Notes: generated by a model from the sequence alone, not told the origin. Shown: positions 1 through 32,000, counted from the stretch's first letter. The stretch is 32,000 bases of DNA from Methylotetracoccus oryzae (GCF_006175985.1 NZ_SRSH01000009.1:90719-122718), one strand, 5' to 3'. Translations and numbers: made by a program.

Positions 1-336
1 GACGACGTGGAGGTGGCCTGCTACCTGTGTCTCCCGAACGGCCTGCCCTACTACCTGGGGCGTCCGGTCACCGTGATCACCTTCCGGGATGGGCGCGAGT
101 TCGAGAGCAACTACATCCGGTTTCGCCTGCTCGCGGATCCGAACTGGCCCGATGCAGCCGTCCGGGAGCCCGAAGTCGAGCGCTGGGTGACCGGGCGCGT
201 GAAACCTGTCTACCTGCTGGTGCGGCGCACCGACCGGGAATACGTGCGCCGGCGGCTACAGCGTCCCGAACTCGAGTTTACCCGTCTGCATCCGGATTAC
301 TGGGGTACCTGGGTTCCGCCGCGGGCCCCGCGGTGA
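1..336 (+). CDS. 3' end of a CDS entering from the left window edge; product unknown
   Basis: Frame 1 is open from nt 1 to the TGA at 334-336. It has a strong G/C third-position bias like the confirmed neighbours. No family recognised (ends ...LHPDYWGTWVPPRAPR). Confidence 0.5.
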   Translation, partial: DDVEVACYLCLPNGLPYYLGRPVTVITFRDGREFESNYIRFRLLADPNWPDAAVREPEVERWVTGRVKPVYLLVRRTDREYVRRRLQRPELEFTRLHPDYWGTWVPPRAPR

Positions 337-361
337 AGCATTCGACGGCGTAGGCGACACC

Positions 362-1774
362 ATGCAGTACTTACCGATTTTCGCAAAGGTGGCCGGCGAG
401 ACCTGTTTGGTTGTCGGTGGCGGCGAAGTGGCGTCACGCAAGATTGCCACGCTGCTGCGCGCCGGTGCGCGAGTGACGGTCGTGTCCCCGGAGCTCGTCC
501 CGGTAGTGGCCGAGTTGGTGACCCGGGGCCTCATCGCGCATGTTGCCAAGCCATTCGAGCCCGATGACCTGGAAGAGGTCGCGCTGGTCGTGTCAGCCAC
601 CGGCGTGCGGGCTGTCAACGAGGCGGTGGTCGCAGCGGCGCGTGAGCGCGGCATTGCCTGCAACGTGGTGGATTGCCCGGAGCTGTGCACGTTCATTTTC
701 CCGGCTATAGTCGACCGCTCGCCGGTGATCATTGCGGTCTCCACCGGTGGCGCATCACCGGTGCTTGCGCGCCTGGTGCGCGCGCAACTGGAGACCCTGC
801 TGCCGGCGGCCTACGGACGGCTGGCCGAGCTGGCCGAGCGGTTCCGGACACGGGTCAAGCAGGCTTTGACCAATGGCGATCAGCGGCGCCGGTTCTGGGA
901 GCAATGCCTGCGCGGTCCGGTCGCCGAACTGGCGCTGGCCGGCCGGGAGGACGAGGCAGCGGCGCAGTTGGAGCGGCTGATCGAAGTTGCGGCCGGTCGA
1001 TCGTCGGCGGTCGGAATGGTGTCCCTCGTCGGCGCGGGCCCGGGCGATCCGGACCTCCTGACCCTGCGGGCCTTTCGCCTGATACAGGAAGCCGATGTCG
1101 TCGTCTACGACCGACTGGTTTCGCCTGCAGTCATGGCCTTGGTCCGCAACGATGCCGAACGGATTTATGCGGGCAAGGAACGCAGCCGGCATACCTTGCC
1201 GCAGGAAGATATCAACCGTCTGCTCGCGCGTCTGGCGCGAGCGGGGCAGCATGTCGTGCGGCTAAAGGGTGGGGACCCGTTCATCTTCGGGCGCGGCGGC
1301 GAGGAGATCGAGACCTTGATGGATGAGGGTATCCCGTTTCAGGTCGTGCCCGGCATCACTGCAGCTTCCGGCTGCGCTGCCTATGCCGGGATTCCACTGA
1401 CCCACCGCGACTGCGCGCAGTCGGTCACGTTCGTGACCGGGCATTTGAAGGAGGGGTCGGTCGGCGACCTGGACTGGGAGCGGCTTGCGCAGCCACAGCA
1501 GACACTCGTGATCTATATGGGGCTCCAGGGCCTTGAGCAGATCTGTGAAGCGTTGATCGCACACGGCTGCGAGCCCGACCGTCCTGCCGCGCTGGTCCAG
1601 CAGGGAACGACTCCCGGACAGAAAGTCATTCTCGGCACGGTTTCTACCTTGCCGGGCAAGGTCGCGATGGTGGGCGCCAGCGCGCCGACCCTGGTGATCG
1701 TCGGTCAGGTCGTCCGCTTACGGCAGAAGCTGGCCTGGTTTCAGGCCGCCGCGGGACTGCCGCGCGCGCCTTGA
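362..1774 (+). CDS. cysG: Siroheme synthase (precorrin-2 dehydrogenase / sirohydrochlorin ferrochelatase fused to uroporphyrinogen-III C-methyltransferase)
   Basis: N-terminal Rossmann motif LVVGGGEVASRKI. C-terminal SUMT motifs VSLVGAGPGDPDLLTLRA and LKGGDPFIFGRGGEE. The 470 aa length is typical of CysG. Confidence 0.93.
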   Translation: MQYLPIFAKVAGETCLVVGGGEVASRKIATLLRAGARVTVVSPELVPVVAELVTRGLIAHVAKPFEPDDLEEVALVVSATGVRAVNEAVVAAARERGIACNVVDCPELCTFIFPAIVDRSPVIIAVSTGGASPVLARLVRAQLETLLPAAYGRLAELAERFRTRVKQALTNGDQRRRFWEQCLRGPVAELALAGREDEAAAQLERLIEVAAGRSSAVGMVSLVGAGPGDPDLLTLRAFRLIQEADVVVYDRLVSPAVMALVRNDAERIYAGKERSRHTLPQEDINRLLARLARAGQHVVRLKGGDPFIFGRGGEEIETLMDEGIPFQVVPGITAASGCAAYAGIPLTHRDCAQSVTFVTGHLKEGSVGDLDWERLAQPQQTLVIYMGLQGLEQICEALIAHGCEPDRPAALVQQGTTPGQKVILGTVSTLPGKVAMVGASAPTLVIVGQVVRLRQKLAWFQAAAGLPRAP

Positions 1775-1793
1775 GGGCCTCCGGGGTGTTCCG

Positions 1794-1815
1794 CCAAGCC
1801 GAACATACGGCTTGG
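1794..1815 (+). terminator. Perfect 8-bp hairpin 20 nt after the cysG stop; possible weak terminator or RNA stability element
   Basis: ccaagccg (1794-1801) pairs with cggcttgg (1808-1815) across the 6-nt loop aacata. There is no real T-tract after it (gttcagtcc), so it is not a canonical intrinsic terminator. Confidence 0.3.
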
Positions 1816-1951
1816 GTTCAGTCCAAGATCCCCTGCGTCTACGGACCGGGCATGCGATCGGGATGGCTGCTATACGGCGGCGCTGCTTGCGGGCTGCGCT
1901 GTTGCAGGCTGAGGTAGCGACAGTCCCACCCGATAGCCGGGCGACCGTAGG

Positions 1952-2719
1952 TCAGCGGAACGGAGATTTCTCGGGCGCTGCGGGGGCTGCCCCGACGTGA
2001 AGCGCCTTTAGGGTGATGCGCAGTGCCGGCAGGCCGGTATCGGCGCTGGGCGTATAGGTCAATGCCGCCTCCTCGAAGGGCGGCGTCCCGTGCGGCAGTA
2101 CGAAGAACAGGAAACCGCGTGCCGACTCGCCGCGCCTGAGATCGACGGTCCGCAATTCCTTCCGCGTATAGTCTTCGCGGCGACCGTCGGCGGCCTCGTC
2201 GTCGCGTTGGTTCAGCATCAGGGAGCCCAGCAGACCGGCAACCCGGCCCGCCAGAGCGCCGATCGGGCCGGCCAAGCCACCCACCATGCCAGCGCCGGTC
2301 ACGGCGTAGTGGGCTACGCCTGGTTTGGGCGGAAACAGCAGTGCCACTTCAGGGCCCGGGCGCGGCGTCGTCGTCTCACCGCCGGGCAAGGCCAGCGAGA
2401 ACTGTTCGGGTGCGACGTGCAGGGGAAGATCCGCAGCATTACTGACGACGACCTGGACCGGCAGCACGGCGATCGAGGCAAAATCGGCGGCGAAGATCGC
2501 TTCCTGTCGCTCGGGTTGGACGTGAGGGTCGGCGCCGAGCGAGATGGACCCTTGCCGGACCGAGTGCGGCATTGCCGGGATCGGCGCGCTGGCCGCTTCC
2601 CGCGCTTCGTAGGCCGCACACCCGGTCAGCAACAGGCAGCTGCTCAACAGTGCCGCAGTTGCGGTCGCAGCGAGTCCGCCACGCGATGGCACTTGAACGT
2701 CGAGTCGATGCGGTAACAT
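1952..2719 (-). CDS. Hypothetical lipoprotein (uncharacterised)
   Basis: Signal peptide with lipobox LLLTGC|AAY. Internal glycine-zipper-like hydrophobic stretch GAGMVGGLAGPIGALAGRVAGLLGSL. No family recognised. Confidence 0.7.
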   Translation of the reverse strand: MLPHRLDVQVPSRGGLAATATAALLSSCLLLTGCAAYEAREAASAPIPAMPHSVRQGSISLGADPHVQPERQEAIFAADFASIAVLPVQVVVSNAADLPLHVAPEQFSLALPGGETTTPRPGPEVALLFPPKPGVAHYAVTGAGMVGGLAGPIGALAGRVAGLLGSLMLNQRDDEAADGRREDYTRKELRTVDLRRGESARGFLFFVLPHGTPPFEEAALTYTPSADTGLPALRITLKALHVGAAPAAPEKSPFR

Positions 2720-2930
2720 CGGGACACCGGAAGGGTGGTGGGCTTGCTGTCAGGCCATGAGGATCGCTCAGCTGAGGGCGCGGAGCAAGCCGGCTGGTGC
2801 AATGGCGCCCTTCCGCGACCTACGTGTTCACGCCTATTGCCATGCCGCGGGGGGCGGATTAGTCTCCATTCGATAAGGCATCGGCTCGAAGCTGACGGGT
2901 CATCAGACAGCAGGTCCTTCGCTACACTGT

Positions 2931-2969
2931 GGGTTGTCGCGGTGCCCGCGTGCCAGTGGCGGGTTGTCG
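2931..2969. repeat. Direct repeat GGGTTGTCG x2 spaced exactly 30 bp, upstream of the 3012 CDS
   Basis: gggttgtcg occurs at 2931-2939 and again at 2961-2969, 43-81 nt upstream of the ATG at 3012. Function unknown. Confidence 0.4.
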
Positions 2970-3011
2970 GCGTCACCGATTTCGTGCCGTTCGCGGCAAA
3001 GGAGGTTCAAG

Positions 3012-3947
3012 ATGAACGGATGTAAAGCATTGAGGCTCGCAGTACTGGGAGTCGCGCTTTCGCCGGTCGCCGCCGTAGCGGGCGGCTGGGGATTCCTCGC
3101 TCAGGCGCTGATGGTCGAAGACATCAGCTCGAGCCGGAATGGGGGCAGTCTGGCGGCCTATTACGGCGCGGTCGGCGTGAACGTCTTTTCAACGACCAGC
3201 AGTGCCTGGTGCCGGACCGGACTCTACGACGCCACGCACACTCAGTATCTGGCGTTCTGGAACGCGCGCACGTCCGCTCCGACCAGCTTCGGGTTTGGGT
3301 TCGGGTTCGTTGCGCAAAACGATGACTGGGGCACGAACTCGACCGCGATGACGGAGAGTCTGACGTCCACGACCGGTCAAGGCTACGTGGTCGGCAAGGC
3401 CGCTATCCTGGCCGAGGAACTCCCACTGGCGGATTTCGGGATCAATATCCCGGACGCTCAGGCGACCGAGCTTTACCAGGCCTTCATCACCCTGGCGATC
3501 GAGCAGCGCTTGGCAAAGTCGCGCCGTCACTTGGGCGCCGTGCTGGCCCAGGCCGCGAGGCGGCGGACCGACCGCTTCCCGGCGATGCTGGTCGATGCCT
3601 ATGCGGAGACGATCGCCGGCAGCTGCGGTACGGACACGGCCCAGGTTGCCAAGCAGATCGAGCGCCAGGAAAAGGCCTTTCGCCGCCATGTCCAAACCTA
3701 TGGATCGCTGGTCTTTTCGCGCGGAAAAGAGGGCTTTCACTCGATCGTCGCGAATTGGGCGGCGCTGACCGCGGCCGTCTGGAACAACCAGGGTGTCCAC
3801 TCCGTGTCGGCGGTCACGTTGCGGCGTCTGGCCGGATACTACTTGCCGCTCGCCGACGAGTTGATCCGCGACGATTACCTCGCCGAACTCCGGGCGACGG
3901 CCGACCAAGTGGAAACCGAACTGGTAAGACAGTTGTTTGCGCCCTGA
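3012..3947 (+). CDS. Hypothetical secreted protein (uncharacterised)
   Basis: The ORF track starts at 2934. I prefer the ATG at 3012, which is preceded by AAGGAGG (2999-3005) and yields the Sec-type signal MNGCKALRLAVLGVALSPVAAVAGG. High GC3 throughout. S/T/G-rich N-terminal half (GFGFGF) and a helical A/L/R/E-rich C-terminal half. No family recognised. Confidence 0.75.
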   Translation: MNGCKALRLAVLGVALSPVAAVAGGWGFLAQALMVEDISSSRNGGSLAAYYGAVGVNVFSTTSSAWCRTGLYDATHTQYLAFWNARTSAPTSFGFGFGFVAQNDDWGTNSTAMTESLTSTTGQGYVVGKAAILAEELPLADFGINIPDAQATELYQAFITLAIEQRLAKSRRHLGAVLAQAARRRTDRFPAMLVDAYAETIAGSCGTDTAQVAKQIERQEKAFRRHVQTYGSLVFSRGKEGFHSIVANWAALTAAVWNNQGVHSVSAVTLRRLAGYYLPLADELIRDDYLAELRATADQVETELVRQLFAP

Positions 3948-3998
3948 AGCGCCGGTAGGCGTAGCGGGCTGGTGGCGTCCAGTCGCCGCCCCCCGCCT

Positions 3999-5375
3999 TC
4001 AGTGTCGCGTGCGCAAGGCCTCAGCCGTTTTCGCGTGTACCGCGCCGAAGCCGCCGTTGCTCATGAAGACGATGTGATCGCCGGCTCGGGCTTCGGTTCG
4101 CAGGTGATCGATGATGGCGTCGAGCGTGGGTAATACGCGGATATGCGTTGAGCTTGCCGCGACGCGCGCCGCATCCCAGCCCAGGTCCGGCGCCTGGTAG
4201 ATGATCGCCCGGTCGGCGCTGGCGAGCGATGCGGCCAGCGCATCGACGTGCACTCCCATCTTCATCGTGTTCGAGCGCGGTTCCAGGATCGCGATGATCC
4301 GGGACTCACCGACCCGCGCCCGCAAGCCCTCCAGCGTTGTCGCGATGGCTGTCGGGTGATGGGCGAAGTCGTCATACAGGGTAACGCCGTCGACTGTCGC
4401 GTGGATCTCCAGTCGGCGCTTCACGTTACGGAAGCTGCCGAGCGCGGCCGTGGCACGCTCTGGCTCGACTCCCGCATGGCGAGCTGCGGCAATGGCGGCC
4501 AGCGCATTGCGGGCATTGTGATGCCCGCTGAGTTCCCAAGCGACTTCGCCCACGGAACGGCCCTGCCAGAACACTTCAAAGCGGCTGGCATCCGCTGCCG
4601 CGAGGCGCGCTTGCCAATCGGCCGACCCCGATGGATCCAGGCCTGTCAGACCGGTGTGCTGCACCGGAGTCCAGCAGCCCATCGCCACGACCGCATCCAG
4701 ATTGCCATCGTCCGCAGGCCGAATGATCAGTCCCTCACCGGGGATGCTGCGAATCAGATGGTGGAACTGTCGCTGGATGGCCGCGAGGTCAGGGAAAATG
4801 TCCGCATGATCGTATTCCAGGTTGTTCAGGATCGCGGTTCGCGGACGGTAATGGACGAACTTCGAGCGCTTGTCGAAAAACGCCGTGTCGTACTCGTCGG
4901 CTTCGATGACGAAGAAGCGGCTCCCGCCGAGCCGCGCGGACAAACCGAAATTGAGTGGCACGCCCCCGACCAGGAAGCCGGGTTCCAGCCCGGCCTGCTC
5001 CAGAATCCAGGCCAGCATGCTGGTCGTCGTGGTTTTGCCGTGGGTCCCGGCCACGGCCAGAACCCACCGCTTGGTCAGCACGAAGTCATGCAGCCACTGT
5101 GCTCCTGAGGTGTAGGCCAGGCCCCGGTTCAGGACGGCTTCGACCTCGGGATTGCCCCGCGACAGGGCATTGCCGATGATGACGAGTTCCGGCGCCGGGT
5201 CGAGGTTGTCAGCCGCGAAGCCGCTCATCAGGCCGATCCCGTGGCGCTCGAGCTGCGTGCTCATCGGGGGATACACGTTCTGGTCCGAGCCGGTGACGTG
5301 ATGGCCCAGTTCTTTGGCCATGATCGCGAGCCCTCCCATGAAGGTCCCGCAGATGCCGAGGATATGTATGTGCAA
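3999..5375 (-). CDS. mpl: UDP-N-acetylmuramate:L-alanyl-gamma-D-glutamyl-meso-diaminopimelate ligase (murein peptide ligase)
   Basis: N-terminus MHIHILGICGTFMGGLAIMAKELGHHVTGSD, P-loop AGTHGKTTTTSMLAWIL, and 458 aa length. Mur ligase architecture typical of Mpl. Confidence 0.9.
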   Translation of the reverse strand: MHIHILGICGTFMGGLAIMAKELGHHVTGSDQNVYPPMSTQLERHGIGLMSGFAADNLDPAPELVIIGNALSRGNPEVEAVLNRGLAYTSGAQWLHDFVLTKRWVLAVAGTHGKTTTTSMLAWILEQAGLEPGFLVGGVPLNFGLSARLGGSRFFVIEADEYDTAFFDKRSKFVHYRPRTAILNNLEYDHADIFPDLAAIQRQFHHLIRSIPGEGLIIRPADDGNLDAVVAMGCWTPVQHTGLTGLDPSGSADWQARLAAADASRFEVFWQGRSVGEVAWELSGHHNARNALAAIAAARHAGVEPERATAALGSFRNVKRRLEIHATVDGVTLYDDFAHHPTAIATTLEGLRARVGESRIIAILEPRSNTMKMGVHVDALAASLASADRAIIYQAPDLGWDAARVAASSTHIRVLPTLDAIIDHLRTEARAGDHIVFMSNGGFGAVHAKTAEALRTRH

Positions 5376-5619
5376 GTGGCAATACCTGTCGTAAGGAGCG
5401 GCATTCAGCGATGTCTGGCGGAGAATTCGCCGCCCGTGGCACGACCGAAGTTCGTGCCGACGTGGGGCTTCGCCGAAATCGCTGCAGCGCGGTGGGTGTC
5501 GTTCAACGAGAGCCAGCGGACTTTGCCGCGCATCAGGCCGAGTCGGCCGCGGCGTGAAGATTTGTGGCGATCCCGGTTTGGCTTAAACTAGACGCCGTAG
5601 CGTAGCCACCTTTAGTCAC

Positions 5620-5997
5620 ATGAGCAAGAAGCACTGCATACAGATCGAAGCTGTTTCCCGGTACCTGGAATCCCAATCGGCGCCGGAAGCCGGACGTTAC
5701 GTCTTCTCCTACACGATTACGATCGTCAACAATGGCAGCGTTCCGGCGAAGCTTCTGTCGCGTCACTGGGTGATCACCGACAGTGATGGGAAAGTGCAGG
5801 AGGTGCGCGGTGACGGTGTCGTCGGCGAGCAGCCGCATCTGGTCCCGGGGCAATCCTTCCGCTACACGAGCGCGGCCATGATCGAGACGCCGCTGGGCAC
5901 GATGCAGGGCGAATATCAGATGGTGTCGGACGACGGGCAGCATTTCGATGCCGAGATCGCGCCGTTCGTGCTCGCGATCCCTCGCGTTCTGCACTGA
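5620..5997 (+). CDS. apaG: ApaG (DUF525) protein
   Basis: 125 aa. Contains ...[14 protein letters not shown]...[34 protein letters not shown], which is characteristic of ApaG. Sits immediately upstream of apaH. Confidence 0.9.
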
Positions 5998-6009
5998 GTT
6001 TCTCCGCGC

Positions 6010-6843
6010 ATGGCGCTGCATGCCGTCGGCGACGTGCAGGGCTGTCATGCGGAACTGCTGAGTCTGCTCGACGAAATCCGCTTTGATCCGGCCCGGGATC
6101 GGCTGCTGCTGACCGGGGATCTCGTCAATCGTGGCCCTCGATCGCTCGAGACCTTGCGCCTCATCAGATCGCTGGGAGCGGCAGCGACCACGGTACTGGG
6201 CAATCATGACCTGCATCTGCTGGCAGTGGCCTTCGGGATTTCCCGCACGAAGCGGAAGGACACATTTCACGATGTCCTCGATGCACCGGACCGCGACGAG
6301 TTGCTGAACTGGCTCCGGCGGCAACCACTCTGTCATCGCGAAGGCCGCTACACCTTGGTGCATGCGGGTTTGTCGCCTTACTGGACGGTAGACGAGGCGC
6401 GCGCCCGCGCCGCCGAGGTGGAAGCCGTGCTGCGGGGGCCCGACTGCGCCGCATTCCTGCGCCAGATGTATGGCAATGAGCCGGATCGCTGGTCGGAGCA
6501 GGCGACCGGCTGGGATCGCCTGCGCTACATCGTCAACGCCTTCACTCGCATGCGCTACGTCGCGCCGGATTGGCGGCTCGACTTCCGCGACAAGGGGCTG
6601 CCCGGTACGCAGCGTGACGGGCTCCTGCCGTGGTTCGAGATCCCGGGTCGGCGCAGCGCCGGTGCAGCAATCGTGTTCGGGCACTGGTCGACGCTGGGGT
6701 TCAGGGTGTCGGGCGGATGCCATGCGCTCGATACCGGATGCCTCTGGGGCGGCGAACTGACCGCGCTGCGTCTCGACGGAGTGTCTCAACGGGTTGCAGT
6801 GCCGTGCCTGAACGGAGCCGAGGGTTATCAGCCGAAGGGGTAG
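6010..6843 (+). CDS. apaH: Bis(5'-nucleosyl)-tetraphosphatase, symmetrical (Ap4A hydrolase)
   Basis: Metallophosphoesterase motifs [14 protein letters not shown] and GNHDLHLL, followed by the ApaH-type tail. 277 aa. Confidence 0.92.
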
Positions 6844-6876
6844 CGCGGTCGCGCCCGATCCGTATCGCCGGAAGGG

Positions 6877-8079
6877 CTACGGCACGATCTCGTGGATCTC
6901 GATCGACTGAACGGTCGTGGTGTTGCTGGGCAGCGGTGCGCTGAGGCCCTGCAGGTCGCCCGGTGACGGTGTCGGCTTGCCGCTCTTCGAGATGCGTGCG
7001 CCGATCACGATCCGCTCGAAGGACGAGAGCTTGCGTCCGGCCATCATGGCCATCGAATCGTCCAGCGTCACCTCCAATGGCAGGTCACGTACCTGACGAC
7101 GCACCACCGCGAGCGGCATCGGCGGGCCCTCGCTGGCACGGGCAAAGATGAACACGCTGTCGTCGGGCGCCGCTCTGGACTTGAGGGCGGGGGACAGGGT
7201 CACATGGACAGCAATGCGGGCGCCGGAAGCCGGCTGGGGAGCGACTGCGGGCGCGTCGCCGGATGGTGCGGCAGCCTCGGCCTGCGCGATGTAGTCGGCG
7301 ACGGTTCGATACTCTTCGCTATCGGGCGGCAGTTGCTTTGCCAGCGCGCGCCAGTAACCGGCCGCCGCGGCCATCTCGTTGCGCTCTGCCGCGCCCAGAC
7401 CGGCCAGCCATAGGCCAGTCGGGTGCCTTGGATCCCGCGCGAGGATGCCGTCAACCAGTTTCGCGGGTTCGCCGGCCATCGAGCCACCGTTGTTCTCGGC
7501 CAGCGCCTGCGCGTACAACGCGGTGATGTCGAGGTTGTCGGGAGCGAGCTTGCGTGCGAACTCGTAAGCCGTCAGCGCCTTTGCTGAGTTGCCCATGGCT
7601 TCCAGCGAGCGTCCGAGCAACAGCCATCCCTGCAGATCGTTCGGCTCTTTTGCGAGCTTGGCTGCCAGTTGTTCGACGGTGGCTTGCAGGGACTCGCGAG
7701 CCTCGGCGGTGGAGGCGGGCGGTGCGCGCACCAGATCCAGCCGTCCGAGTTGCCCGTACAACAACAGGCCGCCCGCGACGGCACCCAGGATGCCGGCGAC
7801 GACGGCTGTGCGTCCCGCCGCGGCGGATTTCGATGGCGCTGCGTCAGGCGCAGCATCCAGATCGTCGAGCAGTGTGCGGTCCAGTTCTGTCTGCAGTGCC
7901 GCTGCCTGACCGGCATCGAGATCCTCGGCTTCCAGTTCATGGCGCCGCTGCTGATGGATCAGTAGATTCAGATCGCGGCGGGCGAGGCTTGCCTGCCGAC
8001 CCCGGCTGAGCAACACCGGCAGGATAAGGCCTAGCCCGAACAGCACCAGCAGCGCTGCCAGACTCCAGAACTCGGTCAT
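6877..8079 (-). CDS. ccmI: Cytochrome c-type biogenesis protein CcmI (TPR apocytochrome chaperone)
   Basis: N-terminal TM segments (MTEFWSLAALLVLFGLGLILPVLL). TPR-like region LQGWLLLGRSLEAMGNSAKALTAYEFARKLAPDN. Lies 4 nt downstream of ccmH. Confidence 0.8.
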   Translation of the reverse strand: MTEFWSLAALLVLFGLGLILPVLLSRGRQASLARRDLNLLIHQQRRHELEAEDLDAGQAAALQTELDRTLLDDLDAAPDAAPSKSAAAGRTAVVAGILGAVAGGLLLYGQLGRLDLVRAPPASTAEARESLQATVEQLAAKLAKEPNDLQGWLLLGRSLEAMGNSAKALTAYEFARKLAPDNLDITALYAQALAENNGGSMAGEPAKLVDGILARDPRHPTGLWLAGLGAAERNEMAAAAGYWRALAKQLPPDSEEYRTVADYIAQAEAAAPSGDAPAVAPQPASGARIAVHVTLSPALKSRAAPDDSVFIFARASEGPPMPLAVVRRQVRDLPLEVTLDDSMAMMAGRKLSSFERIVIGARISKSGKPTPSPGDLQGLSAPLPSNTTTVQSIEIHEIVP

Positions 8080-8083
8080 CGGT

Positions 8084-8548
8084 TCATTTCCGGGTATCGC
8101 CTTCCAGTTGGCGCAGTCGCTCGCGCTCAGCTGCGTTTAGCTCGGGCGACCGCGTAGCGGCGTGCTGCCGGGTGCGGGATCGGATGAACAGCAGGCCGCC
8201 GGCCAATGCCAAGAACGGGCCGAGCCATAGCAACCAGGTCATGGGCTTGACCGGCGGGCGGTACAACACGAAGTCGCCATATCGCTCCACCAGAAACTGG
8301 ACCGCTTCTTCGTCGCTCTTGCCGCTCCGAATGATCTGGTAGACCTCGTCGCGAAGGTCGCGCGCCAGGTCCGCGTCGGAGTCGGCCAGGGACTGGTTTT
8401 GACAAACGAGACAGCGCAATTCCTCAACCAGCTGCTCGTAACGCAGCTGTTCGGTGGTGTCCTTGAAGGTCCGGATTTCGGTGGCGCTCGCAACGGGAAC
8501 GCAGCCGCAGCACAGAACGAGCAGGCAGGCCCGGACAGAGCGCTTCAA
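8084..8548 (-). CDS. ccmH: Cytochrome c-type biogenesis protein CcmH (apocytochrome thiol reductase)
   Basis: Signal peptide, then the LRCLVCQNQSLADSDADLARDLR motif (CXXC) and a C-terminal TM segment. Its start overlaps the ccmG stop (ATGA). Confidence 0.9.
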   Translation of the reverse strand: MKRSVRACLLVLCCGCVPVASATEIRTFKDTTEQLRYEQLVEELRCLVCQNQSLADSDADLARDLRDEVYQIIRSGKSDEEAVQFLVERYGDFVLYRPPVKPMTWLLWLGPFLALAGGLLFIRSRTRQHAATRSPELNAAERERLRQLEGDTRK

Positions 8549-9081
8549 CCCGGCTCTCCTTTGAGCTGCTGGACGAGTGGCAGCAGAATGTCGTCGATTG
8601 CCTCACGCGTCAGCGGGCCGGTGAACTTGTGCCGGATGATGCCCTTGCGGTCGATCACGAAGGTCTCGGGGACGCCGTAGACGCCCCAATCGATGCCGAT
8701 GCGCCCGTCCGCATCGAACGCGCTGCTGCGATACGGATTGCCGAGCCGCGCCAGCCATTCCAGGGCGGCATTCCGCTCGTCCTTGTAATTAAGGCCGTAA
8801 ATGGGCACGCGGTCGGTCTTCGCGAGTTCCACGAGCAACGGATGTTCCTGTCGGCACGAAACGCACCACGAGGCCCAGACGTTCAACAGGCTGACCTGTC
8901 CGCGGAACACCTCGCTGGTCAGCGCCTCGTCCGGTGCATGCAGTTGCGGCACGGAGAAAGCCGGTGCCGGCTTCCCGATGAAGGGTGACGGCACTTCGCG
9001 CGGATTGAGTGTCAGCCCTACGCCGAGTAGCACGACCATCAGCACGAAAACGACCAGCGGGATCAGGAAGGTCAGGCGCAA
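8545..9081 (-). CDS. ccmG: Thiol:disulfide interchange protein DsbE/CcmG
   Basis: Thioredoxin motif WASWCVSCRQEHP and GVYGVPETFVID. The track ORF (to 9285) runs into ccmF. I place the start at the TTG at 9081, which gives MRLTFLIPLVVFVLMVVLLGVGL and has GGGGGA upstream. The start is uncertain; the next ATG at 9039 would truncate the TM anchor. Confidence 0.85.
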   Translation of the reverse strand: MRLTFLIPLVVFVLMVVLLGVGLTLNPREVPSPFIGKPAPAFSVPQLHAPDEALTSEVFRGQVSLLNVWASWCVSCRQEHPLLVELAKTDRVPIYGLNYKDERNAALEWLARLGNPYRSSAFDADGRIGIDWGVYGVPETFVIDRKGIIRHKFTGPLTREAIDDILLPLVQQLKGEPG

Positions 9082-9100
9082 GGGCAGGGTTCCCCCGGGT

Positions 9101-11074
9101 TCAGGCAGTGGCCGACGAAGGCGCCGCTGACAGCGCGGCCTTCTGGCGTGCGGCGACGCGATAACGCTTGTCGCTCGCGGCCAGCACGCCGCCGAGTGCC
9201 ATACACAGGCCGCCCAGCCAGATCCATCGAATGAACGGCTTATAGTAGAGGCGGACGCTCCAGGCGCCGTTGTCCATCGGTTCACCCAGCGCGACGTAAA
9301 GGTCGCGGGTGAGGCCCGGGTCGATCGCCGCTTCGGTCATCGTGTTGCGTTGGACCCGGTAGGCGCGCTTTTCGGGCTTGAGTATCACCTCGCGGGTACC
9401 CGAGCGCACCGCGAATTCGCCTTGAGAGGCCGTGTAGTTCGGGCCTTCCACGCGGGTTGTCCCGCGAAAGGTGAACGCGTAGTCGCCGATTGTCACGGTC
9501 TCGCTTGGCGCGAGGCGGACGGTCTTCTCGACCGTGTAGCAGCCCGACAGGGCGATGCCGATCAACACCACGGCCAGCCCGGCGTGGGCAAGGGTCATGC
9601 CGTAGACGCCGCGCGACTGGGAGCGGAGGCCCGCCAGCCAGTGTTCGCGCAGACGAACGCGGCTCCAGAGCGTATAGCCGGCCGTGGCCACAAGCCAGAT
9701 CGCCAGCGTGATCGTGGCGAAGGTCTTGATGTCGCGCAGGTTCCAGAACACCGCCATGGTGACGATCCCAGCGGTAACGCTCAGCAGGGCCAGCCAACGG
9801 GTTCGGCGTGCAATGGCGGTCAGACTGGCACTGCGCCACGGAAACAGCAGACCCGTGCCGGCCAGCAGGAATACCGGGGCCATCACCGGCGCGAACACGG
9901 CATCGAAATAGGGCGGTCCGACCGAGATCTTGCCGAGGCCGAGCGCGTCGACCACCAGTGGATACAGCGTACCCAGCAGGATGCTACCGGCAGCCGTGAC
10001 CAGCAGGACGTTATTCAGCAACAGCAGGTTTTCGCGCGAGACGAGTTCGTAGCGCGCGTTGTCACGGACAGCGGGTGCGCGCAAGCCATACAGCATGAGA
10101 GATCCGCCGATCACGACGCCGAGCAGCACCAGGATGAACAGTCCGCGGGCCGGGTCGGTCGCGAAGGCATGCACGGAGGTCAGCACGCCCGAGCGGACCA
10201 GGAAGGTGCCCAGCAGGCTCAGCGAAAATGCAAAGATGGCCAGCAACACCGTCCAGGCCTTGAACGCCCCGCGCTTCTCGGTCACGGCCAGCGAATGGAT
10301 CAGTGCAGTCGCGACCAGCCATGGCATGAATGAGGCGTTTTCCACCGGGTCCCAGAACCACCAGCCGCCCCAGCCGAGTTCGTAGTACGCCCACCAGGAA
10401 CCCAGCGTGATGCCGGCTGTCAGGAACGTCCACGCGACCAATGTCCATGGGCGCGACCAGCGGGCCCAGGCTGCATCCAGCGATCCGCTCAGCAGTGCGG
10501 CGACGGCGAAGCTGAACGCGACGCTGAGGCCGACGTAACCCATATAGAGCATCGGCGGATGGATCGTCATGCCGAAATCCTGCAGCAGCGGGTTCAGGTC
10601 ATTGCCGTCCGCAGGTGGTACCGCCAAGCGCTCGAATGGATTCGAAGTCAGCAGGATGAACAGCAGGATGCCGATGCTGACCAGCCCCATGACACCGAGC
10701 ACGCGGGCCACGAAGTCCTCGGTCAGGCTGCGGCTGAAAATGGTCACCGCCAGCGTCCACAGCCCCAGGATGGTCGCCCAGAGCAGCATCGAGCCCTCGT
10801 GTCCGCCCCAGACCGCGGACAGGCGATAGTAGAGGGGCAGCGCGCTGTTGGAGTGCTGTGCGACGTAGGCGACCGAGAAGTCGTTGAGGGCGAAGCTGGC
10901 CGCCAGGCACCCGAACGCCGCGAGCAGGAAGAAACACTGTGCGCGCCCGGCGCCCCGGGCAACCGCCATCCACAGCGGTACGCCACCCGCGGCACCGGCC
11001 AATGGGAAACCGGCCTGCAGCAGTGCCATCATCAAGGCCATGACCAGGGCCAGATGGCCGAGTTCGGCGATCAT
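9101..11074 (-). CDS. ccmF: Cytochrome c-type biogenesis haem lyase subunit CcmF
   Basis: WWD motif WGGWWFWDPVENASFMPWL in a polytopic membrane protein. True start is MIAELGHLALV at 11074, overlapping the ccmE stop (ATGA). The track ORF is over-extended to 11584. Confidence 0.93.
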   Translation of the reverse strand: MIAELGHLALVMALMMALLQAGFPLAGAAGGVPLWMAVARGAGRAQCFFLLAAFGCLAASFALNDFSVAYVAQHSNSALPLYYRLSAVWGGHEGSMLLWATILGLWTLAVTIFSRSLTEDFVARVLGVMGLVSIGILLFILLTSNPFERLAVPPADGNDLNPLLQDFGMTIHPPMLYMGYVGLSVAFSFAVAALLSGSLDAAWARWSRPWTLVAWTFLTAGITLGSWWAYYELGWGGWWFWDPVENASFMPWLVATALIHSLAVTEKRGAFKAWTVLLAIFAFSLSLLGTFLVRSGVLTSVHAFATDPARGLFILVLLGVVIGGSLMLYGLRAPAVRDNARYELVSRENLLLLNNVLLVTAAGSILLGTLYPLVVDALGLGKISVGPPYFDAVFAPVMAPVFLLAGTGLLFPWRSASLTAIARRTRWLALLSVTAGIVTMAVFWNLRDIKTFATITLAIWLVATAGYTLWSRVRLREHWLAGLRSQSRGVYGMTLAHAGLAVVLIGIALSGCYTVEKTVRLAPSETVTIGDYAFTFRGTTRVEGPNYTASQGEFAVRSGTREVILKPEKRAYRVQRNTMTEAAIDPGLTRDLYVALGEPMDNGAWSVRLYYKPFIRWIWLGGLCMALGGVLAASDKRYRVAARQKAALSAAPSSATA

Positions 11075-11535
11075 TTCGGTTGCCAGGCCTGGTAATCGAG
11101 GACGGGCTTGCCGTCGGCGCCGTGCTTCACGGTGTCGGCGATTTCGGGCGGCATGTAGTTTTCGTCGTGCTTGGCGAGGACCTCGGTGGCTTCGAACACG
11201 CCGTCCTGATTCAACTGCCCGATCGAGATGATCCCCTGGCCTTCCCGGAAAAGGTCCGGAAGGATGCCACTGTAGGTGACCGCGACGCTCGCCGGACCGT
11301 CGGTGACCTCGAATCCCACCTTCAGACTGCCGGCATCGCGCTTCACGCTGCCCGGAACGACCAGGCCGCCGACGCGGAATGGATAGCCTTTGGGCGCTTC
11401 GCCCGCGGCGACCTGTGATGGAGTGTAGAAGTACAGCAGGTTCTTCTGGAATGCGGACAGAGCAAAAAATGCAGCGACCGCGATCCCGATAAGGATGCCG
11501 CTCACCGCCAGCATGCGCTGATGCCGCCGTGTCAT
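11071..11535 (-). CDS. ccmE: Cytochrome c-type biogenesis haem chaperone CcmE
   Basis: N-terminal anchor MTRRHQRMLAVSGILIGIAVAAFFAL, an OB-fold body, and the haem-binding VLAKHDENYMPPE motif. The start at 11535 overlaps the ccmD stop. Confidence 0.92.
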   Translation of the reverse strand: MTRRHQRMLAVSGILIGIAVAAFFALSAFQKNLLYFYTPSQVAAGEAPKGYPFRVGGLVVPGSVKRDAGSLKVGFEVTDGPASVAVTYSGILPDLFREGQGIISIGQLNQDGVFEATEVLAKHDENYMPPEIADTVKHGADGKPVLDYQAWQPK

Positions 11536-11702
11536 GCGGAACTCTTGCGCTGTTGGTACAAGGCTGAGAATCGTCGCTGCACACGGGTGTGGCGGCGGCG
11601 CGCCGCGATCAGGTTGGCGGCGAGCACGAGCGCGGCCAGCCCGTAGGCCGGCCACACGTAGGCGGCATAGCCGCCCATGTTCAGAAAGTGTTCGAAGTCC
11701 AT
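11532..11702 (-). CDS. ccmD: Haem exporter protein CcmD
   Basis: 56 aa: MDFEHFLNMGGYAAYVWPAYGLAALVLAANLIAARRRH... This matches the CcmD signature (F..MGGYA.YVW plus one TM plus basic tail). No obvious SD. The track ORF is over-extended to 11912. Confidence 0.75.
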   Translation of the reverse strand: MDFEHFLNMGGYAAYVWPAYGLAALVLAANLIAARRRHTRVQRRFSALYQQRKSSA

Positions 11703-11788
11703 CGTGAGGTCGTGCGCCTGGCGCTGTCGTTCAGTGTTTGTGGCGGCGAGGGGACTGGCACTGTAGCGGCCGGCCTCTTCACACCCCC

Positions 11789-12880
11789 TTAGAGTGTATC
11801 GAGGATAGCGCGTTTCACCGCATCGAGTTGGGCTTCGACAGTGCGCGGCTTGGTCGTGCATTGCCCGATGGCCGTGTCCGGATCCTTGAGGCCGTGTCCG
11901 GTCAGGGTGCAAACGACCGTACTGCCCTCGGGGATGCGGCCCCGTTCGATGTCATGGATTGCGCCGGCTACCGAAATCGCCGAGGCAGGCTCGCAAAAGA
12001 TGCCTTCCTTCTCGGCGAGCAGTTTTTGCGCCGCCAGAATCTCCTGATCGGTGAAGCCGGCGAACCAGCCGCCCGATTCACGTTGCGCGCGCCAGGCCCC
12101 GTCCCAGGATTGCGGGTGCCCGATGCGGATTGCGGTGGCGATGGTCTCGGGATGGTCGATCATTTCGCCGGTCAGGAAAGGTGCGGCGCCCGCGGCCTGA
12201 TAACCCAGCATGATCGGTCGCCGGTCGGTCACCGGTGGATGGCGCTCGGTGCCGATCGCATATTCGCTGTAGCCCTTCCAGTAGGCAGTGATGTTGCCGG
12301 CATTGCCGACCGGGAGGCAATGATAGGTGGGGGCCTCGCCCAGTTCGTCGACGATCTCGAACGCCGCTGTCTTCTGCCCGTCGATACGGAACGGGTTGAT
12401 CGAATTGACGATCGTGACCGGCGCATGGTCGGCGATCTCCTTCACGATCCGCATGCCGTCATCGAAATTGCCCTTGATCTGCAGCACGACCGCGCCGTAC
12501 AGCATGGCTTGGGCCAGCTTGCCCATGGCGATTTTGCCGTCGGGAATCAATACGAAGGCCGTGATGCCGGCACGTCCGGCATACGCGGCGGCGGCGGCAG
12601 ACGTGTTGCCGGTCGACGCGCAGATGATCGCCCGGCTGCCCTCCTCGACGGCTTTCGACACGGCCATGGTCATGCCGCGGTCCTTGAAGGAGCCCGTGGG
12701 GTTCAGCCCCTCGAACTTGACATACAACGCAACGTCCCTTCCGATCAGCCTCGGGATGTTGTGGAGTTGGATCAACGGCGTGTTGCCCTCGCCAAGGCTG
12801 ATCGGACAGGTCTTGTCCGTGCAGGGCAGGCGGTCGCGGTAGCGGTGGATGAGTCCGATGTAGCGGTTGGCTGAAGGCAT
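11789..12880 (-). CDS. thrC: Threonine synthase
   Basis: PLP-lysine motif [12 protein letters not shown], short-form ThrC length (363 aa), and position downstream of hom. Confidence 0.92.
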
Positions 12881-12948
12881 GATGGCAGTCGTTGCGAAAG
12901 GGCTGGGGCGTCGGGCGTAACGCGCGAGTCCGGCTTTGGGGCTCGGGC

Positions 12949-14259
12949 TTACTTCAGGGTTTCGAGGCGGATCCGCACGGCGGGACCCTGGATCGTGTCG
13001 AGGGCTTCGATCTGCGCCAGCGCCGCATTCAGCTCCCGCTCCAGCACCCGGTGGGTGATCATGATGATCGGCAGATGACTCGCGCCCGTGGGTGCCTCCT
13101 TCTGTATCAAGGCCTCGATGCTGATGCCCTGGTTGGCGAGGATCCGGGCGATGTCCGCCAGCACGCCCGGTTTGTCTTCGGCGTTCAGTCTCAGGTAGTA
13201 GGCCGTTTCGACCTCGTCGATACCGAGTACCGGGATGTCGGAGATCGACTGCGGCTGGAACGCGAGATGCGGGACGCGATTCTCGGAATCGGAAGTCAGC
13301 GTGCGCACGACATCGACCAGATCCGCCACGACCGAGGACGCCGTCGGCTCGGCGCCGGCGCCGGCGCCATAGTACAGCGTGGGCCCTACCGCGTCGCCCT
13401 TGACCAGGATGGCGTTCATGACGCCCGCCACGTTGGCGATCAGCCTGCGCTCGGGAATCAGGGTCGGGTGCACCCGCAGTTCCACCCCCCGTTCCGTCCG
13501 CCGCGCGATGCCCAGCAATTTGATCCTATAGCCCAGGGCTTCCGCATAGGCGACGTCCGTGGCGGTGATGCCGGTGATGCCTTCGACGTAGACGCGCTGG
13601 AACTGCAGCGGGATGCCGAACGCGATCGAGGCCAGGATCGTCAGCTTGTGCGCGGTGTCCGTACCCTCGATGTCGAAGGCGGGGTCGGCCTCGGCATAAC
13701 CCAGCGCCTGGGCCTCCTTCAGCACGCTGTCGAAATCGCGCCCTTTGTCGCGCATTTCGGTCAGGATGAAGTTGCAGGTCCCGTTGATGATCCCGGCAAC
13801 CCACTCGACGCGATTGCCGGCCAGGCCCTCACGCAAGGTCTTGATGATCGGGATGCCGCCTGCCACGGCGGCTTCGAAGGCCACCATCAACCCGCGTCGG
13901 CTCGCCTCGGCGAATATCTCGTTGCCGTGCAGCGCAATCAGCATCTTGTTCGCGGTAACGACATGCTTGCCCCGGTTCAGGGCCCGCAGCACCAGATCTT
14001 TGGCCGGTACTTCGCCGCCGATCAGCTCGACGACGATCTGGATGTCGGGATCGTCGACGACTGCATGCGGATCGGTGGTGACTTCCAGCCCGCTGGTGTC
14101 GCAAATTCGGGCGCGCGCGAGGTTGCGAGTCGCAATCCGGGCGATCTGAATCTCGCGGCCGGCGCGCCGGCTGATCTCGCTGGCATTTCGACGCAGCACG
14201 TTGACGGTGCCGCCGCCGACCGTACCCAGCCCGAGCAGGCCAATCTTTACCGGCTTCAC
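12949..14259 (-). CDS. hom: Homoserine dehydrogenase
   Basis: N-terminus [17 protein letters not shown] and a C-terminal ACT domain ([30 protein letters not shown]). I prefer the GTG at 14259, preceded by GAGGA with a 7-nt spacer, over the track ATG at 14280. Confidence 0.92.
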
Positions 14260-14292
14260 TGACAGGTCCTCACGTGGCATCTGGACCGGCGA

Positions 14293-15477
14293 TCATACTG
14301 CATTGTCCCGCCGCAGCATATGACGGATACCGCGCACGGCCTGTCGCGTCCGGTGTTCGTTCTCGATCAGGCTGAAACGCACGTGGTCGTCGCCGAACTC
14401 ACCGAAGCCGATGCCGGGCGACACGGCGACTTGCGCATCGAGCAACAGCTTTTTCGCAAATTCCAGCGAGCCCATCGTGCGGTACTGCTCCGGGATCGGA
14501 GCCCAGACGAACATGGTGCCGCGCGGCTTCTCGACGTGCCAGCCGATGTCGTTCAGGCCCTTGCACAGCGTATCCCGGCGTGATCGATAGAGTTCGCAGA
14601 TCTCGTGGACGCAATCCTGGGGGCCTTCCAGCGCGGTGATCGCAGCGACCTGAATCGGGGTGAACATCCCGTAGTCCAGATAGGACTTGATGCGGGCCAG
14701 CGCTGCGACCAGTTCGGGGTTGCCACACATGAAACCCACGCGCCAGCCCGGCATGTTGTAGCTCTTCGATAGCGTGAAGAACTCGACGGCGACTTCGGTC
14801 GCATGTGGGACCTGCAGGATCGACGGGGCGACGTACCCGTCGAAGACGAGGTCGGCGTAAGCGAGGTCATGGACCACCCAGATCCGGTATTCCCGCGCGA
14901 TTTCGATGACCTTCTCGAAGAAGTCCAAATCGACGCACTGCGTCGTCGGATTGCCCGGAAAGTTCAGGACCAGCATCTTCGGCTTCGGCCAGGATGTCTT
15001 GATGGCCTTTTCGAGTTCCTCGAAGAAGTCGACACCGTCGACTAAAGGCACGTGGCGCACATCCGCCCCGGCGAGTACGAAGCCATACGGATGGATCGGA
15101 TAGGCGGGGTTGGGCACGAGCACCGCGTCGCCGGGTCCCATCGTGGCCATCGCCAGATGAGCCAGGCCTTCCTTCGAGCCGATCGTTACGATCGCCTGAG
15201 TGTCCAGATCCAGTTCGACGTCGAAGCGGTCCCGGTACCAGTTGCAGATGGCGCGGCGCAGGCGTGGAATGCCACGCGACACCGAATAGCGGTGGTTGGT
15301 GTCCTTGCGCGAAACCTCAACCAGTTTGTCGACGATGTGCTTGGGTGTCGGACGGTCCGGATTACCCATGCCGAAGTCGATGATGTCGCTGCCGGCCGCT
15401 CGTTCCTTCGCCTTCAGTTCATTGACGATGTTGAAGACGTATGGCGGCAAGCGTTTGATGCGCTGAAATTCTTCCAT
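14293..15477 (-). CDS. alaC: PLP-dependent aminotransferase, AlaC (glutamate-pyruvate aminotransferase) type
   Basis: Near-collinear with my recollection of E. coli AlaC/YfdZ: [43 protein letters not shown], and the PLP-lysine motif [16 protein letters not shown]. Confidence 0.88.
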
Positions 15478-15549
15478 TCGCGGCTCGGCTGGCAGAGATC
15501 GTTAGGGGAGGGTAGTCGTACGCGGTAATGCGTCGTGACAAAACGTCTA

Positions 15550-15578
15550 AAAATAAGATCCGCGGTGATTCTTGTCAA
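15550..15578 (-). promoter_or_regulatory. Near-consensus sigma70-type promoter for alaC (and probably hom-thrC)
   Basis: On the minus strand: TTGACA (15578-15573), a 17-nt spacer, then TATTTT (15555-15550). It lies about 70 nt upstream of the alaC ATG at 15477. Confidence 0.5.
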
Positions 15579-15624
15579 ACTCGGCTTGGGCGCTACTGCC
15601 GCGGGGCGATGGTGGGTTCGGGAA

Positions 15625-15654
15625 TTGATTAAATTGCGGTGCAGATGGTAATCT
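15625..15654 (+). promoter_or_regulatory. Candidate sigma70-type promoter for the cytochrome c peroxidase gene
   Basis: TTGATT (15625-15630), an 18-nt spacer, then TAATCT (15649-15654). It lies about 34 nt upstream of the ATG at 15688. Hexamer match only. Confidence 0.3.
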
Positions 15655-15687
15655 TTCTCATCTGTGAATGCCGGTCAGGTGCCGACC

Positions 15688-16887
15688 ATGAAACGCGCTC
15701 GTTCCGTTGTTGTTCCGATTGCCGCTGCTGCGGCATGTATGGTCTCGCTGTCCGTGCCGGGTTGGGCCGAAGGTCCGGTTCTCAGCGGTCAGCGATTCCT
15801 GCCGCTGAAAGCCCGGCTCGGGCAGAAACTGTTTTTCGATTCCGACCTGTCCACGCCGCCCGGTCAGTCGTGCTCGAGTTGTCACGACCCGAACAGCGGG
15901 TTCGCGGATCCCGATCCACGCACGCCCACCTCGAAAGGTGTGACCCCAGGCCGCTTCGGTAGTCGCAATGCTCCGACAGCCGCCTACGCGGCCTTCGCTC
16001 CGGCATTCCATTACGACCCGGCTGAGGCGCTTTTCGTCGGCGGACAATTCCTCGACGGTCGCGCCGCGACCCTGGAAGAGCAGGCTGCCATGCCGTTCTT
16101 GAACCCGCTCGAGATGGCCAATCCGGACAAGGCGACCGTCGTTCGGAAGGTGCGCCAAGCTGGCTACGCCGATCTGTTCCGCGCCGTTTACGGGCCCAGG
16201 GCGTTGGCCGAGGTCGATCGTGCCTACGACCGTATAGCAGATGCGATTGCCACGTTCGAGAACACTCGCCTGATGAACCGCTTCAGTTCCAAGTACGACG
16301 CATATCTCGCCGGGAAGGTCGCGCTGACCCCAGCCGAAGCGAACGGGCTGCGTCTGTTCGAGGATCCGGACAAGGGCAACTGCGCCGCATGTCATCCCAG
16401 TGCCCCGGGGCCGGGCCGGACCCCGCCGCTGTTCACAGACTACACCTATGACAATCTCGGCGTGCCTCGCAATCCGGCGAATCCTTTCTACGGTTTGCAC
16501 GCGGAGTTCAATCCGGACCAGCGTGAGTTCGTCGACAGGGGTTTGGGAGCGGTTCTCGCGCGGCCCTCGGAAGACGGAAAGTTCAAGGTGCCGACGCTGC
16601 GCAACGTCGCCGTCAGCGGGCCGTACATGCACAACGGTTACTTCGCCAGCCTTCGGGCAGTGGTTGCCTTCTACAACGATCGTGACGTCAGGCCGGCGTG
16701 CAAGTCACGGTTCGTCAGCGAGGCAAGCGCCTTGCATAGGGGCTGTTGGCCCCGGCCCGAGGTGACCGACAACGTGAATCGGAATGAACTCGGCCGACTG
16801 GGTCTGACCGATCAGGAAGTCGACGACATCGTGGCCTTCCTGCAGACCCTGACCGACGGTTACCGGTTGCCGTCCGTGACGGAGTGA
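15688..16887 (+). CDS. Di-haem cytochrome c peroxidase (CCP/MauG family), periplasmic
   Basis: Signal peptide MKRARSVVVPIAAAAACMVSLSVPGWA. Two CXXCH motifs in the family context: LFFDSDLSTPPGQSCSSCHDPNSGFADP and KGNCAACHPS. C-terminal LTDQEVDDIVAFLQTLTD. The ATG at 15688 is preferred over the track GTG at 15664. Confidence 0.88.
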   Translation: MKRARSVVVPIAAAAACMVSLSVPGWAEGPVLSGQRFLPLKARLGQKLFFDSDLSTPPGQSCSSCHDPNSGFADPDPRTPTSKGVTPGRFGSRNAPTAAYAAFAPAFHYDPAEALFVGGQFLDGRAATLEEQAAMPFLNPLEMANPDKATVVRKVRQAGYADLFRAVYGPRALAEVDRAYDRIADAIATFENTRLMNRFSSKYDAYLAGKVALTPAEANGLRLFEDPDKGNCAACHPSAPGPGRTPPLFTDYTYDNLGVPRNPANPFYGLHAEFNPDQREFVDRGLGAVLARPSEDGKFKVPTLRNVAVSGPYMHNGYFASLRAVVAFYNDRDVRPACKSRFVSEASALHRGCWPRPEVTDNVNRNELGRLGLTDQEVDDIVAFLQTLTDGYRLPSVTE

Positions 16888-16906
16888 CTCCGGTCGCTAG
16901 GCCTGT

Positions 16907-17221
16907 TCACGGCCCGATGGGTTGGTCGCGGCTCAGCCGGACCCAGCCCTGGACGATGCGGTAGACGATCCACATCAGATCGCCGCTGAGGATCATCAGG
17001 CCGAGCGGGCCCGCCATCAGCGTGAGTGCTCCGGCGACGCCCACCGCGAGGCTGATCCAGAATGTCTGGATCTGCCAGCGGAAGTGTGATGCCAGCCATG
17101 AGTTGCCCGCTTTGGGCAGTTGCGTGTGGCTGATGATCGCGCTGATCGGGTAAGTGATGCCGGCAATGACTGCGCCGGCCTGGAGTAGGTAAGCAATTTG
17201 AGCGAGTTGCTTGGTTGTCAT
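16907..17221 (-). CDS. Small integral membrane protein, uncharacterised (tentatively COG3671-like)
   Basis: 104 aa with 3 predicted TM segments and the motif SHFRWQIQTFW. Lies 46 nt downstream of the GlcG-like gene on the same strand. The family assignment is from memory only. Confidence 0.6.
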   Translation of the reverse strand: MTTKQLAQIAYLLQAGAVIAGITYPISAIISHTQLPKAGNSWLASHFRWQIQTFWISLAVGVAGALTLMAGPLGLMILSGDLMWIVYRIVQGWVRLSRDQPIGP

Positions 17222-17267
17222 GACGATGTGCCGGTTTGTTCTCGCTGCGGAGGGGCGTGGTGACTCG

Positions 17268-17813
17268 CTACTTCAGCGGTCCGAATGGCTCAGCGCCGAT
17301 TGCCGCCAGCCCGGCCCGTGCGCAGGTCTCGTCCAGGCGTACGCCCGGTGCACCGCCAACTCCGATGGCACCGACGACGGTGCCGTTCAGGGTGATGGGG
17401 AAGCCGCCGCCGAGAAGCAGGATCGAGTCGTTCATGTCGTGCAGTCCCGCCAGTTCCGCGGAGCCGGCCGCGATTTCTGCGAGGACTTGGGTGGGTTGGC
17501 GCAGGCTCGCGGCCGTGTAGGCCTTGCGTCGGCTGCTTTCCACGGTGTGCGGTCCGGCGCCATCGGCCCGTGCGGCCAGCACGGTCACACCGGCAGCATC
17601 GGTCACGGTCACGCTGACACGGTGGCCATCCGTCTGGCACTGTCGCAAACTCGCGGCCGCGGCCTTTTGCGCGAGTTCCAACGAGATGTGAGCGACCGCG
17701 ACGAGATTCTCCGCCCGGAGCGGTGACCCGAACGAGGATAGCGCGAAGGCTGCAAGGACAGTTGCCACGTGACTCACGGAAGCGACGCCTCGCTGCGTGG
17801 GGTGTGTCTTCAT
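17268..17813 (-). CDS. Secreted GlcG/HbpS-like (DUF336) haem-binding-family protein
   Basis: Start re-set to MKTHPTQRG... (ATG at 17813). Signal peptide ends ...SPLRA|ENL. DUF336 motifs LLLGGGFPI and GAIGVGGAPG. The track ORF is over-extended to 18077. Confidence 0.8.
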   Translation of the reverse strand: MKTHPTQRGVASVSHVATVLAAFALSSFGSPLRAENLVAVAHISLELAQKAAAASLRQCQTDGHRVSVTVTDAAGVTVLAARADGAGPHTVESSRRKAYTAASLRQPTQVLAEIAAGSAELAGLHDMNDSILLLGGGFPITLNGTVVGAIGVGGAPGVRLDETCARAGLAAIGAEPFGPLK

Positions 17814-17826
17814 GTCGAGCTCCGGG

Positions 17827-18552
17827 TCAATCCGATACGAGTGAGAGTTTCGACTGCGTGGCGCGATCGGATGTTCCGCTCGGTGTATGGGTCTGACGCA
17901 GGCGGGCGTCGAACTCCTGCAGGCGTTCGCGCGTGCCGATATCCATCCAGAAACCGGGGTACAACTCGCCCGTGACGCGCCCGTGGGCCATGGCTTCACG
18001 CAACAGTGGCGCCAGGGCACAACGGCCCTCGGGCAGGTTGGCGAACAGCGCAGGCCGGTAGAGGCCGATCCCGGCAAAGGTATGACGCTCCGCGCCGTCC
18101 GGCATCAGTGTCTGGCCGTGCAAGGCGAAGTCTCCGACCGGATGGTGCTCCGGGTTGGCGGTCAGGACCAGATGGGCGTCGCCGGGCGGCGTACGGTGCA
18201 GGCGCTCGAAGGGAAAATCGGTTGCGATGTCGCCGTTTACGACCAGAAAAGGGTCGTCCCCGAGCAGCGGCAGGGCATGGCGGATGCCGCCGGCCGTCTC
18301 AAGTGGCTCCGGACCCTCATCCGAGTAAGCGATGCTGACACTCCAGCGGTGTCCGTCGCCGAGGTGCTCCCGAATCTGGTCGCCCAAGTAAGCCAGATTG
18401 ACCACCAGTTCGCGAAATCCGGCTTGGGCGAGCGCGACGATCAGGTGCTCGATCAGCGGCCGCTCTCCGGCTTCGAGCAGGGGTTTCGGCGTGTGGTCGG
18501 TCAGTGGCCGCAGCCGTTCGCCGCGGCCGGCCGCGAGGATCATGGCCTTCAT
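17827..18552 (-). CDS. murU: N-acetylmuramate alpha-1-phosphate uridylyltransferase (nucleotidyltransferase)
   Basis: MKAMILAAGRGERLRPLTDHTPKPLL nucleotidyltransferase G-loop. The start at 18552 overlaps the amgK stop (ATGA). Conserved amgK-murU pairing next to lptD. The track ORF is over-extended to 18840. Confidence 0.85.
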   Translation of the reverse strand: MKAMILAAGRGERLRPLTDHTPKPLLEAGERPLIEHLIVALAQAGFRELVVNLAYLGDQIREHLGDGHRWSVSIAYSDEGPEPLETAGGIRHALPLLGDDPFLVVNGDIATDFPFERLHRTPPGDAHLVLTANPEHHPVGDFALHGQTLMPDGAERHTFAGIGLYRPALFANLPEGRCALAPLLREAMAHGRVTGELYPGFWMDIGTRERLQEFDARLRQTHTPSGTSDRATQSKLSLVSD

Positions 18553-19565
18553 GCGAAGACGGCGCGCCGGTGCGCCGGTTCGGCAGTGGACCGGAGAAAT
18601 TCGCCGAAATCGGCGAATTCCGGATATTTCGTGCATACGCTGTCGACGTAGGCCAGCGTCCGCGGAATGTCTTTGAGGTAACCGCCCTTGCCATCGCGGA
18701 GCTGAAGGCGGGCGAAAATGCCGACGGCCTTCAGGTGCCGCTGCATGCCCATCAGGTCGAACCACCGCTCGAAGCGGGGAGCGTCCGACGCGGCCAGCAG
18801 ATCGTGTGCGATGGCCTGCTCTAGGTACTCCTGTCGCCAACGTGAGACCCGTGACTCGGGCCAGGCGACGTAGCAGTCCCTCAAGAGGGACACCAGGTCA
18901 TAGCTGATCGGACCGATGACGGCGTCCTGGAAGTCCAGGATGCCCGGATTGCCGGAGGCACAGACCATCAGGTTGCGCGAGTGGTAGTCACGGTGGACGA
19001 AGACGCGCGGTTGCTCCAGGGCCGAGGTCACCAGCGTCGCGCTGACGCGTTCAAACAGGGACGAGGCATCGCCATCGAACTGGCTGCCGAGCAGCCGACC
19101 CAGGAACCAGTCGCGGAAGATATCCAGTTCGCGTCGCAGCAGCGCGGCGTCGTAGACGGGGCATCCGCAGTCTTCGGTGTCGATCCCCGTCTGCAGGCGA
19201 ACCAGCGCGGCGATCGCGTCCCGGTAGAGCTGATCCGAATTGTCTGCCCCGAGCGTTTCCAGATAATGGCGGCTGCCGAGGTCGCTGAGAACGGCAAAGC
19301 CTCGCTCCAGGTCGACGGCATGCACGGCGGGCACCGTCACGCCGGTCTCGCGCATCAAGGTTGCGACATCGATGAAGGCCCGGAGATTCTCCGTAGCCGG
19401 AGGGGCGTCCATGACGACCCAGGACAGGTCGTCGATGCGGGTGCGAAAGTAGCGGCGGAAGCTGGCATCCCCGGAGGCGGGAACGAGCCTGCGCTGACAT
19501 CCGGGCAAGGCCTGTTCGAGCCAGATCGACAATTCGGTGCAGCGTGTATCCTGGGGAGTGGTCAT
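18549..19565 (-). CDS. amgK: Anomeric MurNAc/GlcNAc kinase (aminoglycoside-phosphotransferase fold)
   Basis: ASGDASFRRYFR motif, catalytic loop HRDYHSRNLM, and DFQD. Divergent from lptD, as in Pseudomonas. Confidence 0.85.
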   Translation of the reverse strand: MTTPQDTRCTELSIWLEQALPGCQRRLVPASGDASFRRYFRTRIDDLSWVVMDAPPATENLRAFIDVATLMRETGVTVPAVHAVDLERGFAVLSDLGSRHYLETLGADNSDQLYRDAIAALVRLQTGIDTEDCGCPVYDAALLRRELDIFRDWFLGRLLGSQFDGDASSLFERVSATLVTSALEQPRVFVHRDYHSRNLMVCASGNPGILDFQDAVIGPISYDLVSLLRDCYVAWPESRVSRWRQEYLEQAIAHDLLAASDAPRFERWFDLMGMQRHLKAVGIFARLQLRDGKGGYLKDIPRTLAYVDSVCTKYPEFADFGEFLRSTAEPAHRRAVFA

Positions 19566-19692
19566 GCGTCTCTTGTGGTCGGCGAAAATTGCTTCGCGAG
19601 CGGAATGATGGGTTAAAATCAGGGCATTGTATGAGTTCCCGAGTTAGAAGAGAAACCAGGCCTCACGGCCAAGGCAGCGCGCCCAGCCGCCG

Positions 19693-22437
19693 TTGCGTGT
19701 AAGATGCCCAGTCCTTCGACCGCTTTCGGACGCCTTGCGCCCCTCAGTGCTGCCAGACTTTCTCCACCCTAGGTCCCTAGTCCCGGTCCTGAGAGGCCTC
19801 GCGGGCATCTGGCTGTGCGCGTATTTTGGTGCGCGTGCAGCCGTCGCGGTACCTGCTCCGACATCCGTCGATGCGCAGCCTGCCTCCCGGATGGTGATTC
19901 GCAAGCCCGCGGAAGTCGCGCATGTCGAAGTTCCACAGGGCCGTGCGGCAGGCATCACGGATGCGAAGTCCGGCTGGACCTGCCGCCAGGGTGACGAAGA
20001 AAAGGAATGGAAGTGCTCCCTCGCCGGCCCGGATCCCCGTGGAGAAACGCACGTGGTGCGCGAGCCGGGGGAGGAAATCGAGAATTGGTCCGAGCAGACC
20101 GACATCACGGACGAAGACGAAAAGCGGTTCCGGCCGCTGATGAGCAGCTTTCCATCCGATCCCTGGCTGCTGAATTGCGGGAAGCGGGAAGCGTACCGGG
20201 GCACGGACTTTCTGCTGTCGCCTGCCGATCGGTCGGCGCGCGAACGCGCACCGATCGAGATCCGTTCCGATTATGGTGAGTTGCACGGTGATGAAGTCGC
20301 CAATTTCTCCGGCGCGGCTCAGGTCACGCGCGCCGATCAGAAGCTGTCGGCGGATTTCATGAGCCGCAATGCCTTTGTGAACACGATGAATGCGAACGGG
20401 AACATGACCTATGTGGAGAAGGGCATGGCTTTCTCGAGCGACAGCGGCTTTCTTGACCTCGGGAAAGACAAGGGCGTGCTGCGCAATTCACAGTTCGTGC
20501 TGTCCACCGTCCCGGCACGCGGCACCTCGCGCCTGACCTTCTTCGATAACAAGGATCTCTCGCGCTACGAGCAGTTTGCCTACACCAGTTGCCCACCCGG
20601 CAACCGCGACTGGGTCCTGCACGCCGACAAGGTGAAGATCAACAAGGCCACCGGCCAGGGATCCGGTAGTCACGCTTGGATGGAATTCAAGGGTGTCCCG
20701 ATGTTCTATACACCCTACATGTCGTTTCCGACCGACGACCGGCGGCAAACGGGCTTGCTGGCTCCCAGCTTCGGCTACTCTTCGGTGCGCGGTTTCGATC
20801 TGACGGTGCCCTATTACTTCAACCTCGCGCCGAACTACGATCTGACGGTCTGGCCGAGGCTGCTGACCGAGCGCGGCGTGTTGTTGCACGGCGATTTTCG
20901 CTATCTGACTCCCTACAACCAGGGGCGACTGATCGGCGAGGTTCTGCCGGACGATTGGGAGACGCACCAGACGCGTGGTGAGGTCGGGCTGCTCGATAAC
21001 GCGACCTGGACCGAGAATCTGCGATCGCACGTGGACCTGAACTGGGTCTCCGATCAACAGTATCTGAACCAGCTCAGTAACCAACTCGCGCTGATCGATT
21101 TCAACTTCGTGCGCAGTAACGCGTCGGTAACCTATACAGGAGACACCGGTGGTTACGGCGCCTATGGCGTGACGACCTCCGCCGACACGTTCCAGACGAT
21201 CAATCCCTTGATCACGCCAGAGCAACGCCCCTTCTATCGGCTTCCGGCAACGAACGTTTTCCACTACCTGCCGATCGCAGACACCGGTTTGAACGTGACG
21301 ACCAACGCCGAGTTCGTCAATTTCGTCAGCGACGTGAATCCGGCGGGTCAGCGCTTCAACCTGAAGCCCCGTCTGCAGTTTCCGCTGCGCAGCGCAGCGG
21401 GTTTCGTCACGCCCAGTGTCAGCATGCAGTTGACGCAGTACATGATGAGCGACCTGGTCAACGCGAACGATCCTGCCGACAGCGGCAAGCAGAACCAGCA
21501 GGTCGTCGACAGCAGTCTGACGCGCGCATTGCCCATCGTGTCGCTGGATAGTGGCCTGTTCTTCGAACGGGATCTGGATATCGGGAAGGCGGGGTACACG
21601 CACACCTTCGAACCGCGCTTGTTCTATGTGTATATCCCCTATCAGAATCAGGATCAGTTTCCGCTCTATGACACGATCAACTACGACTTCAACTATTACC
21701 AGTTATTCCGCGAGAACCGTTTCACCGGCAACGACCGACTGGGGGACACCAATCAGATTACGTTGGCGATGACCTCCCGGCTTTCGGATCTGGCCAGCGG
21801 CAGGGACCGCTTCAGAGCGACGATCGGTGAGATCTTTTATTTCCAGGGTCGTCGCGTGACCTTGCCCATCTCGAATGTCGGGACGATCTACTACCCGGAT
21901 CAGGCGACGACGTTTTCCAACCTGATCGGCGATATGAGCGCGGCGATCACCGACCGCTGGTGGGTCGATGTCGGCGGGCAGTACAACCCCTATGACAATC
22001 AGTTCGAGCGGCGCCAGGTTTCGCTGCGTTACGACGCCCGTAACAACGACCTGCTGAACCTGACCTACCTCTACCTGAATCAGCCGAGCAACCAGAGCTT
22101 TCAGGTTGACTTGCTCGACGGTTCGATGCGTCTCCCGATCCCGTTCCTGGGCGACGGTTGGCATGCGATTGGGCGCTGGCAGTATTCGCTACTCGACCAG
22201 ATCACGCTGGAAGCGTTCGGCGGTATCGAGCGCGAAACCTGCTGCTGGCGCCTGGGCGTGGTCGCGCGGCACTACATCAACAGCGTGACCGGGGTCAGCG
22301 GCACCAGTAGTTTCACGTCCACGGCGAACAACGGCGTCTTCGTGCAGTTCGAGTTCAAGGGTCTGACCCGACTGGGCGACCAGCTCGAAAAGCTCCTGAC
22401 GCGGAGCATTCGCGGCTACCGGACGCCAGAGCAATGA
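19693..22437 (+). CDS. lptD: LPS-assembly outer-membrane protein LptD
   Basis: OstA-type N-terminal jellyroll followed by a large beta-barrel (PMFYTPYMSFPTDDRRQTGLLAPSFGYSS, YFNLAPNYD, LFRENRFTGNDRLGDTNQ). C-terminal Cys pair ERETCCWRL. Followed by surA. The start is uncertain: TTG at 19693 as in the track, with GTG at 19747 also possible. Confidence 0.9.
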   Translation: MRVRCPVLRPLSDALRPSVLPDFLHPRSLVPVLRGLAGIWLCAYFGARAAVAVPAPTSVDAQPASRMVIRKPAEVAHVEVPQGRAAGITDAKSGWTCRQGDEEKEWKCSLAGPDPRGETHVVREPGEEIENWSEQTDITDEDEKRFRPLMSSFPSDPWLLNCGKREAYRGTDFLLSPADRSARERAPIEIRSDYGELHGDEVANFSGAAQVTRADQKLSADFMSRNAFVNTMNANGNMTYVEKGMAFSSDSGFLDLGKDKGVLRNSQFVLSTVPARGTSRLTFFDNKDLSRYEQFAYTSCPPGNRDWVLHADKVKINKATGQGSGSHAWMEFKGVPMFYTPYMSFPTDDRRQTGLLAPSFGYSSVRGFDLTVPYYFNLAPNYDLTVWPRLLTERGVLLHGDFRYLTPYNQGRLIGEVLPDDWETHQTRGEVGLLDNATWTENLRSHVDLNWVSDQQYLNQLSNQLALIDFNFVRSNASVTYTGDTGGYGAYGVTTSADTFQTINPLITPEQRPFYRLPATNVFHYLPIADTGLNVTTNAEFVNFVSDVNPAGQRFNLKPRLQFPLRSAAGFVTPSVSMQLTQYMMSDLVNANDPADSGKQNQQVVDSSLTRALPIVSLDSGLFFERDLDIGKAGYTHTFEPRLFYVYIPYQNQDQFPLYDTINYDFNYYQLFRENRFTGNDRLGDTNQITLAMTSRLSDLASGRDRFRATIGEIFYFQGRRVTLPISNVGTIYYPDQATTFSNLIGDMSAAITDRWWVDVGGQYNPYDNQFERRQVSLRYDARNNDLLNLTYLYLNQPSNQSFQVDLLDGSMRLPIPFLGDGWHAIGRWQYSLLDQITLEAFGGIERETCCWRLGVVARHYINSVTGVSGTSSFTSTANNGVFVQFEFKGLTRLGDQLEKLLTRSIRGYRTPEQ

Positions 22438-23831
22438 CGGCCAGGCACCTCGAGGCGATGACCATCCGGGTGATCACGGTGACGCGCGCGGCCGCTGCGG
22501 CGCAGCTTCTGTTAGTCGCGTGCTGCATACTTTTTGCGGGGACGGCGCGAGCCTATGACGAATCGATCGATCGCATCGTCGCGGTGGTCGAAGACGGCGT
22601 GATCCTGGAAAGCGAGTTGGACAACAAGGTCCGCACGATCCGCCGCAGCCTGGATCAAAGCAATACTTCGCTGCCCCCGATCGACGTGCTGCGCCGGCAG
22701 GTTCTGGACCGGATGATCCTCGAGAAGATTCAGCTGCAACTGGCAGAAAAGGCGGGCATCGGAGTGGACGACGAGACGCTGCGGACGGCGGTGCAGCAGA
22801 TCGCCCAGCGGAACCAGATTTCAGTCGATGAACTGCGTGCGTCCCTAGAGCAGGAAGGCATCGGCTATGCGGATTTTCTGAACCAGATTCGCAGCGAGAT
22901 TACGCTCGGGCGCTTTCGCTCCAGTCAGGTGAACAGCCAGATTAAGGTTACCGACCGCGAAGTGGATCACTACCTCGAGACGCAGGCGCAGTCGGGAGTA
23001 GGGGCGGACAGCGAATTTCTTCTCGGTCATATCCTGATCGCCACGCCGCAGGCGGCGTCTCCGGAAGATGTTCAGAAAGCGAAGGAGAAAGCCGACGCGC
23101 TGGCTGCCGAACTGGCAAAAGGGGCCGACTTCAAACAGGCAGCGGTCGAGAATTCGAGTGATCCGCAAGCGCTGAATGGCGGAGAATTGGGGTGGCGCAA
23201 GCTGGCACAGATTCCGACCTTGTTCGCGGAAGCCGTGCCAAAAATGAAGAAGGGTGAAGTCCAGGGGCCGATGCGCAGTCCGAACGGATTTCACATCATC
23301 AAATTGATCGATGTGAAGGGATCTGAGCAGCAGACCGTCACTAAAACCCGTGTTCGCCACATCCTGATCAAACCCAACGAAGCTTTGTCCGACAGCGACG
23401 CAGAGCAAAAGTTGGTCGGGCTCAAGGAACGGCTGGCGAATGGAGAGGATTTCGCCGACCTCGCGCGCGCGCACTCGGACGACAAGGGCTCGGCGATCAA
23501 GGGCGGTGAACTTGGGGAGGTTGAGCCGGGCGCGCTGGTGCCGCCGTTCGAAGAAGCCATGAGCAAACTGAAGCCCAGCGAAATCAGTGAGCCGGTGCAG
23601 ACGCAGTTCGGCTGGCACTTGATCCAGGTGCTCGATCGGCGGGAATCATCGGACAATAACGAGGCGCAAAGGAATCAGGCGCGCGACGCGCTTTTCAAGC
23701 GCAAAGTCGAGGAGGAGACGGAGCTCTGGTTGCGTCGAATCCGGGATGAGGCGTATGTCGAGATCCGGCTGCCCGAGGCTGCGCCGGAATCGCTGTTGCC
23801 ATCCAATCCACTGTCCCCATCGTCGCCCTGA
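22434..23831 (+). CDS. surA: Periplasmic chaperone / peptidyl-prolyl isomerase SurA
   Basis: Signal peptide, SurA N-domain (DRIVAVVEDGVILESEL), and two parvulin domains (GGELGW..., GGELGEV...FGWHLIQVLDRR). The start overlaps the lptD stop (ATGA); an alternative ATG lies at 22458. Confidence 0.92.
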   Translation: MTARHLEAMTIRVITVTRAAAAAQLLLVACCILFAGTARAYDESIDRIVAVVEDGVILESELDNKVRTIRRSLDQSNTSLPPIDVLRRQVLDRMILEKIQLQLAEKAGIGVDDETLRTAVQQIAQRNQISVDELRASLEQEGIGYADFLNQIRSEITLGRFRSSQVNSQIKVTDREVDHYLETQAQSGVGADSEFLLGHILIATPQAASPEDVQKAKEKADALAAELAKGADFKQAAVENSSDPQALNGGELGWRKLAQIPTLFAEAVPKMKKGEVQGPMRSPNGFHIIKLIDVKGSEQQTVTKTRVRHILIKPNEALSDSDAEQKLVGLKERLANGEDFADLARAHSDDKGSAIKGGELGEVEPGALVPPFEEAMSKLKPSEISEPVQTQFGWHLIQVLDRRESSDNNEAQRNQARDALFKRKVEEETELWLRRIRDEAYVEIRLPEAAPESLLPSNPLSPSSP

Positions 23832-23832
23832 C

Positions 23833-24831
23833 GTGGCGCTCCCCCGTATCCTATTGACGACGGGCGAGCCAGCCGGTATCGGCCCCGATCTGCTGGTAGC
23901 GATTGCCGGGGAGGCCTGGGACTGCGAGCTCACCGTTATCGGTGATCCGGCCTTGATCGAAAGCCGGGCGGCTGAGCTGGGTGCGTCGCTCCGGGTGCGT
24001 CGGACGGCGCCGGCTGTGACGCTGGGCCGGCATGAGGCCGGCTGCTTGTCGGTGTGGCCGACGCAGCGCAGCGTGCGAGCCCAGTGCGGCCGGTTAGAGC
24101 CGGACCACTCCGCCTATGTGCTCGAAACGATCGACGAGGGAACGCGCGCCTGTTTGAGGGGGGTATTCGATGCGCTGGTGACGCCCCCGGTACACAAGGG
24201 GGTCATCAACGCCGCGGGGTTCGCCTTCACCGGTCACACGGAACACATTGCCGCGCTGACTGGAGGCGATCCGGTAATGATGCTGGCCGTGCCGGGCCTC
24301 CGGGTCGCTTTGGTGACGACCCATATGCCGCTCGCGAAGGTCAGTGGTGCCATCACGCCGGAACTGCTGGAGCGGACTCTCCGCACCGTACATCGGGATC
24401 TCCGTTTGCGATTCGGCATAGTGACTCCGCGGATTGCGGTGTGCGGCCTGAATCCACATGCCGGCGAAGGAGGCTACCTGGGGCGCGAGGAGATCGAGGT
24501 CATCGAGCCGGTCCTTCTTCGTTTGCGTGGCGAAGGCTGGCAGCTGCGCGGCCCGCTGCCGGCCGATACGGCATTCTTGTCGGAGATGCTGGCGGAGGTC
24601 GATGTCGTGCTGGCGATGTATCACGACCAGGGTTTGCCGGTGTTGAAGCATGCCGGATTCGGTCGCGCGGTCAATGTCACACTTGGCTTGCCGATCATCA
24701 GAACCTCAGTCGATCACGGCACTGCGCTCGACCGCGCAGGCACCGGGCGGGTCGATGCCGGTAGCTTGAGGGCCGCGATCGAGATGGCGATCACGCTGGT
24801 GCGGCGGGGACGCCTGCTGGAGAAGCGGTGA
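23833..24831 (+). CDS. pdxA: 4-hydroxythreonine-4-phosphate dehydrogenase
   Basis: TTGEPAGIGPDL, GHTEH, NPHAGEGG, MYHDQGL and SVDHGTA motifs. I place the start at the GTG at 23833, 2 nt after the surA stop. The track ORF start at 23746 overlaps surA. Confidence 0.9.
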   Translation: MALPRILLTTGEPAGIGPDLLVAIAGEAWDCELTVIGDPALIESRAAELGASLRVRRTAPAVTLGRHEAGCLSVWPTQRSVRAQCGRLEPDHSAYVLETIDEGTRACLRGVFDALVTPPVHKGVINAAGFAFTGHTEHIAALTGGDPVMMLAVPGLRVALVTTHMPLAKVSGAITPELLERTLRTVHRDLRLRFGIVTPRIAVCGLNPHAGEGGYLGREEIEVIEPVLLRLRGEGWQLRGPLPADTAFLSEMLAEVDVVLAMYHDQGLPVLKHAGFGRAVNVTLGLPIIRTSVDHGTALDRAGTGRVDAGSLRAAIEMAITLVRRGRLLEKR

Positions 24832-25619
24832 TGTCACACGCGCCCCGGCGGCGTTTCGGCCAAAATTTCCTGCGCGATGAAACGGTGCTGCGGTCCCTGA
24901 TGGATGCGATTGCCCCGGGCCCCGAGGACCGAATCGTCGAGATCGGGCCTGGCCGGGGCGCTTTGACGCAGCGTCTCGCGGGCACGTGCGCGGAGTTGCA
25001 CCTGGTCGAGATCGACCGCGATCTGGTCGCGGAGTTGCGGCAACGCTACACGGGCGATTCGCGTGTCGTCATCCATCAGGCCGATGCGCTGAAGTTCGAC
25101 TTTCGTGAGTTGGTCACCGACGGGTGCAGGCTGCGCCTGGTGGGAAATTTGCCTTACAACATCTCGACACCGCTGCTGTTCCACCTATTCGAGCAGCAAG
25201 CTGGCGTAGGCGACATGCACTTCATGTTGCAGCGGGAAGTGGTTCAGCGGCTCACAGCAAATCCCGGCTCGGCCGATTACGGCCGCCTGACCGTCATGTC
25301 GCAGTACTTTTGTCGCTCGGAGTCGCTGTTCGAGGTTTCTCCGGAGAGTTTCTTTCCGCAACCCAAGGTGATGTCCGCCGTCGTGCGATTGGTGCCGCAT
25401 CAACAGCCGCCAGTCAAGGTTTTTCTTCCGGCACTGCAAAAGGTCGTGCTCGCCGCGTTCGGACAGCGTCGCAAGACGCTGAGGAACTCATTGAGTGGGC
25501 TGCTGGGGCCCGAAATGCTGGCAGCGCTCGCCATCGATACGGGCCTGCGCGCTCAGGACCTGGATCTGGAGGATTTCGCGCGCATAGCGGCAATGCTGCC
25601 GCGGGTCGAGGGTGGGTGA
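24828..25619 (+). CDS. rsmA: 16S rRNA (adenine1518-N6/adenine1519-N6)-dimethyltransferase
   Basis: RRFGQNFL, SAM motif EIGPGRGALT, and GNLPYNISTPLLF. The start overlaps the pdxA stop (ATGA). Confidence 0.93.
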   Translation: MMSHAPRRRFGQNFLRDETVLRSLMDAIAPGPEDRIVEIGPGRGALTQRLAGTCAELHLVEIDRDLVAELRQRYTGDSRVVIHQADALKFDFRELVTDGCRLRLVGNLPYNISTPLLFHLFEQQAGVGDMHFMLQREVVQRLTANPGSADYGRLTVMSQYFCRSESLFEVSPESFFPQPKVMSAVVRLVPHQQPPVKVFLPALQKVVLAAFGQRRKTLRNSLSGLLGPEMLAALAIDTGLRAQDLDLEDFARIAAMLPRVEGG

Positions 25620-25710
25620 GGTGCCGGCTGATCGGCTATCGTGCCGAGTGCGGATAGTGTAAAACTTCGCGGCGAGAGGTTTGCATCCCTTTTTGCTCGG
25701 CGCCCCGCAC

Positions 25711-25750
25711 AATAAAAACCCCGATCGGCTTTGACGGCCGGTCGGGGTTT
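25711..25750. terminator. Bidirectional rho-independent terminator between the convergent rsmA and lpp-like genes
   Basis: 10-bp stem: ccccgatcgg (25719-25728) pairs with ccggtcgggg (25738-25747), with one G-U pair and a 9-nt loop. Flanked by aataaaaa upstream (TTTTTATT on the minus strand, after the lpp-like gene) and ttt downstream. Confidence 0.7.
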
Positions 25751-25774
25751 CTCGTCTGACGAGTAAGCCGGAGC

Positions 25775-26053
25775 TTACTTCATCATCGACTTCTTGAACA
25801 TGCGGTCGAGCTTCGCATTGACTTCCTCTGAAGCCGCCGCTGCACGGCGAGCAGCAGATTCAGCGCTGGAAGCCTTCGCTTCAGCCGACTGTGCAGCCGA
25901 CAGCGCTTCCTCGGCGGTGCTCTTGATCGAAGCCTGTTCGGCCTTCAGACCATCGATCTGGGTCTGCAGGGCGGTAACGTCAGACTTCGAGGCGCAGCCC
26001 ACCAACAAACCGGTCGACAGCAGCACTACGGACAATTTGGTTGCGTTCAACAT
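25775..26053 (-). CDS. Lpp/OprI-like small alpha-helical outer-membrane lipoprotein with C-terminal lysine
   Basis: Start re-set to the ATG at 26053, preceded by AAGGAAGAAGGAAAG. Lipobox LLVGC|AS. An Ala/Glu/Ser-rich coiled-coil-like body of about 70 aa. Ends ...KKSMMK-stop. Confidence 0.75.
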   Translation of the reverse strand: MLNATKLSVVLLSTGLLVGCASKSDVTALQTQIDGLKAEQASIKSTAEEALSAAQSAEAKASSAESAARRAAAASEEVNAKLDRMFKKSMMK

Positions 26054-26181
26054 AGCTAGCTTTCCTTCTTCCTTACTGAGGTTGATTGAGTCGTTCATCC
26101 ACGCGGGAACTCACGACTCCCGCCCGTTAGTTTGCCGCTATTTCGGCGGATTTTCCACAACTATTTTGGTTTCGCCCTCCC

Positions 26182-26754
26182 TCACCGGATGCTCACCAGC
26201 GTACCTTTCCTGACCCAGTGCGCGAGCCGGTCCACTTGACGGTTGGTCAAGGCTACGCAACCATGCGTCCAGTCGAACAGTTCATGGACATCCGCATTGC
26301 CGCGGCCAACGCCGTGAATGCCTATGCGACCCCCGAGCGGGGTACTTTGCGGTGGGACATTCCGGCCGAAGTGGGCTTCCATGATCTGATTCAGAGTATC
26401 CCCGCCGATCAGGCCTCGGTCGAAAGCACGACGAGCGACCTGCAAATTGGGATAGGTAAAGCCAAAGAATCGATGAAACTGGCTGCTCTCGTTGATCCAG
26501 CCGATCCGATATTCCCCGAGCGGGGTCTTGTCGTCACCGCGTTGCTTGTCAAAACTCGCACCGCGGCGGCCGATCGCGATGCGGGGAAATGATTCCACCG
26601 TCTGTTCGCCGGCCATGACATTCAATTCGTGTGTCTTGGTATCGATCAACAGCCAAGTGTCGGGCGTGTTCGCTGGTCCGGCAATGGCCGAGCAGCAGAA
26701 CGACGTTGCCCACAATGACAGGGAAAGATAGCGCCTCAACGACATTAACCTCAT
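26182..26754 (-). CDS. L,D-transpeptidase (YkuD-domain) family protein, periplasmic
   Basis: Signal peptide MRLMSLRRYLSLSLWATSFCCSAIAG. Catalytic-site pattern IGIHGVG...THGCVALTN (the His/Cys of YkuD-fold enzymes). Confidence 0.8.
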   Translation of the reverse strand: MRLMSLRRYLSLSLWATSFCCSAIAGPANTPDTWLLIDTKTHELNVMAGEQTVESFPRIAIGRRGASFDKQRGDDKTPLGEYRIGWINESSQFHRFFGFTYPNLQVARRAFDRGLIGGDTLNQIMEAHFGRNVPPQSTPLGGRIGIHGVGRGNADVHELFDWTHGCVALTNRQVDRLAHWVRKGTLVSIR

Positions 26755-26770
26755 TTTTGCAATTGCGTAA

Positions 26771-28483
<1,713 letters not shown>

Positions 28484-28493
28484 CCGCAACTGT

Positions 28494-28530
28494 CTCGCGT
28501 CCGGGTCCAGGGACGCGAGGCCTTTCTGTC
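28494..28530 (+). terminator. Probable intrinsic terminator of pgm
   Basis: 9-bp stem: ctcgcgtcc (28494-28502) pairs with ggacgcgag (28511-28519) across an 8-nt loop. Followed by the T-containing tract gcctttctgtc. Begins 11 nt after the pgm stop. Confidence 0.55.
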
Positions 28531-28637
28531 CCGAGGCTCGTTTTGCTCCGCGACTCCATCGAGCCCAGGTTCCGCTGCGCCGGCGTCGGCCGGCGCCGTC
28601 CCTGGTCGGATTGCGCTGCCGCTTCCGCATTCCGGCC

Positions 28638-28757
28638 ATGAGGAGAGCGCCGATGTCGCATCGAATTTCGCGAGTCGTGATGCCAGTGGGTCTGTCCAGC
28701 TGTCCAGGCCGATCCTCATGGCTGTCGATCGCCGCGTCAGCGTATTGCTTTTGCTGA
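28638..28757 (+). CDS. Speculative small ORF (34-39 aa) with a lipobox-like LSSC and a Cys-rich tail
   Basis: The ATG at 28653 is preceded by AGGAGA (28641-28646) with a 6-nt spacer. There is also an in-frame ATG at 28638. Peptide: (MRRAP)MSHRISRVVMPVGLSSCPGRSSWLSIAASAYCFC-stop. GC3 is lower than in flanking genes and the ORF is short enough to arise by chance. Confidence 0.15.
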   Translation: MRRAPMSHRISRVVMPVGLSSCPGRSSWLSIAASAYCFC

Positions 28758-29080
28758 CGTCAGTATTTTTTACACTCCCGGTGCCGGTGCACCAATCCTC
28801 CGTCGACAATGGGCTGTTTGTCGTCGCAGGCAAGGGGTTTATGAGTGTTGGTACGTCACATGCTTGTTCTTTGGGGTAGTCGTTTTCCGAGCGACAACCC
28901 GGATGGCTTGATCGCCATTCGCAGTAAGTCTCGCCGAGCGGCGCTTGTGGCATGGCGTCTGGACTGGAGCGTAAGCCCAGTTGATGCCCCTATCGAGCGC
29001 GGGCGGTGAAGTACAGCCGGGTGAAGACCGACTCGGGTCATTTACGTGAGCGCATATTGTCAATCGAGGTTACGCGACGC

Positions 29081-31549
29081 ATGAGTCATTCGATGGAAAG
29101 TGTTCAATTTCCCTTGCAATCGATGCGGTTATTTGCGGTTGTCCTGATGTCGTTGGGTGCGGCTTCGACGGCGTCCGCCACAACCTCGCTGGTCCGTACC
29201 GCGTACGACAGCATCATTGCCGATAGCACCGGCCAATGCCTTGATCTTGGGCGCGTAGCCGGCTCGCCCAGTGCTGTCGCGCAATGGGATTGCCAGGGTC
29301 AGACGGGGCAGCGCTGGACCATACAGCGCCGGTCCGGCGCCTCCGTGATCATTAATGCCAAGACGCGACGTTGCCTCGCAGTCGAGGGAGACAGCAGTGA
29401 TGCTGGCGCCTCTCTGGTTGAGGCCGCCTGCAACGTGCCCAGTCGCTTCTGGAACGTCTCGCCCTCGGGCAGCCGCTTGCAACTCGTTTCGCGGCAGAGC
29501 GGCCTTTGTGCGACGGTGCGTGGTGCGTCGCGTACGCGGGGGGCGGCCATGGAACTTCAGCCCTGCACCGATGTGTCGCACAAGCGCTTCGTCATCAGTC
29601 GAGGACTCGTGGCGCCGGAGACCTCGGTCCACCTGATCGGTCAGGAAAACGGCCTGTGTGCGGTTGTCCAGGGTGCGCAATTCGCGGCGGGAACGGCAGT
29701 CGTTCAGCAAGCCTGCGGCACGACCCTCAACACACAGTGGACATTGCAGCCGTATGGGGCGGGGGCGGCTGGAGCGTATCGGATTGTTGCCGGCCACAGC
29801 GGTTCCTGCCTGGCGGTCGATGTCGCGACGGATGGGGCAGGGATGCAGTCCGGCGCGCGACTCGTCCAGGTCGCCTGCACCGGTCAGCGAGCCGAACAGT
29901 GGCTGCTTCGCGCTCAGGTGTCTCGCTCGGCCTATCGGCTGGAATCCAATCTGAGTGGCCTTTGCCTCGACGTGGCTGAGGCGAGTCGCGCCAAAGGTGC
30001 TGCGCTGGTGCAAACGGCGTGCAGCAACGCGGCGCCGACGCAGAATTGGACTCTGGCCATCGCCAACCCGCGGGCCTCGTGGGGCAACCTGATCAATCTG
30101 CCGCTGGTGCCTGTGGCCGTGTCGAATCTCCCGGATGGCAGGGTTCTTGGCTGGTCTGCAGGGGCCGAGCTGTATTTCGAAGTGCCGGCTGCGGGCGAGC
30201 CTGCACAGACTCAGTCGGTGGTTATTGACCCCAGCACTGGCGACTGGTCCCAATACCGCGTATCGAACACCAACCACGACATGTTCTGCCCAGGAACCAG
30301 CAACTTGCCGGATGGCAGGCTCCTCGTGTCGGGCGGCAGTTCGAGCCGGCGCACCAGCATATTCAATCCCTTCGAGTCTCTGGCCGATCCGTGGATCCGG
30401 GGACGGCAGATGAACATCAACCGCGCTTATCAGGGCAACACGGTATTGTCGACCGGCGACGTGTTCACGCTGGGCGGATCGTGGAGCGGCGGGATCGGCA
30501 ACAAGACGGGCGAACTTTACTCGACCTCTGCCGACGCCTGGCGTTTGCTGTCTGGCGTGCCGCTGCCGGATACGTCGGACATCATCGGCCCCGATCTCGG
30601 CGGCACCTACCGGGGTGACAATCATGTCGCGTTGTTTGCGCAGCGCGATGGTTGGGTATTCCATGCCGGCCCGAGTGCCCAGATGCACTGGATCGACACG
30701 AAGAACGGCGGCAGCGTGTCGGCCGGGATTCCGCGCGGGGACGACACCTACAGTATTAATGGCAACTTCGTCCTGTACGAGGCCGGTGATGCGAGCCGCA
30801 TCCTGAAGCTTGGCGGCGCTCCCAATTATGATTCCGGTGACGCGTTCGACCGGGCCTATCAGATTGATATCAACCAGAGTCGCAACGTTGCCGTCAAGCG
30901 ACTGGCTCCGATGAATCACCCGCGTACCTTCTCCAACAGCGTGGTTTTGCCCAATGGTCAAGTCATCGTCGTGGGCGGGCAGAGTCGTGTTCGGCTGTTC
31001 TATGACGACGATGCCGTGTTCGAGACGGAACTTTGGGATCCGAAGACCCAGGTGTTCACCAAGCTGAATGCGCCGATTGCGGTAGCGCGCAACTATCACA
31101 GCGTAGCCCTGCTGTTGCAGGATGGGCGGGTACTTTCGGGCGGCAGTGGCCTGTGCGGTGTTAACGCCATGCAATCAACCGGTTGTCCTGGGAATCATCC
31201 GGACGTGCAAATCCTGACTCCCCCCTACTTGCTGAACGAGGATGGCTCGCTGGCAGATCGGCCGGTGATCAGCCAGGCGCCGGCAGTGGCGGCGTTGGGT
31301 GCCACCATCTCGGTCGATACCGACCGGCCGGTCAGTGAGTGGGCGATGGTACGCATGTCATCCACCACCCACACCGTCAACAACGACCAGCGGCGAGTCC
31401 TGCTGAGGCACACCAGTGCCGCGGTCAGAAATCGGTACAGGCTCGCCATTCCGGCAGAGAGCGGTACCGCTTTGCCGGGTTACTGGATGCTGTTCGCACT
31501 CGACGCGCGGGGTGTGCCGAGTGTGGCCAAGACCCTCCAAATCCAATGA
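29081..31549 (+). CDS. Secreted copper radical oxidase of the galactose oxidase type (AA5_2-like) with two N-terminal ricin-B (CBM13-type) lectin domains
   Basis: Signal peptide MRLFAVVLMSLGAASTASA. The start is ATG 29081 (GAGG 11 nt upstream) or ATG 29123; the track GTG at 29006 is unlikely. Six C..C..QxW-type subrepeats (QRW, RFW, KRF, TQW, EQW, QNW) form two beta-trefoils. The downstream motifs are collinear with my recollection of the Fusarium enzyme: WGNLINLPLVP; HDMFCPG (Cys, nt 30287-30289); NRAYQGN (Tyr, 30428-30430); GGSWSGG (Trp, 30482-30484); ARNYHSV (Tyr-His, 31094-31099); TTHTVNNDQRR (His, 31370-31372); and the C-terminal LPGYWMLF...GVPSVA. Confidence 0.88.
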   Translation: MSHSMESVQFPLQSMRLFAVVLMSLGAASTASATTSLVRTAYDSIIADSTGQCLDLGRVAGSPSAVAQWDCQGQTGQRWTIQRRSGASVIINAKTRRCLAVEGDSSDAGASLVEAACNVPSRFWNVSPSGSRLQLVSRQSGLCATVRGASRTRGAAMELQPCTDVSHKRFVISRGLVAPETSVHLIGQENGLCAVVQGAQFAAGTAVVQQACGTTLNTQWTLQPYGAGAAGAYRIVAGHSGSCLAVDVATDGAGMQSGARLVQVACTGQRAEQWLLRAQVSRSAYRLESNLSGLCLDVAEASRAKGAALVQTACSNAAPTQNWTLAIANPRASWGNLINLPLVPVAVSNLPDGRVLGWSAGAELYFEVPAAGEPAQTQSVVIDPSTGDWSQYRVSNTNHDMFCPGTSNLPDGRLLVSGGSSSRRTSIFNPFESLADPWIRGRQMNINRAYQGNTVLSTGDVFTLGGSWSGGIGNKTGELYSTSADAWRLLSGVPLPDTSDIIGPDLGGTYRGDNHVALFAQRDGWVFHAGPSAQMHWIDTKNGGSVSAGIPRGDDTYSINGNFVLYEAGDASRILKLGGAPNYDSGDAFDRAYQIDINQSRNVAVKRLAPMNHPRTFSNSVVLPNGQVIVVGGQSRVRLFYDDDAVFETELWDPKTQVFTKLNAPIAVARNYHSVALLLQDGRVLSGGSGLCGVNAMQSTGCPGNHPDVQILTPPYLLNEDGSLADRPVISQAPAVAALGATISVDTDRPVSEWAMVRMSSTTHTVNNDQRRVLLRHTSAAVRNRYRLAIPAESGTALPGYWMLFALDARGVPSVAKTLQIQ

Positions 31550-31585
31550 GGATTCCCGGCAGCCCCTAGACGCAGGCTTTTCCCG

Positions 31586-31612
31586 CGGCGGCGCTGGTGC
31601 TGTGCGCCGCCG
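31586..31612 (+). terminator. GC-rich hairpin 37 nt after the oxidase stop; possible terminator
   Basis: cggcggcgc (31586-31594) pairs with gcgccgccg (31604-31612) across a 9-nt loop. Followed by moderately T-rich tccgctgtctcgttgttgg, with no clean U-tract. Confidence 0.35.
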
Positions 31613-32000
31613 TCCGCTGTCTCGTTGTTGGTTGCCTGTCCTGCCTGGTCGATGGCAAGCAGGCAGCGGGTGTGCAGAGTCCGCGAGGCACTCTGCCTTC
31701 ACCGTTGCCCCGGGTACGGACGAGACTCGCTGAGGAGCAGGTACTTGCCCGCGAATTGCGGGCCGAAGCACGCATATGGAAAAGGTGGCTCTAGGGCGTG
31801 CCAACAAGAGGCGCTCGGTTGTCCCCTCACTCGATCGGCATGTCTTGCACTGTATTCGTCTCGGTGCACACGCGGGGCGCTCGGGCCGAATCGCTCCCAC
31901 TCACGCGCAGCGCGGATGTAGCTGATCATGGCTCTTTGACTTCCAGCGTGCCATTTGGGCTCTCACCGAATACCTCAGGCGCGTAAAGCGCCTCGACTCG

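Follow-up and report, generated by a model that had tools for sequence, protein, structure and literature searches.

The closest described systems to the gene considered here are galactose oxidase and its relatives in CAZy family AA5. Fusarium graminearum galactose 6-oxidase (AA5_2; PDB 1GOF) consists of a sugar-binding module followed by a kelch propeller and an E-set domain. Bacterial enzymes have also been described. The galactose oxidase of the actinobacterium Pseudarthrobacter siccitolerans is available as PDB entries 9G43 and, with galactose, 9G8H (released 2025). An AA5 alcohol oxidase of Burkholderia pseudomallei has been characterised and is listed with AA5_2-type enzymes (Mazurkewich et al., 2023, FEBS Lett, as cited in PMC11267884). 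Streptomyces lividans GlxA (PDB 4UNM), likewise bacterial, is a copper radical oxidase that contains a Cys-Tyr cofactor. To mature it needs both a haem protein and a chaperone of the Sco type, and it has a role in glycan deposition (PMC4736821). In the formal classification the bacterial AA5 enzymes lie outside both subfamilies (PMC11267884).

The gene analysed here is at 29081-31549 (plus strand) of a 32,000-nt stretch of DNA from Methylotetracoccus oryzae, referred to as the window. It likely encodes a functional, Sec-exported, galactose-oxidase-type copper radical oxidase that is targeted by lectin modules and belongs to a large bacterial family. The literature search found no enzymology of any ricin-fused bacterial member of that family.

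Gene, leader and lectin modules

The gene is complete and specifies 822 residues up to the stop codon at 31547-31549, as judged from the ORF list, Pfam matches, the orthologue in Methylolobus aquaticus and Ka/Ks. A longer ORF (29006-31549, plus strand) begins with GTG and has 847 codons for amino acids, and the ATG at 29081 gives the 822-residue protein. The original prediction numbered its residues on the longer ORF, so that 25 has to be subtracted to obtain the numbers used here; all five of its active-site motifs are found where it placed them. Directly read from the sequence, a GAGG motif (29066-29069, plus strand) lies 11 nt 5' of the ATG and may act as a ribosome-binding site. The final ~100 nt 5' of the ATG are almost completely conserved in M. 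aquaticus. The orthologue there is also 822 residues long, with 96% identity, and the reading frame is intact in both species. An antisense ORF of 681 codons (29129-31174) was dismissed as a high-GC shadow ORF (GC3 0.63, GC1 0.74).

The gene is intact and selectively maintained. Compared with the M. aquaticus orthologue, Ka/Ks is 0.076 for the whole gene. Constraint is strongest in the propeller (0.039); the ricin domains have values of 0.06-0.16. It is relaxed in the first residues (0.62), as expected of a leader. Indeed, residues 1-33 (29081-29179, plus strand) form a putative Sec-type signal peptide when read from the translation, in line with the original prediction. An n-region with R16 precedes the h-region LFAVVLMSLGAA and the sequence A-S-A, which is followed by T. 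The same reading found neither a lipobox nor a twin-arginine motif in the leader. In the AlphaFold model this part has a pLDDT of <50-60 and a helix at residues 12-27. Export by the Sec pathway would place the protein in the periplasm, from where it may be secreted further.

The next two domains are ricin-type beta-trefoils, and they stand where the fungal enzyme has its F5/8C domain, as had been predicted. Trefoil 1 (29192-29605, plus strand; approximately residues 38-175) was recognised by Pfam Ricin_B_lectin and RicinB_lectin_2 and by motifs, and is modelled with a pLDDT of about 90-96. Trefoil 2 (29618-30064, plus strand; approximately residues 180-328) was delimited in the same way, the best Pfam stretches being 182-323 and 217-311. 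The Pfam matches are strong for both RicinB_lectin_2 (2e-43; 147 bits against a cut-off of 25.6) and Ricin_B_lectin (1e-28; 100 bits against 29). Each domain has three subrepeats with one Cys pair apiece, which accounts for all 12 cysteines of the region: 53/71 (1-alpha), 98/117 (1-beta) and 143/162 (1-gamma) in trefoil 1, and 193/212, 243/266 and 295/314 in trefoil 2.

The sugar-binding motifs are less uniform. Two trefoils built from six Cys-pair/QxW subrepeats had been proposed, and for the Cys pairs this holds in every case. However, the strict QxW is present in just two subrepeats, as QRW in 1-alpha and QNW in 2-gamma. These are also the only two of the six that retain the C-L-D aspartate. 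The W position of the motif is aromatic throughout, and is W itself in five of the six. Four of the subsites therefore look degenerate, as some subsites often are in the ricin-type fold. On the motifs, 1-alpha and 2-gamma are probably the active sugar sites, which corresponds to the pair of sites in the ricin B chain. Their ligands would not have to be Gal or GalNAc, as CBM13/ricin modules can also bind other sugars.

Copper site, partner genes and probable activity

The catalytic domain is a kelch beta-propeller (30071-31258, plus strand; residues 331-726) that was identified by phmmer against the PDB (9g8h, 1e-140; 1gof, 3e-104) and by Foldseek. By homology to the fungal structures it would have seven blades. 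It is followed by a C-terminal GO-like E-set domain (31259-31546, plus strand; residues 727-822), matched by PF09118 over its full length (3e-20). Pfam also reports Kelch_6, and Glyoxal_oxid_N falls below its cut-off. The AlphaFold model of the protein is of high confidence (pLDDT 90.9, pTM 0.91). Its top Foldseek matches are 9G43/9G8H and 1GOF, and it also superimposes on the alcohol oxidase CgrAlcOx (5c86) with a TM score of 0.94 and an rmsd of 1.9 Å.

The register of the active site was established with a HMMER alignment to Fusarium galactose oxidase (1t2x, mature numbering), to which the protein is 44% identical over 470 aligned residues. Four copper ligands, the thioether cysteine and the stacking tryptophan all fall in the Fusarium register. 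Cys403 (codon 30287-30289, plus strand as for all those below) corresponds to C228, the thioether partner. Tyr450 (30428-30430) corresponds to Y272, the equatorial ligand and radical site, and Trp468 (30482-30484) to W290, which stacks on the Cys-Tyr cofactor. Tyr672-His673 (31094-31099) are equivalent to the axial ligand Y495 and to H496, and the E-set domain supplies the fourth ligand, His764 (31370-31372), equivalent to H581. All six residues are invariant in 88 bacterial ricin-type homologues, including Cys403 in 88 of 88, as well as in 13 sequences from fungi and 13 from actinobacteria. The prediction of a galactose-oxidase-type protein with a complete active site is thus borne out, with the residues of its five motifs in register.

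If the protein works as its fungal counterpart does, one copper ion would be bound after export by Tyr450, Tyr672, His673 and His764. Cys403 and Tyr450 would become joined autocatalytically by a thioether bond, on which Trp468 would stack. Cu(II) and the tyrosyl radical would then act as a pair, oxidising primary alcohols to aldehydes while reducing O2 to H2O2. Meanwhile the tandem trefoils may tether the enzyme to glycans, for example in exopolysaccharide or on the surface of the producing cells or of cells nearby.

What might the substrate be? Among residues of the Fusarium enzyme, F194, Y329, R330, Y405, F441 and F464 are conserved, and of the galactose-pocket residues F194, W290, R330, Q406 and F464 all but Q406 are kept. 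The pocket is nearest to those of bacterial and fungal galactose 6-oxidases, which makes the C6 hydroxyl of terminal galactose-type residues the most likely substrate. However, three positions are substituted (Q406 by D and Q326 by G, both also seen in P. siccitolerans, and P463 by L), so the substrate could differ from galactose. There is also a difference in the loop between Cys692 and Cys702 (31154-31186, plus strand), equivalent to the C515-C518 disulfide in Fusarium. It has 9 intervening residues compared with 2-3 in 85 of the 88 homologues, an insertion of 6-7 residues that is specific to the clade of this oxidase. The loop is modelled with a pLDDT of 59.

Relatives of the gene often have particular neighbours. 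A small same-strand CxxCH gene is directly downstream in 46 of 59 relatives, and an SCO1/SenC gene, on the same strand too, in 40 of 59. Neither gene was found in the window, in M. aquaticus or at two other loci (L082 and L083), also by six-frame profile search, and a relic search detected no remnant of either. The site they occupy in relatives is taken here by a convergent alpha-2-macroglobulin-type gene. Its 3' end is at 31926-32000 (minus strand; TCA at 31926-31928) and the gene runs off the window; it was projected from the M. aquaticus locus (L001 12846-18620, minus strand).

The oxidase/CxxCH cytochrome/SCO1 cluster suggests a natural activation and copper-loading system for this enzyme class, for which the Methylolobus gene, lacking the cluster, is a natural control. 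The missing partners might mean that maturation or activation is impaired. A more ambitious idea is that in bacteria the small, uncharacterised CxxCH cytochrome (c-type) and Sco normally form a dedicated module for copper loading and one-electron activation of these oxidases, and that the Methylolobus enzyme is a natural, rewired 'solo' variant. This is rather doubtful. If it were true, the solo enzyme would depend on systems that the methanotroph itself has in abundance, for copper trafficking in the periplasm and of the cytochrome c/peroxidase kind. There it might modify galactose-containing exopolysaccharide or make H2O2 in methane-oxidising consortia.

Perhaps galactose is not the substrate at all. 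In this scenario the copper radical oxidase might act, for instance, on glycolaldehyde or other aldehydes or on alcohols, whether aliphatic or aryl, and the ricin modules would be anchors only. Its mode of action would resemble that of Colletotrichum AlcOx or of GlxA from Streptomyces, and the cell might use it to remodel its own envelope or exopolysaccharide. AA5_2 enzymes with the same copper site do include galactose, alcohol and aryl-alcohol oxidases (PMC11267884). The function of GlxA in glycan deposition (PMC4736821), the three pocket substitutions and the clade-specific loop insertion point in the same direction. However, the protein keeps W290 and R330, the mutation of which makes the M-RQW variant less specific for galactose (PMC11925331). 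The G and D that replace Q326 and Q406 also occur in the bacterial enzyme that was crystallised with galactose. Moreover, the protein resembles GlxA only distantly (18-19% identity) and scores 145 bits with the NCBIfam GlxA model NF052501 against a cut-off of 800. On balance a substrate other than galactose is unlikely, although it is a good deal easier to accept than a protein with no activity. The absence of the cytochrome c and SCO1 partners, of which no relic was detected, together with four degenerate lectin subsites out of six, could be what is expected of a catalytically dead lectin or adhesin, or of a decaying gene. Set against this, the catalytic residues are all intact, the propeller is the most constrained of all the domains, the frame is intact in two species and the model is of high confidence. 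Loss of function is therefore highly improbable.

Bacterial family and origin of the locus

The galactose-oxidase-type reading also fits the wider distribution of such genes. Among the candidates compared, 910 homologues scored at E<=1e-10, and all 120 of those listed carry ricin and GalOx domains. A search with the catalytic region gave 1,676 cluster representatives (50% identity) at E<=1e-30. The ricin-GalOx architecture is common in bacteria, including Burkholderia, Caldimonas, Methylopila and Polyangia. Many relatives are annotated as 'RICIN domain-containing protein' or 'galactose oxidase', and some are located on megaplasmids of Burkholderia and Cupriavidus. The view that such enzymes are rare in bacteria can thus be abandoned. 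With thousands of bacterial relatives, the oxidase is rather ordinary within a family that has received little study. Over the catalytic region, identity is 42-48% with fungal AA5_2 enzymes compared with 18-19% with GlxA and AA5_1. On identity it would be an AA5 enzyme closest to subfamily AA5_2, with the fungal sequences set apart in the tree described below.

The surroundings of the gene suggest independent expression. A terminator-like hairpin with a T-run (28492-28521, plus strand) is directly 3' of the pgm stop codon and is kept in M. aquaticus. If it functions as a terminator, the oxidase gene would be a separate transcription unit. A second hairpin, with a 9-bp stem followed by a U-run (28734-28760, plus strand; fold z -2.5), is located in the 597-nt spacer upstream of the oxidase gene and also kept in M. 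aquaticus; it is a candidate terminator or operator. A simple scan found no sigma-70-like promoter, and Rfam and tRNA scans of the window gave no matches. The spacer also contains a 38-codon ORF, which was not accepted as a gene since a 1-nt deletion shifts its frame in M. aquaticus. The two longest non-coding stretches of the window were thought to flank the oxidase. This is correct for the upstream gap (597 nt), but the downstream gap (376 nt) only ties with one of about 380 nt at 16888-17267. The gap at 25620-26181 holds an Lpp-like gene. A link to the di-haem peroxidase gene (15664-16887), 12 kb away, was considered and discarded, in agreement with the original prediction. Nine genes lie between them, including HbpS-like and murU/amgK-like genes, lptD-surA-pdxA-ksgA, ykuD and pgm.

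Horizontal acquisition had been proposed, and part of the proposal survives. The gene is lineage-specific at this site, a synteny breakpoint after pgm. In 80 other genomes in which the region after pgm was examined it is missing there, upstream synteny is retained in several Methylococcaceae, and the M. aquaticus orthologue is at the same site. Could it be a recently transferred foreign gene, possibly from a fungus? In addition to its absence after pgm in those genomes, the whole-gene GC3 is slightly low (0.734 against 0.774), the closest homologue outside the genus adjoins three tyrosine recombinases and there are the homologues on megaplasmids. However, the composition is within the native range (GC3 z -1.1; codon-usage likelihood z -1.3). 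A/T-ending codons are indeed enriched early in the gene, as had been noted, with a GC3 of 0.63 in the first 60 codons compared with a mean of 0.74 in 23 other window genes (z -1.8). But lptD and the di-haem peroxidase gene (ccp), the products of which are presumably exported, are also low, at 0.62. Ks between the M. aquaticus and window oxidase genes (0.27) is like that of neighbouring genes (0.14-0.28), and no flanking direct or inverted repeats, tRNA or IS element were found at the locus. As for a fungal source, a neighbour-joining tree of the catalytic region (Kimura distances, bootstrap) places the fungal sequences in a separate clade (100% bootstrap), outside which the clade of the oxidase is nested among bacterial ricin-type sequences. 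A recent or fungal transfer is thus largely refuted, and it would be surprising if it were revived. Because codon usage and Ks are native, any transfer must have been bacterial and old. Probably the Methylolobus lineage acquired it long ago as an accessory gene, inserted after pgm.

In the main, then, the analysis corrects the original view. To find a galactose-oxidase-type enzyme fused to lectin modules in a bacterium is no oddity and no sign of import from a fungus, and the many annotated homologues and the crystal structure of one relative were already known. Nevertheless, the ricin-fused bacterial members, apparently never assayed, could prove to be biocatalysts that oxidise galactosides and are easy to express, and the host here is a methanotroph, the physiology of which is centred on copper.

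Comparison with known systems

GlxA had been regarded as the nearest studied bacterial relative, but the P. siccitolerans enzyme is nearer. GlxA is 18-19% identical to the oxidase and, unlike it, has another N-terminal domain, a membrane anchor and a preference for glycolaldehyde. The B. pseudomallei alcohol oxidase, as described in PMC11267884, is fused to an inactive CE3 domain, whereas the oxidase has ricin modules. Genes of Burkholderia oklahomensis, Caldimonas brevitalea and Methylopila sp. M107 share the whole architecture from signal peptide to E-set. These proteobacterial ricin-GalOx proteins are 40-48% identical over their full length and 49-58% in the catalytic region, with invariant catalytic residues. 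However, their genes are followed by those for the CxxCH cytochrome and SCO1/SenC, which the oxidase locus is without.

The P. siccitolerans enzyme is the best match in the PDB by both sequence (E 1e-140) and fold, with 53% identity over the propeller and C-terminal domain (44-49% by Foldseek). The possibility that 9G8H is an ancestral reconstruction (cf. PMC11925331) was ruled out; it is a natural actinobacterial enzyme. Both proteins have the copper ligands, the Cys, the Trp, R330 and Y405, and in both Q326 is replaced by G and Q406 by D. Unlike the oxidase, the P. siccitolerans enzyme has F at the Y329 position, P at 463 and a short Cys-Cys loop, and it carries an F5/8C (discoidin, CBM32-type) module rather than two ricin trefoils. 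The same exchange separates the oxidase from the F. graminearum enzyme. A single N-terminal CBM32 in the fungus is matched here by two CBM13/ricin modules behind a putative bacterial Sec leader, on an otherwise shared plan of propeller and E-set.

Architecture and active site of the oxidase

The longest open reading frame at the site (29006-31549, plus strand) starts with GTG and encodes 847 residues. The ATG at 29081, preceded by GAGG at 29066-29069, gives a protein of 822 residues, which is also the annotated length of the Methylolobus aquaticus oxidase (96% identity to the window protein). The residue numbers of the original prediction follow the 847-residue frame, and subtracting 25 converts them to the protein numbering used here. 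The N-terminus reads M..R16-LFAVVLMSLGAA-STASA, then TT, and is a predicted Sec-type leader; neither a lipobox nor twin arginines were seen in this reading. An antisense frame across the gene (29129-31174, minus strand, 681 aa) was rejected: its GC by codon position (GC1 0.74, GC3 0.63) is that of a shadow ORF opposite a high-GC gene.

Pfam recognizes two ricin-type beta-trefoils (RicinB_lectin_2, 2e-43; Ricin_B_lectin, 1e-28), together with kelch repeats and a full-length GO-like E-set domain (3e-20). The lectin region had been described as six subrepeats, and its 12 cysteines do form six pairs. A strict QxW occurs only in 1-alpha (QRW) and 2-gamma (QNW), and these are also the only two of the six subrepeats to keep the C-L-D aspartate. 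The ricin B chain has its two active galactose sites in 1-alpha and 2-gamma. Because the same subrepeats coincide, it is reasonable to infer that 1-alpha and 2-gamma would be two functional sugar sites in the oxidase as well.

The central claim was that the protein carries a complete fungal-type active site. A HMMER search of PDB sequences matched the siccitolerans galactose oxidase structures 9G8H and 9G43 at 1e-140 and Fusarium galactose oxidase at about 1e-104. Mature Fusarium numbering was carried onto the oxidase via the printed alignment (44% identity, 470 aligned residues). The copper site and cofactor residues C228, Y272, W290, Y495, H496 and H581 correspond to C403, Y450, W468, Y672, H673 and H764, and all six are invariant in 88 ricin-type bacterial homologues as well as in sampled fungal (13) and actinobacterial (13) sequences. 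Therefore, the central claim is correct and the residues are in register. The pocket residues F194, Y329, R330, Y405, F441 and F464 (Fusarium numbering) are likewise kept, whereas Q406 is replaced by Asp, Q326 by Gly and P463 by Leu.

With the 88-sequence alignment as input, AlphaFold2 gave a model with a mean pLDDT of 90.9 and a pTM of 0.91; confidence is low in the leader and residues 691-700. The top Foldseek matches in the PDB are 9G43, described as galactose oxidase of Pseudoarthrobacter siccitolerans, and 9G8H, described as its galactose complex, followed by the Fusarium and Colletotrichum enzymes. The domain-only Colletotrichum structure 5c86 superimposes on the model with a TM of 0.94 and an rmsd of 1.9 A. 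In contrast, GlxA and the AA5_1 glyoxal oxidase rank far lower, at 18-19% identity. One local feature is the loop that separates the conserved Cys692 and Cys702 (31154-31186; pLDDT 59): it is 9 residues long in the window protein, in M. aquaticus and in the metagenomic homologue P0002, and 2-3 in the other 85 homologues.

Measured against the orthologue in M. aquaticus, the whole gene has a Ka/Ks of 0.076, with 0.039 in the propeller, 0.049 in the C-terminal domain and 0.06-0.16 in the ricin modules; the range for nearby housekeeping genes is 0.04-0.17. Purifying selection on the gene is strong. As far as the enzyme class goes, the functional assignment has good support; a galactose-type specificity is plausible.

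Distribution and phylogeny

The enzyme had been thought rare among bacteria and a fungal-type novelty, and neither view was borne out. A word-indexed search found 910 homologues at E<=1e-10 among scored candidates, and an exhaustive search across 50%-identity representatives matched 1,676 of them to the catalytic region at E<=1e-30. Each of the 120 word-indexed matches listed has both ricin and GalOx domains. Their sources are Burkholderia, Caldimonas, Methylopila, Chelatococcus, Polyangia, Acidobacteriota and numerous metagenomes, and many bear the name 'RICIN domain-containing protein' or 'galactose oxidase'. Homologues are also borne by megaplasmids of Burkholderia, Cupriavidus and Streptomyces, and one such match overlies genes annotated 'RICIN domain-containing protein' and 'SCO family protein'. 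Members of an actinobacterial group found with the 9G8H catalytic sequence (Pseudarthrobacter, Arthrobacter, Lentzea, Streptomyces) bear F5/8C modules, as the fungal enzyme does.

Catalytic-region identity to the window protein is 49-58% for bacterial homologues, 53% for the 9G8H parent and 42-48% for fungal enzymes. In a neighbour-joining tree (49 sequences, 467 catalytic-region columns, 200 bootstraps), a distance tree without an outgroup that leaves the deep branching order unsettled, fungal AA5_2 sequences are monophyletic with 100% bootstrap. The window protein, its M. aquaticus counterpart and two metagenomic proteins (73% and 69% identity to the window protein in the catalytic region) form another 100% group, nested within the ricin-type bacterial sequences. 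The oxidase is a new member of an already known, large and under-studied bacterial family. Bacterial AA5 proteins have been placed outside subfamilies 1 and 2, with one characterised Burkholderia enzyme cited (PMC11267884).

Genomic setting and origin of the gene

Gene order in M. aquaticus is the same: lptD-surA-pdxA-ksgA-(lpp-like)-ykuD-pgm-oxidase, then a convergent alpha-2-macroglobulin gene. The small lpp-like frame (25775-26098, minus strand) resembles Braun lipoprotein (Lpp), with LLVGC as its lipobox and a tail that is Ala-rich and coiled-coil-like, and adjoins a YkuD L,D-transpeptidase gene (26182-26754, minus strand). An apparent 562-nt gap there is therefore actually coding. A terminator-like hairpin follows pgm at 28492-28521. 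The prediction had the oxidase flanked by the two longest non-coding stretches of the window. This holds for the upstream spacer (597 nt, the longest), but the 376-nt downstream spacer is rivalled by one of about the same length at 16888-17267. The large majority of columns in the 597-nt spacer are identical in M. aquaticus, and a hairpin on its plus strand (28734-28760) is kept there. It has a 9-bp stem followed by the U-run UCAGUAUUUUUU, contains the palindrome CTGACGTCAG, and could be a terminator or an operator.

Elsewhere in the window, a di-haem cytochrome c peroxidase/MauG-family gene (15664-16887, plus strand) has 'MbnH family di-heme enzyme' as its best NCBIfam model, at 147 bits and far under the cut-off of 363; no link between it and the oxidase was found. 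Three sizeable frames with gene-like GC3 (0.68-0.79), 1952-2719 (minus), 2934-3947 (plus) and 5533-6789 (minus), have no match in Pfam or NCBIfam.

Horizontal acquisition had also been proposed. A synteny scan with pgm as query and one genome per species gave 80 loci, including Methylococcaceae MAGs with 65-77% pgm identity, and no oxidase homologue lies within 10 kb in any of them. Upstream, three relatives (L002, L006, L007) keep the genes lptD to pgm as a block. From 28484 onward, the 3' side of pgm differs in each Methylococcaceae relative examined: MEKHLA, malate dehydrogenase and glycosyltransferases in L007 (11916-19909), and TrkH and SoxYZ in L003 (10551-14857). Oxidase-free pgm loci and differing genes after pgm thus place the oxidase at a synteny breakpoint and mark it as specific to the lineage at this position. 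In metagenomic locus L082 (183-3384), the gene for P0002, which is the closest relative outside Methylolobus (67% identity), immediately follows three tyrosine-recombinase (Phage_integrase) genes in tandem; the arrangement looks like a mobile element of the recombinase-in-trio type.

Other results speak against a recent transfer. GC3 is 0.734 against 0.774 +/- 0.038 (z -1.1), leave-one-out codon likelihood has a z of -1.3, scans found no tRNA or Rfam match, and no repeats flank the gene. The first 60 codons, with more A/T-ending ones, had been taken as a sign of acquisition. Their GC3 is indeed low (0.63), but lptD and the peroxidase gene, both of which presumably code for exported proteins, are equally low (0.62). 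Ks against M. aquaticus is also native (0.27; neighbours 0.14-0.28), which speaks against recent transfer, and inheritance of the gene has been vertical from the split of the two lineages onward. An old, lineage-specific acquisition from one bacterium by another, since adapted to host composition, is the best reading and the only form of transfer that has support.

Downstream CxxCH and SCO1 genes in relatives

A SCO1/SenC gene lies 3' of the oxidase, on the same strand, in all four named genomes examined (Burkholderia oklahomensis, Caldimonas brevitalea, Methylopila sp. M107 and a Steroidobacteraceae MAG). A 159-aa frame is called between the two genes in two of them, and a third (L088) has a homologue by tblastn. 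The downstream genes span 8418-9507 in L084, 8394-9469 in L086, 11080-11646 in L087 (Methylopila sp. M107) and 8899-9537 in L088; loci L089-L168 were covered as well. Methylopila sp. M107 has two tandem ricin-GalOx paralogues (L087 6001-8349 and 8639-10984), then one SCO1 gene.

The neighbourhood survey took in 80 metagenomic loci and the four named genomes. For 59 oxidase copies, a few of them on near-duplicate contigs, the downstream DNA extends for 1.5 kb or more; the small frame (about 150 aa) is present in 46 of these and SCO1 in 40. CxxCH occurs in 57 of 57 distinct small-frame sequences, which share RRGGPxSxY, FCxLLRxGxDP, MPxY and, towards the C-terminus, a conserved Cys with LW after it; the examples inspected by eye have a hydrophobic N-terminal leader. 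Pfam yields sub-threshold cytochrome c matches only, and no NCBIfam model or PDB relative was found. The protein looks like an uncharacterised mono-haem cytochrome c.

Neither gene occurs in the window, in M. aquaticus or at the two closest metagenomic loci, and no relic of either was found there (best profile scores about 3 bits). The Methylolobus oxidase is therefore a 'solo' copy, which presumably uses general copper chaperones and oxidants encoded elsewhere. The CxxCH gene and SCO1 of the relatives may form a module that matures or activates bacterial radical copper oxidases. Enzymes of this class become active through a one-electron oxidant, a requirement that the arrangement brings to mind. 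It also recalls Streptomyces GlxA, whose maturation depends on Sco and the haem peroxidase DtpA (PMC4736821).
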